DNA from: a plasmid
NCBI RefSeq assembly: GCF_056746865.1
Contig: NZ_JBWKMP010000003.1
DNA length: 64,000 nt
Reading direction: 5' to 3' (one strand)
This document shows positions 1-64,000 of the stretch, piece by piece (the first letter of the stretch is position 1; the number at the start of each line of letters is the position of its first letter). Made by a program: the position numbers and the translations under genes. The notes under the pieces are model-generated. The model had not been told where the DNA came from. It saw only the letters and a list, made by a program, of their open reading frames with translations, and did not search any database.

Positions 1-288
1 ATCGGCGGAGTGTCATTTGATGGCAGCGCCAATATCGACCTGCCTGGCGTGAATAAAACGGGTAATCAGAGCACTACCGGCAATGCTGCAACCGCAACGA
101 AACTTCAGACGGCAAGAACAATCGGCGGGGTGGCATTTGATGGCACTGCCAATATCAACCTGCCGGGTGTGAACATTGCTGGTAACCAGAACACAACAGG
201 TAATGCTGCAACCGCTACAAAACTGCAAACAGCCCGCACAATCAACGGTGTTAAGTTTGATGGTTCTGCGAACATTTCGATACCAACA
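1..288 (+). repeat. Tandem 120-bp (40-aa) tail-fibre coding repeats, about 2.4 units
   Basis: Units at 1-120 and 121-240 and a partial unit from 241 are near-identical at protein level. Confidence 0.85.
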
Positions 289-1524
289 ATTACGTCCAGA
301 GGGCGTGTTACTGCGCTCACCAGTACAACGCAAGGTGCTACTACTGGATTGCAGATGTATGAGGCGTACAACAACGGCTATCCTTCTGCTTACGGGAATG
401 TGCTTCATCTTAAGGGCGCAGCTGCCGCTGGTGAAGGCGAGTTGTTCATAGGTTGGAGCGGTACAAGTGGTGCTCATGCGCCTGTACATGTACGTTCACG
501 ACGAGATGCTGATACAGCCAGTTGGTCTGAGTGGGCGCAGGTCTACACATCGAAAGATTCCATCCCTGGTGTAAATACCACGGGCAACCAGAACACAACT
601 GGGAACGCGGCGTCTGCAACGAAATTACTAACGGCAAGAACTATTGGTGGTGTTTCATTTAATGGCACCGCAAATATCGACCTGCCGGGCGTGAATAAAA
701 CAGGTAATCAGAGCACTACCGGCAATGCTGCAACTGCAACGAAACTTCAGACGGCACGCACAATCGGCGGGGTTTCGTTTGATGGTACAGCAAACATCAA
801 TCTTCCGGGCGTTAATATTGCCGGAAATCAAAATACAAGTGGTAATGCAGCTACAGCGACAAAGTTAAAAACTGCCAGAAAAATAAGTGGAGTGGCTTTT
901 GATGGTTCTGCAGACATCAGATTAACGGCAAGTCATGTTGGTGCGTTACCAACAACAGGTGGTACTGTTACCGGTGAAATTATATCCAGCAGCCAAAATG
1001 CTATACGCCTAACTTATAATAATAACTATGGATTCCTAATAACTAATACTGGATATAGTTTCCAGATATCAACCACTGGGCAAAATGTTAATGGTGATGT
1101 CGTTTACACTCCATTAAAGATAGATGGCGGTGATGGTCGCGTAGAATTAGGACGTGCTGATGGTCATGTAAGGGTTATGGGGAATTTATCTGCCGCTGGT
1201 CAGATTACCCCTGGTAACTATAGTAATTTCAACACGAAATATCAGGCTAAAAACACAGCATATGCCAACATTCATGGATGGCATAAGGATACATCAACTA
1301 AGGTGATGATGCAGTGGGGGTTTATAACAAATTTAACTCCAGGAAGCGTGGTTAAATTTCCGACTGCTTTTCCTGAGGCGTGTGCGGTAGTTGTGATTTC
1401 GCCTCACAGCGGGAATGCTGTCAATTCAATTCTTTATACATACAACCACTCAGCCACTGGTTTTACAGTGAAAAGTAGCTCCACTGATAAAATATATGCA
1501 CAGTATGTTGCTTATGGGTATTAA
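1..1524 (+). CDS. Tail fibre protein, C-terminal part (ORF open at left window edge)
   Basis: Frame 1 is open from nt 1. It carries multiple 40-aa fibre repeats (IGGVxFDGxANIxLPGVNxxGNQxTTGNAATATKLQTART) and a conserved core (YGNVLHL..GELFIGWSG..VRSRRD..WSEW). A Tfa-type chaperone gene follows. Confidence 0.9.
   Translation: MGGVSFDGSANIDLPGVNKTGNQSTTGNAATATKLQTARTIGGVAFDGTANINLPGVNIAGNQNTTGNAATATKLQTARTINGVKFDGSANISIPTITSRGRVTALTSTTQGATTGLQMYEAYNNGYPSAYGNVLHLKGAAAAGEGELFIGWSGTSGAHAPVHVRSRRDADTASWSEWAQVYTSKDSIPGVNTTGNQNTTGNAASATKLLTARTIGGVSFNGTANIDLPGVNKTGNQSTTGNAATATKLQTARTIGGVSFDGTANINLPGVNIAGNQNTSGNAATATKLKTARKISGVAFDGSADIRLTASHVGALPTTGGTVTGEIISSSQNAIRLTYNNNYGFLITNTGYSFQISTTGQNVNGDVVYTPLKIDGGDGRVELGRADGHVRVMGNLSAAGQITPGNYSNFNTKYQAKNTAYANIHGWHKDTSTKVMMQWGFITNLTPGSVVKFPTAFPEACAVVVISPHSGNAVNSILYTYNHSATGFTVKSSSTDKIYAQYVAYGY
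562..924 (+). repeat. Second block of the same 120-bp tail-fibre repeats, about 3 units
   Basis: Partial unit from 562, full units at 643-762 and 763-882, partial unit 883-924. Confidence 0.85.
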
Positions 1525-1555
1525 AAATATAGTTAATTAGAATGAAGGTGCTTAA

Positions 1556-1978
1556 ATGGCAAAGTATTACAGCAAAGAGACTGGTGGTTTCTACGACGAC
1601 AGACTAAAAGAAGATTACGATAAAAACGGTTCATGGCCGTCCGATACTGTACATATACCTGATGACTTATATGATGAATTGTTATCAGGGTATGGCAATG
1701 GGAAAATAATAATTGCAAATGGCGATGGTTATCCAATGTTATCTGACCCACAACCTATGAGCTTAGAGGATAGAGTCAGCATTGCTGAAAACACCAAAAG
1801 TAGTCTTATGAATGATGTGAGCATAAAAATATCAACGCTTCAGGATGCTGTTGATATGGATATTGCCACTGATGAGGAAATAGAAATGTTGACAAAGTTA
1901 AAGAGGTATAGAGTTCTTCTTAATAGAGTTGACACTTCTGTTGATGCAGATATCTCATGGCCTGAGATGCCTGTATAA
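1556..1978 (+). CDS. Tail fibre assembly chaperone (Tfa / P1 U-like)
   Basis: 140 aa directly after the fibre gene. C-terminal pattern LQDAVDMDIATDEEIEMLTKLKRYRVLLNRVDTS..WPEMP is typical of Tfa proteins. Confidence 0.85.
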   Translation: MAKYYSKETGGFYDDRLKEDYDKNGSWPSDTVHIPDDLYDELLSGYGNGKIIIANGDGYPMLSDPQPMSLEDRVSIAENTKSSLMNDVSIKISTLQDAVDMDIATDEEIEMLTKLKRYRVLLNRVDTSVDADISWPEMPV

Positions 1979-2020
1979 ACAATCATAACAATCCAATCAG
2001 CACTGCTTTTTTGATATTTC

Positions 2021-2048
2021 AAGCCCTCTTTTGTTGAGGGCTTTATTA
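2021..2048 (+). terminator. Intrinsic terminator after the tail-fibre operon
   Basis: Hairpin AAGCCCTC-TTTTGTT-GAGGGCTT followed by a T-rich tract. Confidence 0.6.
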
Positions 2049-2092
2049 GTGAGTGCTTTTGTGACCTTTTTTAGTAATACAATCCTTTGGTA

Positions 2093-2127
2093 CAAAAAAG
2101 CCGCCGTCCAGTCAATGACGGCGGGCA
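2093..2127 (-). terminator. Intrinsic terminator for a leftward transcript
   Basis: Hairpin GCCGCCGTC/GACGGCGGGC followed on the minus strand by CTTTTTTG. Confidence 0.6.
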
Positions 2128-2137
2128 AAATGAACAC

Positions 2138-2356
2138 TCAGTTAGTTGTATCTGAGAGGGGGGCATTATATTCACTGAATGACGCTTGTGAAGACTCACA
2201 TGTCATCATTTTGTCCTCAAGAATCAGCTCACATCTTGCGCATTCAAGCGTATTTCTCTTTAAAGCCGTGTTTGGACCATTTTGTTGATACGCGAATTTG
2301 GCATCCTCCACGCTCTGAGTGACGAGGTTTACGGACCACCGGGCCATCATATGCAT
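2138..2356 (-). CDS. Hypothetical small protein (72 aa); frame and start uncertain
   Basis: The ORF ends 11 nt before the minus-strand terminator. An alternative overlapping frame (2244-2426) exists and I recognise no motif. Confidence 0.3.
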   Translation of the reverse strand: MHMMARWSVNLVTQSVEDAKFAYQQNGPNTALKRNTLECARCELILEDKMMTCESSQASFSEYNAPLSDTTN

Positions 2357-2384
2357 CCATTTTGTGTGAATGGCATTTAGTCGG

Positions 2385-2407
2385 GAAATAACAAACTGGA
2401 TAAGTTG
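2385..2407 (+). promoter_or_regulatory. Candidate late-promoter-type motif GAAATAACAAACTGGATAAGTTG
   Basis: About 32 nt upstream of the lydA start. A near-identical 23-mer lies at 8522-8544 upstream of the portal gene. Confidence 0.35.
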
Positions 2408-2438
2408 AAGCCGCGTTAAACGTCATTTCTGGAGGGGT

Positions 2439-2765
2439 ATGTTTGCAGATTATGAAAATCTGGCTGTAGCAGTCATAACATCCCTGCTGAGTGGAACCGG
2501 CGTATTCCTTCTCGGAGTTAGAGACGGGCGCATTTCTGCGTCACTGCTCAACCTCGCGAGTGAATTGTTTACTGCAGTAACTGCCGGGCTTGCGGGGTTT
2601 TGGGTGGCTGATAGCTATGAATGGCCGGAAGGCATCATTTACTGCGTTGTTCTGATTGCCAGTAACAACGGAAGTGAAATTTTACAGGGCTTGAAGTCCA
2701 GAGCTAGTAACGTCTTGAATCTCTTAAGCGTAATAGCGAGTGGGGGAAAAGGTGGAGAGAAGTAA
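2439..2765 (+). CDS. lydA: Holin-like membrane protein (P1 LydA-like)
   Basis: 108 aa with three hydrophobic segments and SD GGAGGGG. It is first in a lydA-lydB-hdf-darA arrangement as in P1, where LydA is about 109 aa by my recollection. Confidence 0.55.
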   Translation: MFADYENLAVAVITSLLSGTGVFLLGVRDGRISASLLNLASELFTAVTAGLAGFWVADSYEWPEGIIYCVVLIASNNGSEILQGLKSRASNVLNLLSVIASGGKGGEK

Positions 2766-3211
2766 TGGGTGACTTTGGAAATTATTTCATTTTTATCATG
2801 GCATTTGTTGCCGTTATTGACCGTTTCTTATTTCGTCGCAAGAGTGTTGATATTTTGAGCATTGGCGAAGCTGTAGTGAAAGAGTCTGCTATAGCGTTTC
2901 CCGTGTCGCTTCGCGTTAAGCGAAGCTGGGTAAGCAATGCACAAATCGAATATTGGTTGCAGGACTTGAAAAATCCATCTGTGGTTATTTCGGGGAAAAC
3001 AAGACCAGTTGACGCATCAAAACGCGGTGAGAGAGAAGAATATTTGCTCATCGACACGAAATATCTTGAGCCAGCGAAGTGGGATCTAAAGGTCACATTG
3101 ACTAACGGTAATTGCCGCCTGAATCCGCTTTATCGCATTTTCCCTATCAATGACTGCATAGAACGTCAGTTTATGATTGAAAAGTGTGAAGGAGACTGGA
3201 ATGTCAAATAA
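2765..3211 (+). CDS. lydB: LydB-like protein (putative antiholin)
   Basis: 148 aa with an ATGA-type overlap with lydA. Position and size match P1 LydB. Assigned by synteny only. Confidence 0.45.
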   Translation: MGDFGNYFIFIMAFVAVIDRFLFRRKSVDILSIGEAVVKESAIAFPVSLRVKRSWVSNAQIEYWLQDLKNPSVVISGKTRPVDASKRGEREEYLLIDTKYLEPAKWDLKVTLTNGNCRLNPLYRIFPINDCIERQFMIEKCEGDWNVK

Positions 3212-3818
3212 ATCTAATTATGTTCTTCTTAATTATGATGAGTTAAACGAAAAGGGGCTGGCAAAACTCGTCAAAGAAATCGGTAAAGGAGGCTACAAGA
3301 TAGCGAGGGTGATCCCCGCCAGTAATGGCAGGAAGAAAGACGGGATCATGACGCGCACGTTTACCCTTATCGGAATCGATGAGCAGACGATGGACGTTCA
3401 GGTTAATGATACTGGTGATATTTCTGGTGTAAAACTGAACGGAAAAATTGTTCCTTTCAAGCCAGTTAAAACGCTGATGGCTTTAGGGCAATCACTGGCT
3501 GCTTTATTTAATAAAGGCGCATCATCATTTCAGAAATCATTGGCGCGTAAGTTAGCTCGTGCGGCGAAAGATATTGATGATGGGAATAAGAAAATAAAAG
3601 GCGTTAAGTCCAATGCGCAGAAACTAGCAGAGGCAAAGGAATCTCGCGATGCGATCCGCGAGGATATTGAAAGGGCCAAAGAAAAATTAAATCAGGTGCA
3701 AGGTAATTCAGACCGCGCAACAAGAGAAACTGAAATCATTAGAACCGAGATGGCGCAGGAACTGGCGAAAACTCGCGTATTGAAAGAAGAAATAGCGCGC
3801 CTGGAGGAAGATGCATGA
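3201..3818 (+). CDS. hdf: Hdf-like protein (homologue of a DarA fragment)
   Basis: ATG at 3201 has SD AAGGAG 7 nt upstream. The region ..DGIMTRTFTLIG..VKLNGKIVP..LGQSLAALFNKGASSFQK aligns with DarA ..DGQTTSIIFHSP..FLLNKRNVT..VCQALSNLIERNSAKFKK. Confidence 0.6.
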   Translation: MSNKSNYVLLNYDELNEKGLAKLVKEIGKGGYKIARVIPASNGRKKDGIMTRTFTLIGIDEQTMDVQVNDTGDISGVKLNGKIVPFKPVKTLMALGQSLAALFNKGASSFQKSLARKLARAAKDIDDGNKKIKGVKSNAQKLAEAKESRDAIREDIERAKEKLNQVQGNSDRATRETEIIRTEMAQELAKTRVLKEEIARLEEDA

Positions 3819-5740
3819 TAAAGAAACCTATTCGAATAAATATCCAGTCCACTTTTGCAGATACGCTCACTGGATATACGCCTAATCGTTGGGTGGCGGA
3901 AGATATCACCGAGGATGATTTACTTATCGAGCCTGCGACGCTGGAAGATATCGAGCTGGCCTATATGGGCAACGAAATTTTGGTAACTACCAATGAGGCA
4001 ATGTTCGAAGCTTTAACCACAACAAAATTGCGGTTAGCGCAAACAATGCGAGCATTTGTCCGGGCGCTTAATCGCGGCCTGAATGGCACTGACATTGCTG
4101 CGGGTACGGATGAGGCAGGTGAATATGAAGACGGACGTAATAGTATCGGTGGGGCAATCATTGGGCGCGTGCGCCGGGTTGCTAATATCCCTGTTGTAAC
4201 AGCACAAATACCTCTAACCGATGGACAAACGACAAGCATAATTTTCCATTCTCCAACCGCAGACGGCACAAGAATTAAAGGGGATGACGAGCTGGTTGCG
4301 TTTCAGTTTCTTCTTAACAAAAGAAACGTTACGCATGTTGTTGCGCCAATCGGTGGGCGTGATGTATCTCTGAGCCAGGTGTGTCAGGCGCTTTCTAACC
4401 TCATTGAGCGTAACAGTGCAAAATTCAAAAAAGCAAAGGAGCGCCAGGACAAAATGAAGGCTGATATTGAGGGGTATCTCAATGAAGCCGACAAGCTGGC
4501 AGAAGAACGTTCTGTGCTGATTGAGCAGGTTGAAGACGCACAGCGGGGGCTGGCAGAGAAACGCTCAACACTCAATGATATGCAGAATAAATTAGACGCA
4601 CAAAAAGCCCTTAACGGGGAATTGCAGGCTAAGCGCGATAATTTATTGTCAGCTAAGAGCCAAGGAACTAAAGAGCGTGCCTTCAATGATCAACTGCGAC
4701 ACATAAAACATAATCTTGCTACAGAAGGCCAAACAACGCTGGATAATGGTGCTGTAGTTAAGTATGTCACGTCAGGCAGTGATAGCTTTGTCACGATTGA
4801 GGCACCAGAAGGCAATTTCAGTATTGATGTCAGTGCTGTTAAAGGTGGGAGTTCAGCGGACGCTGCAACCAAATTACTTAAAGCCTATCGTGAACATAAT
4901 GCTGATCAATACAAAGTGGATGTGTTGCCGGGCCAGCCTGAGCCAACTGATCAGCCGCAGCCTGAACAGGAGCCACAACCAGCATCACATCCTGATCCCC
5001 TGGAGGTTGGTAAATATCGCTATGCGCTACAATCTCGCCCGGCGGGTGTTGGTGCGGTTCCTGAAGGAAATAAAGCTGTACTTGACCGTCCTGATCAGGC
5101 TGATCCGTATTACGAATATGCTCGTCACGGAATCATTACGTATGACCGCAAACTGACAGACGAAGAAGTCAGTCAGTACGAATTACGCTATCTGCCTGAT
5201 GACGATGAACTGAGAGGGATGGCGAACGAGCTGGTTGCGTCCAGCATGGTAAAACATATTGATGGCTATGTAGATCTGTTTGGAAGTGACCTGAAAACAT
5301 TCAAGGCGCAAGTTAAAATTCTTTTCCGCAAAGCGTTCCCGAACGTGGCATATCCACTTGGTGATGGGGAGAACCTTTTCATTATGGACGTGTATAACGC
5401 CCTTCAAAATCATTCAAGCGAAGTAAAAACAGATCCTGTAGTTGAGCCAGAATCGCAACCTGCACCAGCACCAGAACAGGAGCCGGAGCCAGAAGAAGCG
5501 GGTGAATCAGCAAGCGAAGCTGACCAGGAAGCAGATAAAGCGCTTGAGTACCTGAAATCCGTTCCGGAGCAGTTCACATCCCGCGATCTGACGGTCATAA
5601 GTGCTGAACTTGATCATGTGCAGGAAGCTGCAAACGCTCTTATCAGTGCTGGTCGATATGACGAGAACGAAGCAACTGTAGGTGCAGCCGTTGACTACCT
5701 GATCAATATTCTGGCTGAAATTCAGCAGGGAGGTGCTTAA
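3815..5740 (+). CDS. darA: DarA-like internal head / antirestriction protein
   Basis: 641 aa (P1 DarA is about 639 aa). Central coiled coil, PQPE-rich linkers, operon position after lydAB-hdf. Confidence 0.65.
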   Translation: MIKKPIRINIQSTFADTLTGYTPNRWVAEDITEDDLLIEPATLEDIELAYMGNEILVTTNEAMFEALTTTKLRLAQTMRAFVRALNRGLNGTDIAAGTDEAGEYEDGRNSIGGAIIGRVRRVANIPVVTAQIPLTDGQTTSIIFHSPTADGTRIKGDDELVAFQFLLNKRNVTHVVAPIGGRDVSLSQVCQALSNLIERNSAKFKKAKERQDKMKADIEGYLNEADKLAEERSVLIEQVEDAQRGLAEKRSTLNDMQNKLDAQKALNGELQAKRDNLLSAKSQGTKERAFNDQLRHIKHNLATEGQTTLDNGAVVKYVTSGSDSFVTIEAPEGNFSIDVSAVKGGSSADAATKLLKAYREHNADQYKVDVLPGQPEPTDQPQPEQEPQPASHPDPLEVGKYRYALQSRPAGVGAVPEGNKAVLDRPDQADPYYEYARHGIITYDRKLTDEEVSQYELRYLPDDDELRGMANELVASSMVKHIDGYVDLFGSDLKTFKAQVKILFRKAFPNVAYPLGDGENLFIMDVYNALQNHSSEVKTDPVVEPESQPAPAPEQEPEPEEAGESASEADQEADKALEYLKSVPEQFTSRDLTVISAELDHVQEAANALISAGRYDENEATVGAAVDYLINILAEIQQGGA

Positions 5741-6108
5741 TGGCTATCTCTGTTTTAGAACGCCTGAAATTAGGTAAAGAGCTATCAGATCTAATGCAGG
5801 CGCAGAAAACCGCGCCAGTATTGCAACGCGTCTCAATTGGTAAGCAGATTGTTGATGTGATGCTTAAACTGGGGCTTGGGGCTGCGGCCCAATCAGTATC
5901 GGATCCGCAGGCGCAGCCAGATACTGTTGCAGGTGACATTCCTAAGATAGTGACAGACTTCCTTGGAGGTGCATTCACAAAGTCCACGCAAATGGAATTT
6001 ATTGATGCGCTACGTGGGATCTCAAACTATGTAGGCGAGTTCCTTACGTTGGAACAGGCTAAAGAGCAGACCATAAGCTGGGTGAAAGCCAACGGTTATG
6101 CAGGGTAA
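5740..6108 (+). CDS. DdrA-like small protein downstream of darA
   Basis: 122 aa with a TAATG overlap with darA. Assigned by position only. Confidence 0.45.
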   Translation: MAISVLERLKLGKELSDLMQAQKTAPVLQRVSIGKQIVDVMLKLGLGAAAQSVSDPQAQPDTVAGDIPKIVTDFLGGAFTKSTQMEFIDALRGISNYVGEFLTLEQAKEQTISWVKANGYAG

Positions 6109-6201
6109 TCAAAGGGGCTGAAATGCCCCTTTCACTTTCCTGTAAGTCCATAAATCACACACTTTTTACACTTCCTGCTTTCTATGTAAGGGGAGTGTAT
6201 T

Positions 6202-7587
6202 TTGAACAAGTCAGTTACTTCCGCGCTATCCGAAGCAGCAGACATTAACAGTGTTATTGCGCTGGTTTCTTCATTAGAGAGGCGAGAAACACGCCAGGGG
6301 CGCAGTAGTTACGTAGTCACCAGTAAAGGGGCAGAGGTAAAGACGGCTTTTAAGGTCGTTGATGCCAGCAGTCTGATCATTTCGAACAACCTTGACGGTA
6401 CGATTAATCCGGCCTTCCCGGAAGAACTCCAACCACGAGATCGTACCCGGCTATCCAGCAAACTCCAGGTTAACCGTATTGCCTCCAATTTACGCCCGGC
6501 ACAATTAACGGATTCCGGTATGAGCAGCCACGGAGCGCCGATAGTTGGTCCGGACAACGTTGTTGAATCCGGCAACGGAAGGAGTATGGGTATCTGGCGT
6601 GCCTATGAGCAAGGACAGGCGGATGAGTATCGCCAGTACCTGATCGACCATGCGAAAGAGTTTGGTCTGAATCCTGACGAAATTTCGCAAATGTCTATGC
6701 CCGTACTGGTGCGAGAAAGACTCACAGATGTAGACCGCGCTCAATTTGCCCGCGATTCAAACATTAGCGATCTGCAAGAGATGGCAGCAAGTGAAAAAGC
6801 GTATGCGGATGCGCAATTTCTCACTGAGAGCGTCATGGCGCTATTTAATCCTTCAGATGATGGAAATCTGCTGGCGCGGTCCAATGATGCGTTTATTCGT
6901 GCGTTTTTGCGCGAAATTGGCGATACAGCGACGGCAGGCTTGCTTACTGCCGATGGGCGTCCCACGAAACAGCTTATCGATCGCATCCAGAATGCAATTT
7001 TTGCCAAAGCGTACAAGGATGAAAGGCTTGTTCGGTTGGTGGCGGAAGAGCCAGATCCGGAAATGCGTAACATCCTTACCGCATTAAATACGGCAGCCAG
7101 CGATTTTGCGCAAATGCAGTCGCTTTCAGGTGATGTTCACCATGACACGGTAACCGGACTGGTAGACGGTATAGAGCAATTGAATGGTCTGGATAAACAG
7201 GCTATAGCAGCACTCCAGGACGCGATTAACCTTGTTCGTGAAGCCAAAGACAACGGTCAGGCAGTGGAAGAGGTGATAGCCCAGCGCGGACTCTTCGGTG
7301 ATAGCACGCCGGAAGCTGAGGCGTTGGCGCTATTCATCGTGGCAAATAATCGAAGCGCGAAGCGCATGGGGGCTGCATTCAAAAAAATGGCACAAAAAAT
7401 CAACGACGAACTGATTCATAAACAGCAGGCGTTGGGCGATATGTTCGGCGGTGGAGATGTCGATCTACGTAGTATTTTGACCGCTGTTTCTAATGAGATT
7501 GAACTGGAACATGGAGAGGGGAAAGGGCTTAACTTCACGATGTTCGAAGCCAAAACAGAACAAAGCGATTTTGGGCTGGAAACCTGA
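6202..7587 (+). CDS. DdrB-like protein with putative ParB/Srx-like N-terminal domain
   Basis: TTG start with SD AAGGGGAG. N-terminal motifs ELQPRDR and VVESGNGRSMG resemble ParB-type nuclease-fold motifs. Last gene of the dar operon. Confidence 0.45.
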   Translation: MNKSVTSALSEAADINSVIALVSSLERRETRQGRSSYVVTSKGAEVKTAFKVVDASSLIISNNLDGTINPAFPEELQPRDRTRLSSKLQVNRIASNLRPAQLTDSGMSSHGAPIVGPDNVVESGNGRSMGIWRAYEQGQADEYRQYLIDHAKEFGLNPDEISQMSMPVLVRERLTDVDRAQFARDSNISDLQEMAASEKAYADAQFLTESVMALFNPSDDGNLLARSNDAFIRAFLREIGDTATAGLLTADGRPTKQLIDRIQNAIFAKAYKDERLVRLVAEEPDPEMRNILTALNTAASDFAQMQSLSGDVHHDTVTGLVDGIEQLNGLDKQAIAALQDAINLVREAKDNGQAVEEVIAQRGLFGDSTPEAEALALFIVANNRSAKRMGAAFKKMAQKINDELIHKQQALGDMFGGGDVDLRSILTAVSNEIELEHGEGKGLNFTMFEAKTEQSDFGLET

Positions 7588-7698
7588 CCTGGCGACCGGA
7601 CACCCCGGATAACCTCCGGGGGATTCGGTATTTCTTCTTTGAATAGAGCGTTTTTAACAAATACCCCGTAAATACTCGCCCAGCAGGGCGGGGAGCAG

Positions 7699-8130
7699 TC
7701 ACCGCATTGGTGTGACAGATACGGCGATATTTTTATTCAGTTGATGCAGTGCCAGCTCGACAGTTTCAACTTTCGATGAATGTTCGACGTCGAGAAGCCG
7801 ATCAATCTGTGTTCCATTTTTTCCGAGTTTGCGCGCCAACTCTGCTTTGCGTGTGCCGGTTTCTATCATCGCGTTGTGGAGTGCAGCCTTCATTGCTGGT
7901 AGCACTGGCAAAGAGACAACGTACTCACCTTCTTTTGGCTCGCTACCAGTGGGAACAGGTCGGCGTTCTTCAATCTCAATCGCAACCGCTGCGACCAATC
8001 CATAACCAGCCTCAAGCAACGCTTCTTCAACTGAGTCACCCACGGAATTAAACAATGGTAGGTCGCGGCATGATACGACATACGCGCCGGTTTTGTCGTC
8101 GCGCTCCAGTTTTACCGGATAGTTAAACAT
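7699..8130 (-). CDS. hicB: HicB-family antitoxin
   Basis: 143 aa. HicB-type N-terminus (MFNYPVKLERDDKTGAYVVSCRDLP..EEAL) plus a C-terminal HTH (RKAELARKLGKNGTQIDRLL). Sits downstream of hicA. Confidence 0.9.
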   Translation of the reverse strand: MFNYPVKLERDDKTGAYVVSCRDLPLFNSVGDSVEEALLEAGYGLVAAVAIEIEERRPVPTGSEPKEGEYVVSLPVLPAMKAALHNAMIETGTRKAELARKLGKNGTQIDRLLDVEHSSKVETVELALHQLNKNIAVSVTPMR

Positions 8131-8160
8131 AGAGAAGCTCCTAGTGAAAAAGGCTGGGGC

Positions 8161-8343
8161 TTAAAGCCCCAGGTCCTTCATTATTTTCTTGCGTAGCGGT
8201 TCAGGCATTTCCTTTGAACCGTGGTCCGGGAAAACCGACCGCTTTCCGTTCAGGTTCACTTTCTGATGACTGCCGCCACCAGGCGCTTTCCTGAACTCTG
8301 CCCCTTGCTGGATTAACCAGCGTTTGAACTCTGAATACTTCAC
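8161..8343 (-). CDS. hicA: HicA mRNA-interferase toxin
   Basis: 60 aa: MKYSEFKRWLIQQGAEFRKAPGGGSHQKV.. is a classic HicA sequence pattern. Confidence 0.9.
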   Translation of the reverse strand: MKYSEFKRWLIQQGAEFRKAPGGGSHQKVNLNGKRSVFPDHGSKEMPEPLRKKIMKDLGL

Positions 8344-8521
8344 AAGTTTCCTTATGCAATTTATCCATCATGGGCGATAAGAATAGTAACACAAAAGATA
8401 TAAAACACAACAAAAATGTCTATAAACATAACTTCCTTGTTTGGTGGTTGCGTTTTTGGAAAAGCATTTCCGCATATGAAAAAACATCAGCATATGGTGA
8501 AAACAACGAAAAATTACTGAT

Positions 8522-8544
8522 GAAATCACACACTGGATAAGCTG
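8522..8544 (+). promoter_or_regulatory. Candidate late-promoter-type motif GAAATCACACACTGGATAAGCTG
   Basis: About 32 nt upstream of the portal start. Matches 2385-2407 at 20 of 23 positions. Confidence 0.35.
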
Positions 8545-8575
8545 CCACGAAATCGGAAACCTTTTGCGGTGAATC

Positions 8576-10261
8576 ATGGCAACGAAAGACAAAAACAAGG
8601 GCTTTCTGTCGGCATTGAAGAAAGCCTTCAGCGGTGGTGATGTTACGCCTGCCGATCCGGTCGTATTTGCGAGCGGGCATAGCGTCGTTGCTCGTTCTGG
8701 CCTGTCCGCCTTGCGTCCTGGCATCCTGGGGAGCAATAGCGATGGCATGACAAGCGCGGCGGATACTGTATCTATATCGGCAGAATTACCGAGTGACCGC
8801 CTGCAAAAATACAACATACTGGAGACGATGGCGAAAAGTCCGACTATCTCCACAGCATTAAACATTCACATTGCGCATTCTCTGGCTCCATCAAAAAAAA
8901 CAGGCCTCGCATTTATTCTCTCTCCGAAAAATGGGGCGGATAAGGAGGCTGTAAGTCGATGTGAGGAATTGACCGCTGATTTAAGCTCAATGATTAATGA
9001 TGGCCTGCCATCGTGGGCCATGATCATGGCTATTTTCGGTGTGTCGTATATCCGTCCATATGCAGAGCAAGGGAAGGGGATAACTGGAATTGAGTCGAGC
9101 TATTACACGCTCCCTCATTTCGTTCAGGAGTTTTATCGCGGTAGCCAACTTGTCGGATTCAGCGGTGATTATATTCTGGATACGCATACTTTGCGCAGAG
9201 TTATAACCGAACCGTGGAATCTGGTTTCCATGAAAAACCCGTACTGGACGCCTCAGCATAAAGTAATGCCAGTAACTTACGGCACTAAAGGCTATTCCTT
9301 GCTTAGTGAACAGCAGGACAAGCCGTTAATGGAGACGCAGAACTACGGTACGTCGTTTCTTGAATACAGTTATGAACCCTACCTGAATTTATGTGCCGCG
9401 CTTGCTGCGCTGAAAGCAACGCGAAACAACGCTGCAAAAATTGATCGCCTGATTGCACTCACAACGAACACGATAGATCCGGTAAACGCGGCGAATTATA
9501 CGCGCGGGGTCAGCCAGGCACTGAAGCGTCATAGCGACCTCGTAGCGCAACGGTCGATTAATTCTAATGCTCTCCCATCTGTACTTAACCATCTGATACC
9601 CGTCATGGGGGATGGGAAGAACGGGATCACCATTGATACGCAATCTATACCCGCAGATATCAGTGGTATCGAAGACGTTATGTTTCATCTCCGACAGCTC
9701 GCGGCAAGCCTCGGTATTGACGCAACAATGCTTGGCTGGGCTGATCAGATGAGTGGTGGACTTGGAGAAGGCGGTTGGCAGCAAACAGCTATCCAGGCCG
9801 CCTTACGCGCGAACTGGATCAGACAGGCCGCCCAGCGGACTATTTATCGGCTTCATGACATTCACCTCGCTTATAAATACGGGAAGGTTTACACCGAAAA
9901 AAACCGTCCTTATGACGTGCAATTCAACTCAATGAACACAGCTATCCAGGAAGAGGAAAACCGAGAGCTGGATGCGCGCGCCAACTTCGTAGCTGTCATC
10001 TCGCAAATAATGGACCAGATCCAGAACAACCCGAAACTGGCGGGTAGCGACGCGTTTATGCGTTATCTGTTCACCGAACAGCTTCGTATCGACGATGACA
10101 CTCTCAACGTAATGATCCAAGAGTTTAAGGCGAATGAATCAGAGCAAAACAACGAGCATGGTATGTACGAATCCGCGCCGTTGTCGTCCGGTGACGATCC
10201 GGAAAACTGGACGCAAGAACAATTAATCAACTTTGCAAAATTTGTGATGAGCAATAATTAA
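8576..10261 (+). CDS. Portal protein candidate (P1 Prt-like)
   Basis: 561 aa directly upstream of the protease/scaffold-like gene. Order matches the P1 prt-pro pair. No motif check was possible. Confidence 0.55.
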   Translation: MATKDKNKGFLSALKKAFSGGDVTPADPVVFASGHSVVARSGLSALRPGILGSNSDGMTSAADTVSISAELPSDRLQKYNILETMAKSPTISTALNIHIAHSLAPSKKTGLAFILSPKNGADKEAVSRCEELTADLSSMINDGLPSWAMIMAIFGVSYIRPYAEQGKGITGIESSYYTLPHFVQEFYRGSQLVGFSGDYILDTHTLRRVITEPWNLVSMKNPYWTPQHKVMPVTYGTKGYSLLSEQQDKPLMETQNYGTSFLEYSYEPYLNLCAALAALKATRNNAAKIDRLIALTTNTIDPVNAANYTRGVSQALKRHSDLVAQRSINSNALPSVLNHLIPVMGDGKNGITIDTQSIPADISGIEDVMFHLRQLAASLGIDATMLGWADQMSGGLGEGGWQQTAIQAALRANWIRQAAQRTIYRLHDIHLAYKYGKVYTEKNRPYDVQFNSMNTAIQEEENRELDARANFVAVISQIMDQIQNNPKLAGSDAFMRYLFTEQLRIDDDTLNVMIQEFKANESEQNNEHGMYESAPLSSGDDPENWTQEQLINFAKFVMSNN

Positions 10262-10274
10262 CCGGAGGGAAATA

Positions 10275-11273
10275 ATGCAATCACTGAATACCGTTACGGA
10301 TCGCTTCTCCCTGGTAGAGAAAATCCGCAAACACACACCTCAGAACAATCGCAATTACGTTATCCAGTCGGTACGAGACACATTCAACTCGCCAGAAACA
10401 AAAGAGCGTATCGCACTGGGTGAGATGTATGGTTATTACGGTCATGGTCGCCGGGCGATGCACTATAACAAAACGAAAAGCCTGGACTTGCCGGAAGTCT
10501 CTGTTGTGATGGTAGATGGGAAGCCTGTTGTATTGGAGAACGTGCCGTCAAACAGGACTATCGACATTTCAATTGACGACAACGGCATTGTTACCCATAC
10601 ACAGGAAATACTGGATACGGACACCGGACGTATTGTTCAGGGTATGATTAATTCTGGCGCAGGTGGTTGGTCATGGGCTACATCTGGTCCAGATTACTCT
10701 GTATCCCTGGTAAAGTCTTTTCACGGTTTTGATTACGTAACTGTGCCTAACTATATCAGCCTCGACAAGAAAAGCCTGATGCTTGAATCAGCAGAAGAAC
10801 GCGACGCGGCGATTCATGCGGCACTTATCGAACAAGGTTTTACCGATAATGCTGCTACGGATCTGGTTCACCACTTTTCAGCAATGAAGAGTCAGCAAGC
10901 CATATTCGAATCAGCACAACGTGAAGTTCTGGAGTCGGAACTGATACATCTTGAAGTGGAAAATATGCAGCTTCGCGACAAACTACGCGACCAGGCCGCG
11001 ATGATGGAAAGCCAGGGGGAGAACGCGAAGAAATGCCGCCGTATTTTGCGTGATGCTATCCAGGAAATGCCTGTTTTTATCAGCGCAGAACAGCGCCGGG
11101 CGCTCTGCCGTATGCAGTCAGAGGATGATGCACGCATTGTCGCAGCGATGCTTGAATCCCTGGGGGCTAATGCCACTTATGGTCTGCCAATATCAGCCAA
11201 TAAACAACAAGAAATACCGGTGAAAGAGAACAAGACGGTGACTCCGCTGATCTTTGTGTCTAAGAGGATGTGA
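10275..11273 (+). CDS. Head maturation protease / scaffold candidate (P1 Pro-like)
   Basis: 332 aa with SD GGAGGG. The C-terminal third is coiled-coil and Q/E-rich, like scaffold domains. Follows the portal gene. Confidence 0.45.
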   Translation: MQSLNTVTDRFSLVEKIRKHTPQNNRNYVIQSVRDTFNSPETKERIALGEMYGYYGHGRRAMHYNKTKSLDLPEVSVVMVDGKPVVLENVPSNRTIDISIDDNGIVTHTQEILDTDTGRIVQGMINSGAGGWSWATSGPDYSVSLVKSFHGFDYVTVPNYISLDKKSLMLESAEERDAAIHAALIEQGFTDNAATDLVHHFSAMKSQQAIFESAQREVLESELIHLEVENMQLRDKLRDQAAMMESQGENAKKCRRILRDAIQEMPVFISAEQRRALCRMQSEDDARIVAAMLESLGANATYGLPISANKQQEIPVKENKTVTPLIFVSKRM

Positions 11274-11286
11274 GCTAAAAGCTAGC

Positions 11287-11300
11287 TTAATTTTCTAACA
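11287..11300 (-). promoter_or_regulatory. Operator half-site TTAATTTTCTAACA (C1-type operator candidate)
   Basis: Member of the 18-copy motif family. Lies upstream of the RepL-like gene. Confidence 0.6.
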
Positions 11301-11387
11301 CAGTGTGTTTTTATACACTGTTGATCCGACGGCACGTGATCGAGTAGGATCGCGGTCACTGCTCCGGTAGCGACTGCCAAAAAAAGC

Positions 11388-11412
11388 AAAAGCCGCTGAG
11401 TAGCGGCTTTTG
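11388..11412 (+). terminator. Intrinsic terminator after the head operon
   Basis: AGCCGCT-GAGT-AGCGGCT followed by TTTTGGG. Confidence 0.7.
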
Positions 11413-11472
11413 GGTGTATAAATCCACTGGCATAGATTTATACGGTAGATAGATTTTTCACGGAACTATCTG

Positions 11473-12435
11473 GTGAGTATTTTAAATTCAGTTTCAGTTA
11501 CTTTCAACACTTCTGAGTATAAAAACAACACTGAATACCACAAAAAAATCAAAGGTCATCAGTTGAGTTTTTTTGCTCGTCATAGCGGTTTTCTTTCCCC
11601 TTCACATAGCGCCATTATTGCCGAGTTCGCCAACCTGGCCGGAGCTACCGATGAATACATGATCCGTCGCTCATATGCGGATATGTCCGAGATTACAGGA
11701 CGCAGTATTTCTACTGTGCGCCGGGCATTTGCCGAAGCGACGAAGTGCGGAATGCTTGTTAAACAGCATCAGGTAGCGAATAACAATGCTCAGGTGTGTA
11801 ACGTGTACCGGTTTACAACACAATTTCTCCACTTCATTCATGTAGCAATGGAGATAGGGAGTAAGCAGGGCATCAAATTTGCCAACGCCACAAAACTGGT
11901 TAAGCAGTTGATTTCAAAGGTTCGTTATTTTTTTGAAACTGGGAACCCCCTGTTCAAATTGAACAAGTCCCCCCATGTTCAAAATGAACAGCCAATAGAA
12001 AATAAGAGTCACTCTATAGCCAAAAGAAGAGAAAGATCATGCGCGGTTCAGCCAAAGGCTTCACCAGCAGATAGTTCTCAAGCGGATAATGGGGGGCTGG
12101 ATAAAAAACCAGTAATCAGGGAAGAACATACCAACCACTGCCTGGCGGCGGCAAAAGCGAGAGCTGCAAAGCGTCGTTCAGATGAGGGGCACGCAAAACG
12201 GCAGGCTCTGTATCGTACCGCTGAAAAGCTGGCAAAAAAATTTGCATGGATACGTAGTGCCGCTACAGCAGTGAATAAGCCTAAACAATCCAGTGCCCTG
12301 GATTTCTCAATGGATTATTCTGGCTCCCAGGGGTGTGCAACCATTTGTGAAGCCTTTGACCTGATGAAACAGCGTGGCTATCGGTCTGAATTTGACCGGG
12401 AAGACTGGTCAATTCCGGAGGGCTTTCGGGGATGA
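11473..12435 (+). CDS. Winged-helix DNA-binding protein, candidate RepL-type lytic replication initiator
   Basis: GTG start, 320 aa. wHTH-like segment MSEITGRSISTVRRAFAEATKCGMLV. Operator upstream (as with P1 Op53-kilA-repL) and internal palindromic repeats. Confidence 0.4.
   Translation: MSILNSVSVTFNTSEYKNNTEYHKKIKGHQLSFFARHSGFLSPSHSAIIAEFANLAGATDEYMIRRSYADMSEITGRSISTVRRAFAEATKCGMLVKQHQVANNNAQVCNVYRFTTQFLHFIHVAMEIGSKQGIKFANATKLVKQLISKVRYFFETGNPLFKLNKSPHVQNEQPIENKSHSIAKRRERSCAVQPKASPADSSQADNGGLDKKPVIREEHTNHCLAAAKARAAKRRSDEGHAKRQALYRTAEKLAKKFAWIRSAATAVNKPKQSSALDFSMDYSGSQGCATICEAFDLMKQRGYRSEFDREDWSIPEGFRG
11951..11990. repeat. Two tandem palindromes TGTTCAAATTGAACA / TGTTCAAAATGAACA, each preceded by a C-run
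   Basis: At 11951-11965 and 11976-11990, inside the RepL-like ORF. Candidate origin or protein-binding repeats. Confidence 0.5.
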
Positions 12436-12492
12436 TGTTGCGATTGACTGTACAATAACCGTGCGGCGGGAATTTCATCGCTCGAAAATGTA

Positions 12493-12521
12493 TGTTAGGA
12501 AATTAAATTGATGTTTCTAAT
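12493..12521. promoter_or_regulatory. Inverted operator pair TGTTAGGAAATTAA-a-TTGATGTTTCTAAT
   Basis: Bivalent operator upstream of immI-like module 1, analogous to P1 Op51. Confidence 0.6.
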
Positions 12522-12724
12522 CAAGAATGTATGATTTACATTGTCACTAAAAAACAGCATTTGATAAAAATTCTGTTGATCTTTCTAATGTTCAGGCTTA
12601 TATTCATGCCGTCGTAGCAAATTCTGCGACCAGGTTTGACAGCCTGAATACTTACGCGGACAACCGCACATTTCCGATATTGCGGTATTTTTGTGTCCGT
12701 AAAACCACGTTACGCCCGAATTAT

Positions 12725-12799
12725 GGTGGGGCGTGATGGGGAGGCTTCGGCCTGCTGGTTTCGTAAGTGCCAGTCTGTCAACCCTGTCACGTCCTGCCA
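12725..12799 (+). ncRNA. c4: C4-type antisense immunity RNA, copy 1
   Basis: A 14-17 bp terminal helix (GGGGCGTGATGGGG / CCCTGTCACGTCCT with four G.U pairs) is followed by GCCA. Inside are a UUCG hairpin, a loop containing TCGTAAGT (b') and unpaired CTGTCAA (a'). These complement ACTTACGA (12833-12840, overlapping the icd SD) and TTGACAG (12805-12811). Confidence 0.65.
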
Positions 12800-12850
12800 C
12801 CTGTTTGACAGCGGGTCGCAGGTTGTTTATCAACTTACGAGGCCGTAACT

Positions 12851-13075
12851 ATGGTTAATGCCAATCATTGCTCACGTCCAGAATTCATCTGGCGTTTCCA
12901 CTCCCTGCAAAAACATTGTGATCACTTCGCAATTGCCGCAACTGAAAAAGAAGCCCGTTCTCTGATCCCTGATCAGTATGGCGTTCTCACTGGTCGTTTC
13001 TCTACTTCCCCACAACCAAACACTAATCCCTGGTATCGCAATATTACCAATCCCGGCATTGCGGAGGCTCACTGA
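12851..13075 (+). CDS. icd: Icd-like protein (host cell-division inhibitor family), copy 1
   Basis: 74 aa with the FIWRF..AATEKEARS motif typical of Icd-like proteins. TGATG overlap with the antirepressor gene, as in P1 icd-ant. Confidence 0.7.
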   Translation: MVNANHCSRPEFIWRFHSLQKHCDHFAIAATEKEARSLIPDQYGVLTGRFSTSPQPNTNPWYRNITNPGIAEAH

Positions 13076-13782
13076 TGGATATCTGCATTCTCGAAAAACT
13101 ATCAATGACCAGCATTGAGATTGCGGAGCTGGTGGGAAGTCAACACTCTGACGTTAAACGTAGTATTGAGCGTATGGTTGCTCGAAGCATTATCCGAAAA
13201 CCGCCAATGGCTGTTTTCGAAAAAATCAATAACTTAGGATTGCGTCGTGGCGTTGAGGCTTACGTCTTCGAAGGCGAGCAAGGCAAACGAGACAGCATTA
13301 TTGTCGTTGCGCAGCTCTCTCCCGAATTCACCGCCCGGCTGGTGGACCGCTGGCGCGAACTGGAAGAACAAGTACGCCAGCCGTTGACCGAAATAGAGAT
13401 GATCGCTGCAATGGCTGCGAATGCAGTTCAGCAGCAAAAGCGGCTTCATGCTGTTGAGTCAAAGGTTAGCCAGGTCGCTGAAACCGTCGAGCAGATCAAG
13501 AAAGGCAACATACCAGAAGGCTACATTGGCTACCGCCAACTGGCGGCGAAATGCGGCCTGACTGAAGCCAAATGCCGTAACCTGGTCAACGCTTACCGGA
13601 TCCCCACAGATACGCATGAGTTTTTGACGCCAGAGGGGGTATTGTCGCGTCGTACTATTGTGGCCTTATCTCCCTTCATGAATGCCTTTACCCTGATGAT
13701 GTCGGAGGCTGAACACCGAGGAAAACGCTGGTATCACCCAAGGATGGGGCAATTCCAGGTAATCGGTTGGGGAGGCGAGTGA
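13075..13782 (+). CDS. Rha-family regulatory protein / antirepressor (Ant position), copy 1
   Basis: 235 aa. The N-terminus MTSIEIAELVGSQHSDVKRSIERM.. is the Rha domain pattern. Translationally coupled to icd. Confidence 0.75.
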   Translation: MDICILEKLSMTSIEIAELVGSQHSDVKRSIERMVARSIIRKPPMAVFEKINNLGLRRGVEAYVFEGEQGKRDSIIVVAQLSPEFTARLVDRWRELEEQVRQPLTEIEMIAAMAANAVQQQKRLHAVESKVSQVAETVEQIKKGNIPEGYIGYRQLAAKCGLTEAKCRNLVNAYRIPTDTHEFLTPEGVLSRRTIVALSPFMNAFTLMMSEAEHRGKRWYHPRMGQFQVIGWGGE

Positions 13783-13979
13783 TGGACATCATGCAGGCGG
13801 TAAAAAAAATCGGGGAAGGACAGGCTGAAGTGTGCCGCCGTAAAGCATGGAGTGTTGGTGTATGGGTCTGGCCTGATAATAGCTCTACTACTGGATGGTT
13901 TTGTATTAATGGATACCAGATCCGGGAAGTCGATTTATCGACGGCGGATGCAGTCGGTAATGATTGGATCGTAACTTGA
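13782..13979 (+). CDS. Small DUF2829 (Tad2-like)-type protein
   Basis: 65 aa from the ATG overlapping the Rha stop. Pattern ..RRKAWSVGVWVWP....DWIVT matches the C-terminus fused to the Rha paralogue at 55025-55966. Confidence 0.6.
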   Translation: MDIMQAVKKIGEGQAEVCRRKAWSVGVWVWPDNSSTTGWFCINGYQIREVDLSTADAVGNDWIVT

Positions 13980-13987
13980 AGTGTGAT

Positions 13988-14012
13988 GCCCCGGCTTGGC
14001 CGGGGCTTTTTT
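13988..14012. terminator. Bidirectional intrinsic terminator
   Basis: GCCCCGGC..GCCGGGGC followed by TTTTTT, between convergent genes. Confidence 0.75.
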
Positions 14013-14496
14013 ATGCCTCATTAGTTGAGGTTGCTGCGTCTCCGACTGGTAACAGAGCTGTATTGCGTGGTTCGCCAGCAGGCCAGCGATAGCCAGACAC
14101 TCTTGATGTTGGGAATGCGCGAATATTAACAGCATCCCCCTGGTTCCCACCCAAGACAAGCAGATCGCCATTGGCGCGGTGTCCGACAACAAAGCCTACA
14201 TGCCCACCGCCTGCGCGAGTAAATACAACGATACATCCGTATGCCGGTGTATCTAATTTCTCGCCCCAATCCAGATAGGATTTTGCCGACTCAAATCTTG
14301 TTGAGCGGATACCTACACGTTCCAGCATTGCACCAACAAATGCAGCGCACCACGGCGTTTCGTCGTCTTTAATTCCGCTGCGCTTAATATCCCGCCAGAA
14401 CTGAACGATCTCAGGATTGTGTTTCGCTCCTTTTATTTCGGTGACTCCAATATTTTTACGGGCCTCAATAAGCCAGCGAGGTTCAATGTTTGCCAT
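14011..14496 (-). CDS. NlpC/P60-CHAP-like peptidoglycan hydrolase (TIGR02594-type)
   Basis: 161 aa. ..ETPWCAAFV..(catalytic Cys context)..GGHVGFVVG.. is typical of this cell-wall hydrolase family. Confidence 0.7.
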   Translation of the reverse strand: MANIEPRWLIEARKNIGVTEIKGAKHNPEIVQFWRDIKRSGIKDDETPWCAAFVGAMLERVGIRSTRFESAKSYLDWGEKLDTPAYGCIVVFTRAGGGHVGFVVGHRANGDLLVLGGNQGDAVNIRAFPTSRVSGYRWPAGEPRNTALLPVGDAATSTNEA

Positions 14497-14633
14497 ATAT
14501 TTCTCCCGCTCATGGGTTAATAAGTAGGCAAACTATGGTGAGTATGTGATTTTGACGGTAGTGTCGTTCATCCCTGAAAATAACATTCTCCATACCCTCT
14601 CAAACCGAACCGCTTAAGGCGGATTTAACGGTT

Positions 14634-17600
14634 TTGAGGGGGCTTCCTTTGGACAAAATAATTGATTCAATTAGCCAGGCCACCAGCATTGGGGCGCTGA
14701 TTGAAATTGTTAGTCGGTTGCATAAACCGCGAGCTGTAGTGACCTTTGGCGTTAAGAAAGTCGATGGCGTCAGTATTCAGAAAACACGCCGGACAGCAAA
14801 CAACGCCGCAGTAGATCTTCTTAATTCCCTTCCGCCCGGCTTCGATGGAGCGAAATTAACTGACGAACAGCGTCAGATTCTTGCCGGGTATACCGGTGAA
14901 GGCGGCCTGACAGATGGTGAGGGCAGCCAATACGAATACTATACGCCACAGTTTATGGCAGAAGGTATATGGGATCTCTTCGGCGACTACGGTATTGATA
15001 GCGGTCACGTACTGGAACCGTCAGCAGGCACAGGTATTTTCCAGGAGACAAAACGGCAGGGCATGATAATGACCAGCGCCGAACTGTCTCCGATCTCCGG
15101 TCGAATAAACCAGCTTTTGCACCCGGAAGATGATGTGAATATCGGGGCGTTTGAGGCGCTGGCGGCGAAAGATGCAATGTATGACCACGCAGTTGGTAAC
15201 GTACCGTTTGGCGAAGGGCGTTCCGGCGTCGCCGGGCTTGATCCGGCATATGCAAACGAGAAGAACGTTGGCAATTATTTTGTGCTGCGCACGATCGACA
15301 AGGTTAAGCCTGGTGGGCTAATTGTATTGGTGGTGCCGAATGGCATGACCGATGGTACGAAATACAAAAAATTGCGCGATAAAGTCAGCCGTAAAGCGGA
15401 ATTTTTGGGCGCGCATCGTATGCCTTCTGGTACGTTCAGCGAATCCGGTACAGATACCGTGGTGGACGTATGGGTATTGCGTAAACACCCGGAAACCTTC
15501 CTGGAGATGATCCCCGACACGGATGATGCAACGCTCAAATCGGCAAACGTCCTTTGGGATACCTTCCTCAAAGGGAAATGGTTTACAACCGAAGGGAAGC
15601 GATTTGTTTACGGCGACATGGAACGCACCAGCTTCCGCAATACCCTGGTGGTGAAAAAGGACGGTCGTGTATCCAATGAGTCGATGAAAACCGCGTTATC
15701 ACGCCGCTTTGAAAGCCGTATTAATTGGGATTTGCTCGGAGTAACTACCCAGGCATGGCAGGGCGCAAAAGTAGGGGATAAGCGTCTTGTAGGCGGTATC
15801 TGGCATGAGTTTGATGGCCTGAAATGGGTTAAGGACACGACAACCAAATCCTCCGCGCTTGATGTAAGTCGATATGGTGTTTCGACGTTTGGCGATCTGC
15901 AGATCGCGTTCCAGTCAACAAACGGGATTCTGGCTTTGTCATGGGACCAGATATCGGCGATCGCGTCCGACTATCCATCGGTTGTCAGTGATGAAGTGGC
16001 AGCAATGATTCGCTTTGCTGGCAAACAGCGAGAAAAAGACAGGGAGCGCGTTATGCGCGGTGCGTTGATAGGGCAGTTGATCAACAAGGCACTTGATTTG
16101 CGTAACCTGGGGGTGAACGTTGATGACAAACTGGCAGATGCATCCCGCCTGGCGGCAGCAGAAGTTGCGAAGTATGGACCACCGCACGCGATTAAGCTGA
16201 ATGGGCTTGCTGAAGCTGGCGCTAAAAACTGGATGACGTTCACTGGCAATGTGAAACAGGATGGTTCCACTTCTGACCTTCTGGCAGGGCGACTTGATGT
16301 AACGGATGGTGCTGCCGGTATTGACTTTACACGTCCGGAACAAGTGATAGCACATCTTTTCAGTGATGTAGCCCTTAATCCTATAACGCTGGGCGACTTT
16401 CGTGAGGCGTTTGCTGGTGAACTGCCAGAGGACGACGACGCGGCCCTTGAATACCTGGCGAAATTTGATGATATCGCTATTGATGGGTATGGCTGCCTGC
16501 TGCCGATGGACCGCGCCACCAGCGGCGATATTGTAACCAAAACAGCATTGCTGGTGGGCTGGCGTGATGCATCAACAGGTGAGCAGAAAGCGAACTTTGA
16601 GCGTCAGTTGGCGAAAATCGAAGAGAAACGCATTTTCACGCCACTAAATAAAGTCACCGTTAATCTGAACGCCCGCTGGCTGGATCGCCGCTTGATAAAA
16701 GAGTTCCTGGCAGAGCAGGGCTATGACGAGTTTAAGTACACTGAACCTGATCTGAAGGTCGTCGATGGCATTCTGGTATCTCCGGACGATTACGAAGGTA
16801 AGGACGGGGTATTTACCGGCTATCAGCTACGAACCGTAAACGGCAAAAACGGGAATGAGTTCAAGAAGGCCAACAATAAAGACGGCTTCCTGAACCAGTT
16901 AGAAAACTACCTGAACGGTGTTAAACCGCGTGGGCAGAACGCTAACGAGTACCTGGATAAAATTGCTCAACTGGAAGTTAGCTTTAACGACTGGTTACGC
17001 ACCCACCCGCAGGCGGATCAGATAGCCCGTGACTATAACGACGCATTCAATGGCTTCATTCCGTTCACGCACTCTAACGCACCGCTTGGCCTGGAAGGGA
17101 TTAGTGGAAAGCGCATTCCTCTGACTTATCAGAATGAAGAAGTTCGTCGCTTGTCAGAAGATGGGCGCGGCATCATGGGATTTGGTACCGGGCTGGGTAA
17201 AACCACGACCGCGCTTGCGCTTGAGGCGTATAACTTCGAAACAGGTCGTACTAAACGCACGTGTATTGTTGTTCCGAAGGCGGTTTATCAGAACTGGTAT
17301 CACGAGGCACAGAGCTTCTACAGTGCTGATGCCTTCGCCAATATGATGTTTATCGGTCTGGATGAAGTTCGTGATGACAGCGGAAATATTCTGACCGCTC
17401 CGGTGCTTGATGAAAATGGCGAACCCCGCCTCGACAGTAACGGGCAGCCTCTTACCAGAAATGTTGTGAAAGAGTCCGCCAGCGCCGTTATCGTTCAGCG
17501 CATGAACATGATCCCGTCGTCAAATTGGCGAACGGTCATCATGACAAAAGAACAATTCGCGTCTATCCCGCTACGAGAAAAAACCATCGAGGAGAACTCA

Positions 17601-20600
17601 CAGCAAGCTGTCTTTAATGCTGTGGAAATGGGGCGTCTTGACCTGGCGTCTGGTAAACACCGTGATGCGCAGAAGAAGAACAAGATTAAGGATCAGGCCG
17701 CGAATACCGGTACAACGAAGAAGCAGAATATCCCGTACTTTGAGGATATGAACTTCGATAGCGTGATAGCCGACGAGGGGCATAACTACCGCAACTCCTT
17801 TAATGCCGGGCGTGAAGCGGGACAACTGGCATATTTGCCTAACCCGGCAGTATCCAAGATGGCCCGCGACATGGCTGTAAAAGCTGCGTACATGATGAAA
17901 CGCAACAACGGGCGTGGTGTAGTCATGCTGACGGCAACACCGCTGGTGAACAGTCCGATTGATGCCTTCAACATGCTGTCTACTGTCATTCCGCAGGAAG
18001 AGTGGATGCGCATGGGCATCATTACGCCTGATGATTTCGTTCGTGTGTTTGGTAAAACAGCCACAGTTCAGGTCCAGAAAATTTCCGGGGAAGTGGAAGA
18101 GAAGCAGGGGCTGGTTGGCTTCCAGAACCTTGATGGCCTGCGTGGTATTTTCCATCGCTGGACTACTCTGAAGACTGCTGCGGACGTCGGGGCGACGGTT
18201 AAAATCCCTGATATTGTCGAGAATACCTTGCAGATCCCGATGACAGGGGAGCAGGAGGCTGCTTATGAAGAGCTTCGTAAGCGTGCACAGGAGTTAAGTA
18301 GTAAAGATGCGCTGACGGTTGATGAAAACGGGCATATCACAAACGAAAAACCGGATGATTTCATCTTCTCCATCATCCGCGACATGGATAAGGTTGCTAT
18401 AGATCCGGATCTGTATGCCAGTGCGATTACATTCCAGTTCCCCGTTGAGCTTGCAGACAAGGTAAAAGCTATTGCTGATGCCCTGCCAAAAGTAGCTGGC
18501 GGTAAAGTGGCAGATGATGCAGACGAGGCCGAAGAAGACGGCGCTGGTGGGCTGGTTAGTACGCGCACCAGTAAGGTAGTGAAGACCACCTTTAGTGAAC
18601 ATCCGGCGCATGTTGAAATACGTGCCAGCATTGAACTGGAAGCTGAAATACTGAAGGCCATTGCTGCCGCCGGGATTGATATGCAGCAGGTATCACACCC
18701 AATCCCGCCGAAGTATGCCGCGCTGATCGAAAACCTTCGTGAAGGTCTGAAGAACGGTAAACAAATTGTCTTCATTGATGAAAAAGCCCAGCACCAGAAG
18801 CTGCGCCGTATTATCGCCAGTGCACTGCAAATGCCGGAGCAGGAGATAGGCATTATCAATGCGACGACCGTTAGCCAGGCTGGCGGCATCAAGCTGAAGA
18901 AGGTGAATAAGCCGACTGAACCTACTCCGAATAAAAACGGTGAATACAAAGAAGGGGCATGGGAAACCTACTACAGCAAACTTGCCCAATATGAGGATTA
19001 TCTCTCAGCTAAAAATGATGCTGGCCTTGAGGGTATGGAAGGCATTGCCGCCGACTATAACGAAGGGCGCACGCGCATAATTATCTGTAACAAGAAGGCT
19101 GAAGTAGGTATTAACCTGCATATCGGGACAACCGATATCCACCACCTGACACTACCCTGGACACCAGCCAGTATCGACCAACGAAATGGGCGCGGTGCGC
19201 GCGTAGGTTCACCGCAAGAGAAGGTCAATGTTCACTACTATTGTGGCAAAGGCACATTCGACGACTTCCGTCTGGATACGCTGAAACGTAAGAAAGACTG
19301 GATCAAGATGGTAATGACCTCCGACATGTCAGAGATCGCCAATGGTGATGCGGATGATGCTGATGAACGCGCCATTATGCTGGCGGCAAACCCGGAAGAA
19401 CGCCGCGCAATCATGGCTCGCCAGGCGCAAGAGCGTGAAGAACGTCTGAAACTGAAAGCACAGCGCGAGGCCAACAATGCTCTCGATATCTACCTGAAAG
19501 CGGCAAACGCCGCTGGAAAAGATATCGGCATGATGGAGACAGAACTGAAAAGCGCGATGGAACAGATAGAGTATTACCAGCGAAATCTTGACGACCTGAT
19601 AAAAGCGGGTACGAACAGGAATGGGCAAAAATTCGCGCTTGAGCAGTTGAGTAGCTACAGAAAACGTGCGCGGGTGCTGCGGTTTGCGATCACCAGGGCA
19701 AAAGACGCGGATACCATAATGAAACGCTCTCGTGGTGATGTGGAGCGCGCTATTAAGTCTGGTGTGCTGGATATCAGTATCGATGTTATTCAGAACCCAC
19801 AGGAATATATGCGCACTGACAAGAATATCCTGTTGCATAAAGGTAGTTATTACCGTGCAGTCATTGATGATCGCGAAACAACAGCGATTGTCCGGGTGGA
19901 AAAAATTGACGGTGAAAAAGCACAATACCTCTGCCGTATCGCCTGGCTGGATAGAGCAAGTCGTTACGCTCGATCACCGGGGTCAATCGTTACATTGCCG
20001 TTTGACTCTGTGATTGAAGCGGTAACTTTTGAAGAGGGGGTAGCTGAATCGCGCGCAACGGCTGCGCGTGGTGTTCAGTGCCACCAGCTATCAACAATAC
20101 TTACTCGCGATCAGTTCTATGATGCTATTCGCAATGGGGTAATGAATGTTATTGCTGGTAAACCTGGTAATGCATGGGGCGGTGGGTCAGCTATTAAATA
20201 CTGGGCATATCGCACAGATGATGGTCAGATCGCGCTGTCATCGGCCTATGATGGCGTGATAGGCCAAAAAATCGGGCGAGCATCGGATATAGCACCTGAA
20301 CGATGGATATATCCAGATGGCAACGATGAGGCGCTGAAGCGTGAAGTGGCAAAAATACAAGCCAGTGATAACCCGCTGAATATCGTGGACGGCGAGGGAT
20401 TCCTCCAGGCATTGTATGGGTATGATTACATCCAGGGAATGCAGGCATGGGGCGCACAGGCAACGATGGATGATGTTGTCCAGGAGTTCGAAAACTGGAT
20501 GGCTGGGCGTGGTCTGTCAGGTCGTTCGCTTAATAAAGTCACTTCTGAAGATATTCTTAGCTTGTTCCGCAAACCGTCCGGAGAAGGTCTGGAATCATTC

Positions 20601-21485
20601 TGGAGGACCGTGCTGGCATACCGTTTATTCAAGGGCAGAATGAAAGCCTTTAGCAATATCGATGATATTGAACGGATGTTTAATCAGGTCAAGATCGCCA
20701 AAATTAAGACGAAGATCGAAAAAACACGTTCTGCGCTGGTGGCCTGGCGCGATGCATTGTTTGAGCAATATAAATCACTCAGTGATGCAGATGGATGGGC
20801 GGCATTGGAACAGTTGGCGAATAATGGGGTAGATGGAGCGAAACTCGCCATAGTCCAGGCTGATAACCCCCTGGAATCACCGGCAGCACAGTGGATTAAG
20901 GTGGGGGCTGTCATCAATGCATTTGATGAAAAACACATTAGTAAGGACGATTTTGCTGATGCTGTTTCTGTTAATCGCCTGGTAGAAATGGCTACCCGCC
21001 GCGCCCGTGAGTTGAAAGACGGTGACTATGTGAATGAGTTGCCGGATGCGCTCAAATCAGCAACGTGGCAAGACTATGTATCGCTGAAAAACGGCGGGGC
21101 CACCGAATCAGAGATCGCGGAAAGGCTTGAACAGGCTGAAAGCAAAAGAGAAGAGCAGGCGGCAGTGGCTGAAGCAAGAGCTGATGAAGCGGCGAATGAT
21201 GACTATATCATTGTGGTTAATGATAAGCCGATTCGCGCTAAGGCGCGTGTTCGCGGGCGCTGGTGGAGTGTCAGCGAGGACGTCGGTGCGGTTTATCTCA
21301 TTGCCGACCAACCTGGTTCCTCGACAATACGGAACGCCAAAGACGCGATTAAGAAGATTGGCGGGCGTTTCTGGAATTTTGAAGCAAACCCGGTTGCTGA
21401 TGTGAACTTTGACCGTCCTGCATGGATGGTATCTACGCGTTACTCGTTAGATGAACTGCGTAAAATAATCGCCGATGCGGCCTAA
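14634..21485 (+). CDS. darB: DarB-like antirestriction protein: N6-adenine methyltransferase fused to a DExH helicase
   Basis: 2283 aa (P1 DarB is about 2255 aa). MTase motifs VLEPSAGTGIF and GNVPFG. Helicase motifs GFGTGLGKTT, DEGHNYRN and QRNGRGARVG. The start may be the TTG at 14649 (SD GAGGGGG). Confidence 0.9.
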   Translation: MRGLPLDKIIDSISQATSIGALIEIVSRLHKPRAVVTFGVKKVDGVSIQKTRRTANNAAVDLLNSLPPGFDGAKLTDEQRQILAGYTGEGGLTDGEGSQYEYYTPQFMAEGIWDLFGDYGIDSGHVLEPSAGTGIFQETKRQGMIMTSAELSPISGRINQLLHPEDDVNIGAFEALAAKDAMYDHAVGNVPFGEGRSGVAGLDPAYANEKNVGNYFVLRTIDKVKPGGLIVLVVPNGMTDGTKYKKLRDKVSRKAEFLGAHRMPSGTFSESGTDTVVDVWVLRKHPETFLEMIPDTDDATLKSANVLWDTFLKGKWFTTEGKRFVYGDMERTSFRNTLVVKKDGRVSNESMKTALSRRFESRINWDLLGVTTQAWQGAKVGDKRLVGGIWHEFDGLKWVKDTTTKSSALDVSRYGVSTFGDLQIAFQSTNGILALSWDQISAIASDYPSVVSDEVAAMIRFAGKQREKDRERVMRGALIGQLINKALDLRNLGVNVDDKLADASRLAAAEVAKYGPPHAIKLNGLAEAGAKNWMTFTGNVKQDGSTSDLLAGRLDVTDGAAGIDFTRPEQVIAHLFSDVALNPITLGDFREAFAGELPEDDDAALEYLAKFDDIAIDGYGCLLPMDRATSGDIVTKTALLVGWRDASTGEQKANFERQLAKIEEKRIFTPLNKVTVNLNARWLDRRLIKEFLAEQGYDEFKYTEPDLKVVDGILVSPDDYEGKDGVFTGYQLRTVNGKNGNEFKKANNKDGFLNQLENYLNGVKPRGQNANEYLDKIAQLEVSFNDWLRTHPQADQIARDYNDAFNGFIPFTHSNAPLGLEGISGKRIPLTYQNEEVRRLSEDGRGIMGFGTGLGKTTTALALEAYNFETGRTKRTCIVVPKAVYQNWYHEAQSFYSADAFANMMFIGLDEVRDDSGNILTAPVLDENGEPRLDSNGQPLTRNVVKESASAVIVQRMNMIPSSNWRTVIMTKEQFASIPLREKTIEENSQQAVFNAVEMGRLDLASGKHRDAQKKNKIKDQAANTGTTKKQNIPYFEDMNFDSVIADEGHNYRNSFNAGREAGQLAYLPNPAVSKMARDMAVKAAYMMKRNNGRGVVMLTATPLVNSPIDAFNMLSTVIPQEEWMRMGIITPDDFVRVFGKTATVQVQKISGEVEEKQGLVGFQNLDGLRGIFHRWTTLKTAADVGATVKIPDIVENTLQIPMTGEQEAAYEELRKRAQELSSKDALTVDENGHITNEKPDDFIFSIIRDMDKVAIDPDLYASAITFQFPVELADKVKAIADALPKVAGGKVADDADEAEEDGAGGLVSTRTSKVVKTTFSEHPAHVEIRASIELEAEILKAIAAAGIDMQQVSHPIPPKYAALIENLREGLKNGKQIVFIDEKAQHQKLRRIIASALQMPEQEIGIINATTVSQAGGIKLKKVNKPTEPTPNKNGEYKEGAWETYYSKLAQYEDYLSAKNDAGLEGMEGIAADYNEGRTRIIICNKKAEVGINLHIGTTDIHHLTLPWTPASIDQRNGRGARVGSPQEKVNVHYYCGKGTFDDFRLDTLKRKKDWIKMVMTSDMSEIANGDADDADERAIMLAANPEERRAIMARQAQEREERLKLKAQREANNALDIYLKAANAAGKDIGMMETELKSAMEQIEYYQRNLDDLIKAGTNRNGQKFALEQLSSYRKRARVLRFAITRAKDADTIMKRSRGDVERAIKSGVLDISIDVIQNPQEYMRTDKNILLHKGSYYRAVIDDRETTAIVRVEKIDGEKAQYLCRIAWLDRASRYARSPGSIVTLPFDSVIEAVTFEEGVAESRATAARGVQCHQLSTILTRDQFYDAIRNGVMNVIAGKPGNAWGGGSAIKYWAYRTDDGQIALSSAYDGVIGQKIGRASDIAPERWIYPDGNDEALKREVAKIQASDNPLNIVDGEGFLQALYGYDYIQGMQAWGAQATMDDVVQEFENWMAGRGLSGRSLNKVTSEDILSLFRKPSGEGLESFWRTVLAYRLFKGRMKAFSNIDDIERMFNQVKIAKIKTKIEKTRSALVAWRDALFEQYKSLSDADGWAALEQLANNGVDGAKLAIVQADNPLESPAAQWIKVGAVINAFDEKHISKDDFADAVSVNRLVEMATRRARELKDGDYVNELPDALKSATWQDYVSLKNGGATESEIAERLEQAESKREEQAAVAEARADEAANDDYIIVVNDKPIRAKARVRGRWWSVSEDVGAVYLIADQPGSSTIRNAKDAIKKIGGRFWNFEANPVADVNFDRPAWMVSTRYSLDELRKIIADAA

Positions 21486-21521
21486 CAGATAAGGAGCGGC
21501 CCCAACCGGGGCCGAATTTGA

Positions 21522-21956
21522 ATGACGACATTAATTGACACTGTAAAACCGACGGAATCCTACCTTGAGGACATTTTGCCGCAGGCGCTCAATGGCAGGA
21601 GTGAAGAGGCGTTTCTGGATGCATATCTGGATGGCATGGCGGAAAGGCTGAAAAGAGATCCACAGCTTTATCATCTTTATGGGCCGTGGTGGCCTGCGCT
21701 TAAAACGTTATTGCTGGAGCGTGGCGACATATCATTTGGACAAGTTGTAGATAGTGATGTGGCAGAAATCTACAAAATGAGTCGCCCGGCGCTTACGGTT
21801 TTAGCCGGGCATCTGTATTCGAGCGATCGCCTGGAAAATGACGCGGTATACAATCCCGTTCATGCTCTGGAAGTCGCGCCTTATGCTGATGATACAGAGC
21901 CATACGTATACACAAGTTACGACGAGTCTATAGAGAAATATCGAATCGTGGGGTAG
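21522..21956 (+). CDS. Hypothetical protein
   Basis: 144 aa, tightly packed after darB. The SD is separated from the ATG by a hairpin (see findings). Confidence 0.7.
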   Translation: MTTLIDTVKPTESYLEDILPQALNGRSEEAFLDAYLDGMAERLKRDPQLYHLYGPWWPALKTLLLERGDISFGQVVDSDVAEIYKMSRPALTVLAGHLYSSDRLENDAVYNPVHALEVAPYADDTEPYVYTSYDESIEKYRIVG

Positions 21957-21958
21957 CC

Positions 21959-22219
21959 ATGCGGAAGAATCGTAGGTTTACGATCGACGACTTAAAAGCG
22001 TACTCACAAGGGAAGGGATACGCCCTTGAATACCACCGTTATAAGCGGGTATTTACCCTGCGGCATATAGAAAACCCTTCGAAATGGGGATGGATTTATT
22101 TTCCGCACACTGACGATAAGCTGGTGGGACTTGTTGATGATTTATCCTATGAAGGATGGATGATTGCTATCGACAAGGCGGTTACGGAAATTAACGAACC
22201 TGATAAAATAAACCATTAA
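21959..22219 (+). CDS. Hypothetical protein
   Basis: 86 aa, starts 2 nt after the previous stop. Confidence 0.65.
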   Translation: MRKNRRFTIDDLKAYSQGKGYALEYHRYKRVFTLRHIENPSKWGWIYFPHTDDKLVGLVDDLSYEGWMIAIDKAVTEINEPDKINH

Positions 22220-22395
22220 AAATAACAAGTTGGGTAAATGACATACAATTTACCCGGCTTGTTGACCCGCATCACCATTTACTCTAAAAACAAGTCCGAC
22301 CTGTTGCATCCGCCTATCTCTTCAGTAGTATTCCCCTCGGTTTTGATAAAACTAACGCTCTTGTTATTATCGTGTTCATGATTTCAGGAAGTTTG

Positions 22396-22409
22396 TGTTA
22401 GAAATTTGA
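22396..22409 (+). promoter_or_regulatory. Operator half-site TGTTAGAAATTTGA
   Basis: Motif family member overlapping the start region of the VRR-NUC gene. A possible promoter, TTGATA-16-TATTAT, lies at about 22343-22370. Confidence 0.5.
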
Positions 22410-22852
22410 TGCGAAGACGCAGGCATCATAGTGCGTATTCTGAAATATCCCCGCACGCTGCTGCACTGAGAGAGTTAGAAAGAAATCCTGACTTATTAAA
22501 ACGGAATTACGAACATTACGAACAGGTTCGCGTTCTGGATTGGCTGTATCGCAACATGCGATACGTGTATGAGCACACACACTCAACACCGAACGGCGGC
22601 CTGAGAGGCAAAAGGACAGCCATTAAGATGGTGGCAGAAGGTCAGAAGAAGGGCTATCCGGACCTTTCTATTGACCTTGCTCGTGGTGGGTATCACGGAA
22701 TGCGCATTGAGATGAAGCACGGGAGAAACCGTCTGACTCCCGAACAGCTCGTCTGGATGACTCGCCTCACGGAAGCAGGCTATTACTGCTTTGAGGCGCG
22801 CAGTGCCGATGAAGCCATAAAAGCTATCACGGAATATGTAAATCTTGATTAA
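22409..22852 (+). CDS. VRR-NUC domain nuclease (PD-(D/E)xK)
   Basis: ..KKGYPDLSIDL..GMRIEMKHGRNRLTPEQLVWMTRLTEAGY.. is the VRR-NUC signature. Start uncertain (ATG 22409 or TTG 22406). Confidence 0.75.
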   Translation: MRRRRHHSAYSEISPHAAALRELERNPDLLKRNYEHYEQVRVLDWLYRNMRYVYEHTHSTPNGGLRGKRTAIKMVAEGQKKGYPDLSIDLARGGYHGMRIEMKHGRNRLTPEQLVWMTRLTEAGYYCFEARSADEAIKAITEYVNLD

Positions 22853-22866
22853 ACGGAGAAATCGTT

Positions 22867-23067
22867 TTGCGTTTACTTAACGTGGCTGAACTTATCCCTG
22901 CCGGTGCTAACGTTGTTGCTCGTCGCTGCTCATGGCCTCATTCTTTCTGTATAGAGCTTAAAAAGATGGATGATGGGGCATTAGAAGCCCGAAACATAGT
23001 TACCGGCGACAAGGTATGCATTACCCCGGAAAGCGCGAAAGCCAATGATTGGGAGTTTGTTCATTGA
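22867..23067 (+). CDS. Small DUF2829 (Tad2-like)-type protein
   Basis: 66 aa, TTG start with SD ACGGAG. Pattern VARRCSWP......ANDWEFVH. Confidence 0.5.
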   Translation: MRLLNVAELIPAGANVVARRCSWPHSFCIELKKMDDGALEARNIVTGDKVCITPESAKANDWEFVH

Positions 23068-23375
23068 GCAGAAAACACCACGTAAATCTGACGTTTGCTG
23101 ATGACGCCGGAAGAACCAGAAGCATAACCATGAAAGTTGCTTCCAGGAAAGTAACCGCGCCACTTATACGAGAGGCCGTAAGTGAACTTGATATGAGTGA
23201 GAATGCAGCTCTGTTATCGGTAAGCTGGCTGGGGAAAATGACGGATCAGGAATACTCGGATGGTATACCCCACGGTGAGCGGCAGATAGTAAAGCGCGCG
23301 TTTAGAATTTCAGAGGTAGTTGTCGTACTGATAGCTTTGATTTATATGGCATACATGCTACTCCAACACGTCTAA
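23049..23375 (+). CDS. Hypothetical protein with C-terminal transmembrane helix; start uncertain
   Basis: The C-terminus VVVVLIALIYMAYMLL is hydrophobic. Possible starts are TTG 23049, TTG 23064 and ATG 23130. Confidence 0.5.
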   Translation: MGVCSLSRKHHVNLTFADDAGRTRSITMKVASRKVTAPLIREAVSELDMSENAALLSVSWLGKMTDQEYSDGIPHGERQIVKRAFRISEVVVVLIALIYMAYMLLQHV

Positions 23376-23385
23376 ACGGTCATAA

Positions 23386-23408
23386 ACCCGCCAGTTGGCG
23401 GGTTTTTT
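23386..23408 (+). terminator. Intrinsic terminator
   Basis: AACCCGCC-AGTT-GGCGGGTT followed by TTTTTG. Confidence 0.8.
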
Positions 23409-23460
23409 GTTGCCTGAGTCTTTTTATTGAAATTGCATACTAATAAAATATGTTAGAAAA

Positions 23461-23474
23461 CTAATTTCAAGAAA
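23461..23474 (+). promoter_or_regulatory. Operator half-site TGTTAGAAAACTAA
   Basis: Lies 11 nt upstream of the 23485 start. Confidence 0.55.
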
Positions 23475-23484
23475 GGGAACAAAC

Positions 23485-24693
23485 ATGAGTCAGCAAGTAG
23501 AATCATCAAGCCTGGAGATCATCTCAACCGCAATTGAAACGCTGCGGACACAAATCGCGCTTATACAGAAACGAAATCCGGGCGATGACCTGTCAAAGCG
23601 ACTGCATGAGAGCGTCATTGCCACTACAGATAACCTGGTGGCGGAAATCAACCAGCTCCTTGATGATGGGGCAGTTGATTACAATAAGCTGGTGGATCAG
23701 TTTGAGGAATATCAGCAAGCCGTTAATGATGGCTTGATCCGTTTTTCTCAAGTCACTGGTGTATCAGCGACAGTTGAAAGCCTGGGGGATGCAGTTAATC
23801 AATTTGCCGCGAATATGCGTAATGAGATCGGCAATCTGGAGGCGCGTCTTGAGCAGGCAAATACACTGCGCAAATCTGCTGAAGTCGATTTGAGTCGTTA
23901 CAAAAAAGACTATCCGCCAAGCCTGACAAAACGACTGGATGTTGCGGAGAAAGATAACCGCACGCTGAAAAGAGAGCGTCGGGAACTAAAAGAGCGTTTA
24001 ACCAAGCTAAATCAGCAATGCGTTGAGTATCAAGGCGAACTCGTCACACTGCGTAAAAAGTTAGCAGCGGCGCAGAGCATTATTGAAACATTGAAACGAG
24101 AGTGCTCAGAGCTTGGTCATGATCTGAATCGCGCCTGTGGCATGGGGCAAAGGCCAGAGACATTCCCGCTAATGTATGACGGAAGAGAAGCTATTGCCTA
24201 TATCCATGAGTTTCCGCATGGTCTGGTCGCGGAGACTGGGCAACGTGGCGAAGCGTTGCTGACGGCAAATTACCATCAGCAAATCAGAACCAGCCGCCTG
24301 CTGACGATGGATGTGATCCCGTCAGTATGGGGAACGCCGCTTTACTACCGAATTCCTGGCTTCGAAACTGACTGGAATACCGACATAGACGAATGTCTGG
24401 CAGATAAAATTATGGCGTACCTTGAAACGGATTTTCCACGCTTGCATCGCCGGATTATGGACTCTAAGGATGCACCGATCGACGAATTGAAAATGCGTCC
24501 AGAGACGTTGGAGGCAATCAAGCAGACTGAGTTTGATACAGTGTTCAGTGTGGCCTGCATTCCAAGCAGCTTTCATGAAAGCATTCCGTTCATGCAGGGC
24601 GATCGCCGTCAGGAAATAATTGATGCTTGCCGGGTATGGGCGAACGAGTGGGATAAGAAGAACGGTGGAGTTGAAAATCTTTACGGGAAATAA
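23485..24693 (+). CDS. Hypothetical protein with N-terminal coiled coil, operator-flanked
   Basis: 402 aa with SD AAGGGAAC. The first ~210 aa have heptad-like coiled-coil character. I recognise no catalytic motif. Confidence 0.8.
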   Translation: MSQQVESSSLEIISTAIETLRTQIALIQKRNPGDDLSKRLHESVIATTDNLVAEINQLLDDGAVDYNKLVDQFEEYQQAVNDGLIRFSQVTGVSATVESLGDAVNQFAANMRNEIGNLEARLEQANTLRKSAEVDLSRYKKDYPPSLTKRLDVAEKDNRTLKRERRELKERLTKLNQQCVEYQGELVTLRKKLAAAQSIIETLKRECSELGHDLNRACGMGQRPETFPLMYDGREAIAYIHEFPHGLVAETGQRGEALLTANYHQQIRTSRLLTMDVIPSVWGTPLYYRIPGFETDWNTDIDECLADKIMAYLETDFPRLHRRIMDSKDAPIDELKMRPETLEAIKQTEFDTVFSVACIPSSFHESIPFMQGDRRQEIIDACRVWANEWDKKNGGVENLYGK

Positions 24694-24695
24694 TG

Positions 24696-24725
24696 TGTTA
24701 GAAAATTAAAATTGTTTTTCTAACA
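24696..24725. promoter_or_regulatory. Inverted operator pair TGTTAGAAAATTAA-aa-TTGTTTTTCTAACA
   Basis: Bivalent operator abutting the promoter of the RNA island. Confidence 0.65.
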
Positions 24726-24727
24726 TA

Positions 24728-24756
24728 TTGATTATGTAGTTAACTTAACATAGAAT
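24728..24756 (+). promoter_or_regulatory. Sigma70-type promoter TTGATT-17 nt-TAGAAT
   Basis: Good -35 and -10 hexamers with 17-nt spacing. The predicted start falls just before the 12-bp-stem hairpin at 24763-24830. Confidence 0.55.
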
Positions 24757-24845
24757 TTTTCGTGCTGGTGGGGAGCTTCCCATGTCGCTTGCGGGTTTGA
24801 TAGTCACTTCATTGTCTTTCCCCACCAGCATCAAACAAATTTAAG

Positions 24846-24859
24846 TGTTAGAAAGTAAA
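24846..24859 (+). promoter_or_regulatory. Operator half-site TGTTAGAAAGTAAA
   Basis: Motif family member inside the RNA-island leader. Confidence 0.45.
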
Positions 24860-25129
24860 TTTTAAGGTAAGGGAAAGCTCCGGCACCGTGCAAATACATG
24901 CCCGGCAGGTTTAGTGCGTAAAGTGGTTTCAGCGAGAGCATTTTACGGAGTAAACGACAGTGACTTGAGCCACGGAAGGTCTTTTTATGGTGTTCATTGA
25001 TGATGATCTGGCAGTGAGTATGTTAAGTGGGCCAGGCTGCATCGGGTCATCATCAGTGCACATCCTCAACGTTAAGGAGGCGCAGAGTTGGGTTTTCCTC
25101 TTATTTTGCTGACTCTGAGTCTCCTTAAC

Positions 25130-25229
25130 GTTGCGGTAATGCACCTATGCGGATGTGGCCTTGCATTGTGTCTTGAAAGAATGGGGTAAGGCCGGGGATA
25201 TCCCCAGGGGGAGGCACCCCCGCTGCAAC
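25130..25229 (+). ncRNA. Structured element U1 (undescribed family, tRNA-shaped)
   Basis: Closing helix GTTGCGG / CTGCAAC. Conserved TAATGC box. Hairpin GGGGG-AGGCA-CCCCC lies 1 nt before the 3' strand. Confidence 0.55.
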
Positions 25230-25552
25230 GAACAGCCACAGACGGCAGTCGAGTGATGGAAACGTGCAAAGACTTTAAACCTCGTTACGGCTGGCGTGGC
25301 AAACGCGACAACCGAGACAGAGCGGTGACGGGCGGAGAGAGAGCCGCTTCAAGATAAAAGCCGACTATGGATTCCTTTCTGCGGGCCTTTGAAAGTGAAT
25401 CTTGCTCAGGCAGTCGGCTTTTATGTTGATACGTAGCGATAACCGCGACAGGCGCGGCGGTAAGTATGGCGGGGTTATTCCTTCCCCGTTGAGGACACCG
25501 AGTTGCCAGGTTGACCATACGCCTAAGTGGCAATACCGCGAGTGGGATATTT

Positions 25553-25577
25553 GCCCACCTTCGGGTGGGTGTTTTTT
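25553..25577 (+). terminator. Intrinsic terminator inside the RNA island
   Basis: GCCCACC-TTCG-GGTGGGT followed by GTTTTTT. Confidence 0.8.
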
Positions 25578-26039
25578 CAGTGTTTTCGTCATGGTTAGCG
25601 ACTTTGCGGCGGTTTAGAACCCGACCATTAAAGTAAATGCAAACGATGATCTGATGATGGTAGCGGCCTAAGAAGCCTGACGCCACGGGGTATGAGTCGT
25701 CCCCCGTCAAAAAAATCGACCGCAGAGTGTCCCCGTCTGTGTATTAGGGAACGGGGAGGCATAACAGGCAAGGGCGCTGGTGTGATTAACCAGATGAATG
25801 AGAAGGGTCAGGTCTTTCTGGTCAGCGCCCTTACCTGTTACGTCCCTCCCGCGTAACAGCCATTGGTTAATGGCTTTCTGGGATAATGTCTTGTAACGGG
25901 TATATCCCGTCATGCTGAAGGCGCTAATCACGCTGGAAGCCAGGGTTATGCATCCCCTGTTACCGAATTGCAGCCAGGGCGCGGTGCGCCGAAAAGCATA
26001 CGGAGGTGGAAGCCCTCGCCGGAGACGTACCCGGCAAGT

Positions 26040-26114
26040 GATGGTGTAGCTCAGTGGTAGAGCAGTTGGCTGTTAACCAACTGGTCGGTGGTTCGAATCC
26101 ATCCACCATCGCCA
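26040..26114 (+). tRNA. tRNA-Asn (anticodon GTT)
   Basis: Full cloverleaf: acceptor GATGGTG/CACCATC, D stem GCTC/GAGC, anticodon stem GTTGG/CCAAC with loop CTGTTAA, T loop TTCGAAT, encoded CCA. Confidence 0.95.
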
Positions 26115-26116
26115 AT

Positions 26117-26192
26117 GCCGGTTTAGCTCAGTTGGTAGAGCGCCTGCCTTGTAAGCAGGATGTCAGCGGTTCGAGTCCGTTAACCGGCACCA
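26117..26192 (+). tRNA. tRNA-Thr (anticodon TGT)
   Basis: Acceptor GCCGGTT/AACCGGC, anticodon stem CCTGC/GCAGG with loop CTTGTAA, T loop TTCGAGT, encoded CCA. Confidence 0.95.
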
Positions 26193-26200
26193 ACACAACA

Positions 26201-26275
26201 GGTAAGGGTATTTTGCGACGTCGGAGATCGCCGAGCTTGGCAGAGGGTTCGAATCCCTACGAAGTACCCTTACCG
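26201..26275 (+). ncRNA. Aberrant tRNA-like element (canonical T arm, 10-bp terminal helix, no cloverleaf)
   Basis: GGTAAGGGTA..TACCCTTACC terminal helix encloses GAGGGTTCGAATCCCT (T arm) displaced by a CGAAG bulge. There is no D or anticodon arm and no CCA. Confidence 0.4.
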
Positions 26276-26308
26276 TTGTGATGAATGCACAGGCTGATGT
26301 GCCGCAAC
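26275..26308 (+). ncRNA. Structured element U4 (minimal copy)
   Basis: GTTGTG / CGCAAC helix (one U.G pair) encloses ATGAAT plus hairpin GCACA-GGCTGA-TGTGC. Confidence 0.45.
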
Positions 26309-26380
26309 TACAGTAGTGCGCGCTTTGCGGGGCTTGCTACAACCCTGTGTCGGAGTTCAGCACCGACCATCACAATCACT

Positions 26381-26467
26381 GGAGAGTAGGGAGCATGGTG
26401 CTCAAGCGGTCTTGAAAACCGTCCCATTGCGCAAGCGATGATGGTTCGATTCCATTACTCTCCGCCA
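26381..26467 (+). tRNA. Class II tRNA, anticodon TGA (tRNA-Ser-like) with short D arm
   Basis: Acceptor GGAGAGT/ACTCTCC, discriminator G plus CCA, anticodon loop CTTGAAA. Long variable arm ATTGC-GCAA-GCGAT. T loop TTCGATT. The D arm is only GAGC-ATGGT-GCTC. Confidence 0.8.
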
Positions 26468-26575
26468 GCGCAACGTTAAGAGTATTTGGCTAATTAAGCG
26501 AATGCCGGAAGCAGAACCGGATCACCAAATGCGTACAGGCGTCATCGCCGCCCAGTCAGCCAAATGCTCTTACCA

Positions 26576-26715
26576 TTGCGGTGAATGCGGCTAAGCGCAC
26601 GCGGAACAGTTAAAACAGTAAAGGTGGTCTTTTTACTGGCGTAACGAGAATCCATAAGTGATCCGGCGTTAATTGTTAACTGGTTAACGTCACCGGGAGG
26701 CACCCGGCACCGCAA
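26576..26715 (+). ncRNA. Structured element U2
   Basis: Closing helix TTGCGGTG / CACCGCAA. Conserved AATGCGGCTAAGCGC. Hairpin CCGGG-AGGCA-CCCGG abuts the 3' strand. Confidence 0.55.
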
Positions 26716-26758
26716 CCTAACAGCAATGGCGTTTTGTCTTAAAAGGTGGCTGCAAGTG

Positions 26759-26887
26759 ATGGATTTTTGGGCGTTTGCCGATAAAAACCCGGAGTGGACA
26801 TTATTGTTTCTGCTGGTGGTTGCATACGGGGTAGAGCAAGCGGCAAAAGCCTTACGCGGTTCTGGCAAAAAGCGTAAGCGTAATTAA
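26759..26887 (+). CDS. Candidate 42-aa membrane peptide (below the ORF-track cutoff)
   Basis: MDFWAFADKNPEWTLLFLLVVAYGVEQAAKALRGSGKKRKRN has one TM helix and a basic tail. SD AAGGTGG lies about 9 nt upstream. Confidence 0.35.
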   Translation: MDFWAFADKNPEWTLLFLLVVAYGVEQAAKALRGSGKKRKRN

Positions 26888-26896
26888 CAGTAATCT

Positions 26897-26972
26897 GGCC
26901 CTTTAGCTCAGTGGTTAGAGCGGGCGACTCATAATCGCACGATCACCGGTTCAAGTCCGGTAGGGGCCACCA
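26897..26972 (+). tRNA. tRNA with anticodon CAT, ileX-like (tRNA-Ile2 via lysidine, or Met)
   Basis: Very similar to my recollection of E. coli ileX (GGCCC(C/T)TTAGCTCAGTGGTTAGAGC..GGCGACTCATAATCGC..GGTTCAAGTCC..GGGGCCACCA). P1 also encodes such a tRNA. Confidence 0.9.
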
Positions 26973-27196
26973 CATTTGGTTGTAACACGGCGTATGGCAC
27001 ATGCGTCGTTAGCGGTCTGGTGTAGCTGTTAGGTACCTTTTACTAACACTGCATGGGCACACCAGGTAGCCGGAATGTGCAAGCCCCGTTCATAGCGTCG
27101 GACTGCGGATTCACCATCCTGGCGATTCGGTGTGACAGCCGGAAGAGCACGGCGTACAACAGGAAAAGGCGTTTAATTAGCGTGAGCGCCGTTTCC

Positions 27197-27311
27197 GTTG
27201 TGGTAATTGCGGCTATGCGCTCGTGACGAAGCCATTTTCATTCACTACGTTCTGATAAGTGTCGTCGCCAGGCGTGGCTAACCTGGCAGGTGGAGGCACC
27301 ACCGCCACAAC
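27197..27311 (+). ncRNA. Structured element U3
   Basis: Closing helix GTTGTGG / CCACAAC, compensatory relative to U1 and U2. Conserved TAATTGCGGCTATGCGC. Hairpin GGTGG-AGGCA-CCACC lies 1 nt before the 3' strand. Confidence 0.55.
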
Positions 27312-27424
27312 TCCTTTCAATTCATCATATAGCCGCTCAGGCTGTAACTCTTAATTAATACGAAGTTACGACGTCACTACCGGTTCAGCCGGGGGATAGT
27401 CGCGCGTGTAAAAAAGGAGACGTT

Positions 27425-28000
27425 ATGTTAACGGCGAACGATAACGCGTATTTAGAAGATGATCTCGTTTTGAGTGACTTTATAGGGCGACGAGAATGCT
27501 GGACGCAAAAGCGCGAGGAGCTTTATGCAGCGTTAGTTCGTAAAGGCGTCAACATCGAAACCGCACAGAACGGTGATATGACAGTGGTAAGTGTTGGACT
27601 GCACGGCGTAAGTGTGTCAGCAATCAATCATGAGCCGTACATTGCGTTATCCGAGTCGATGGTAAGGTTAGTTAAGTTCCTGAAGTACACAGAAGCGAAT
27701 AACGTGCTCATCGCCAAAAAGAACATCCCGTTCTCATCGGCCTTTTACTGGATGATGAAGGGGCTTGATGCCCGGCGAACATCATGGCCTAAAGGGAGCT
27801 ATATATCGATGCTCCGTGGCAGTGTTGGTAGCAAAGAAAAGCTCGTCGAATTCCTGCCGGAAGAGGCATTCGATATTGTTGAAGGTTGTGATGTGATGGT
27901 TATGCCTCGCCTGGTAATGATGAATGGGGATTTACAGGCGCAGACAGACTGGTTTGCAACTGGAGTTGATATTATCGCTACTGACTGGGAGGTTTTTTGA
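27425..28000 (+). CDS. Hypothetical protein with C-terminal DUF2829 (Tad2-like) domain
   Basis: 191 aa with SD AAGGAG. C-terminus ..FYWMMKGLDARRTSWPKGSYI....IIATDWEVF. Confidence 0.7.
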   Translation: MLTANDNAYLEDDLVLSDFIGRRECWTQKREELYAALVRKGVNIETAQNGDMTVVSVGLHGVSVSAINHEPYIALSESMVRLVKFLKYTEANNVLIAKKNIPFSSAFYWMMKGLDARRTSWPKGSYISMLRGSVGSKEKLVEFLPEEAFDIVEGCDVMVMPRLVMMNGDLQAQTDWFATGVDIIATDWEVF

Positions 28001-28380
28001 TGTACGAGGCTACTAAATTACGCACTGAGGATGCGATGCACATTGGTTGGGACATCATCACCTGCAAGATAACATCATGCAAGGCTACACGCACAGACGC
28101 CGGACACAAGAGCACAATATCAGGTTATGTCGTGATGTCAGTCAGGAGTGTGCGCATACGCTTCAGATGGAAAGCCTGCCAGGTTACATCATCAATGCCG
28201 CTTACCGTCGAGCAGGATTATTTATGCTTACCCGAAATAGACGGAGCGTTGCTGGTGGGCAATAGTGGTCGAAAAGCCGATTTTGAAGCCAGTCTGAAGA
28301 TGGCGCAGGCGGTGATCAACAAACATAAAGGGAAGTGGGAGGCAAAAGTTAAGCATGTTGTTCGTTTATCCCGCTGGTAG
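28000..28380 (+). CDS. Hypothetical protein
   Basis: TGATG overlap with the upstream gene and SD GGGAGG. 126 aa. Confidence 0.6.
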   Translation: MYEATKLRTEDAMHIGWDIITCKITSCKATRTDAGHKSTISGYVVMSVRSVRIRFRWKACQVTSSMPLTVEQDYLCLPEIDGALLVGNSGRKADFEASLKMAQAVINKHKGKWEAKVKHVVRLSRW

Positions 28381-28410
28381 TGTTAGCAAATTGATATTAA
28401 TTTTCTAATA
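28381..28410. promoter_or_regulatory. Inverted operator pair TGTTAGCAAATTGA-ta-TTAATTTTCTAATA
   Basis: Upstream of the Lpa-position gene. In P1, lpa is operator-controlled. Confidence 0.6.
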
Positions 28411-28487
28411 CATCATGTTTTTGACAGTCTTCTCAGTATTAACAAGCTGATTATCATCCCCTCGGTCTTTTTCTATCCGGGGGATAA

Positions 28488-28880
28488 ATGGAGCAAATCA
28501 GTAGCGCCGAAATAGCGGATATCATGATCAGGGCTAACTGCTATCTGACGGTCACCGAAATCACCAGCCGTGCAAAAGCACAATATCCTCACCTTCATGT
28601 GTCGCGCGTAAACGTAAATAACATCATACGTTTTTTTGTTCGTTCCAGTCGTGCCATTTGCGAAATAGACGACCGCGTATACCCCCGGAAATATTGGTTA
28701 CATGGCCTGAATGGATACCAGTTCAAGGTGCGCGGGCGCACTCCTGAATTCGGTCGGCTGTTGGTGAAAAACACCAACCGAAAGATAGAAGCTCAATTAC
28801 GAAAGGAGCAGCGTCAGTTGGTGGCGATGACTAACCAGCTATGGAACGCCGCTGTGAAAAAACGTGAGGCTTCCCTATGA
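28488..28880 (+). CDS. Candidate late promoter activator (Lpa position)
   Basis: 130 aa, directly upstream of pacA and behind an operator pair, as P1 lpa (gene 10). Assigned by synteny only. Confidence 0.4.
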   Translation: MEQISSAEIADIMIRANCYLTVTEITSRAKAQYPHLHVSRVNVNNIIRFFVRSSRAICEIDDRVYPRKYWLHGLNGYQFKVRGRTPEFGRLLVKNTNRKIEAQLRKEQRQLVAMTNQLWNAAVKKREASL

Positions 28881-30241
28881 CGTTAATTAACTGGGAAGCG
28901 CATCGAGCTAAGTTCCTGGAGTTAAGAGAAGAAACCGGGATCACCATAAAAGAATATTGCGAGCAGCATGACCTCAGCTTTAACACCGCCAGAAAGCATC
29001 TCAATATGAAAAAAAATGAGGTTAAGGCGAAAGCTAAGGCTACCGGGAAAAGTACAAAACAGCGCGCAAAAAGCAGCGCCACCGGCTCAAAAAAAGAGCA
29101 AAAAAAGGCTAATAAAAGCACAGAATTTACAAAAACTGACAAATCGTTGGCTGGTGGACGGTTCCGCGCCATGCCGCAAAAACAAAATGCGGATCACAAA
29201 GAAAAGCCAAGTAATAACAACAAGATACACAAGGATGTGAAGGGATCATTTTGTGATGAAATGGGAGAAATGATCCCTAAAAGCAGCGATAAAGCCCAAC
29301 GAAACAAGGGATCATTGCAAATGATCCCTGATTCATCAGCTCAAAGCACCACTTTGCCTGCCACCAACGTCGCCCGTGAGATGATGAAGAACGGCGCGAC
29401 TGAACATTTACGACTTGCGATACAGATGGCGCAGGAACGAGCAATTCAGTATCAGGCTATCGTTGACCAGGAAGCGGAGCGACTACAGGAAGAGATTGAC
29501 GCCCTCGGTGATACACAGCCAGAGGGGATGCACCCAGGGCAGCGTCTTCTCGGACTGATCAGCGATGCGGCCTACTACATGAATGACTTTATCACCAGGC
29601 TGGCAGCCATCTATCAGAACGAGCAGAAGCTACGCCAGGGGGATGAAAAACTTGCGCAGGGCGCGCGTCAGCAGGCATTCAGGGAGGCTGAGGCCAGAGA
29701 AAAACTGGCGATTGCCCGCCTACAAGCCGAGCAGCGTGGCAAGGAGATTGAGTATCGCATTGGCGCTGACGCACGCGCCGCCAGGGTTATCGCCGCCGCT
29801 ATACGTATGCGTGAGCGCGAGGAGCTGGATGATATAGGTGTTGCTGAATATATCGAGCGGCAGGGCGTCAGTGTCCCGGCTATCCTGGCGGCACGAGCGG
29901 CAAAAGCGATCTCACTTCTGGAGCCTCCGGTTTCTGACGTTAACGATGTTGATGATGAGCAACTGGATAAAGAGGCGAAGCAGTTTGCCGAGCAACAAGC
30001 TGGACTCCCACAATGGCTTGCACAACGCCGGGCTGAAGTAGCGAAAATCGTTGATAGGCTTGGGATGGGGGATTACGACCGGAACGGAGAACGTAAAGCC
30101 GGTGAATTTGAGGCCAATGATGAAGACCTGAATATAGACCCTTCCGCGACGGCTGATATCTACGGTGATTATGACGCGGGGGATACCGGTTTTGATGCTG
30201 TAGATGACGAGATTGCGATAGACCAGCCGGAGGATGACTAA
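28877..30241 (+). CDS. pacA: Terminase small subunit PacA
   Basis: 454 aa. N-terminal HTH (ITIKEYCEQHDLSFNTARKHL), acidic tail, contains the GATC-hexamer cluster, TAATG overlap with pacB. Confidence 0.75.
   Translation: MTLINWEAHRAKFLELREETGITIKEYCEQHDLSFNTARKHLNMKKNEVKAKAKATGKSTKQRAKSSATGSKKEQKKANKSTEFTKTDKSLAGGRFRAMPQKQNADHKEKPSNNNKIHKDVKGSFCDEMGEMIPKSSDKAQRNKGSLQMIPDSSAQSTTLPATNVAREMMKNGATEHLRLAIQMAQERAIQYQAIVDQEAERLQEEIDALGDTQPEGMHPGQRLLGLISDAAYYMNDFITRLAAIYQNEQKLRQGDEKLAQGARQQAFREAEAREKLAIARLQAEQRGKEIEYRIGADARAARVIAAAIRMREREELDDIGVAEYIERQGVSVPAILAARAAKAISLLEPPVSDVNDVDDEQLDKEAKQFAEQQAGLPQWLAQRRAEVAKIVDRLGMGDYDRNGERKAGEFEANDEDLNIDPSATADIYGDYDAGDTGFDAVDDEIAIDQPEDD
29191..29327. other. Candidate pac cleavage/recognition region: five GGATCA/TGATCC hexamers
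   Basis: Hexamers at 29191, 29243, 29271, 29309 and 29322, four of them as two inverted pairs. The P1 pac site inside pacA is built of TGATC(A/G) Dam-site hexamers. Confidence 0.5.
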
Positions 30242-31749
30242 TGGCTGGTGGTCGTAAGATTAAGTGCGTCACCAGTGATCCACGTTGGCGCGATATGGTT
30301 ATCAGGTATCGATACAACTTTACCCAGGCGGTTGTCGATATTTTTGGGATGTTCCCCTCCCACCAGCAGCAGCAGATCATTCAGTCAGTGCAGGAGACGG
30401 GGAGCAGGACGACCGTTACGTCCGGACACGGAACGGGTAAGTCGTCCCTTACCGCGATGTTGCTACTAATTTTTATGATCCTGTTCCCCGACGCCCGCGT
30501 CATTATTGTTGCGAACAAAATAGGCCAGGTAAAAACAGGCGTATTCAAATACGTGAAACAGTTTTGGGCGAATGCTGTTAAGCGCCACGGCTGGTTACAG
30601 ACCTATTTTGTCCTGTCTGACACCATGTTTTATGAGCGTTCCCGTAAAGGGATATGGGAAGTGCTCTGTAAAGGTTATCGACTCGGTAACGAAGAGGCAC
30701 TGGCGGGGGAGCACGCGGAGCATTTACTGCTAATCCTTGATGAAGCATCGGGCATATCCGATAAGGCGATTAACGTCATGACGGGGGCGTTAACGCAGAA
30801 AGATAACCGTATGCTCATGCTTTCCCAGCCTACGCGTCCAAGCGGTTACTTTTATGAATCTCACCATTCAAGGGCAAAGGCAGAAGGCAATCCGGAAGGT
30901 GTCTGGACGGCAATAGTCCTTAACTCTGAAGAATCACCATTCGTTGAACCGAGCTTTATTCGTGAGAAATTGCTGGAGTACGGCGGCAGGGATTCGCTGG
31001 AGTACATGGTTAAGGTGCTGGGCCAGTTCCCGCGTGCAATTAACGGGTATTTGCTTGGTCGTGATGAGTGCGACCGCGCCGCACGGCGTAAAGTGTTGCT
31101 GGAGAAAGATTGGGGCTGGGTAGCGACCGCTGACGTCGGTAATGGTCGCGATAAATCGGTGCTCAATATATGCAAAGTATCCGGTTATCGTGAGAAACGA
31201 CGCGTTGTGAACTTTAAGATACTGGAGATGCCAGGCACTATGGACCCGTTGGCTTTTGCCGACTTTATCTATAACGAATGCACTCCTGATAAATACCCGA
31301 ACATCACCATTGCTGTGGATGCTGATGGCTTTGGTTCAGATACGTGTGCGCAGCTTGTCCGCCGTGGTGCTAATCCCGTTCGCATCCGTTGGGGTAAGCC
31401 TATGTTTGCGCTAAGAGACAGAGAACGCTTTGTCAATCAGCGTGCTTACGCCAATATTATGGCAGGGGATGCCATTAAATCCGGGCGTATGCGTATCGAT
31501 AGTGACCCCAAAACCGCAGATCAGGCATCAAAAATCCCGTATATGCTTAACGAAGAAGGGAAGGTAGCGATGATGCGCAAGGAGCACATGCGGCAGAAGT
31601 TAAACATCAAGTCACCGGACAGATGGGATACCTACTGCTTCACTATGCTGGTGGATTACGTGCCTGCTAATGAAGACATTGGCGCAGAACTCGCAACATT
31701 CCGCGATCAGGTGTTGGCAGAAGTGGATATTCCTGATATTGACATTTAA
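30241..31749 (+). CDS. pacB: Terminase large subunit PacB
   Basis: 502 aa. Walker A SGHGTGKSS and Walker B LLLILDEASG. Follows pacA. Confidence 0.85.
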   Translation: MAGGRKIKCVTSDPRWRDMVIRYRYNFTQAVVDIFGMFPSHQQQQIIQSVQETGSRTTVTSGHGTGKSSLTAMLLLIFMILFPDARVIIVANKIGQVKTGVFKYVKQFWANAVKRHGWLQTYFVLSDTMFYERSRKGIWEVLCKGYRLGNEEALAGEHAEHLLLILDEASGISDKAINVMTGALTQKDNRMLMLSQPTRPSGYFYESHHSRAKAEGNPEGVWTAIVLNSEESPFVEPSFIREKLLEYGGRDSLEYMVKVLGQFPRAINGYLLGRDECDRAARRKVLLEKDWGWVATADVGNGRDKSVLNICKVSGYREKRRVVNFKILEMPGTMDPLAFADFIYNECTPDKYPNITIAVDADGFGSDTCAQLVRRGANPVRIRWGKPMFALRDRERFVNQRAYANIMAGDAIKSGRMRIDSDPKTADQASKIPYMLNEEGKVAMMRKEHMRQKLNIKSPDRWDTYCFTMLVDYVPANEDIGAELATFRDQVLAEVDIPDIDI

Positions 31750-31786
31750 AAGCCCCGGCGATTCGGGGCTTGTGGGTGGCTTGCGA

Positions 31787-32824
31787 TTACCAGAGTTTTG
31801 CCGCGTACATCGTTTGTGTGAATGTGTACCCATAGCGTTCTTCAACGCTTTTACCGTATTTTTTCCTGGCTTCAGTAAGGCGGATGCCTGTCAGGTCATC
31901 GCCGGAGGCAATCATAACTTCCAGTAGTTCCAGGTCCATTTTATCCAGCCTTGCCATTGCATCTTTAGCCTCTTGAATTTTCCGGCTAACGATCTGGTGT
32001 ATGGCTGGATCGGCTTCGGCCAGCATTTTATCTGATTTGTTTTTTAAACTCTGATTGCGGATATCAATGTTTCTCAGGATATATGACTTCACGACGTAGC
32101 TTGGCTGCTGCTTTTCCAGATCACGAACCCGATAAAGGTCAAATTCGCCGAGAAGTCCGCACGGAAGCGGTTTAATGCCAGTGTAAATGGTAAGGGTGCG
32201 GCGCTCACCAACGTTGTTAACAACGGGAATCTCTGTGTTTGCTTTTTTTGCAAAGATCAGCGCACCGTGCGTACCCACTCTGAAGCGTGAAAGTCCATTG
32301 TTGCCCTCAATATTGGTGGTAATCACCACATCGGTATAACCTTCTTTTCTTGCGCGGTATACCTCGCCCTCACGTTCAGCGGCGAAGAATCTGCGTTCTT
32401 CTTCAAGCGCACCGACAACCTGTGAAAATATCCTGTTTTTCATGCTTTTCTTTATAGTTTTATCGTATTTTTTCAGCAGGTCTTCGCGCGTAAATGTTCT
32501 CGTTGTGGTTGCGCTTTGCATAACGATGTGCGTACTCTGATTAGTATCCTCAACAATGAATGGGATCGGTAAATAAACCGACTCAACAATGTTTGAGGCT
32601 TTGTCATCATCCTTGCGACACAGATCAACAAAGGCTTTCCATTCGGCTATGCATTTTTCAGCTTCTTCTAATACAGCCGGATCATGTGTTAATGCAACAT
32701 GGCGAAATTCCTCGCCAACATAACTGGTATCATGGAAAACAGAGTTTGCGACCACCAGCTCTTTCCACCTTTCAGCGGTTTGCAGGAACCGTTTGTACTC
32801 ATTCTCGATCGACTTCTTACTCAT
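31787..32824 (-). CDS. Candidate primary immunity repressor (c1 position)
   Basis: ATG at 32824 (SD AGGA) gives 345 aa. It lies between pacB and the rox/dre locus, exactly where P1 c1 lies, with operator half-sites in its upstream region. I saw no sequence similarity to P1 C1. Confidence 0.4.
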   Translation of the reverse strand: MSKKSIENEYKRFLQTAERWKELVVANSVFHDTSYVGEEFRHVALTHDPAVLEEAEKCIAEWKAFVDLCRKDDDKASNIVESVYLPIPFIVEDTNQSTHIVMQSATTTRTFTREDLLKKYDKTIKKSMKNRIFSQVVGALEEERRFFAAEREGEVYRARKEGYTDVVITTNIEGNNGLSRFRVGTHGALIFAKKANTEIPVVNNVGERRTLTIYTGIKPLPCGLLGEFDLYRVRDLEKQQPSYVVKSYILRNIDIRNQSLKNKSDKMLAEADPAIHQIVSRKIQEAKDAMARLDKMDLELLEVMIASGDDLTGIRLTEARKKYGKSVEERYGYTFTQTMYAAKLW

Positions 32825-32838
32825 TATTCCTACTCGAT

Positions 32839-32852
32839 TTAGTTTTCTAACA
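32839..32852 (-). promoter_or_regulatory. Operator half-site TTAGTTTTCTAACA
   Basis: Lies 15 nt upstream of the c1-candidate start (autoregulation, as with P1 Op99). Confidence 0.55.
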
Positions 32853-32926
32853 TAAAAGTCCTGTGACAAATTTATGCTGAATAACAAGGTGAGTAAAGGA
32901 TAAAACCGCTTTTTTTTGATTGTTCC

Positions 32927-32940
32927 TATTAGAAAATGTA
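32927..32940 (+). promoter_or_regulatory. Operator half-site TATTAGAAAATGTA (weaker match)
   Basis: Second site in the c1-candidate upstream region. Confidence 0.4.
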
Positions 32941-33020
32941 ACCAGGAGCGGCTACCGCATGGCTGACGGATTTGCGAAGTGATCTGGTCGGTGTTTTTTT
33001 GGGAAAAAAGTTCCGATTTC

Positions 33021-33052
33021 TAACTTTAAATAATTGGCATTATTTAAAGTTA
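33021..33052. other. rox: rox-type recombination site (14-bp inverted repeats, 4-bp spacer)
   Basis: TAACTTTAAATAAT-TGGC-ATTATTTAAAGTTA is a perfect 14-bp inverted repeat. It equals the reverse complement of the D6 rox site as I remember it. It lies 150 bp upstream of the recombinase gene. Confidence 0.85.
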
Positions 33053-33204
33053 GGCTATAATCTCCAGTAAACAGGCAGTATTGACAAGGATGAAAAATCA
33101 TGCCTCGAATCAAAGGCTTGAATTTTGAAAATTAACTTATAACTACCCTGTCAGTTTTCTATTTTTCACGTAGCGTTATCTGTATATAGAGGTTTAATAG
33201 TTTC

Positions 33205-34233
33205 ATGGGTGAACTAGTTATCTCCGGCGGTTCTGGTGGTTTTCTGCGCGATATTGGCACCGAATACCAGGAAGCTGCAAAAAACTTTATGCAGTTCATG
33301 AACGACCAGGGAGCTTATGCTCCAAATACGCTTCGAGATCTCCGTCTGGTGTTTCATTCCTGGGCGCGGTGGTGTAATTCGCGCCAGCGCCCCTGGTTCC
33401 CGATTACGCCGGAAATGGCCCGCGAGTATCTTCTCCAGTTGCATGAGGCCGATCTGGCCTCGACCACCATTGATAAGCACTATGCCATGCTTAACATGCT
33501 GCTTTCGCAATGTGGCCTCCCGCCGCTGTCGGACGATAAAAGTGTGTCTCTGGCCATGCGGCGCATCCGGCGCGAAGCGGCAACGGAAAAAGGCGAGCGA
33601 ACAGGCCAGGCTATACCGTTGCGGTGGGATGATCTGAAATTGCTCGACGTGTTGCTGTCCCGTTCCGAGCGGCTGGTGGACCTGCGCAATCGGGCGTTTC
33701 TCTTCGTGGCATACAATACCCTGATGCGTATGTCAGAAATCTCGCGCATCCGCGTCGGAGATCTGGACCAAACAGGTGACACTGTAACGCTGCATATTTC
33801 ACACACGAAGACCATCACGACCGCCGCCGGACTTGATAAGGTGCTTTCTCGTTACACTACCGCCGTACTGAACGACTGGCTGGAGGTGTCCGGACTTCGA
33901 GAACATCCGGACGCGGTGCTATTCCCGCCAATACACCGCAGTAATAAGGCCAGAATCACGACAACGCCCCTTACTGCACCTGCAATGGAGAAAATATTCA
34001 GCGATGCCTGGGGGTTGCTGAACAAACGAGATGCCACGCCGAACAAAGGAAGATACCGGACGTGGACAGGCCATAGTGCGCGTGTTGGTGCGGCAATTGA
34101 TATGGCTGAGAAACAGGTGTCAATGGTCGAGATCATGCAGGAAGGTACATGGAAAAAGCCCGAAACACTTATGCGATATTTGCGCCGTAGCGGGGCATCC
34201 GTTGGTGCAAATAGTCGCCTGATGGACTCATAA
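33205..34233 (+). CDS. dre: Dre-type (Cre-like) tyrosine site-specific recombinase
   Basis: 342 aa, collinear with P1 Cre (..HSWARWC..WFP.., ..AYNTLMRMSEISRIRV.., ..WTGHSARVGAA.DMA..). Near-identical to my recollection of D6 Dre. Confidence 0.92.
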   Translation: MGELVISGGSGGFLRDIGTEYQEAAKNFMQFMNDQGAYAPNTLRDLRLVFHSWARWCNSRQRPWFPITPEMAREYLLQLHEADLASTTIDKHYAMLNMLLSQCGLPPLSDDKSVSLAMRRIRREAATEKGERTGQAIPLRWDDLKLLDVLLSRSERLVDLRNRAFLFVAYNTLMRMSEISRIRVGDLDQTGDTVTLHISHTKTITTAAGLDKVLSRYTTAVLNDWLEVSGLREHPDAVLFPPIHRSNKARITTTPLTAPAMEKIFSDAWGLLNKRDATPNKGRYRTWTGHSARVGAAIDMAEKQVSMVEIMQEGTWKKPETLMRYLRRSGASVGANSRLMDS

Positions 34234-34234
34234 A

Positions 34235-34248
34235 TTAATTTTCTAACA
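34235..34248 (-). promoter_or_regulatory. Operator half-site TTAATTTTCTAACA
   Basis: Immediately after the dre stop and upstream of the 34306 operon. Confidence 0.55.
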
Positions 34249-34305
34249 ACCTTTTTAGACAGTGCATTTTAATGTAAAGTACCCTCGCCTATTGCGGAGG
34301 GTACT

Positions 34306-34650
34306 TTGCACAATCGTATTACGGAATCAAAACGCTTCACTGTTGACGGTTACACCATAACCTTCACTGCGGGCGTTAAGCGCGACCAGGCGGTCGTGGT
34401 GTTCGGTGTTATGACCGGACTTGATGCCGTTCCCGTATTTACCCTCGAAAAAAACTGGCGAAATCTGGAGGAAGCTGAACGCTACGTCCGGAAAGTAACC
34501 GTCATTGCTGCTGAAAAACTCCTGGCCCACTATCAGGAAAATTATCGCGCTATGACCGAGAAAATTAACCATGTTTTCACTCGCCCCACCAGCGGCTTCA
34601 TTGCCCCTGATGCGAATGCCGGGCGCTATCCGGCAAGGGGGCGCAAATGA
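34306..34650 (+). CDS. Hypothetical protein (TTG start)
   Basis: 114 aa. SD GGAGGG lies 4 nt upstream but inside hairpin GTACCCTC..GGAGGGTAC. Confidence 0.5.
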   Translation: MHNRITESKRFTVDGYTITFTAGVKRDQAVVVFGVMTGLDAVPVFTLEKNWRNLEEAERYVRKVTVIAAEKLLAHYQENYRAMTEKINHVFTRPTSGFIAPDANAGRYPARGRK

Positions 34651-35135
34651 AAACTTACTACCCATCCCTGAACTGTTATCCAACCACTAATCCTGAGCTG
34701 TCAGGGAAACTTCTGTCCCTCCTGGCTGATAGTCCTGATGAATGGCATAAGCCTGGTGATATCAACACACAGTTCCCTGAGTACGGGTGTATCCGCACCC
34801 GAAATGAGCTGAAGAACCTCATTGCTCACGGTTTTGTCCGTCACCGTAGCGGGAAAGGCTATCAGTTGGCTATCCCACAAGGAGAGGCAAGAGAACTCTT
34901 TGGCTATCGAGAAAGCCAGACGCAAGCGCGGGTGATCGCAGAAATTATCCGTAATGGCAGCGTCTATGCCCGCAAATTCTGGCTGTCTGGCGGTGGTGAT
35001 GCATCACAGTTCTTGCGTGCTGTGCGATCGCTGGAGGAACAAGGTGTTATCGAGAATACCTGCGTCTCCGTTCCGACCGCTCCGCATATCAAACGCCGGA
35101 TTTATACATTTACCCGGAGAGCTAAAAAGCAATGA
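34647..35135 (+). CDS. Hypothetical protein, possible winged-helix
   Basis: 162 aa with an ATGA overlap. Segment ..LKNLIAHGFVRHRSGKGYQLA.. looks wHTH-like. Confidence 0.65.
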   Translation: MKTYYPSLNCYPTTNPELSGKLLSLLADSPDEWHKPGDINTQFPEYGCIRTRNELKNLIAHGFVRHRSGKGYQLAIPQGEARELFGYRESQTQARVIAEIIRNGSVYARKFWLSGGGDASQFLRAVRSLEEQGVIENTCVSVPTAPHIKRRIYTFTRRAKKQ

Positions 35136-35626
35136 TTAACGTGAAAGTGAAACGCCTTCATCCGGCGGCAAAACTCCCCGTTTACGCCACCGCCGGATCG
35201 GCGGCGATGGATTTTGTTGCTGTTGAAATAACGCCGGGTATCGATAGCAACGGCGCTATTTCCTCAAGCTGGTGGGTGCATACCGGCCTCGCTATGGCGA
35301 TCCCTCCTGGCTGGTGTCTGAAACTTTATCCTCGTTCCGGATTGGGCTGCAAAAAGCATACGCGCCTGGCTAACTGCGTAGGAATTATCGACTCCGATTA
35401 TCGCGGTGAAATCAAAGCAAAACTGATTACAGATCCCGGTGGTGAAGGCGTTTGCCTCAAGCCAGGAATGGCGGTCATGCAAGGCATTTTTGAGCGTGTT
35501 GAACCGGTATCGCTGGTAGAAGTTGATGAACTCGATGAAACAGAGCGAGGTGCTGGTGGCTTTGGTAGCACATCGGAAGACCGCATTGAAATCAAGCGTA
35601 CACCGCTTCAGTACGCAAAGTTTTAA
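35132..35626 (+). CDS. dut: dUTP diphosphatase
   Basis: dUTPase motifs AGSAAMD, RSGLG, IIDSDYRGEI and ERGAGGFGST. Confidence 0.9.
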   Translation: MINVKVKRLHPAAKLPVYATAGSAAMDFVAVEITPGIDSNGAISSSWWVHTGLAMAIPPGWCLKLYPRSGLGCKKHTRLANCVGIIDSDYRGEIKAKLITDPGGEGVCLKPGMAVMQGIFERVEPVSLVEVDELDETERGAGGFGSTSEDRIEIKRTPLQYAKF

Positions 35627-35640
35627 GTAGAGGAAAGGCT

Positions 35641-36291
35641 ATGAATAACATGCCAACGAAAGAGCTTTTTAAGTTCCTTCCCAAATACAAAGCTCACAAA
35701 AACGTTAGTGCATCGAAAATTAAAAATGTTGTTATTTTCGGAGTAACTGATGCCCCACTTTGGGGCTGCATCGAACTCGTTGAACCAAAAGGGGCAACAG
35801 TTTGTGTTGACGCAATGTTTTTACAAAAACACCGACCAAAAACTGGCGGGTATCTGATCGTTTATGAAAACGGTTATCTGTTCTATGCCCCGGAGAAACC
35901 ATTTGAGGAATGCTATGGCCTGGTTAACGACGCCTCCAAAAATGGAACCACGGTCATCATTACGGATGACAACGGCGTGATGATTAATCTTACTGGGAGC
36001 GTAACTATTTCTGCTGGTGGCATCACCACCCAGCAAGAAGAAATCGACCTTGAAGCAGCCGACTTCTCTGATGCGCTAATGTGGTTGAAGGAAGGCAAGA
36101 AAGTTGCCCGACGCGAGTGGAAAGGCGAAAAGCAATTCTGCTGGTTAGTTCTCGCTGGAAGCGTCAATTTACACGGCATTCACGTTCCTTATGGTGACCA
36201 TTTTGTATTGAAAGATGCACAAAATATGGACAGCGTTTGGTTGCCGTCTGTGGATGATTTACTGGCCTGTGACTGGTTTGTTGTGGAGTGA
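35641..36291 (+). CDS. Protein with C-terminal DUF2829 (Tad2-like) domain
   Basis: 216 aa. The C-terminus FSDALMWLKEGKKVARREWKG..VWLPSVDDLLACDWFVVE is the clearest DUF2829 pattern in the window. Confidence 0.75.
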   Translation: MNNMPTKELFKFLPKYKAHKNVSASKIKNVVIFGVTDAPLWGCIELVEPKGATVCVDAMFLQKHRPKTGGYLIVYENGYLFYAPEKPFEECYGLVNDASKNGTTVIITDDNGVMINLTGSVTISAGGITTQQEEIDLEAADFSDALMWLKEGKKVARREWKGEKQFCWLVLAGSVNLHGIHVPYGDHFVLKDAQNMDSVWLPSVDDLLACDWFVVE

Positions 36292-36297
36292 TTTAAC

Positions 36298-37104
36298 GTG
36301 GAAAATACCAAGAACATTCAATATCGCTTGCGTAACGGCCTGCTGGTGGATGTAAACGATGATATGTCCCTGCCCTTTGCCACCATTGAGCGAACCATCC
36401 TTACATACCTGGGCTTAGACGAAGAGTTAGATAGTGAGAATGGCATTGCTATCTGGCGTGACGGAAAAACGGGAGTCAGACGTTTTATTACGGCAAGAGG
36501 CATTCAGTGCACACAGGAAGAATTGTTTGAACTGGCGCAGTCTTATGGATGCATCGCGTTAGATCCCCTGTATGACCCAGCCATAGCACAACAACTCATT
36601 CGAGAGCTGTCGCTTTCGGTCACGCCAATAATCTTCCGCCAGGGAACCTTAACCGGCACATGGCGTGTAGAACGCATCTCTAAATATCAGCCATATAATA
36701 TCCATTTGAACGGCACTATTACTGGTGTGGATCAACCAGTAGCAGGTGAAAACAAAGACCTGGAACTTGCAGTAATGATGGCAGCTTGTCGCGTGCTTGG
36801 CCTGGGCAAGCAGATGTTTATCCATTTCCCAAACGGCGCGGAAGGCGAAGTAGAGCTGATTTCCTGCGACTTTTCCTTAACCTGGATGCTTGATGAATTC
36901 CTGGACAAAACAGTATTCCGTGCTGAAGAACTGGATATGTATGTCACCTCAAGTATTCCTAATGACGTGAAAGTTGAGGCCATCGCTACAGCCAGGGCGA
37001 AATGCCGTGCGGCGATTGCAGAACAGGCCAAAGAAGAACAGTCCGATGAAGTCGCGGCAGATGTGGAGGCAGAGGTAGCGGAGGATGCTGATGCTGACGC
37101 CTAA
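36298..37104 (+). CDS. Hypothetical protein with acidic C-terminal tail
   Basis: GTG start, 268 aa. Tail EEQSDEVAADVEAEVAEDADADA. Overlaps the terminase-like paralogue in the way pacA overlaps pacB. Confidence 0.65.
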   Translation: MENTKNIQYRLRNGLLVDVNDDMSLPFATIERTILTYLGLDEELDSENGIAIWRDGKTGVRRFITARGIQCTQEELFELAQSYGCIALDPLYDPAIAQQLIRELSLSVTPIIFRQGTLTGTWRVERISKYQPYNIHLNGTITGVDQPVAGENKDLELAVMMAACRVLGLGKQMFIHFPNGAEGEVELISCDFSLTWMLDEFLDKTVFRAEELDMYVTSSIPNDVKVEAIATARAKCRAAIAEQAKEEQSDEVAADVEAEVAEDADADA

Positions 37105-38191
37105 AAACATCACCGAATTACCAGAGTGGAGAGAGCTGGTAAGCAAATATAGCCATGACTGGGCATTAGCAGCAGAAGAGTTGATGGGTGTTAAGTTAAC
37201 CCACCAGCAAAAGCTAATTGTTGAGGCGATTCAACAAAAAGGTTCAGCAGTCAGCGTCACCACTCCTGAAGGGATAGGCCAAAAGACGGTTATCGCTATA
37301 ATTAGTATTCTTTATACAATCCTGATGCCTGAGTCTAAAACGGTTATTGTTTCCCCAAAGTTCTATAATTGTCGCAGGCAAGTTATCCAATACATAAGTA
37401 CGTATTGGGATAGAGTCAGTAACAGAATCCCATTGCTGGGAGAATATTTTAAAGTCGACGGAAACGGCATCAATCATCGTTACCGGGAATATTGGGGCTG
37501 CGAAATTAAGCCATATCACCGAAATTATGAGGAAGGTTTCGGTGGATATTATGCTGAACATCTTTTAATCATTGTTACGGAGGCGGCTCTTGCTGGCGAT
37601 CGGCTATTCAGCATGTTAAGAGCATCGTTAGTAAGTGACGATTCACGTATACTTTTAATGTCCGCTCCTTCAGAGGAGGAGCATGGACACTTTTACGATT
37701 CCCATCATGGTCGTGCAAAATCAGAAGAAAATCCATGTGGTATTTATACAGCCATCAAGCTGAACGCAGAAGATACCCCCATTATTTCACAAGGTTATCT
37801 TGATAACATTGCAGAAATATATGGTGGTAAAAACAGCGATTACTACCGTCGCATGATTCTTGGTGAGTTTCCAGGTATTAGGGAGGCTGTTCTTGAATCA
37901 GATATGCCGAAAACAATGCGCTTTTCGATGCCTGATGGTAGTGAATGGATAATGCCATTACGAGTGATAGCCCGGCATCATGCACAGCACCACGCCAAAA
38001 AACATGGCGTTACAACATTGGAGTGGTTGAAATCGCACACCATTCCACTCTTCACTGCAGATCACAATGCTATCGTTGAGTGGGCAAAAACAATTCCGTG
38101 GGAGAATGTCGCTGAATACGCCCACATGCTAAAACCGCCGAAAGACAGGCAAGAAATTAGCTGGCTGACAGCAGAAAAAATCATTGAGTGA
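37091..38191 (+). CDS. Terminase-large-subunit ATPase-domain paralogue with degenerate Walker motifs
   Basis: Collinear with the PacB N-terminal half (HQQKLI, AEHLLII, RILLMSAP, GHFYDSHHGRAKSEENP, YTAIKLNAEDTP, YGGKNS, GEFPG). Walker A is PEGIGQKT and Walker B is IIVTEAAL, and the C-terminus is unrelated. Confidence 0.75.
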   Translation: MLTPKNITELPEWRELVSKYSHDWALAAEELMGVKLTHQQKLIVEAIQQKGSAVSVTTPEGIGQKTVIAIISILYTILMPESKTVIVSPKFYNCRRQVIQYISTYWDRVSNRIPLLGEYFKVDGNGINHRYREYWGCEIKPYHRNYEEGFGGYYAEHLLIIVTEAALAGDRLFSMLRASLVSDDSRILLMSAPSEEEHGHFYDSHHGRAKSEENPCGIYTAIKLNAEDTPIISQGYLDNIAEIYGGKNSDYYRRMILGEFPGIREAVLESDMPKTMRFSMPDGSEWIMPLRVIARHHAQHHAKKHGVTTLEWLKSHTIPLFTADHNAIVEWAKTIPWENVAEYAHMLKPPKDRQEISWLTAEKIIE

Positions 38192-38197
38192 TAGTAG

Positions 38198-38228
38198 GAA
38201 GCCCGCCTGGTTGAGCGGGCTTCTTTTC
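38198..38228. terminator. Bidirectional terminator between convergent operons
   Basis: GAAGCCCGC..GCGGGCTTC with T-runs on both sides. Confidence 0.7.
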
Positions 38229-38607
38229 AAATATTGGAACCATATAGTTCACGTAGTTTATCCGCTACTGAAGATACGGGGATTTCACCAGTTGCAGCCC
38301 CCACCGCAAGTTCCACCAGCACGGGAGAATCATATACCTGTATACCGTTACGGCGTAGAAATAGCAGCGCACTGTTTAGCGCGGTACGCTTATTGGCATC
38401 ATTGAATATATGCCCTCTCGCTGTAGCCACCAGGTAGGTGGCGGAGACTTCGAAAAGGTCGGTGATCTCTTCGTAGGCAACTCTGGCCTGAACTCTCCCG
38501 ATAATGGCCTCTGCCCTGCCCGGATCTGACATGCCAGGCAGGCCGCCGTAGCGGCTTATATTCGCATCATGAAGCGCAATAAGTTCTTCCGGTGATATAT
38601 GCCTCAT
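38227..38607 (-). CDS. doc: Doc toxin (Fic-fold kinase)
   Basis: 126 aa with Fic motif HIFNDANKR. Matches my recollection of P1 Doc. Overlaps the phd stop. Confidence 0.95.
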
Positions 38608-38828
38608 TATCGGTTAACCAGTTCCTTGTTGGTGGAGTCCAGGGTGTCAAACAGGGATGCAAATTCAGCATCCAGCGCCGCTTTTTTGTAGGCTTCGAAA
38701 GTAGCCTTGCTGACAATTACTGCTGGCTCACGGCCTCTGCGGGTGATTTCAACCTCTTCCCCGGCTTCAACATTGTTGAGCACTTCAGAAAGGTTGCCAC
38801 GCGCGGTACGGAAGTTAATGGATTGCAT
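38607..38828 (-). CDS. phd: Phd antitoxin
   Basis: [49 protein letters not shown].. equals P1 Phd (73 aa) as I remember it. The palindrome GTGTACAC lies upstream. Confidence 0.95.
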
Positions 38829-38900
38829 AAACACCTCGTGTACTCGTTATGTGTACACAATTATAAACTTCACAGGCATAAAGCACCAGCACTTTGCAGC

Positions 38901-39290
38901 TTAAATAACCGGACAATCATCAAATTCCCCACTTCGGGCATCATTGATGACATGAGTGATCACACCAAAAACAGCATTACTGCCCGTGTATCCATCGTCA
39001 TCTACTGGTAACGCCTCTTTCTTCCCGGTGCTTAAGTCCTCCAGGTGCTGGCGCGGATACTTCCTGTATCTCTTTATGCGATATTCACCCTCCATAGCGC
39101 ACACAAGCAGAGAACCATCAACCGGAGTAAGCGAGGAATCAACCACCAGCAAAGCACCCTGCAATATTCCCTCACGGTGATGGCTATCAGCTGCCCGCAT
39201 GAAGTAGGTCGCTGAAGGATGTCTAATTATCTGCTGATCAAGAGAAATTCGGCTTTCAACATAATCCGCCGCAGGAGAAGGGAAGCCCAT
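38901..39290 (-). CDS. humD: UmuD'-like protein HumD
   Basis: 129 aa S24 peptidase-fold C-terminal domain without the N-terminal cleavage segment, as P1 HumD. A LexA box lies upstream. Confidence 0.85.
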   Translation of the reverse strand: MGFPSPAADYVESRISLDQQIIRHPSATYFMRAADSHHREGILQGALLVVDSSLTPVDGSLLVCAMEGEYRIKRYRKYPRQHLEDLSTGKKEALPVDDDGYTGSNAVFGVITHVINDARSGEFDDCPVI

Positions 39291-39308
39291 AGCGTTTTAC
39301 CTCAATGA

Positions 39309-39328
39309 TACTGTTTATTCATACAGTA
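39309..39328. promoter_or_regulatory. LexA (SOS) box TACTGTTTATTCATACAGTA
   Basis: Perfect CTGT-N8-ACAG palindrome 19 nt upstream of humD. Confidence 0.85.
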
Positions 39329-39413
39329 TACATTGAAAAGGCATAGTTTGTGAAAGCGGGGTTTGTAGGCGCGCCACGCTGGGGGCTAATCACATTTCTC
39401 CCCCATCTTGCCG

Positions 39414-39665
39414 TTATTTTTTTGGTGCATCCTCGTTCTGATACACCGGATCGCTCCCTTTTGGCAACTGGAGGCTTAACTGCCGATAGTGCCGTAACCG
39501 TTCCATGAAATAGGTGCGCAGATTCTCTGGTTGCTCGCGGGCTACCTGTTCAGCTATGACAGGTATGTTCAATCGCTCTTTGTACGCCACACCGCTGGCA
39601 GCCAGATCAACGTTAACCTTATCCCGTTCTTCCTGACTTTTAGCTGCAATATTCCAGTCGCTCAT
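39414..39665 (-). CDS. hot: Hot, homologue of DNA polymerase III theta subunit
   Basis: ..[43 protein letters not shown].. parallels E. coli HolE ..[43 protein letters not shown]... Confidence 0.9.
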
Positions 39666-39667
39666 AT

Positions 39668-39940
39668 TTAAGGCTCACATTTCCAGATGGTATTCTGAAC
39701 ACCCGAACCGGGCGCAAGATTAGGGTTGGCGTTCGCGCTATGCTGATATACTGCTTTAGACTTCCCATATTGCTGACAGGCTTTATCTGCGGTTTTTTGC
39801 AGGCTATCCAGGCCATACCAACCATCTGACTGTATGCTTACCTTTTCACCGTCGTTGTATTGCACCATTGCACACCCAGATATAGCCAGTATCGCACCGA
39901 CAATAACGCTTTTCCATAAAACTCTATGCAACATATACAA
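39668..39940 (-). CDS. Lipoprotein
   Basis: Signal peptide with lipobox LAISGC. Confidence 0.75.
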
Positions 39941-39979
39941 AAATCCCCTCTGTGAATTGAGGGGATTTTAGCATGGTGA

Positions 39980-40615
39980 TCAGATATCGGCCTTATTCGG
40001 AATTTTATCAGCCACCAGCGGCAATAAAGCCTTCGCCATTTCATGAACCAACATGGCATCAATGACGCCTAGCGTATGGCCCGGTTTAATGTTTAATGCC
40101 GCCTCAAGATGACTCCTTTCCAGGCCGCTTTTCTCGGCTTGTTTATGACGATCTGGTGTAATAACTTCGCCCAAAACGCGGCTAATTTTTTCTCGTAATT
40201 GCTGGGTGCCAGCACACTTGATCGCTGTATCGTGGAGACGGTTAACCAGTTCGCGATAAACATGCGGCTTAATGCGGATACGTTCACCGGTGACGCCCTT
40301 TCCTGGCGCTGGCACCGAACTATCCGGATAGTTGCCAGCCTCGTAAGCTACCCGCAGCCAGTGCATGAATGTTTCAGTGGACACACAACCACAGTCCACA
40401 TCGATTTTTCCGCGTTGCTGTTCCAGCCACTGCTCAAAATTCAATCTACACGTATTACTTTCATGTTGCTCTTTTTGTCTCAAGGCCAGCATCTGCTGGG
40501 CTATTTCCAATACTTCATCTGCCGTATATCCAGCACCGTGACCATACATTTCGATACGGGAAATAATCTCTGATATACGCTCTTCAGTGATTCTGGTCAT
40601 TTCTTTTTGCGCCAT
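39980..40615 (-). CDS. Hypothetical protein sharing a ~35-aa module with 52539-53150
   Basis: PHVYRELVNRLHDTAIKCAGTQQLREKI versus PHIYRELVNALRDIAAVYHGTEQLRERL. The start could be 40600. Confidence 0.7.
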   Translation of the reverse strand: MAQKEMTRITEERISEIISRIEMYGHGAGYTADEVLEIAQQMLALRQKEQHESNTCRLNFEQWLEQQRGKIDVDCGCVSTETFMHWLRVAYEAGNYPDSSVPAPGKGVTGERIRIKPHVYRELVNRLHDTAIKCAGTQQLREKISRVLGEVITPDRHKQAEKSGLERSHLEAALNIKPGHTLGVIDAMLVHEMAKALLPLVADKIPNKADI

Positions 40616-40968
40616 TTCTTTTCACATTCCTTAGTCCATTTTTCAATGTTCATTTTGGCAATATCAGTCATTCCATCACCTAAGAAATACTTTTTCCGGT
40701 ATGTCTTGCACTTAAACCACACTACAACAGCCACCAGCCAGAAAATAAAAGGCCATACAGCAATACCAACGACAGCCGCGATAAAGCCCAATAGCCATAA
40801 ATGAAGCTCTCCAACTTCTGTTTCCGGCAATATTCTTAAAGAATTAAACAGCAGGCTGAACGAATGGTCGTATGCATTGGCGGTATAAGACATGCAATCC
40901 ATATAATTAAAGTCATAGCCTGCGGCTGCCGCCCATAATGGGCGGTCAAGAAAATGTTTTAGTGTCAT
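40597..40968 (-). CDS. Membrane protein
   Basis: 123 aa with two strong TM helices (LWLLGFIAAVVGIAVWPFIFWLVAVVVWF). Confidence 0.7.
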   Translation of the reverse strand: MTLKHFLDRPLWAAAAGYDFNYMDCMSYTANAYDHSFSLLFNSLRILPETEVGELHLWLLGFIAAVVGIAVWPFIFWLVAVVVWFKCKTYRKKYFLGDGMTDIAKMNIEKWTKECEKKWRKKK

Positions 40969-40977
40969 TATATAAAT

Positions 40978-41271
40978 TTAAGGTTCAGACCAGTTATCTT
41001 CAATAGCAATGCTTAATCTTTGTAGCCATTCTGCTAATTTCAGCATTGCTTCTCTTTCGCTTAAACCACGAGGAAAATCATCAAGCGAAATTGTTGGCTT
41101 GAATCCCCCGCAATTATCCATTTCAACTGTCAGATTTTGTTCCAGCACGGTATTTCTTACGCGGCTATTGTGCCGAAGCAAATATACTGAGCGTGATTTA
41201 TTGGTTTTGTGGTCTAGCTTATATTCGGTAAGTATCATCTGGCTTTTGCCATGATTATTACCTCTCCACAT
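40978..41271 (-). CDS. Hypothetical protein
   Basis: ATG at 41271 with SD GTGAGG, 97 aa. The longer track ORF start lacks an SD. Confidence 0.6.
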   Translation of the reverse strand: MWRGNNHGKSQMILTEYKLDHKTNKSRSVYLLRHNSRVRNTVLEQNLTVEMDNCGGFKPTISLDDFPRGLSEREAMLKLAEWLQRLSIAIEDNWSEP

Positions 41272-41449
41272 ACTTACCTCACTTAATAAAACAACTCCAT
41301 GCGTAGTTGATGATTTTTTCCCACGTAATATAAATCTGCACTCCGGCAGTAAAACCAAAGCCAACAATTGCTGAAAAAATCAAAACATTTACTTTTGACA
41401 TTATAAATTTTCTCTCGGTGTCGTAGGTGATAGCACCATAATTGATAAT

Positions 41450-41683
41450 TTAGTGAGTTAGCAGTTCCATTTTTTTGATGATTTCCGCATGAGCATCATC
41501 GTTATCAACACTTAGCTCGTTTAATGCTTCTCGCACTACATCAACTTCTTCAGGCTGAAAGAAGTCGTCGCGGTAATCACCAAATAGAACCGAAACCAGC
41601 CTGCCACCAGCAACATCAAGATTGGCGCTAACAGGTGGCTCTTTGCCATCCTCAAATTCGACTACAAAAGTTAATTTTCCCAT
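41450..41683 (-). CDS. Hypothetical acidic protein
   Basis: 77 aa compact ORF in the operon. Confidence 0.65.
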   Translation of the reverse strand: MGKLTFVVEFEDGKEPPVSANLDVAGGRLVSVLFGDYRDDFFQPEEVDVVREALNELSVDNDDAHAEIIKKMELLTH

Positions 41684-41759
41684 CGTTACCCCCAGAAGAT
41701 AAAAATAGCGGCAATCGCCATAGCTACGCCTACAATCGCAAATGCTTCAGGCCAGCTTA

Positions 41760-42020
41760 TTACCTCACCTCCAGTCTCCATACCGCCTGACCAATCCGGC
41801 TGGCATGGGTATCTTTGGATACTGTTCCATCTTTAGCCAGCTCCATAAGAATTTTGCGCAAATCTGCCGAACGCCATTCTTCATCAGGAAATTCCTTCTC
41901 CATTGCCAACCGCAGATTCCAGGTTGCTATCGTGAATGGATATTCCCCGCCGAGAGCTTTCTCTTGCAGGGCAGCACGGGAACGTATCACCTGCAAAACC
42001 TTCTCTTTTACATCCATCAT
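41760..42020 (-). CDS. Hypothetical protein
   Basis: ATGA overlap with the upstream stop and SD GGAGG. 86 aa. Confidence 0.65.
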   Translation of the reverse strand: MMDVKEKVLQVIRSRAALQEKALGGEYPFTIATWNLRLAMEKEFPDEEWRSADLRKILMELAKDGTVSKDTHASRIGQAVWRLEVR

Positions 42021-42715
42021 TTTGCCTCCTGCGGCGGTTCTGGTAGCGGCATCCAGTGTGATGGTATCCACGACGCACCAGGTATTACCCACCCATCATT
42101 AGCGTCAGGATGCCCCGGGATGTAAGTCGCCCATTTCATTCGCCAGTCACCTTTCCTGTCAAACTCCCTGGCAACAAGAACGGCTGTTTTGGTATCCGGC
42201 ATTCGCTCACTACAGCTTATCCAACTATCCGGAATTACCGGATAGTTGCCCGACAGCTTGTTCAACTTGTAAGTCTGGCTTACAGGTTTGGCACCATGAA
42301 GCATGGCGTCGCTCCGCTCTATGCCATCCAGCGCGATTCGCAGTGCCTGAATTGTGGTAGAGCTATCGTTTGGGGCTATTCCATATCGCTCGAATACAGC
42401 TAAATGGTTGCGCATAATCTCAGGCGTAAGCTCTTTGTAAGCATAAGCAAGAGACTCTGATGCATTATCCGGCACAACCGACGCAAGCGCGGCAGCATAA
42501 ACAGGAATAACGTCCACTTGCTCTTTATTGCTTTCATCCGTTAAAGCCCAGAATAATTTCCCGGCCGGATGTTTGAAAATATAAGCAATTGGTTCTGCTT
42601 CCAGCGATGCCAGAGCAATTTCATACGACCGTCGCTCAATATTGTCTCGCACGTCCAGGCTGCTGATACGCTCTTTGATTTCTTTAATCAGTTCTTTGTC
42701 GGTTAAAGTGGTCAT
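42017..42715 (-). CDS. DUF551-domain protein
   Basis: The C-terminus WISCSERMPD..VLVA....WIPSHWMPLPEPP is the DUF551 pattern. Confidence 0.8.
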   Translation of the reverse strand: MTTLTDKELIKEIKERISSLDVRDNIERRSYEIALASLEAEPIAYIFKHPAGKLFWALTDESNKEQVDVIPVYAAALASVVPDNASESLAYAYKELTPEIMRNHLAVFERYGIAPNDSSTTIQALRIALDGIERSDAMLHGAKPVSQTYKLNKLSGNYPVIPDSWISCSERMPDTKTAVLVAREFDRKGDWRMKWATYIPGHPDANDGWVIPGASWIPSHWMPLPEPPQEAK

Positions 42716-42725
42716 AAATTATGCC

Positions 42726-42962
42726 TCAGTTGTATCCGATTGGATTAACCGCAACAAGAACGCCATCCGCGAACAAATCTTTAATGAGGTGTTCGCTCGG
42801 CTCGCCTTTTTCGTACTCTTCAATAAGGTAAGTGTCTCCATCTTCATTGATATAAACAGGAAGGATGGAGCCGTTGATAAAGTAGGTTCCGTTGTTATCG
42901 AGGATTTTTGCCTCGGCGATTTGTTTTTTGGTAAAACGCTCTTCTTTTGTCAAAGTTGCCAT
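42726..42962 (-). CDS. Hypothetical protein
   Basis: ATG at 42962 with SD AAGGAAAG, 78 aa. Confidence 0.6.
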   Translation of the reverse strand: MATLTKEERFTKKQIAEAKILDNNGTYFINGSILPVYINEDGDTYLIEEYEKGEPSEHLIKDLFADGVLVAVNPIGYN

Positions 42963-42963
42963 A

Positions 42964-43182
42964 TCAGCTTTCCTTATATGGGTTGATTTTGTTGTGCAAT
43001 GTGTTGAACGACGCCCATACCACGTCGTTATACAATTCAATAACTGGCTCAATTATTTTCCCGATTCCCCATACCAGAATTAACGGGGATATCGGTATCA
43101 TCAACACGATAAACAGAATGAGAAACAGAAATTCTGTTATTCGGCTTCTTTGCGGATATTCTTTTCTGAATAATGTTGGCAC
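42964..43182 (-). CDS. Small membrane protein (GTG start)
   Basis: 72 aa. TM region FLFLILFIVLMIPISPLILVWGIG. The start is coupled to the upstream stop behind GGAGAG. Confidence 0.55.
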   Translation of the reverse strand: MPTLFRKEYPQRSRITEFLFLILFIVLMIPISPLILVWGIGKIIEPVIELYNDVVWASFNTLHNKINPYKES

Positions 43183-43183
43183 A

Positions 43184-43405
43184 TCACTCTCCTTTGCCCG
43201 CAGCTTTCGCCTGCTCTTTAGCAAGTCGCTCCGCTTCTCTGAAATCCCAATCCACTCGATGTGCGATATCAATTGCAGAACGCACGGTTCGTTCAATTAG
43301 CGTATCCAGGTTATCAATTGTCATTGCCATATCTGGATTTCGAGATAAAATCTCCGCCCTCTGAATCTGCCAGTTGTTACAGGTTTCAAGTAATGAGTTA
43401 GCCAT
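43184..43405 (-). CDS. Hypothetical protein
   Basis: ATG at 43405 with SD GGAGAG, 73 aa, ends ..AAGKGE. Confidence 0.6.
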   Translation of the reverse strand: MANSLLETCNNWQIQRAEILSRNPDMAMTIDNLDTLIERTVRSAIDIAHRVDWDFREAERLAKEQAKAAGKGE

Positions 43406-43406
43406 A

Positions 43407-43595
43407 TCACTCTCCTTTAGTGCGCAAGTGGTTTTTCCAGCGGTTTTGCGCCGCGCTGGGCTTTTTGCAAAAACCACAATCCATCATCCCGTAATATTTC
43501 ATCAACCCCATCCGTCGGTTGCTGAGTCTCACCCACTGCCAGACGCCAGGAGCGTTTCTACGAACTAACAGAATCTTTGCTTTACGGTTTTTCAT
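43407..43595 (-). CDS. Small basic protein, MKNRKAK family
   Basis: 62 aa with an ATGA overlap upstream. Contains a CGFC motif. Confidence 0.55.
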   Translation of the reverse strand: MKNRKAKILLVRRNAPGVWQWVRLSNRRMGLMKYYGMMDCGFCKKPSAAQNRWKNHLRTKGE

Positions 43596-43768
43596 CTTAC
43601 AGCGTACCCTTTCTTCCGCCTGTTCTGTGACGCAGTAGGCTTACGCTTTGCGGCAAAAGCCACCTGACCAAATGGATGGAGTACCGCTATCTTATGGTTG
43701 CTAATAACCAGCTCCACCACACGCACAGGTCGCTGTAAAAAAAGTCGTTTTGCCTTACGGTTTTTCAT
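43592..43768 (-). CDS. Small basic protein, MKNRKAK family (below track cutoff)
   Basis: 58 aa: MKNRKAKRLFLQRPVRVVELVISNHKIAVLHPFGQVAFAAKRKPTASQNRRKKGYAVR. ATGA overlaps on both sides. Confidence 0.45.
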   Translation of the reverse strand: MKNRKAKRLFLQRPVRVVELVISNHKIAVLHPFGQVAFAAKRKPTASQNRRKKGYAVR

Positions 43769-43941
43769 CGCTTTGCTCTCCTGCGTCTCTTTGCTGCTCG
43801 TCGTGCCGCTGCAATACCGGTATGGCGGCGCTTTGGTGCCGGGATGATGTTGTCAGCCATCAGGACATACGGCTTTGCAATTAGCGCAGAAGCCCAAAAA
43901 CGAGTCGGGTACGGTAACAAGCCGATACATGCCACACGCAT
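43765..43941 (-). CDS. Small basic protein (below track cutoff)
   Basis: 58 aa: MRVACIGLLPYPTRFW..RRAAKRRRRAKR. TAATG overlap with the upstream gene. Confidence 0.4.
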   Translation of the reverse strand: MRVACIGLLPYPTRFWASALIAKPYVLMADNIIPAPKRRHTGIAAARRAAKRRRRAKR

Positions 43942-44693
43942 TACTCACCTCCTTTGATGCGAATGCCTGCGGCGCGGATTGCAGCGATGACTTCAGAAAC
44001 TTTGTATGCCATTACCGTTTGGTAATCATCGTGAAAATCTGTTCGATGAAGCATGCTGCTACGTTCCGGGAGCGATATTTCCCGAGCATCCAGTTCCTTA
44101 ACGCGTTCCTCCAGTTCGTAGACCCTGCATTGTTCTCTATCATCAATCAGATATACCCCAAGACATTCGCTTTCTACCCAACCGCCAAAATCATGATCGT
44201 AACGCTCACATGAAAACTCACCGTCACCGTCCTTTGTTGGAATGGTGTAACTATCTAATGGGCCACCATATGTCGGCACATTTCCCAATGTTGGATGCTC
44301 AATCCACATGAAAAATGCACGTCCGGTTATTGGGCAAATATCTGGCCGCCATTGGTTACGAACAGCCTTGGTTTCGGATAATTCTTCAGCGTGTTGTTTT
44401 ACTTCCTCAAGCTCAACTCTCAGCTTCCCTACCGTTAGCGCAATATCCTCGTTCTCCTGATCGCGGCGTTTTATGTATTGCTGGTTTCTTTCCCGTTCAT
44501 CCAGCAGCGCCAGCACGGTTTCTGGTCCGGTCAGAAATTTGAAGGCGTTGAGCGCATCAATATCCACACCGTAATCTTTAAGTTCCTGTTCACTTAACAA
44601 ATCATCATCAGCTGGCAACATTAACAGGCGTTCCATTGCTGGAATTGCACGTTCCGCCGCCTCACGCAGTGCCTGGTAATTAATTTCGCTCAC
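43941..44693 (-). CDS. Ead/Ea22-like protein
   Basis: GTG start overlapping the upstream TGA. N-terminus INYQALREAAERA. Shares a 36-aa / 108-bp segment with 50855-51505. Confidence 0.8.
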   Translation of the reverse strand: MSEINYQALREAAERAIPAMERLLMLPADDDLLSEQELKDYGVDIDALNAFKFLTGPETVLALLDERERNQQYIKRRDQENEDIALTVGKLRVELEEVKQHAEELSETKAVRNQWRPDICPITGRAFFMWIEHPTLGNVPTYGGPLDSYTIPTKDGDGEFSCERYDHDFGGWVESECLGVYLIDDREQCRVYELEERVKELDAREISLPERSSMLHRTDFHDDYQTVMAYKVSEVIAAIRAAGIRIKGGE

Positions 44694-45352
44694 TGGTTGC
44701 CTCCTTTGCGAAGCTGGGCAGCAAAGTCAACTAACCACTCAGTCATTTCAACCTTCCCTACCAGGTCGGAACCAGGGTGCATACAGCAATCACTCTGCGC
44801 CGCTTTGAAATCCTTACACTCATATTCTTTGGCCACCAGATTTTTTGCAGCTTCTATAGCAGCATCCACCCCCTGCGCCCGCACTTCAGCCAGAAAAGCA
44901 TCGGTAGCTGGAGTTTCGCTGTGGTGTAGGGCATCGTTGATAATCATTGCAGCAACACCAGCCTGCCCTGCATCCGTGACCGACACATGCTCAAGAGTTA
45001 CGGCCATTGCGTGTTTCAGCCCAGCGTTCTCTGCCACCAGCGCAGCGATATTAGTCTCAAGCTCTGAAATTCGGCACGTGGCATCAATATTTGTGTCCTC
45101 CAAGCACTTAATTTCACCAAGCAGCTCCAGTGCAACCTTTGGGTTGAACGCGGCAACATGACGAGCGTTGTTCTCTGCATTTTTCTGTCCATCAAAGCCG
45201 GTCCATTTGATAACGTCTTCACATCGTTCATCACCGGGCGTGTGCACCGCATAAGTACCAGTATCCGTCGAAATAAATGCGACCCATTCGTCTGGTGTTG
45301 CCTTTTCTGCCGCCTCACGCAGTACCTGATAGTCAATTGTCATTCTCGCCAT
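44690..45352 (-). CDS. Ead/Ea22-like protein
   Basis: N-terminus DYQVLREAAEKA, internal [14 protein letters not shown]-terminus AAQLRKGGNQ. Confidence 0.8.
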   Translation of the reverse strand: MARMTIDYQVLREAAEKATPDEWVAFISTDTGTYAVHTPGDERCEDVIKWTGFDGQKNAENNARHVAAFNPKVALELLGEIKCLEDTNIDATCRISELETNIAALVAENAGLKHAMAVTLEHVSVTDAGQAGVAAMIINDALHHSETPATDAFLAEVRAQGVDAAIEAAKNLVAKEYECKDFKAAQSDCCMHPGSDLVGKVEMTEWLVDFAAQLRKGGNQ

Positions 45353-45984
45353 CCTTCACAGTTGTAATCACTACAGCCTTCAAAATCATATGGGCTGTAC
45401 TGCCAGGTTATTTTTCCGCAATGCGGACAATTCCAACGCACCTTCCCGCTTCGCGACTTCTTTCTTCTGTTCTGCTCTTTCAACCAGTCAGGCATGATCA
45501 AACCTGCGCCCTGAACCATTGTTCTGCGGTTAAAGTTATTGATATTGAACGTCCGGCGCTTTGCTGCATCAGCAATGGAAAATGGCAACCAAACTATTCC
45601 TGGTTCGTTTTTGTTGGCGACGCTAAAGATGGTCGCTTTACTGAAGTCATCTGTTGGCAATCCACCGTGTTGAAGCCAGTAAACATCGTTGCCGTTCCAG
45701 CTACCTTTTTTGTAGGCCACATACGCAGTGCAATCTGACTCAATCAGGCTTTCTGTAGGGATGTACTGGCAATCAACGTGCCACACAGCCATTGCATCCA
45801 CGCTATCAGCGCAAACAGGCTGATCGATATCTCGCCCACAATTCCAGGCTTTTTGGGCTTCTTCCAGCGTGTAAACATGAGCGCGATCGATATCAGAGCT
45901 ATAACCATTGCCGTTATGGCAATGGAATGAGGCGTTATTACCCACAGTTTCACGCAAGCACATCATGTAAAAACGGTTACTCAC
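45340..45984 (-). CDS. Hypothetical Cys-rich protein
   Basis: GTG start at 45984 overlapping the upstream TGA. C-terminus WNCPHCGKITW..CSDYNCEGW suggests a zinc ribbon. Confidence 0.65.
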   Translation of the reverse strand: MSNRFYMMCLRETVGNNASFHCHNGNGYSSDIDRAHVYTLEEAQKAWNCGRDIDQPVCADSVDAMAVWHVDCQYIPTESLIESDCTAYVAYKKGSWNGNDVYWLQHGGLPTDDFSKATIFSVANKNEPGIVWLPFSIADAAKRRTFNINNFNRRTMVQGAGLIMPDWLKEQNRRKKSRSGKVRWNCPHCGKITWQYSPYDFEGCSDYNCEGWRE

Positions 45985-46220
45985 TGGTTGCCTCCTTGGC
46001 GGAGTTGCGCTGCGATGCATGAAAAAAAAGACTCCCGAGTGTGACAGTTAAGAGCTGGTGCGAACGCCGCGTTAAGAACGGCGGCATCACAGCCGTCATC
46101 AATATAGAGCGCAATTTTTTTCTCCAGGCGCGCTTTGGCTTCCTGCAACTGCATACCCCGGCACGCACGCGGGATATAATCAGCAATTTGAGCGATAGCT
46201 TTTTCGTTCTGTTTAAACAT
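45981..46220 (-). CDS. Hypothetical protein ending in the QLRQGGNQ module
   Basis: 79 aa with the shared C-terminal junction motif. Confidence 0.6.
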   Translation of the reverse strand: MFKQNEKAIAQIADYIPRACRGMQLQEAKARLEKKIALYIDDGCDAAVLNAAFAPALNCHTRESFFSCIAAQLRQGGNQ

Positions 46221-46416
46221 GCTTCACCTCGATAGGCTTGATGGTGTCTAACAGCAGTCGGCGGCGCGTATTTTCTGCAAAATGGCGGCGTCCAGTTTCT
46301 TTGTGGTAAAACTCGTTTTTGCCGACGACCCACATCCGCTCTGTTTGGTGCAGTTTTTTTACCTTCGGGCCATCTTTGGTGATCACGGTACCGGTATGGG
46401 TTTTTACGATTGTCAT
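46213..46416 (-). CDS. Hypothetical protein
   Basis: 67 aa, overlaps the next gene by 8 nt. Confidence 0.6.
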   Translation of the reverse strand: MTIVKTHTGTVITKDGPKVKKLHQTERMWVVGKNEFYHKETGRRHFAENTRRRLLLDTIKPIEVKHV

Positions 46417-46499
46417 GCCACTACCTATTCGAACAGATGAACGAGACAGGCCGATGCTCGTCCACCTGAAAAACTGACGATTTGATGCATACTCACGGT

Positions 46500-47228
46500 T
46501 TATTCCTGAATGCGCTTAAACTCGATTACCCACACCCAGGGATTAGCGTTCCAGCTTTCTTCACCATAGATGGATTCCCACAGGCGCTGGAACGCAACCT
46601 TGGCCATTGCGAAATCCCCCTTGGGAGTAAGGAATGTTCCCGGGTGATCAGGAAGCAAACTTCCAGCAGGCGGAACGCCCTCAGCCCTTGCATCGCATTC
46701 GCTGATATCGTTCAACCGTTCAACGCGCACGTTGGTAATTTCCAACAGAATGCGTGATGCCCATCGCGGCATGTGAATTGATGGACGCCACCCACCATCA
46801 AACTTTTCATTCACAGTGTGAGGTTTCCAGTCGGCATCATCGGGTATCGACCATAAGCCGTAATCACCAGGTTTTTGCTCGCAACTGGCCCGATAAATCC
46901 TTGCTGCGTTCTTCTCATCGCCACGACAAAGGTTGTCGTTCCAGTCCACACTGCAACCATCCTCATTGCCTAATATCGCCCATGTTTCACGAACCCAAAT
47001 TCGATCGCCGACGATACCAAATGGGCAATTGAAAACACTGCTTACACCATCAGCCCCGTACCACTGAAAACCTGCACCAATTTTTCTAACCATCACTGGT
47101 GCTTCTGGACCAACTTCCGCAGGCTGATTTTTCATTATCCGCCGCGTCTGCGTTTTCCTTCCTTCGAGGATGGCCCGGACCATCTCATCGTTAAAAATCA
47201 TCCCGCGTTCTTTCATTTTTTGATCCAC
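46500..47228 (-). CDS. Conserved phage protein with N-terminal ..MVRAILEGRKTQTRR.. motif (ASCH/PUA-like fold suspected)
   Basis: 242 aa. This motif is common in a family of phage proteins, but the function is not established by anything I can see. Confidence 0.7.
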   Translation of the reverse strand: MDQKMKERGMIFNDEMVRAILEGRKTQTRRIMKNQPAEVGPEAPVMVRKIGAGFQWYGADGVSSVFNCPFGIVGDRIWVRETWAILGNEDGCSVDWNDNLCRGDEKNAARIYRASCEQKPGDYGLWSIPDDADWKPHTVNEKFDGGWRPSIHMPRWASRILLEITNVRVERLNDISECDARAEGVPPAGSLLPDHPGTFLTPKGDFAMAKVAFQRLWESIYGEESWNANPWVWVIEFKRIQE

Positions 47229-47232
47229 TCCA

Positions 47233-48228
47233 TCAGTTATTGAACGTGATCACTCCGCGCTCGATGGCGAAGTCGAAAAGCTGGTTGGCGGCTACGTAAA
47301 GGCGTATGCCATGTGCTTTTTCCCATGCCCGGACATCGTTTTCTGCGCTTCTGGCGCATTCATCGCAAAGAGGAACGGCCCAGCGATCGTGTTCGTTTAA
47401 CGAGCGGGCGCGGTACATGAACGGGTGATTAACTTTGCCTCCGCATCCGATGCACGGACGAGAAATCACAAACCGGAGATAAGCCGGGCTTTTACCGAGA
47501 ACCGCTTTTGGTCGGCGCATATACAGCAGGCCGGAATCCTCATCTACAGACAGGTTGACGATCTGCTCTGCGGTTATGTCCACCAGCTCACGGGTGCTGT
47601 GCTCCCAGGTGATATCCGATTCTTTCAGTGTGCCGGTAGGGATTTCCTGTTTTGGCTGACAAAATGCAATGCGACCGGCTTCATCTGGCAGCTCGTCTTT
47701 CAGATTCCGGCGAATGGCCCAAAAAGTGAGTTCAACCATGCTCAGATCGCGTTCTGGCGGTAGTTTTAACTCGCTCGCAGCCCAGTTCATAACCCAGTTG
47801 GCACGATTCAGGGATAACTGGTCATCCAGCTTGCCGTACCCCTTCATCATGTATTCCGCATCATGCTTCCAGCACAGGCGAACGGCAGAGCCGTTATAGA
47901 AATGAGTGGTTAGCTGGTGGCTGCAATCGCGCTTATCGTGCGCCTGGCAATCGTGGATATTGGAACTTACCCAATGAACAAGCGAATCTTCACCGCCTAA
48001 TGCGTTAAATACGCGCTCGCTTTGAAAAAATGCTTTCAGAGACTGGTTGGCAACCAGCGAATAGTTCAGATCCACTACGCCATCTGGCGTGTTTTCAGCC
48101 TGTTCGCGCGGAAGTGGAGAGATAATGAAACGGCGACCTGCGCCAATGTAGTTGCTGGTGGGCTTGTCTACCGGAAAGACAGCCACACCAGCTCCGTTTA
48201 CGAAATGAGGTGTGATTATTGCACTCAT
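47233..48228 (-). CDS. Hypothetical protein with C-terminal Cys-cluster domain
   Basis: 331 aa, first gene after the operator pair at 48271. The C-terminus CIGCGG..H....PLCDEC resembles a zinc/HNH-like module. Confidence 0.75.
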   Translation of the reverse strand: MSAIITPHFVNGAGVAVFPVDKPTSNYIGAGRRFIISPLPREQAENTPDGVVDLNYSLVANQSLKAFFQSERVFNALGGEDSLVHWVSSNIHDCQAHDKRDCSHQLTTHFYNGSAVRLCWKHDAEYMMKGYGKLDDQLSLNRANWVMNWAASELKLPPERDLSMVELTFWAIRRNLKDELPDEAGRIAFCQPKQEIPTGTLKESDITWEHSTRELVDITAEQIVNLSVDEDSGLLYMRRPKAVLGKSPAYLRFVISRPCIGCGGKVNHPFMYRARSLNEHDRWAVPLCDECARSAENDVRAWEKAHGIRLYVAANQLFDFAIERGVITFNN

Positions 48229-48270
48229 AATGTATACCGACTCTGTTTTGTTCCGAGCGGTAAAATAATA

Positions 48271-48300
48271 TGTTAGAAAATTAAAATCAATATTCTAACA
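48271..48300. promoter_or_regulatory. Inverted operator pair TGTTAGAAAATTAA-aa-TCAATATTCTAACA
   Basis: Lies in the 100-bp gap between two leftward gene blocks. Confidence 0.65.
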
Positions 48301-48332
48301 CGGTTTTGAGTGCATAAACGATGTGTTCAGGA

Positions 48333-49019
48333 TTACGGCTGGCCTCCCTTCACCTGCTTTAGCGTCAGATTTCCGCAAAAAACCGCGCCAGTGTCTATGT
48401 AGTGCTGGTTCCAGAAAGATTTCGGGCTGTTTACTGGCGTATGCCCGAAAATAAAGCTATCTGCACCAGTGATCATTCCACCAACACCATCAACCGCGTC
48501 ATAAAATCGCTCACGCCGCCAGGTAACATTGAGATCGCTAACAGGTTTACCAAACTGGTATTCGTTATCAGGATAGTCGGCATGGGCTATAACGATAGTT
48601 TCATGCCCGGTGTTCAACTCAATGATATAGGGTAAACGTCTTACCAGCTCCACCAGCGCCCTGGCTAATATTTCCCGATCAGCGTCCAGCATGAAGAACC
48701 ATTGGCCGCCATTCATTAGCCAGTTATTCACGTTGCCTGCGGGGCTTAACGCATCGATCATTAATCGCTCGTGGTTTCCCATAACCGACCGAAACCAGGG
48801 CATCTGCAATAGCTCCAAGCATTCAACATTTTCGGTGCCGCGATCGATAAGGTCGCCAACCGATATCAGTAAATCCTGTGTCGGGTCAAAGTCCACACGA
48901 TGAAGTTCAGACATCAATCTGGTGTAGCAACCATGCAGATCACCAACAACCCATATGTTTCTGTAGCCTGAACCATCAATACGGCCATATAAATTCACTT
49001 CATGCAGCGCCTGGGTCAT
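48333..49019 (-). CDS. Ser/Thr protein phosphatase (lambda PP / PrpA-like metallophosphoesterase)
   Basis: Motifs GDLHGC, GDLIDRG and GNHE. ATG at 49019 overlaps the upstream stop (ATGA). Confidence 0.85.
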
Positions 49020-49327
49020 GCGGCAACCTTCTCCCGCAGCCAGATACAAACCGGGCCATCTTCAGTGTCATGAATAGAGCCAACAAACCATCCTTCGCCC
49101 TCTGGTCGCTCTGGTTCCCAGGCGGCAATATCGGGACCATCTGCGTCCAGATTAAAATGATCTTCATCCATACTGCGAATAGTCCACTGAAGATTATTAT
49201 CCTTCATCCAGGCGTCAAATTCCTCAGTGGATATATATTCACGACCTGCGCAAAACTTTTCATATTCCGGATGTGTCCAGCAGCCATATTCATCACGTTC
49301 TACCGGCATTTCTTTAATGATGCTCAC
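49016..49327 (-). CDS. Hypothetical acidic protein
   Basis: 103 aa, coupled on both sides. Confidence 0.65.
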
Positions 49328-49548
49328 TCTTCATCCTCCAAGTCGGCAACGGCCTCCATCACATCAGAACCGCGAATAACCTCAAAAGCACGGCAGGCCA
49401 TTTCAAACACCTGTTGTTCTTGCGGATGCGGTGACTCCCAATACTTAAAACCAGGTCGATGCTCGTAACCCAACATGGAATAAAAATCGCCAGCAAGTTC
49501 AATCGCTGCATCAACAAGTTCGCGATTTGTCATCGTCTGTTCTGTCAT
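49324..49548 (-). CDS. Hypothetical protein
   Basis: 74 aa, coupled on both sides. Confidence 0.65.
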   Translation of the reverse strand: MTEQTMTNRELVDAAIELAGDFYSMLGYEHRPGFKYWESPHPQEQQVFEMACRAFEVIRGSDVMEAVADLEDEE

Positions 49549-49820
49549 TTTGTTTTCTCCTGTCTGAACATCACTATCATCAGGTCGCCTTTTGTCGCTA
49601 TCCTGGCTGTTGTACCTGGTTCAATGCGGCTAAGCTCAAATGCGTCATAGAACGCTTCTAATGCCTTCTGGCGTAGTTCCTGTTTGCGCCGTTTTTTCCA
49701 CTGTTTTAGGAAAATGGAACCCAGCCATCGCCATGTACGGGACATGATGTAAAGCCAACCGAGAAGTGCCAGACCGGTATTTAGGAGCGTATCGATCGTT
49801 ATTGTCGTGTCGATATTCAC
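49545..49820 (-). CDS. Small membrane protein
   Basis: 91 aa. TM helix LLNTGLALLGWLYIM followed by a basic stretch. Confidence 0.65.
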   Translation of the reverse strand: MNIDTTITIDTLLNTGLALLGWLYIMSRTWRWLGSIFLKQWKKRRKQELRQKALEAFYDAFELSRIEPGTTARIATKGDLMIVMFRQEKTK

Positions 49821-50533
49821 TGGCTGCCTCCTTTGCGAAGCTGGTCGGCGAACAAACGTACACTAGACGCTTCACTGCGTAGAAACTTAACGGCATAATC
49901 AAAACCACCTCGTTCTGCGTCGTCTGCTCCGTTGTCGAGGTTATCTGCGTACATCTCTACCCCCTGCGCACGTACTTCAGCCAGGAAAGCATCGGTGGCT
50001 GGGGTATCAACACGGATACTGTCGCGCAAGATGAAAAATGCATTGAGCATTCCAGTCTCTGGCACTTCATCCTGATGCTTCTCATACGCATCAAGAGCCT
50101 TCATCATCTCAGCTCCGAATGGTTGAGGGTGCACAGACTTCAGCTCCGCATTCTCCGCCGCCAGCACCGCGCGTTCGCTCTCCAGTTCTGTAATGCGCCG
50201 TCTTGCAGCATCCAGTTCAATCGACAATTTTCCCAACTGCTCTTTATGCTTCTTGTATTCCTGATATGCGTGCCAAGACTGACCTTTGCGCACACTATCC
50301 GTGATATCAGTAATCTGTTCTGGTGTTAGCGTGGTCAGTGGCTGTGCTGGGAAAATCAGCACTTTCCCAGCATCCCAATCAAAACCCACCTGAATTGACT
50401 GAACCTCAACTGATGGTGTTGAACCGATGCGACCAGGCGAATGAACAACGATCGTTACATCCATATCGCGACGATGGCTGTGGTTGTTGGACAAAATACG
50501 ATTCACCAACTCCGAGAATTTGGAAAATTTCAT
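49817..50533 (-). CDS. Ead/Ea22-like protein
   Basis: ATG at 50533 (ATGA overlap). Contains [13 protein letters not shown] and ends [10 protein letters not shown]. Confidence 0.75.
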
Positions 50534-50853
50534 GCTGATTCCCTTTGCTCTTCCTGGATAATGTTGTTGCAATCTTTCACGCACTCGTTGCAGATGAAAA
50601 CGTTGTCCCCGGCAATTAACTTTTTAACGGTGTGCTGGGATTTGTTGCAGAAGCTGCAATAAAGCGTTGGACTGGCTGATATGGATGGTGCGCCAGATGT
50701 CAGCCGCGCGATGTCGTTCTTGCGACGCAATATCACACGGCTGCACTCGACCAGCATCTCCGGGGATATATCCTCCTCCGTGGCGAGCGCCTCCAGACGT
50801 TCGAGCAAGCGAAATACTTTTTCCTGGGTGATTGCAGAATGCGATGTGGTCAT
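50530..50853 (-). CDS. Protein with C-terminal ClpX-type zinc-binding domain (ZBD)
   Basis: [39 protein letters not shown] versus the E. coli ClpX N-terminus [39 protein letters not shown]. ATG at 50853 behind SD GGAGAG. Confidence 0.8.
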
Positions 50854-50854
50854 C

Positions 50855-51505
50855 TCACTCTCCTTTGATGCGAATGCCAGCGGCACGGGAGTCATTCCAT
50901 CGCTTTACTTCTTCACGAATTACGTCAATGCATTCTTTCGAATCCATTAGGTAATCTTCATCAAAAAGCCTTTCCTGTTCGTTTTCTATCGCAACAATGA
51001 TTGCTTCAACTAACTTTTGTGCCTGAGAACCACTTTCTAACTCTGCAATGCGCTTCTCTGCGGCTTCCAGCTTCTCGCGCATATCGTCAACGTACTCGAC
51101 CAGAGATCCGCCAGCAGGAATTTCGCACTCCTCGACCAGTTGGAAGTAGATATCAGCTGCGGCCCGTGTGTTGCTATGCCTAGCGTCGCCCATCTCACCT
51201 TCACGAAGAGCATCGCGTTCGGCGGTAAGATTGGCTATTTTGCTGTCTTTGCCTTCAAGCTCAACGCGCAGCTTCCCTACCGTTAGCGCAATATCCTCGT
51301 TCTCCTGGTCGCGGCGTTTTATGTATTGCTGGTTTCTTTCCCGTTCATCCAGCAGCGCCAGCACAATGTGTGGCGTTATCAAGGACTCAAATTCGGCAAC
51401 AGCTTGCTCACCTCGCTTGTAATTCTTAATCCCACCTAAATCTTTCGCGTTCTGTGCCGCCTCACGCAGCGCCAGTGTGTCGATGTCGATGTCGATGTTG
51501 CTCAT
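50855..51505 (-). CDS. Ead/Ea22-like coiled-coil protein
   Basis: ATG at 51505 (ATGA overlap). [12 protein letters not shown]. Shares [36 protein letters not shown] with 43941-44693. Confidence 0.75.
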
Positions 51506-51735
51506 TGTGCCTCCTCGATTTCGTCCCATTCCACCCAGGCATTCTCTCCATCAGCATCGATTTCACCTTTGTGACCGCATTTGGAACAAACGGCCTCATC
51601 ACCCGCCCACAAAGAATCTTTGGTTACCGACCATCCTGTTACCCTGGCTTTGCCGTGCTGGCACCTAGGGCAATCATCAAGCCATTCGACTTCGACCGTT
51701 GAAGGACCAAATCCATGTTCAGTTCGGATGCTCAT
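51502..51735 (-). CDS. Zinc-ribbon protein
   Basis: 77 aa with CPRC..(19)..CSKC. ATGA overlap at the start. Confidence 0.65.
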   Translation of the reverse strand: MSIRTEHGFGPSTVEVEWLDDCPRCQHGKARVTGWSVTKDSLWAGDEAVCSKCGHKGEIDADGENAWVEWDEIEEAQ

Positions 51736-52235
51736 GACTGAACTCCTTTGCGAATCTGTTCCGCCCATTCTTCAAGGGATTTCTCCGCATATTCACCGGA
51801 CAGGCCATCAATCGGATGCGGTTCATTAGCCAACTCTTCTTTCGCTGACAAAATCATGCGTGTAACGTCGAAAACTTCACGCAAAGACTTATTGATAAAT
51901 CCGTGATTGAACGCAGCAGCAAGACGGCTTGCGGTGTAGTTAATCCCCTCGTTGCGTGCCTCCGCACGTATTTCAGCCAGGAAAGCGTCGGTGGCTGACA
52001 TATTTCCTGTTGCCTTCATGGCCTTCAAAATAACCAGAACGCCATCTTGCCCAACCAACTCGGAGATAATCTCAGTGTTGTCGCCAACAACCTCACAGAA
52101 TGCCTGAACAGCTTTACGAGCAAGTGCATTCTCCGCCGCCAGCGCCGCGCGCTCTTTCTCAAGTCGGGAAATTTCCGTTACATACTCAGCGTTACGCTCT
52201 GCCAGTTGTGCGGGCGTTAAACCTTCAGACTTCAT
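51732..52235 (-). CDS. Ead/Ea22-like protein
   Basis: 167 aa. TDAFLAEIRAEARNEG, ends AEQIRKGVQS. Confidence 0.75.
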   Translation of the reverse strand: MKSEGLTPAQLAERNAEYVTEISRLEKERAALAAENALARKAVQAFCEVVGDNTEIISELVGQDGVLVILKAMKATGNMSATDAFLAEIRAEARNEGINYTASRLAAAFNHGFINKSLREVFDVTRMILSAKEELANEPHPIDGLSGEYAEKSLEEWAEQIRKGVQS

Positions 52236-52542
52236 GCACTCTCCTTTCGAAATAAACGTACTGATTAATCATGCCCAGGGGCATTTCGAACTTTTCTGCG
52301 ATCTCACGGCGGGGAACGCCACACTGATGAAGCTGCCGCGCCAGCTCTATATCGCTCTGCCGGTATTTGGCTGACTGGTGAAAGTCACCTTTCAGAATCA
52401 TGCTGATCCGCAATTGCCGCGCTTTAGTCCTGACAGCACCACCGGTACGCCCGATCAGTCTCCCAATACCCTCGACTGTCATAGTCCCGGCGCACTGGCG
52501 GAGTATCATGATTTCTGCCCTTCCCCATCCCCGCCAGCTCAC
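52225..52542 (-). CDS. Small HTH protein (GTG start)
   Basis: 105 aa with two HTH-like segments (MTVEGIGRLIGRTGGAVRTKARQL; VPRREIAEKFEMPLGMINQYV). Confidence 0.65.
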   Translation of the reverse strand: MSWRGWGRAEIMILRQCAGTMTVEGIGRLIGRTGGAVRTKARQLRISMILKGDFHQSAKYRQSDIELARQLHQCGVPRREIAEKFEMPLGMINQYVYFERRVHEV

Positions 52543-53150
52543 GCAGAACTCCTTCTAACCAAAAGAACGCCATCTTCAGAAACAACGTTGCAGGACTTCA
52601 GGTAATTCATTGCCTCTTTCGGTAATGGATTCTTTGGATCGGCGCTTGCCAGGGATTTCGATAACCTCATGATAAATTTGATCATTACCTTCTGACGGAG
52701 CTTGTGCTCATGGGATGCAGACAGGTAATAGGAAATGGTATGGGCTAAACGCTCACGAAGCTGTTCTGTGCCGTGATATACAGCAGCGATATCACGCAGT
52801 GCATTGACCAGTTCCCGGTAAATATGCGGAGCAACCTGGCATTCAATGTTGGTTGGTGACTCATAAATTACATTCAGCCCCAGCTTTTGAGCCAGCTCGT
52901 GCTCTGCACGAGCGCCAACTGATTCCTCCCACCCCTTGAGCAAATAGACCGCATTAGCCGAACGCACCATTGCAAGGCAAATATCCATGTATTCGCTCTG
53001 GCAGAGGCCAGCAGGTAACAGCGCCGGATTCAGAACAATATGCCCTACCTCCATCAGCTCTTTTGCTTTCGAAAAAAACGCTGTGCGGTTGTAGTCGGGA
53101 TAACCAGTCATCGGACCCGCGATGTAAATTTTCATAATGCGTTTTGACAT
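52539..53150 (-). CDS. DUF4406 / nucleoside 2-deoxyribosyltransferase-like protein
   Basis: MKIYIAGPMTGYPDYNR..GWEESVGARAEHELA is the DUF4406 pattern. The C-terminal half shares a module with 39980-40615. ATG at 53150. Confidence 0.75.
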   Translation of the reverse strand: MSKRIMKIYIAGPMTGYPDYNRTAFFSKAKELMEVGHIVLNPALLPAGLCQSEYMDICLAMVRSANAVYLLKGWEESVGARAEHELAQKLGLNVIYESPTNIECQVAPHIYRELVNALRDIAAVYHGTEQLRERLAHTISYYLSASHEHKLRQKVMIKFIMRLSKSLASADPKNPLPKEAMNYLKSCNVVSEDGVLLVRRSSA

Positions 53151-53302
53151 CAAAGTTTCCCCAGGAACGTTACGCAAAAGTTAATGAGAGCAAAGAGTTC
53201 AATGCCCAGCTCAAACAACGCCAGGACAGTGAAAAACAGGGCATATAGCAACCCAATTTCTGTACCGGATTGCTGGTGGATTGCACTTATTGCGACAAGC
53301 AT
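53150..53302 (-). CDS. Candidate 50-aa membrane peptide, first gene of the leftward operon (below track cutoff)
   Basis: SD AGGAGG. MLVAISAIHQQSGTEIGLLYALFFTVLALFELGIELFALINFCVTFLGKL. TGATG overlap with the next gene. Confidence 0.45.
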   Translation of the reverse strand: MLVAISAIHQQSGTEIGLLYALFFTVLALFELGIELFALINFCVTFLGKL

Positions 53303-53346
53303 CATGACCTCCTGATATAGCGTCTGAAAAAAGTATCTTCATTTTG

Positions 53347-53376
53347 TGTTAGAAAATCAATTTTGATTTTCTAACA
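53347..53376. promoter_or_regulatory. Perfect palindromic operator pair TGTTAGAAAATCAA-tt-TTGATTTTCTAACA
   Basis: Lies in the divergent control region between the leftward operon and ref. In P1, ref is C1-controlled. Confidence 0.7.
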
Positions 53377-53421
53377 CTTTTGATCAACCATAGCGGCGAT
53401 GTAGACAAACCGGGTATTTCT

Positions 53422-53997
53422 ATGAAGCAAAGCTATTGGGAGAAACAGACACAAAAAGCCCTGCAAAAACTGGCTGATCCGAAATGGCGGGAGGAACAAA
53501 GGGCAAAGCGTCTTCAGCAAGCTCAACGCCAGCAGCAGCGTGCGCGAGAAAAAGCCGCATCGCCTGAATATCGGCAAAAGAAAATTGAAAAAGCGAAGCA
53601 ATATGAACAGCGAAGAAAAGAGAAGGCCGCTTCTGCTCCTGTCAAAAAAACTCGCGCGTCACGCGGCCTGAAAGGCAGAACACTCACAGCAGATGAGCGC
53701 CGGATACAAACTGCCATCGGTGCTCTCCCCTGCATTGCCTGCCATATGCACGGACAGCATAGCCCTGTGGTATCCCTGCACCACATCTTCGGGAGAACAG
53801 CAGAAAACGCGCATAAATACGTCCTCCCTTTGTGTAAATGGCACCATCAACACGCAGCGCCAGCAGAGATCCGCGAGCAATACCCCTGGTTGGTTCCTGT
53901 TCATGCTGATGGAAAAATAGGCGGCAAAGCAGATTTCAGGCGGCACAATGCTGATGAAATGACGTTGTATCAGATGGTGACTGAATTAATAAATTAA
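53422..53997 (+). CDS. ref: Ref-family recombination enhancement nuclease (HNH)
   Basis: Lys/Arg/Gln-rich N-terminal ~95 aa, then LPCIACH..HHIFG....LPLCKWHHQ (HNH/zinc pattern of Ref). The ATG at 53422 is preferred to the TTG at 53380, which abuts the operator. Confidence 0.75.
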   Translation: MKQSYWEKQTQKALQKLADPKWREEQRAKRLQQAQRQQQRAREKAASPEYRQKKIEKAKQYEQRRKEKAASAPVKKTRASRGLKGRTLTADERRIQTAIGALPCIACHMHGQHSPVVSLHHIFGRTAENAHKYVLPLCKWHHQHAAPAEIREQYPWLVPVHADGKIGGKADFRRHNADEMTLYQMVTELIN

Positions 53998-54007
53998 TTT
54001 TCTAACA
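53994..54007 (-). promoter_or_regulatory. Operator half-site TTAATTTTCTAACA
   Basis: Overlaps the ref stop and lies upstream of immI-like module 2. Confidence 0.55.
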
Positions 54008-54328
54008 TTTTAAGTTGAATTGTGAAATTCGCCGTTGTACATTCACAACCGATTGGTACACCGGTCAACTTTTTGAGACAAACCGTTTGGTTTTTCGTAT
54101 GATTGCCGCCGCCATACCAATGGCGGTGCAATATAGGTGGCTGAAAAGCCCCCGTTGACTCACGGTGTTCCAACCTTTATTGCGCCGCCACCAGACCGTG
54201 GAACAGTCGATGGCGGCTCCGAAAGCAAGGAGTCACTACACTATGAACAGCTACTGTCTTTTCCCATCACTCGTTATCCGCCACTCACGCGATAATCTGC
54301 ATTCTTTACTCGCGCTGGGGGTGTCAAA

Positions 54329-54496
54329 ATGACCGTTCGCTATCTCAACTTTCAAATCCAGAACATCACTGGCGGTTGCTATGACTGGTTTGTCACTCTC
54401 GGAAAAGAAGTGATCACCGGGAAGCTGGATGAAGTGAAAGCTAAAGCAATGGCCTACGCCTGCAAGCAAGCCCAAAAGAAGAAAAGAAAAGCATAA
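54329..54496 (+). CDS. Candidate 55-aa protein in the immI-2 leader (below track cutoff)
   Basis: MTVRYLNFQIQNITGGCYDWFVTLGKEVITGKLDEVKAKAMAYACKQAQKKKRKA. The ATGA overlaps a 29-codon upstream ORF (54243-54332). Confidence 0.4.
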   Translation: MTVRYLNFQIQNITGGCYDWFVTLGKEVITGKLDEVKAKAMAYACKQAQKKKRKA

Positions 54497-54601
54497 GAAA
54501 ACACACAGTTGCGCCCTGGCATTATCGTGGGGTATATTTCTACGGCACCTTAGAAAAACGGGTGCCGGGATTGGAACCCCGGATAATGTCAAAGGCGACA
54601 C

Positions 54602-54624
54602 AGACGCCGAACGCGTCTTTTTTT
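54602..54624 (+). terminator. Intrinsic terminator between the a1/b1 sites and c4 copy 2
   Basis: AGACGC-CGAAC-GCGTCT followed by TTTTTTT. Confidence 0.75.
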
Positions 54625-54673
54625 GTGTCATGCCATCGCACAGCCATACTTAGCGTTTAGCTCAGAGATCAAT

Positions 54674-54753
54674 GGTAGTGCTGGCTGGGCTGCCGAAAGG
54701 CAGGCCGGTTCCCTTTGACGCCGGTAGTTCCAACCCAGTCAGTGCTACCGCCA
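54674..54753 (+). ncRNA. c4: C4-type antisense immunity RNA, copy 2
   Basis: A 16-bp terminal helix GGTAGTGCTGGCTGGG / CCCAGTCAGTGCTACC (three G.U pairs) is followed by GCCA. Inside are a GAAA-tetraloop hairpin, a loop with CCTTTGAC (b') and unpaired GTTCCAA (a'). These complement GTCAAAGG (54791-54798, overlapping the icd SD) and TTGGAAC (54760-54766). It is 80 nt, compared with about 77 nt for P1 C4. Confidence 0.7.
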
Positions 54754-54809
54754 TTGAGATTGGAACCTCACGCGGTAGCTCCTTAACTTAGTCAAAGGAG
54801 GCTGCCAAT

Positions 54810-55025
54810 ATGGCTACTATCCCTACCCCAACTCATTCTGAATTTATCTGGCGTTTCTATTCCTGCCAAAAACACCTTTATATCTGCGTAATGGCTGCTA
54901 CCGAAGCAGAGGCGCGCTCATACCTTCCCGAAGAACCCTGCATTTTTGCTGCTCGCTTCACTCTTGATGCGATGGAGATCCTCAATTACTGGAATCTGCC
55001 AATGAACTGCGTGGAGGTGCACTGA
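54810..55025 (+). CDS. icd: Icd-like protein, copy 2
   Basis: 71 aa with EFIWRFYSCQKH..AATEAEARS. TGATG overlap with the downstream antirepressor gene. Confidence 0.7.
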   Translation: MATIPTPTHSEFIWRFYSCQKHLYICVMAATEAEARSYLPEEPCIFAARFTLDAMEILNYWNLPMNCVEVH

Positions 55026-55966
55026 TGAATCTGTCCATCTCTCAAAAAGCGACAATGACCAGCATTGAGATCGCGGAACTGGTAGGAAGTCGCCCAGATA
55101 GTGTGAAGAGAACTATCGAAACACTGGCTAAAAAGAGTGTGATTCAATTTCCACAATCTGTGGAAATTGAAAATAAACAATCAGTTGGCCCTCGTCGATT
55201 TTCCAAGGCTTACATCTTTGAAGGCGAACAAGGAAAACGAGACAGCATCATTGTCGTCGCGCAGCTCTCTCCGGAATTTACCGCCCGGCTGGTGGACCGC
55301 TGGCGCGAACTGGAGAATGCCCGGGTACAGTTAAAATCCAAAGCCGAAATCCTGGCCGAAATGGCGCAAATGCATCTTGAGCATGAACGCCGGATCAACG
55401 CCGTTAATGCCCAGGTAGCCGAAGTATCGGCACAAGTGTCCAGGGTCACCGAAACACTTGAGCAGATCAAGAAAGGCAATATTCCAGAAGGCTACATTGG
55501 CTATCGCCAGTTGGCGGCAAAATGCGGCCTGACTGAAGCCAAATGCCGCAACCTGGTCAACGCTTACCGGATACCCACTGATACGCATGAGTTTTTAACT
55601 CCCGACGGTTTGCTTGCGCGACGCTCCATTGTGGCCCTGGCCCCCTTCCGGAAAGCCTTTAAGCAGGTTATGTCGGAGGCAGAACCACGTAACAAACGCT
55701 GGTATCATCCCAGGATGGGGCTATTTCAGGCCATTCACCATCCTGTGCCTGAAAGTCCAAAGGCAAACCTGTCGTTGCATACCGCCAGAGAGAAGATTAA
55801 AACAGGGTATGCAACCGTATGCCGTCGAGCATCCTGGCCTGAAAGTGTCTGGGTATGGCCCGAAAGAGGCTCACGGAAAAACTGGCGCACCATTCGCGAC
55901 GGCAAGATCTGTGCGATTGATTTACAGCCAGAAGATGTAGCAGCGACCGACTGGATTGTTAGTTAA
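55025..55966 (+). CDS. Rha-family antirepressor fused to a C-terminal DUF2829-like domain, copy 2
   Basis: 313 aa. The N-terminal 230 aa are paralogous to 13075-13782. The C-terminal ~65 aa (..VCRRASWPESVWVWP...ATDWIVS) are paralogous to the separate gene 13782-13979. Confidence 0.8.
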   Translation: MNLSISQKATMTSIEIAELVGSRPDSVKRTIETLAKKSVIQFPQSVEIENKQSVGPRRFSKAYIFEGEQGKRDSIIVVAQLSPEFTARLVDRWRELENARVQLKSKAEILAEMAQMHLEHERRINAVNAQVAEVSAQVSRVTETLEQIKKGNIPEGYIGYRQLAAKCGLTEAKCRNLVNAYRIPTDTHEFLTPDGLLARRSIVALAPFRKAFKQVMSEAEPRNKRWYHPRMGLFQAIHHPVPESPKANLSLHTAREKIKTGYATVCRRASWPESVWVWPERGSRKNWRTIRDGKICAIDLQPEDVAATDWIVS

Positions 55967-55973
55967 TAGATTT

Positions 55974-55996
55974 GCCCCGGTCATGCCGGGGCTTTA
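55974..55996 (+). terminator. Hairpin / weak terminator after immI-2
   Basis: GCCCCGG-TCATG-CCGGGGC followed by TTTAAC. Confidence 0.45.
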
Positions 55997-56004
55997 ACTA
56001 CTAA

Positions 56005-56343
56005 GTGACCGGACACAGCAAAATGTATGCCACGAAAAAAATTGATTTCACTTATTCTTCCGCCACAATTGAGCGGCGCTTCACCCTCATTAGAGAGTTG
56101 GAACTGTCAAAAGTCTGGTATCAAATTCTACTGGATGAAGAGTTCTCACTGATGATAATGGCTGAAAAAGAAGCAATGCCGAATGACCGGCATAAAGTCA
56201 TTGCCAGCCTTGACCTGGTGACAAACAGATACTGGGAGACAGAGGAACTGCGTGAAGCGGGAGTAATTCGTGACCTGATGGAGAGTTCCGTTCCCCGCCG
56301 CTATCGTGCGGGAAACGAAATCTCCGTGATTAAAGGGGCTTAA
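56005..56343 (+). CDS. Hypothetical protein; start uncertain (GTG 56005 or ATG 56023)
   Basis: 112 aa. I recognise no motif. Confidence 0.5.
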   Translation: MTGHSKMYATKKIDFTYSSATIERRFTLIRELELSKVWYQILLDEEFSLMIMAEKEAMPNDRHKVIASLDLVTNRYWETEELREAGVIRDLMESSVPRRYRAGNEISVIKGA

Positions 56344-56732
56344 AGCTCACCAGCACGCTGTTTTTCAAGCGTAGATTTAACATTGGGCGCTTTCCCTTTA
56401 AAAGAATGGAAAGTGCCACATTTTTCTGTTTTAACCTCGCGCAGAGCTTCGCCATCGGCGTTCTGCCATTGATGAGATAACGTCATATCACCGCGAGAAG
56501 GAACATCCAGCGAGTACAACGTGTAAGTTCCCCCCATCTCGGCATACTCCTGGAACACATAGCTCATTACGTCAGATTCAGTTTTCCGGTGCGCGTTATC
56601 GACCTTATTCCCATTCAGAAATATGGCGTTCGGATAGATTTTTATATCAAACCTACCGCACTTCACTTGTAAATTCCCGGCGTGAGCGATCAAAGGGAAA
56701 GCTGCCAATAAAGCAATAGCTAATCTTTTCAA
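56340..56732 (-). CDS. Secreted protein
   Basis: TTG start with SD GGAGG. Signal peptide KRLAIALLAAFPLIAHA. Confidence 0.7.
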   Translation of the reverse strand: MKRLAIALLAAFPLIAHAGNLQVKCGRFDIKIYPNAIFLNGNKVDNAHRKTESDVMSYVFQEYAEMGGTYTLYSLDVPSRGDMTLSHQWQNADGEALREVKTEKCGTFHSFKGKAPNVKSTLEKQRAGEL

Positions 56733-56752
56733 TTCTGCCTCCGCTGCGTAAC

Positions 56753-57373
56753 TTATTGCCCGTATTGTTTACACCATTGCTCTGCCATTTGTGGGGCTAA
56801 AGGCCCAGCCACTGCGCTGTATTCTGCTGTTTTGCTTTGCACGCATGAGGCAGATGGTTTTTTATTGCGCTGTTCCTTGAGTTGTTTTTCATAGGCAACG
56901 ATGGCATCGAAACCAGCTACATCTTCCTCCCTCATGAACCCTTTCTTGATCAGAAACTGCTGACCTTCCGGCACCAATGCTAGAGCATACAACGGCTGCA
57001 ACAGCTCCCCCAATCCTTCCCGGCTATAAACTTGAAACTGCATCCAGCTTTTACTTAACGCTGTCATAGTGTCTTTGGTGGAATAGCCAGCCTTGCGTAT
57101 AGCCTTGTCTAATCGATCTGCTGAATACGCAAACAAACAGAAATCGCCCTTTCCTGTAAACCCCGGTTCAACCGGTTGCAACGTGATATTTTCTTTTTCG
57201 CAAAAGTCTATAAATTCATCAGGTCTATCGGTTTTATAGTCCCGCAATACCTTCAGTCCAGCCTCATACTTTGCAGGTAACGCGCCTGCATAGGCAGCAT
57301 TAAGAGAAACTCCCCCCAATATAACCGCGAGCACTGCTCCCAAAACCCTTAACTTCACAAAACCATCCTTCAT
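56753..57373 (-). CDS. Secreted/periplasmic protein; start uncertain
   Basis: Signal peptide LRVLGAVLAVILGGVSLNAAYA. Start is the ATG at 57373 or the GTG at 57358. The track's longer N-terminus is intergenic. Confidence 0.65.
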   Translation of the reverse strand: MKDGFVKLRVLGAVLAVILGGVSLNAAYAGALPAKYEAGLKVLRDYKTDRPDEFIDFCEKENITLQPVEPGFTGKGDFCLFAYSADRLDKAIRKAGYSTKDTMTALSKSWMQFQVYSREGLGELLQPLYALALVPEGQQFLIKKGFMREEDVAGFDAIVAYEKQLKEQRNKKPSASCVQSKTAEYSAVAGPLAPQMAEQWCKQYGQ

Positions 57374-57587
57374 GTAAACAAACTGAAGTTTTATGTTACA
57401 AAAGCAAACATCTACGCCAAAATGACTTAGGCCAAATTCAGCGCGAATAAAAAAATCAAAAAAATTGTTGACACTATTCTGGAAATCACAATCTGGACAA
57501 AATCCATTGCGCAAACGGCTCCCGTTGAAGGTTCTTTTGACGACTAACTTTCAGCCGATGCGCGGTAGGGAGTCATAACGCCAAAGC

Positions 57588-57612
57588 AGGCCGCCATGTG
57601 CGGCCTTTTTTT
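57588..57612 (+). terminator. Strong intrinsic terminator 27 nt upstream of the 57639 start
   Basis: AGGCCGC-CATGT-GCGGCCT followed by a run of T residues. Confidence 0.75.
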
Positions 57613-57638
57613 GTGCCTGCTATCGTGGAGTAAAAGCC

Positions 57639-58292
57639 ATGCAAAAGATCGCAATATTCAGTCTTTCTACTAACAAGCCGCTGATGGCTACGGCAGTCCT
57701 GAAAGACGGCGCGCTTGTAATTGACAAAGTAAAGCCGCTCCCTGCATCTGCTATTGAACAAAAACGAAAAATTCCACCAGCAATTGCCGAGCTGCGTAAA
57801 AGTGAATTTAAGGTGCTGGTTGACGAAATCACGCCAACCATTTCAGCCGGTACAGGTGCCAGCCAGGTAACATTAAAAACACGGCACGCCGACGGCAGAG
57901 CAGCGATCATTGTCGGCATGGAGAGATACCGGGAGCTGAAACTACAAAGGCTGCTATCCCTGCCTGACAAGAACAAAGGGGCATTTGAGATCCCCGACTC
58001 TATCGTCGATACCGAATACAACGGCAACGGTGAAGAGGTTTATCGAGTTAACTGGCAAGATATCCGACCAGAGCACATCCTGATGATTCTGTGCTGCTAT
58101 GCAACGGTATACCACAATGTTGCCAGCGCGGATTACCTGAAACAAATGACAGGAGCGGTAGAGAAAGAAAACAAAGCAGGGATAATGGCCTCGTTCCTGT
58201 CCATTATCAGCGATCAAAAAGCTAAAGCAGGAAATACCCAACCAAAATCGCTGGCCGGGCAAGTAATTGATGAAGATACGGTGATACTTTAA
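57639..58292 (+). CDS. Hypothetical protein
   Basis: 217 aa with SD GTGGAG. Confidence 0.75.
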   Translation: MQKIAIFSLSTNKPLMATAVLKDGALVIDKVKPLPASAIEQKRKIPPAIAELRKSEFKVLVDEITPTISAGTGASQVTLKTRHADGRAAIIVGMERYRELKLQRLLSLPDKNKGAFEIPDSIVDTEYNGNGEEVYRVNWQDIRPEHILMILCCYATVYHNVASADYLKQMTGAVEKENKAGIMASFLSIISDQKAKAGNTQPKSLAGQVIDEDTVIL

Positions 58293-58623
58293 TCAACTCA
58301 GTAGCTTTGTTAACTCCCTTAATACCAGGTAGAAGAGTAACAAAAATACTAACGCCAGTATTTGCGTGGTCAACGAGGCGTTCATAAACAGAACAATTAG
58401 CTTTAACAATTCGAGAATAACGTCCATGTCATTCACACTATTTAATTTTTAATCTACAGCCAGCAAACAATGAAGCTGGCCCCCGCATAAAGATTAATGA
58501 AAGTCACTTGTCACCAGTGAGGGGATTTATGAACCACATCCCCCTGAACTGGTGGACTGTCTGTTTCTCGCATTTCACACCCTGCATACAGTTCCCCCCA
58601 GGTTATGACTGTGAGGAACTGTT

Positions 58624-58953
58624 ATGAGTTACAGCAGGCTCGACGATCGATGCATTGAAGACGATGTGCTGCGCGCACTATTCCATCAGGAGATGATCAA
58701 GCGGGTATCGGAGTACCACTCCGATAATTTCCAGTACACGATAAAAATTGATGAGGTTTATCGCTCAGACCTGGCGGCCTATCGCGCCTATGGCAACGCT
58801 GATTTGCGCTGGGTATTTCGCGTGCTGGTGGGCCATGAGTCAGAAATGGAAGAAATGCCGGTCGGGACAACGTTAACTCTTCCTGACGCAGCATGGCTAA
58901 GAAACAAGATTCGCGATTACGCTGGCTCGGCACCGGAGATAGAAAATGCCTGA
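58624..58953 (+). CDS. Hypothetical protein
   Basis: 109 aa with SD GAGGAA. Confidence 0.7.
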   Translation: MSYSRLDDRCIEDDVLRALFHQEMIKRVSEYHSDNFQYTIKIDEVYRSDLAAYRAYGNADLRWVFRVLVGHESEMEEMPVGTTLTLPDAAWLRNKIRDYAGSAPEIENA

Positions 58954-60142
58954 CTTCCTGAAAAATCAGGACGGGCGATATATCACTGACGGCCTGTCCT
59001 CTAAGGATTTCACACGCGTATTTGAACTCATCAGGAAAGAGCAAAACCGCAAACGCCGCCAGGCGAACAGGACACTCACGCCGGGCAGGCTTAGGAATAA
59101 ATCAGCCGAAGACATTCTTAAGCTGGGGAAAAAGAAAGGCGGCACGTTCTTTACGCGTGACGATCTGAAAGGCTTCGAAAAGCTGCGAAGCAAAGCACGC
59201 GAAAAATATGACAGCAAGACGGCTGGCATTACATACGCACAACTGGTAGCGTCCAGCCAGGCTATCGATATTAAGCGAGCAAATAACGCCGTAGACGACG
59301 GTTCTGGTATCAAAAGAGCTACGCCCGTATCTCTTCGTCACAATGTGATTAATATCCGCGTGGAAGCGTCCGATATATCCGTTCACCAGCACCACATTGT
59401 CCGGGTACGTTTTGAAGAATGGGATCAGATGGTCGATGACATCGCAGAAGACGATAAATCAGCCCTGAAAGTCACAAAATCACTGTGTGCCGGGCGAGTG
59501 TCTTTCGACTGTGACTGCGGTCGCCATCAATACTGGTATCGCTACATCGCCACTGCGGGTAACTTTGCCCTGGCCCCGCCAAAAGAATACGCCTATCCAA
59601 AAGTTCGCAACCCTAAGCTGCAAGGCGTCGCCTGTAAACATGTGATCCACTCAATGACACGACTACAGTCTGCCAGTTGGCAGATGAGTATTGCTCGTGC
59701 GCTACAAAAGGCTGCAACGCAAATTGCATTTGGTGACGATCGCCGCCGTACAACCAAACACTTCTCAAAAGAAGACGAGAAGGAGTTTAATCGCAATCGT
59801 AGCAGTAAAACGAACGTTGAAGCCGCCAAACGCGAATGGAGGCTCTATCAGAAGCGCCAGGCAGCTTTAAGTACAAAACTGGCGAAGGACAACGGCAAGA
59901 TCGACAAGCTACGTGACCAACTGACCAGGGCCAGAAAGTTGTCAGACGCACAGAAAAAACGAGCGGCAGCAAAAGAAGCGGCCTTGCAACGTGAGAAACA
60001 GAAAAACAAGGAGCTTCAGCAACGCCTTGCCGATCAGTTCGCACTGAAGAAGCAGGCGTTCATTGATGCGCTGGTCATGGCAGGAACGTCACCTGGGCAA
60101 GCTGAAAAAATGTTTATGGAGTACGTGAAGAAAGGTTCTTGA
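58946..60142 (+). CDS. Hypothetical protein with SWIM-like Cys/His cluster and basic coiled-coil C-terminus
   Basis: 398 aa. CDCGRHQYWYRY..(30)..CKHVIH resembles a SWIM zinc finger. Confidence 0.7.
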   Translation: MPDFLKNQDGRYITDGLSSKDFTRVFELIRKEQNRKRRQANRTLTPGRLRNKSAEDILKLGKKKGGTFFTRDDLKGFEKLRSKAREKYDSKTAGITYAQLVASSQAIDIKRANNAVDDGSGIKRATPVSLRHNVINIRVEASDISVHQHHIVRVRFEEWDQMVDDIAEDDKSALKVTKSLCAGRVSFDCDCGRHQYWYRYIATAGNFALAPPKEYAYPKVRNPKLQGVACKHVIHSMTRLQSASWQMSIARALQKAATQIAFGDDRRRTTKHFSKEDEKEFNRNRSSKTNVEAAKREWRLYQKRQAALSTKLAKDNGKIDKLRDQLTRARKLSDAQKKRAAAKEAALQREKQKNKELQQRLADQFALKKQAFIDALVMAGTSPGQAEKMFMEYVKKGS

Positions 60143-60176
60143 TTGACAACAAAGGCGGTCATACAGACCGCCGAAC

Positions 60177-60536
60177 TCATACACCAACCAGGCTTTCAAG
60201 AGGAATGCCAAACTGGGAATGTAAACGACGAATCATAGGTAACGTTAAATTTCGTGTTCCATTTAGCACTTCGTAAACACGATTTGACTTACCAATCGCC
60301 GGTTCCAGATCCTTCACGGTCAGCCCTTGCTGTTCCATACGGAATTTAATGGCCTCAATAGGTGATGGTGGCTCAATTGGGTAATGTTTTTTCTCGTACT
60401 CCTCAATGAGAAGACACATGACCTCAAAGAAATCACCTTCCGGGGTGTTCATTTCCGGTTCGTTATCGAACATCGGTTCGACCGCACGCAGTGCGGCCTC
60501 ATAATCTTGTTCTGTACGGATAGGTTTAATGTTCAT
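60177..60536 (-). CDS. Orphan YgjM-type HigA antitoxin-like HTH protein
   Basis: MNIKPIRTEQDYEAALRAVEPMF...MEQQGLTVKDLEPAIGKSNRVYEVLNGTRNLTLPMIRRLHSQFGIP parallels E. coli HigA (YgjM) architecture. No YgjN-type toxin gene is adjacent. Confidence 0.7.
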   Translation of the reverse strand: MNIKPIRTEQDYEAALRAVEPMFDNEPEMNTPEGDFFEVMCLLIEEYEKKHYPIEPPSPIEAIKFRMEQQGLTVKDLEPAIGKSNRVYEVLNGTRNLTLPMIRRLHSQFGIPLESLVGV

Positions 60537-60592
60537 TAATTCCAAAGGAAAGCCCACTTGTTAAGTGGGCTTTTTGTATGTGTTTAACTATA

Positions 60593-60931
60593 TCAGGCTG
60601 CTTTTTTATTCAGGTTCCGCTGAGAAATAAATTTTTCAGCAGTATTGATACGACTTAACTCTTCCTGAACGCGCATATCATTTTCGACTTCCCACAGGTC
60701 TACTGCGGTCTGAAGATTAATCCAAAAATCTACAGAAGTATCGAATGCTTTTGCCAGGCGATATGCCATATCCATCGTTAGCTTACGATTGTTATTAACA
60801 AGAGCACTTACGGTGTTACGATGAACATGAAGTATTTCTGCTAACTCGTTGATCTTAAGCTCTAACGGCTCCAGGTATTCGTACAGCAGGATATCACCTA
60901 CAGTCGTCGGTTTTCTGGTTGCCTGTTTCAT
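60593..60931 (-). CDS. higA: HigA (VapI-type) antitoxin
   Basis: ..TVGDILLYEYLEPLELKINELAEILHVHRNTVSALVNNNRKLTMDMAYRLAKAFDTSVDFWINLQ.. is the classic HigA/VapI XRE pattern. Confidence 0.9.
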   Translation of the reverse strand: MKQATRKPTTVGDILLYEYLEPLELKINELAEILHVHRNTVSALVNNNRKLTMDMAYRLAKAFDTSVDFWINLQTAVDLWEVENDMRVQEELSRINTAEKFISQRNLNKKAA

Positions 60932-61002
60932 TTTTTGCCCTTACTAGCGTGCGTATTAAGTGGACTCTGGTCAGTACCTGGCCCATCCGCCGGGTATTTG
61001 TT

Positions 61003-61305
61003 TTAGTATTTGTGAGGGTCGAGATACAAGTCCTCGGCCTTTCCGTTAACCCACTTAAAAATTAACCTGTATTGCTTATTCACCCTTATTGATGAATAGC
61101 CGTTTAGCTTCCCTGACAATTCCTCATACCGATTACCTGGTGGTGATCTCAAGTCCTTCCAAGTAGTTGCAGCATTGATAATATCCAGCTTCCGCAACAA
61201 TGTAATCTGAATATCAGAAGGTATCTTTTTGTGTGGTATTGAAAATTCAAAAAAATCATCAAGCCACTCATCCCTGAAATTCTTTATGTTAATCTTTTTG
61301 CTCAT
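61003..61305 (-). CDS. higB: HigB toxin (plasmid maintenance system killer family)
   Basis: 100 aa. ..DLRSPPGNRYEELSGKLNGYSSIRVNKQYRLIFKWVNGKAEDLYLDPHKY is the HigB_toxin pattern. Confidence 0.9.
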   Translation of the reverse strand: MSKKINIKNFRDEWLDDFFEFSIPHKKIPSDIQITLLRKLDIINAATTWKDLRSPPGNRYEELSGKLNGYSSIRVNKQYRLIFKWVNGKAEDLYLDPHKY

Positions 61306-61468
61306 CGATCATTTTATCCTCCATGATTATTAATGAATGTCATAATGATAGCGCACTGTTGCACCGTGCGCAAGTGCATATTGTAACAATTCCCCTCCTC
61401 CATCCAAAATCACAATCTCCCGAAAATCTTCCTTTCGATACCTGATAAATCGACCTTTGAGGACGCTT

Positions 61469-62263
61469 ATGGGCCGTTTTGATGAATGGCTTGCTGATGA
61501 TGCAAGCCTGATGAGAAAGGGAACAGAACATGACAGCACGCAGAGAGAAGAGACAACGACGGTTGAAGCGAATGAAGGAAGCACAACGGAAAATGGGAAG
61601 GTCAGTACAGGGCCATTCAGTATTCTGGAAGAACACGCTGCCACCGAAGCAGATAGCCGCCATGATAATTGGCCTGATAATGCTGGTGACTCTGTTACGG
61701 AAGTGATTGAACCTGACATCGCCCCCCTACCGGCATCGCTCGCTAACAGAGAACCAAACCAGCAGCTTAAAACCCGATATAACGGACACAAAGCGTTCAA
61801 CGACCAGATCCGCGCCGATTGGATGCTCATTATTGAATCAAGCCCTGACGCATTCGAGGCGCTTTTATATCGCCCGGCTGATGGCACCTATGGCGTCGTA
61901 AACGATGAAACAGGTGAAGAGTCATTCACGCAACTGGACAACAACCAGCGTGAGCTTACCTATCTGGAACCGGAAATCGTATACGTCCTGGACAACCCGG
62001 ACGGAAGGGATTCGTTTCATGCCATTGATGCCGATGGAGAACAGGATGGTCTTGCTGATGAAGTGCTAATCCTGCGTATTGCTGCAAACAACGTACCTGT
62101 TGGTTCAATCCTGGAATGGAACGAAGAAATGGCGAATGGCCTCGCCCGCCGCTGGTGGTACGTGCACCGAATCTTCAGCTACGGAACACAACACGTCGGC
62201 TCCCTTTATTACTGCATCCCGGCCAGGAACTTTGATACCACTCAAAACGGAGTGATCGAATGA
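61469..62263 (+). CDS. Hypothetical protein (probable virion/tail module)
   Basis: ATG at 61469 with SD GAGGA. Acidic N-terminal half. ATGA overlap with the next gene. Confidence 0.65.
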   Translation: MGRFDEWLADDASLMRKGTEHDSTQREETTTVEANEGSTTENGKVSTGPFSILEEHAATEADSRHDNWPDNAGDSVTEVIEPDIAPLPASLANREPNQQLKTRYNGHKAFNDQIRADWMLIIESSPDAFEALLYRPADGTYGVVNDETGEESFTQLDNNQRELTYLEPEIVYVLDNPDGRDSFHAIDADGEQDGLADEVLILRIAANNVPVGSILEWNEEMANGLARRWWYVHRIFSYGTQHVGSLYYCIPARNFDTTQNGVIE

Positions 62264-63027
62264 CATCCAACAAAACTCTCCTGTCCCGCATTGGCGAGTG
62301 GCAGACAACGCGTACTGGAAAATTCCAGACAACTGGTCTGGAAAGAGTGGATAACGCTTTTGCTACGCTAATCAGTGACATTTTTTCTGACGTAACGCTG
62401 GTGGAACCAGCAAAAGAAGAAAGGCGCTTTGCATCATTCCTGAGTCGCCCACCAGCGGAGCGTGTTTATGTTGCCCGTTTTGATAACGCGGTCGAGTTCC
62501 TTAAAGCGGTTCGCCGTGCTAATGCCGGGCAAGGGAGAAAGCCAGAGAATCCGAACATTAATCGCGATGCGCTCCCTCTGATTAATATCTCGCGCTCAAT
62601 GGATATCAGCTATATCAACAATGACCAGCAGATAGACCGCAAAAGCTGTGATCACTTCTGCGAACCTGGCAGCGGTATGCCTTTAGTAGCCCTGGAATAC
62701 ACCCAGGCAAATCTGACGTATGACGTTACATTAATGGCGACGGATAAGGCGACCATGAGTCTGATGTGTAATTCGCTAGGAGCACGTCTTCGCTTGATGG
62801 CAGGAACGCAGTTTGAAGCAACAACCCCGCTGGTACGAGTACCCGTCCCGCTAATTTGCGCGATTCAGGATGCTAAAGACATCAGTTTTACTGATGTTTC
62901 AGCCCCAATTGGGGAAGAGCGTATTTATGCTGCACAAACGGCAATTAGTGTTATAGCAGACGTGATCACCGCCTGGGAGCTGGACGCGAAACGAATTATT
63001 ACTGAAACCTCTCTGAGAATGGGGTAA
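62260..63027 (+). CDS. Hypothetical protein (probable virion/tail module)
   Basis: 255 aa, coupled to both flanking genes. Confidence 0.7.
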   Translation: MTSNKTLLSRIGEWQTTRTGKFQTTGLERVDNAFATLISDIFSDVTLVEPAKEERRFASFLSRPPAERVYVARFDNAVEFLKAVRRANAGQGRKPENPNINRDALPLINISRSMDISYINNDQQIDRKSCDHFCEPGSGMPLVALEYTQANLTYDVTLMATDKATMSLMCNSLGARLRLMAGTQFEATTPLVRVPVPLICAIQDAKDISFTDVSAPIGEERIYAAQTAISVIADVITAWELDAKRIITETSLRMG

Positions 63028-63030
63028 GCC

Positions 63031-64000
63031 ATGTCCCAGGAGCTACAGCAATACTTTCTACAGTCCGTTACCATCAACGGAAACAAAGTACCCAGGGAGT
63101 GGATATTCACTGCCGTATATGTGGAAAAGGCAAACCTGCGTGCACCATTGCTGAAACTGGAAATTCACGACATTACCGGCACCATAATTGATGACTGGAA
63201 AACAAAATACGGCGCAGCACTGGTTGCAGAGATGGGAGATCCACAAGGCAATTCAGGCACGTTTAAAACAACTTTTTTCGTAACATCTGCGGTGCTGGCT
63301 GGTGATGTCATCACGGTCATTGCAGTCAGTGAAGACGTTCGGATATTTAAGATCCCCGCCATACGGGCTAACCTGCATACAAATAAAACGCCTGATACCA
63401 TTTTCAAGACGTATACCGGTACACTGAAAATCGCCTCCAGCGCATTGAAACGAAGCTGTACGTACCATCTTTCCGCCGGGGAAAAACCCTCCAAAATGCT
63501 ATCTGAAATGGCCCGCGATAAAGGCGCTTTATGCTGGGCCTGCCGTGGTCAGTTTAACTTTTATACATTAGCTGACCTTATGAAAGCCAAACCATCATTC
63601 ACCTATGAAGGGAACAACCCCAGGGCGGAATACACGATTTCAAAAATGAGGCTTATACAGCAAGAGTATGCCGTTACGGCAAATACTCAGTATCGATTTA
63701 CCGGCTATTCAATGACTGAAGGCTATGTCGAATATGGCGATAGCTCACTTCCAATACGCTATATATCCGATCCGGATATGGAAACTCTGCGCAATATGCA
63801 ATTGTCGCTCGTACCCAAAATGGATATTGAGGTCGCGGGTAATCCCGACATCACGCCGGGAATGGTTATTGAGATCCTCGTGTATCGTTACGACCAGGAA
63901 AATAAGCTGGACGAATCGTTGCCTCGTAAGCTGTTGGTGAAAAACGTAGCCCATTTTGAGGACCGGATCGGCTATACAACACGAATGATATTAGGAGTAC
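63031..64000 (+). CDS. Hypothetical structural-type protein, N-terminal part (ORF runs off the right edge; absent from the ORF track)
   Basis: I translated 63031-64000 by hand and found 323 codons with no stop (MSQELQQYFLQSVTINGNKVPREW...RMILGV). It starts 3 nt after the previous stop. Confidence 0.7.
   Translation, partial: MSQELQQYFLQSVTINGNKVPREWIFTAVYVEKANLRAPLLKLEIHDITGTIIDDWKTKYGAALVAEMGDPQGNSGTFKTTFFVTSAVLAGDVITVIAVSEDVRIFKIPAIRANLHTNKTPDTIFKTYTGTLKIASSALKRSCTYHLSAGEKPSKMLSEMARDKGALCWACRGQFNFYTLADLMKAKPSFTYEGNNPRAEYTISKMRLIQQEYAVTANTQYRFTGYSMTEGYVEYGDSSLPIRYISDPDMETLRNMQLSLVPKMDIEVAGNPDITPGMVIEILVYRYDQENKLDESLPRKLLVKNVAHFEDRIGYTTRMILGV

What the first reader, a model, noticed from the sequence alone, without database searches (positions are those of the whole stretch)
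53994..55966. A second immI-like module with different, non-cross-matching C4 recognition sequences
Copy 2 has the same architecture as copy 1 but different specificity determinants. Site a1 (TTGGAAC) is at 54571-54577 and b1 (GTCAAAGG) is at 54588-54595. The c4 RNA spans 54674-54753, with a' (GTTCCAA) at 54727-54733 and b' (CCTTTGAC) at 54712-54719. Site a2 (TTGGAAC) is at 54760-54766. Site b2 (GTCAAAGG) is at 54791-54798 and overlaps the SD AAGGAGG of the second icd. Helix lengths, tetraloop hairpins (UUCG versus GAAA) and the GCCA tail are conserved between copies, while the antisense boxes differ completely. In P1 versus P7, such differences define heteroimmunity. This genome therefore carries two apparently orthogonal antirepressor switches, each behind a C1-type operator. 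That could allow two independent induction or anti-immunity inputs, or it could be a relic of recombination between heteroimmune phages.
Basis: partly seen in the sequence, partly recalled or inferred. Interest (0 to 1): 0.75.

Follow-up and report, generated by a model that had tools for sequence, protein, structure and literature searches.

The report
Second antisense-RNA antirepressor switch, D6-like plasmid
This D6-like phage-plasmid really does carry a second small-RNA-controlled "antirepressor" cassette whose recognition sequences do not match the first, but such multi-cassette arrangements are conserved across its relatives and had already been noted, so this is a well-supported new example rather than a new kind of system.

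Summary
**Observation:** Confirmed. Every motif is at the stated coordinates. Rfam calls a C4 antisense RNA at 54668-54755 (77 bits) and at 12719-12804 (70 bits).

**Identity:** The window is a D6-like phage-plasmid, 100% identical to E. coli plasmid NZ_LR890273.1 over the region compared.

**Anatomy of module 2:** own promoter, IsrK-type leader (a1, b1, terminator), C4, a2, b2 over the SD, Icd-like ORF, coupled Rha/Roi-type Ant.

**Function:** Natural covariation argues strongly for function.
- The window and D6 are 97% identical here, but differ by coordinated 2-nt changes in a1, a' and a2 and in b1, b' and b2.
- Across 69 related loci, four a×b allele combinations keep perfect matching in 68.
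- Module 1 has P1's C4 stems and a-box, with a b-box unlike either P1 or P7.

**Orthogonality:** Predicted cross-pairing between the modules is no better than with random sequence.

- No P1-consensus C1 operator exists. A D6-type 21-bp motif sits upstream of both modules, but 560 bp from module 2's a1.
- A third, sub-threshold C4-like element (54116-54195) lies between that motif and module 2.
- The Ants are not P1 Ant1 homologs.

**Novelty:** The duplication is conserved in about 90 plasmids and in D6, and was already noted for pYU39_89. Verdict: new member of a known kind, moderate interest.

The parts
53989..54009 (+). D6-type operator-like site (ATAAATTAATTTTCTAACATT) at the 3' end of ref. 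It is the putative C1-like repressor site upstream of the module-2 region.
   Evidence: Held-out PWM score 26.8 against a maximum of 21.8 in 20 shuffles. About 16 such sites occur in the window. These include a palindromic pair upstream of ref and one next to the C1-like gene. Repressor binding is inferred, not shown.
54015..54043 (+). Weak candidate sigma-70 promoter, TTGAAT-17-TACATT (8/12), just downstream of the operator-like site.
   Evidence: Read from the sequence. Both hexamers are conserved in D6 while the spacer varies. It falls below the threshold of the scan tool.
54116..54195 (+). Third, sub-threshold C4-like RNA element ('c4-3'). It has a GAAA hairpin, a short b' loop (UUGACUCA), an a' of UGUUCCA(A) and a GCCA tail.
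   Evidence: Rfam C4 at 42.3 bits (gathering score 45), E 1.7e-6. It folds into the C4 shape with z = -5.3. It is conserved in D6 at 40.2 bits and nearly invariant in 23 loci. It always lies about 553 nt upstream of the module-2 C4.
54329..54496 (+). Small conserved ORF (55 aa; D6 orf85 homolog) between c4-3 and the module-2 leader. It is preceded by a 29-aa ORF at 54243-54332 whose SD overlaps a 6-nt match to the c4-3 loop.
   Evidence: phrog_7786 at 9e-42, function unknown.
54509..54538 (+). Candidate proximal promoter of module 2, TTGCGC-18-TATATT. It would start transcription at about 54545, the first base of the IsrK model.
   Evidence: Read from the sequence. It is 100% conserved in D6 although the sequence just upstream diverges. 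Homology with RCS47 begins exactly here. It contains no operator-like motif.
54545..54623 (+). IsrK-type leader RNA. It carries a1 (54571-54577, in a hairpin loop), b1 (54588-54595) and an intrinsic terminator (stem 54602-54618 plus a T-run).
   Evidence: Rfam isrK RF01394 at 61.3 bits against a gathering score of 50. The terminator was found by the scan. a1 and b1 co-vary with a' and b' across alleles.
54668..54755 (+). C4 antisense RNA of module 2, with b' at 54712-54719 in the loop of hairpin 2 and a' at 54727-54733 in the single-stranded joint.
   Evidence: Rfam C4 at 77.1 bits, E 2.4e-13. MFE -46.5 kcal/mol, z = -5.0.
54760..54801 (+). Target region on the icd mRNA: a2 (54760-54766), b2 (54791-54798) and the SD AAGGAGG (54795-54801).
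   Evidence: Perfect 7- and 8-nt complements of a' and b'. Duplex energies are -9.4 and -13.0 kcal/mol, in the tail of the null. Spacing matches P1's annotated a2/b2.
54810..55025 (+). icd-like ORF (71 aa).
   Evidence: NCBIfam NF033153 phage_ICD_like at 49.4 bits against a cutoff of 25. It is 56% identical to P1 Icd.
55025..55966 (+). ant-like ORF (313 aa) of Rha/Roi type. Its start overlaps the icd stop (UGAUG). The C-terminal 65 aa form a domain that is a separate ORF in module 1.
   Evidence: phrog_63 'anti-repressor Ant' at 3.5e-58. Pfam Phage_pRha at 26.4 bits, below the cutoff of 29.9. It is 65% identical to the module-1 Ant. The C-terminal domain is 40% identical to ORF 13767-13979. 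It has no similarity to P1 Ant1 or Gifsy-1 AnrP.
55974..55995 (+). Terminator-like GC hairpin (GCCCCGG-TCATG-CCGGGGC, then TTT) that closes the operon.
   Evidence: Read from the sequence. It resembles the hairpin after module 1 at 13988-14006, which the scan did call. It was not called here because the T-run is short.
12491..12511 (-). Companion module 1: D6-type operator-like site overlapping the -35 of the distal promoter-like site at 12508-12535. This is the same layout as P1 Oc4/P2c4.
   Evidence: Held-out PWM score 24.2. Promoter-like sites at 12508-12535 and 12576-12604. P1 layout.
12598..12839 (+). Companion module 1 RNA part: the c4-a1b1 leader (a1 at 12636-12642, b1 at 12650-12656), C4 at 12719-12804 (b' at 12762-12768, a' at 12775-12781), a2 at 12805-12811 and b2 at 12833-12839.
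   Evidence: Rfam c4-a1b1 at 55.2 bits and C4 at 69.6 bits. Box positions. The C4 stems are identical to P1, the a-box is the P1 allele, and the b-box ACTTACG differs from both P1 and P7.
12851..13979 (+). Companion module 1 cargo: icd-like ORF (12851-13075), ant (13075-13782, 235 aa) and a separate 70-aa ORF (13767-13979).

Best explanation
**What it is.** Module 2 (about 54509-55995) is a functional C4-type riboregulated icd-ant operon of the IsrK/C4 subclass. It is orthogonal to the P1-type module 1 at 12.5-14 kb.

**Proposed mechanism.**
1. Transcription starts at the proximal promoter (54509-38). It may also arrive by read-through from an upstream promoter guarded by a D6-type operator.
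2. Part of the transcripts stop at the leader terminator. This gives a roughly 80-nt IsrK-like RNA carrying a1 and b1.
3. Read-through transcripts contain C4. By analogy with P1, C4 is cut out (RNase P at the 5' end) into a stable RNA of about 80 nt.
4. C4's exposed a' and b' pair with a2 and b2, burying the icd Shine-Dalgarno sequence.
5. Without icd translation, the coupled ant (UGAUG overlap) is not translated. By analogy with P1, transcription is then subject to Rho polarity.
6. The antirepressor is therefore kept off, both in the lysogen and on any incoming genome of the same specificity.
7. The a1/b1 leader competes for the same C4 loops, in cis or as a free decoy. It thereby sets the threshold of the switch.

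**Specificity.** It resides in the 7-nt a box and the 8-nt b box, which evolve as coordinated triplets.

**Shown here:**
- The anatomy.
- Family membership of the RNAs and of Icd.
- Three-way covariation of the boxes.
- Lack of predicted cross-pairing between modules.
- Conservation across relatives.

**Inferred:**
- RNA processing.
- Repression in trans.
- The decoy role of the leader.
- Control by the C1-like repressor.
- That this Ant acts on the C1-like repressor.
For: **Family membership.**
- Rfam C4 at 77.1 bits and isrK at 61.3 bits, adjacent and in the right order.
- Feature-by-feature correspondence with P1's annotated Oc4/P1c4/a1/b1/c4/a2/b2/icd/ant.
- Icd-like ORF passes NF033153.

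**Covariation.**
- Window versus D6 (97% identical): all differences inside the RNA boxes are compensatory. a1/a2 TTGGAAC pairs with TTGAGAC in D6. a' GTTCCAA pairs with GTCTCAA. b1/b2 GTCAAAGG pairs with GCAAAAGG. b' CCTTTGAC pairs with CCTTTTGC.
- In 69 IMG/VR loci, four a×b allele combinations occur. Both targets match both loops perfectly in 68.
- A fifth allele shows compensating stem changes.
- The same rule holds in 113 of 113 P1-type loci, with 12 allele combinations.

**Orthogonality.** Cognate duplexes of -9 to -15 kcal/mol lie in the tail of a random-15-mer null (fraction 0.0007-0.07). Cross duplexes of -3 to -8 lie in its bulk (0.07-0.75).

**Conservation.**
- D6 carries both modules.
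- About 91 plasmids carry a full module 2, nearly all with a second matching place, as expected for the module-1 ant paralog.
- At least 15 of 19 contigs of 75 kb or more with module 2 also carry a P1-type C4.

**Experimental precedent for this subclass.**
- In Gifsy-1, isrK is directly followed by a true C4 (69 bits) in front of anrP.
- The published compensatory mutants IsrK G28A/C162U and G31A/C159U fall in what I identify as a1 and a' (PMC4825925).
Against: **No direct evidence.** There are no expression or processing data for this element or for D6.

**Weak promoters.** The proximal promoter is a weak consensus match (8/12) and was not called by the scan.

**Competing published model.** The Gifsy-1 study explained its data with a different model. 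There the leader RNA acts in trans as an activator, and an ORF overlapping C4 (orf45) is translated. Constitutive expression of the C4-containing RNA did not relieve IsrK toxicity. An analogous 39-aa ORF (54672-54791) overlaps C4 here.

**Uncertain cargo function.** The Ant is not homologous to P1 Ant1/2 or to AnrP, so its target is unknown.

**Possible added regulator.** The third C4-like element shares the a' box and has appreciable predicted pairing with module-2 targets (-7.5 to -11.9 kcal/mol). Regulation may therefore be more complex than a single C4.
Confidence: 0.75

Rival explanations
1. IsrK-type positive control. The short leader RNA is the active regulator. It pairs in trans with the C4 region of the long, self-folded and translationally silent mRNA and opens it. 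Translation of a small ORF overlapping C4, then icd and ant, follows. In this reading C4 acts mainly in cis as an mRNA structure, not as a processed trans repressor.
For: - The leader is an IsrK-family RNA with its own terminator.
- This model was proposed from experiments on the homologous Gifsy-1 locus (PMC4825925).
- I showed that the Gifsy-1 locus contains the same isrK-C4 unit.
- A 39-aa ORF (54672-54791) overlaps C4, as orf45 does in Gifsy-1.
- a1 and b1 co-vary with a' and b', as this model requires.
Against: - a2 and b2 co-vary just as strictly, and b2 covers the icd SD. The repressor model explains this. The cis-structure model does not require it.
- C4 has the tRNA-like closing stem and GCCA tail of the processed P1 RNA.
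- A stable processed species of about 80 nt (STnc1160) exists in Gifsy-1.
- The two models are not exclusive. A decoy leader titrating a trans-acting C4 would reproduce the activation seen in Gifsy-1.
Confidence: 0.2
2. Module 2 is a decaying or silent relic of recombination between heteroimmune phages and has no present function.
For: - Its cassette is mobile. The same promoter-leader-C4-icd 5' segment sits at a different place, in front of a different ant, in the P1-like phage RCS47.
- Related cassettes occur in lambdoid Stx phages.
- Two relatives have deletions that remove it (L198, L199).
Against: - All ORFs are intact.
- The module is present in D6 and about 90 plasmids.
- Box changes are always compensated at all three sites: 68 of 69 loci, and 12 coordinated substitutions between the window and D6. 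This requires ongoing selection on pairing.
Confidence: 0.04
3. The modules are not fully independent. The third C4-like RNA (54116-54195), made from the operator-guarded upstream promoter, co-represses module 2 through its shared a' box. Alternatively, partial a-box similarity lets C4-1 and C4-2 cross-talk weakly.
For: - c4-3 has a' UGUUCCAA, identical to C4-2's a' core in this genome.
- Its predicted duplexes with module-2 a1/a2/b2 are -11.9, -10.2 and -9.2 kcal/mol.
- It is almost invariant across relatives and always 553 nt upstream.
- C4-2's a' against module-1 a1 gives -7.9 kcal/mol, fraction 0.066 of the null.
Against: - In D6 and most relatives, module 2 carries the other a-allele (TTGAGAC) or c4-3 carries GUUCCAG. 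The shared box is therefore not conserved.
- c4-3 is below Rfam's gathering score.
- Its own candidate targets match by only 6 nt.
- In P1 and P7, 2+2 nt differences go with heteroimmunity (PMC6906374). The 3/7 plus unrelated-b difference between modules 1 and 2 should therefore suffice.
Confidence: 0.12
4. The cargo proteins are not antagonists of the element's own C1-like repressor. They may be Rha/Roi-type regulators acting on DNA, or antirepressors aimed at the repressors of other resident prophages. Two modules would then serve inter-phage conflict rather than two induction inputs.
For: - Both Ants have an N-terminal Rha-type DNA-binding domain.
- They belong to a PHROG shared with lambdoid phages (lambdoid Roi/antirepressor matches).
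- Neither is related to P1 Ant1.
- The RNA cassette is found in front of three unrelated cargo families: Ant1-type in RCS47, Rha-type here and AnrP in Gifsy-1.
- The C1-like protein is only 21.6% identical to P1-type C1.
Against: - Position, icd coupling and operon layout are those of P1 immI.
- In Gifsy-1 the unrelated cargo AnrP does induce its own prophage (PMC4825925).
- Nothing here bears on protein targets either way.
Confidence: 0.3

Closest known systems
P1/P7 immI operon (Oc4-P2c4-P1c4, a1, b1, c4, a2, b2, icd, ant1/2)
   Same: - Order and spacing of all RNA features.
- C4 fold and GCCA tail.
- b2 over the icd SD.
- Icd homolog, 56% identical.
- icd/ant start-stop overlap.
- Specificity carried by short a and b boxes that differ between heteroimmune relatives (P1 versus P7, 2+2 nt).
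   Different: - The leader is IsrK-type with a canonical intrinsic terminator.
- C4 sequence is only distantly similar to P1 C4.
- Ant is Rha/Roi-type, not Ant1/2.
- No P1-consensus operator. The operator-like site is about 560 bp upstream, with a third C4-like element and two ORFs in between.
- It is a second copy in a genome that also has a P1-type module.
Gifsy-1 isrK-orf45(STnc1160)-anrP locus (Hershko-Shalev et al. 2016, PMC4825925)
   Same: - IsrK-family leader with terminator, directly followed by a C4-family RNA and then an antirepressor-type gene.
- a1:a' pairing is supported there by compensatory mutants.
- A processed RNA of about 80 nt is reported.
   Different: - Gifsy-1 has no icd. 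b2 covers the anrP SD directly.
- AnrP is unrelated to this Ant.
- Different box sequences.
- Lambdoid chromosomal prophage next to antQ rather than a plasmid prophage.
- The published mechanism is activation by IsrK, not repression by C4.
[quoted passage not shown]
   Same: Orthologous locus: same genes and context (ref ... icd-like, ant, pmgF), 90-97% identical. The duplication itself is already annotated or mentioned.
   Different: - The window carries a different specificity allele in both boxes.
- The RNAs are not annotated in D6. A minus-strand 'orf84' is called across them.
- I found no analysis of specificity. The D6 genome paper could not be read.
P4 CI RNA with seqA/seqC targets
   Same: A processed small RNA flanked upstream and downstream by complementary target sequences in the same transcript, controlling expression of downstream genes. 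The IsrK authors cite it as a structural analog.
   Different: According to that paper, P4 CI acts by causing premature transcription termination of replication genes, not by masking the SD of an icd-ant operon. I did not examine it by sequence here.

Membership tests
Rfam RF01695 C4 antisense RNA | Covariance-model score at or above the curated gathering score (45 bits) | tested here: met
   77.1 bits, E 2.4e-13, full-length model match at 54668-54755. Copy 1 scores 69.6 bits. The third element at 54116-54195 scores 42.3 bits and does NOT meet it.
Rfam RF01695 C4 antisense RNA | Long closing stem enclosing two hairpins, with b' in the loop of hairpin 2 and a' in the single-stranded joint before the 3' strand | tested here: met
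   cmscan alignment and independent MFE folding, z = -5.0.
Rfam RF01695 C4 antisense RNA | Complementary target boxes in the same transcript, upstream (a1, b1) and downstream (a2, b2), with b2 overlapping the SD of the next ORF | tested here: met
   Perfect 7- and 8-nt complements at all four sites. They co-vary across alleles.
Rfam RF01695 C4 antisense RNA | Excision from the precursor (RNase P at the 5' end) and repression in trans | not testable with these tools
   Only the tRNA-like stem and the GCCA tail are visible in the sequence.
P1-type immI operon | Gene order c4 - icd - ant, with the icd stop overlapping the ant start | tested here: met
   54668-54755, 54810-55025, 55025-55966. Compare P1.
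P1-type immI operon | Icd homolog | tested here: met
   NF033153 at 49.4 bits (cutoff 25). 56% identity to P1 Icd.
P1-type immI operon | Ant1/Ant2-type antirepressor | tested here: not met
   tblastn of P1 Ant1 against the whole window gave no hit at E <= 1e-3. The ORF is Rha/Roi-type, phrog_63.
P1-type immI operon | C1 operator of P1 consensus (ATTGCTCTAATAAATTT) at the distal promoter | tested here: not met
   0 matches with up to 3 mismatches in 64 kb.
P1-type immI operon | Control by the element's own C1-like repressor through a cognate operator | tested here: inconclusive
   A 21-bp motif repeated about 16 times precedes both modules, with held-out scores 26.8 and 24.2 against a shuffle maximum of 21.8. 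It also flanks ref and the C1-like gene. Binding was not tested. For module 2 the site is 560 bp from a1, and the proximal promoter has no such motif.
Rfam RF01394 isrK / Gifsy-1 isrK locus | isrK covariance-model score at or above the gathering score (50 bits), including the terminal intrinsic terminator | tested here: met
   61.3 bits, model positions 1-77, at 54545-54623. Terminator at 54602-54618 plus T-run.
Rfam RF01394 isrK / Gifsy-1 isrK locus | Followed by the complementary processed RNA (STnc1160, which is a C4) and an antirepressor-type gene | tested here: met
   Same order here and in Gifsy-1, where I located C4 at 34214-34131 between isrK and anrP.
Rfam RF01394 isrK / Gifsy-1 isrK locus | AnrP-type cargo | tested here: not met
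   BLASTP of Ant-2 against Gifsy-1 STM2616 found no significant similarity; best E 0.41.
Rfam RF01394 isrK / Gifsy-1 isrK locus | Adjacent antQ antiterminator operon | not tested
   The window was not searched for an AntQ/Q-type antiterminator. The D6 annotation of the orthologous stretch lists ref, small hypothetical ORFs, icd-like, ant and pmgF, and no antiterminator.
Rfam RF01394 isrK / Gifsy-1 isrK locus | Hfq binding and trans-activation by the short RNA | not testable with these tools
   Experimental properties reported only for Gifsy-1 (PMC4825925).

The most novel reading that the evidence does not exclude
P1/D6-like phage-plasmids draw on a combinatorial natural library of C4 specificities. 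I saw at least 3 a × 2 b alleles for the IsrK-type cassette, of which five combinations were observed, and 2 a × 7 b alleles for the P1-type. Each genome carries two or three mutually non-matching cassettes, placed in front of unrelated antirepressor cargos. In each cassette the a1/b1 leader (IsrK) would act as a cognate sponge for its own C4. This would unify P1 immI and Gifsy-1 IsrK as one three-RNA switch. It would also make these plasmids carriers of several independent, population-level polymorphic immunity 'channels'.
Probability: 0.3. Interest if true: 0.6.

Novelty: new member of a known kind. Interest (0 to 1): 0.4.

Why it matters
C4-type antisense control of antirepressors is the textbook basis of P1/P7 heteroimmunity. 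Showing that a D6-like plasmid prophage carries two working cassettes with non-matching specificity bears on three things:
- How phage-plasmids, which are common carriers of resistance genes in E. coli and Salmonella, exclude or tolerate one another.
- The unresolved role of the a1/b1 sites, still annotated as 'putative' in P1.
- A possible source of naturally orthogonal RNA repressor/target pairs.

The specificity boxes are polymorphic and always co-vary at three sites. The same kind of RNA cassette is the experimentally studied IsrK locus of Salmonella Gifsy-1, so two literatures that do not cite each other appear to describe one mechanism.

The existence of the second module is not new, so the value lies in the comparative evidence rather than in a new kind of system.

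Tried and rejected
**Searches that found nothing.**
- The P1 C1-operator consensus gave 0 hits with up to 3 mismatches. I replaced it with a de novo motif built from TTTCTAA-containing sites, leaving out the sites next to the two modules to avoid circularity.
- Pfam gives no family for either Icd-like ORF or for the 70-aa ORF. NCBIfam and PHROGs do.
- P1 Ant1 homology and AnrP homology for Ant-2 were both negative.

**Papers not available.**
- The D6 genome paper (PMC5800970 / 10.1016/j.virol.2017.12.019) is not held.
- The P1 genome paper (PMC523184) is not held.
- I therefore cannot say what Gilcrease and Casjens wrote about the two regions. P1 facts come from the GenBank annotation and from general knowledge.

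**Ideas tested and dropped or left open.**
- From memory I suspected the C-terminal domain of Ant-2 was DUF2829-like. Pfam gave no such hit, so I dropped the idea.
- The 'relic' reading is rejected on conservation and covariation.
- 'Co-resident C4 copies always differ in specificity' holds in 7 of 7 genomes. My rough calculation from allele frequencies puts the chance probability at about 0.05-0.2, so this is suggestive only.
- Covariation in c4-3 could not be assessed because the element is nearly invariant.

Full report
**1. Observation**

All sequence statements of the finding are correct.
- a1 TTGGAAC is at 54571-54577 and b1 GTCAAAGG at 54588-54595.
- b' CCTTTGAC is at 54712-54719 and a' GTTCCAA at 54727-54733.
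- a2 is at 54760-54766. b2 is at 54791-54798 and overlaps AAGGAGG, 12 nt before the ATG at 54810.

Rfam, at curated thresholds, calls the following:
- C4 antisense RNA at 54668-54755 (77.1 bits, E 2.4e-13) and at 12719-12804 (69.6 bits).
- The c4-a1b1 leader motif at 12598-12650.
- The IsrK sRNA family at 54545-54623 (61.3 bits).

Both C4s fold into the canonical shape, far better than shuffled sequence does. The ordered a...b pair occurs only at the two expected places per module.

**2. What the genome is**

The region is about 90% identical to phage D6. Positions 54500-55966 are 100% identical to E. coli plasmid NZ_LR890273.1 (92.8 kb). The window is therefore part of a D6-like plasmid prophage.

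D6 has both modules, annotated as two 'Icd-like' plus 'anti-repressor Ant' pairs. D6 does not annotate the RNAs. A minus-strand 'orf84' is called across the leader and C4.

About 91 plasmids carry a full-length module 2. Nearly all have a second matching place, as expected for the module-1 ant paralog.

[quoted passage not shown] A second icd-ant set is also reported for a P1-like plasmid (PMC6906374). I could not read the D6 genome paper.

**3. Anatomy of module 2 and its surroundings**

In order along the + strand:
- **Ref gene**, 53380-53997 (Pfam RecA_dep_nuc).
- **Operator-like 21-mer**, 53989-54009.
- **Weak candidate promoter**, 54015-54043.
- **Third C4-like element**, 54116-54195. Rfam gives 42.3 bits, just under the gathering score of 45, with E 1.7e-6. 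The fold has z = -5.3.
- **Two small ORFs**, 54243-54332 and 54329-54496.
- **Candidate proximal promoter**, TTGCGC-18-TATATT at 54509-54538. It would start transcription at the first base of the IsrK model.
- **IsrK-type leader**, with a1 in a hairpin loop, b1, and an intrinsic terminator at 54602-54618 plus a T-run.
- **C4**, then a2 and b2/SD.
- **icd-like ORF**. It passes NF033153 at 49.4 bits and is 56% identical to P1 Icd.
- **ant**, whose start overlaps the icd stop.
- **Terminator-like hairpin**, 55974-55995.

Spacings mirror P1's annotated immI.

Homology with the P1-like phage RCS47 starts exactly at the -35 of the proximal promoter and ends inside icd. In RCS47 the cassette lies between pacB and c1. 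It sits in front of an Ant1-type gene that is 54% identical to P1 Ant1. The promoter-leader-C4-target unit therefore behaves as a portable cassette.

**4. Evidence that the pairing is functional**

*Window versus D6.* The two are 97% identical over 53975-54830. Inside the RNA part the differences are coordinated:

| Box | Window | D6 |
|---|---|---|
| a1 and a2 | TTGGAAC | TTGAGAC |
| a' | GTTCCAA | GTCTCAA |
| b1 and b2 | GTCAAAGG | GCAAAAGG |
| b' | CCTTTGAC | CCTTTTGC |

*Module-2-type loci.* In 69 parsable IMG/VR loci sharing this C4 stem, all four a×b combinations occur (counts 25, 19, 18 and 7). In 68 of 69, a1 = a2 = rc(a') and b1 = b2 = rc(b'). Two further loci show a third a-allele (AGACCAA/TTGGTCT) with compensating stem changes.

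*P1-type loci.* The P1-type C4 behaves the same way. It has 2 a-alleles and 7 b-alleles, giving 12 observed combinations, with perfect matching at all four targets in 113 of 113 loci.

*Module 1 here.* It has P1's C4 stems and P1's a-box. Its b-box (ACTTACG/CGTAAGT) differs from both P1 (GTTAGTG) and P7 (GATTGTG).

This three-site covariation is natural compensatory-mutation evidence that the leader sites, as well as the RBS sites, pair with C4.

**5. Orthogonality**

Modules 1 and 2 differ at 3 of 7 a' positions, and their b' boxes are unrelated. P1 and P7 differ by 2+2 nt and are reported as heteroimmune (PMC12197685, PMC6906374).

| Pairing | Duplex energy (kcal/mol) | Fraction of random window 15-mers at least as stable |
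|---|---|---|
| Cognate loop-box | -8.6 to -15.2 | 0.0007 to 0.07 |
| Cross | -3.3 to -7.9 | 0.07 to 0.75 |

This is a prediction, not a measurement.

At population level:
- At least 15 of 19 near-complete contigs with a module-2-type C4 also hold a P1-type C4.
- Seven genomes hold 2-3 P1-type C4s, and the alleles differ in every case.
- By my rough calculation from allele frequencies, that last pattern has a chance probability of about 0.05-0.2. It is suggestive only.

**6. The operator claim**

The P1 operator consensus is absent from the whole window.

A de novo motif, consensus TAAAATTAATTTTCTAACACA, shares the AT-rich half of the P1 operator. It occurs about 16 times, including:
- A palindromic pair just upstream of ref. 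P1's ref is also under C1 control, by my recollection of the P1 literature, which I did not check here.
- A site next to a distant C1 homolog at 32806-32114, which is 21.6% identical with E 3e-7.
- One site upstream of each module. These were left out of the model. They score 26.8 and 24.2, against a shuffle maximum of 21.8.

For module 1 the site overlaps the -35 of the distal of two promoter-like sites, exactly as Oc4/P2c4 does in P1. For module 2 the site is 560 bp upstream, and the proximal promoter has no such motif. 'Each behind a C1-type operator' is therefore plausible but inferred, and looser for module 2.

**7. Link to IsrK**

In Gifsy-1, Rfam places the following on the minus strand:
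- isrK at 34316-34240 (79 bits). This stretch is also matched by c4-a1b1 at 48 bits.
- A true C4 at 34214-34131 (69 bits), inside what was called orf45/STnc1160.
- Then anrP.

The Gifsy-1 boxes are a1/a2 TTGGCGT, a' ACGCCAA, b' CGGTGA and b2 TCACCGGAGG over the anrP SD.

IsrK residues G28 and G31 lie in a1. Their published compensatory partners are C162 and C159 (PMC4825925), which I place in a'. That paper notes that IsrK and STnc1160 are complementary, and it compares them with P4 seqA/CI. In my term search it did not mention phage P1.

Module 2 is thus the same RNA unit as the only experimentally dissected IsrK locus, with a different cargo. AnrP is unrelated to Ant-2.

**8. Proteins**

- Ant-2 (313 aa) and Ant-1 (235 aa) are 65% identical paralogs.
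- Both match phrog_63 'anti-repressor Ant' and Pfam Phage_pRha. The Pfam score is above the cutoff only for Ant-1.
- Ant-2's last 65 residues correspond to the separate 70-aa ORF at 13767-13979 of module 1 (40% identical, phrog_7385).
- Neither is related to P1 Ant1. Their target is unknown.

**9. Mechanism and verdict**

*Best explanation (confidence 0.75).* This is a functional C4-type translational repressor cassette for icd-ant.
- Its specificity is independent of module 1.
- Its a1/b1 leader is made as an IsrK-like short RNA that competes for C4.

*Rivals.*
- IsrK-style activation with C4 acting in cis. This is not exclusive of the best explanation.
- Partial cross-talk through the third C4-like element.
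- A cargo aimed at other repressors.
- A relic. This one is disfavoured.

*Novelty.* The system is a new member of a known kind. The second module is conserved and was already noticed. I did not find three things described in the papers I could search:
- The allele-level covariation.
- The third C4-like element.
- The identification of the leader as IsrK-type, including the C4 within Gifsy-1 'orf45'.

Noticed in passing
window 54116-54195 (+): A third C4-like RNA element, just below Rfam's gathering score (42.3 against 45 bits). It has the C4 fold, a GAAA tetraloop, a GCCA tail and the same a' core as module 2's C4. It is nearly invariant in 23 D6-like loci and always about 553 nt upstream of the module-2 C4. 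Its candidate targets are TGGAACA at 54200-54206 and GAGTCA over the SD of a 29-aa ORF.
   Followed up: partly
window, about 16 sites, e.g. 11282-11302, 23449-23469, 24694-24727, 24844-24864, 28379-28412, 32834-32854, 34230-34250, 48269-48302, 53345-53378, 53989-54009, 12491-12511: A repeated 21-bp motif, TAAAATTAATTTTCTAACACA. It is probably the operator of the D6-type C1-like repressor. Its AT-rich half resembles the P1 operator. It occurs as a palindromic pair in front of ref.
   Followed up: partly
window 32114-32830 (-): A distant C1-repressor homolog: 21.6% identity to RCS47 C1 over 241 aa, E 3e-7. It matches phrog_1678, function unknown. An operator-like site lies immediately upstream.
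   Followed up: partly
window 13767-13979 versus 55769-55966: The C-terminal domain of about 65 aa in Ant-2 is a separate ORF in module 1 (phrog_7385, function unknown). This is a fusion or split difference between the two paralogous cargos.
   Followed up: partly
IMG/VR loci L078-L196; P1 L002; P7 L077: P1-type C4 RNAs form a combinatorial allele set: 2 a-boxes × 7 b-boxes, with 12 combinations seen. All four targets match perfectly in 113 of 113 loci. Some P1-like contigs carry 2-3 such C4 copies, always with different alleles.
   Followed up: partly
L202 (Gifsy-1 NC_010392) 34131-34329 (-): The published 'orf45/STnc1160' region downstream of isrK is a bona fide C4-family RNA (69 bits). isrK is also matched by the c4-a1b1 model (48 bits). 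The Gifsy-1 IsrK system and P1 immI therefore appear to be the same RNA device.
   Followed up: yes
L003 (RCS47 NC_042128) 3524-5135: The P1-like phage RCS47 carries an unannotated module-2-type leader plus C4 (a' GTCTCAA, b' CCTTTGAC). It lies between pacB and c1, in front of a second ant gene of Ant1 type.
   Followed up: partly
L001 (D6) 3619-3918 (-): D6's annotated hypothetical 'orf84' lies antisense across the IsrK-type leader and the C4 RNA. It is probably a spurious gene call.
   Followed up: no
L198, L199 (IMG/VR): Two D6-like contigs keep the third C4-like element but have deletions that remove most or all of module 2.
   Followed up: no
window 54672-54791 (+) and 12693-12848 (+): Small ORFs of 39 and 51 aa overlap each C4 RNA and end just before the icd start. 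They are positionally analogous to Gifsy-1 orf45, which was reported as translated.
   Followed up: no
window 26040-26111, 26117-26189, 26897-26969 (+): Three tRNA genes.
   Followed up: no
L004 (Stx2 phage F039) 2521-2790: A lambdoid isrK-C4 cassette with yet another specificity (a TTAGGAC, b AATCAAGG). Its b1 copy matches through a G·U wobble. The downstream ORF begins MATIP..., like Icd-2, but continues into a 215-aa protein.
   Followed up: no
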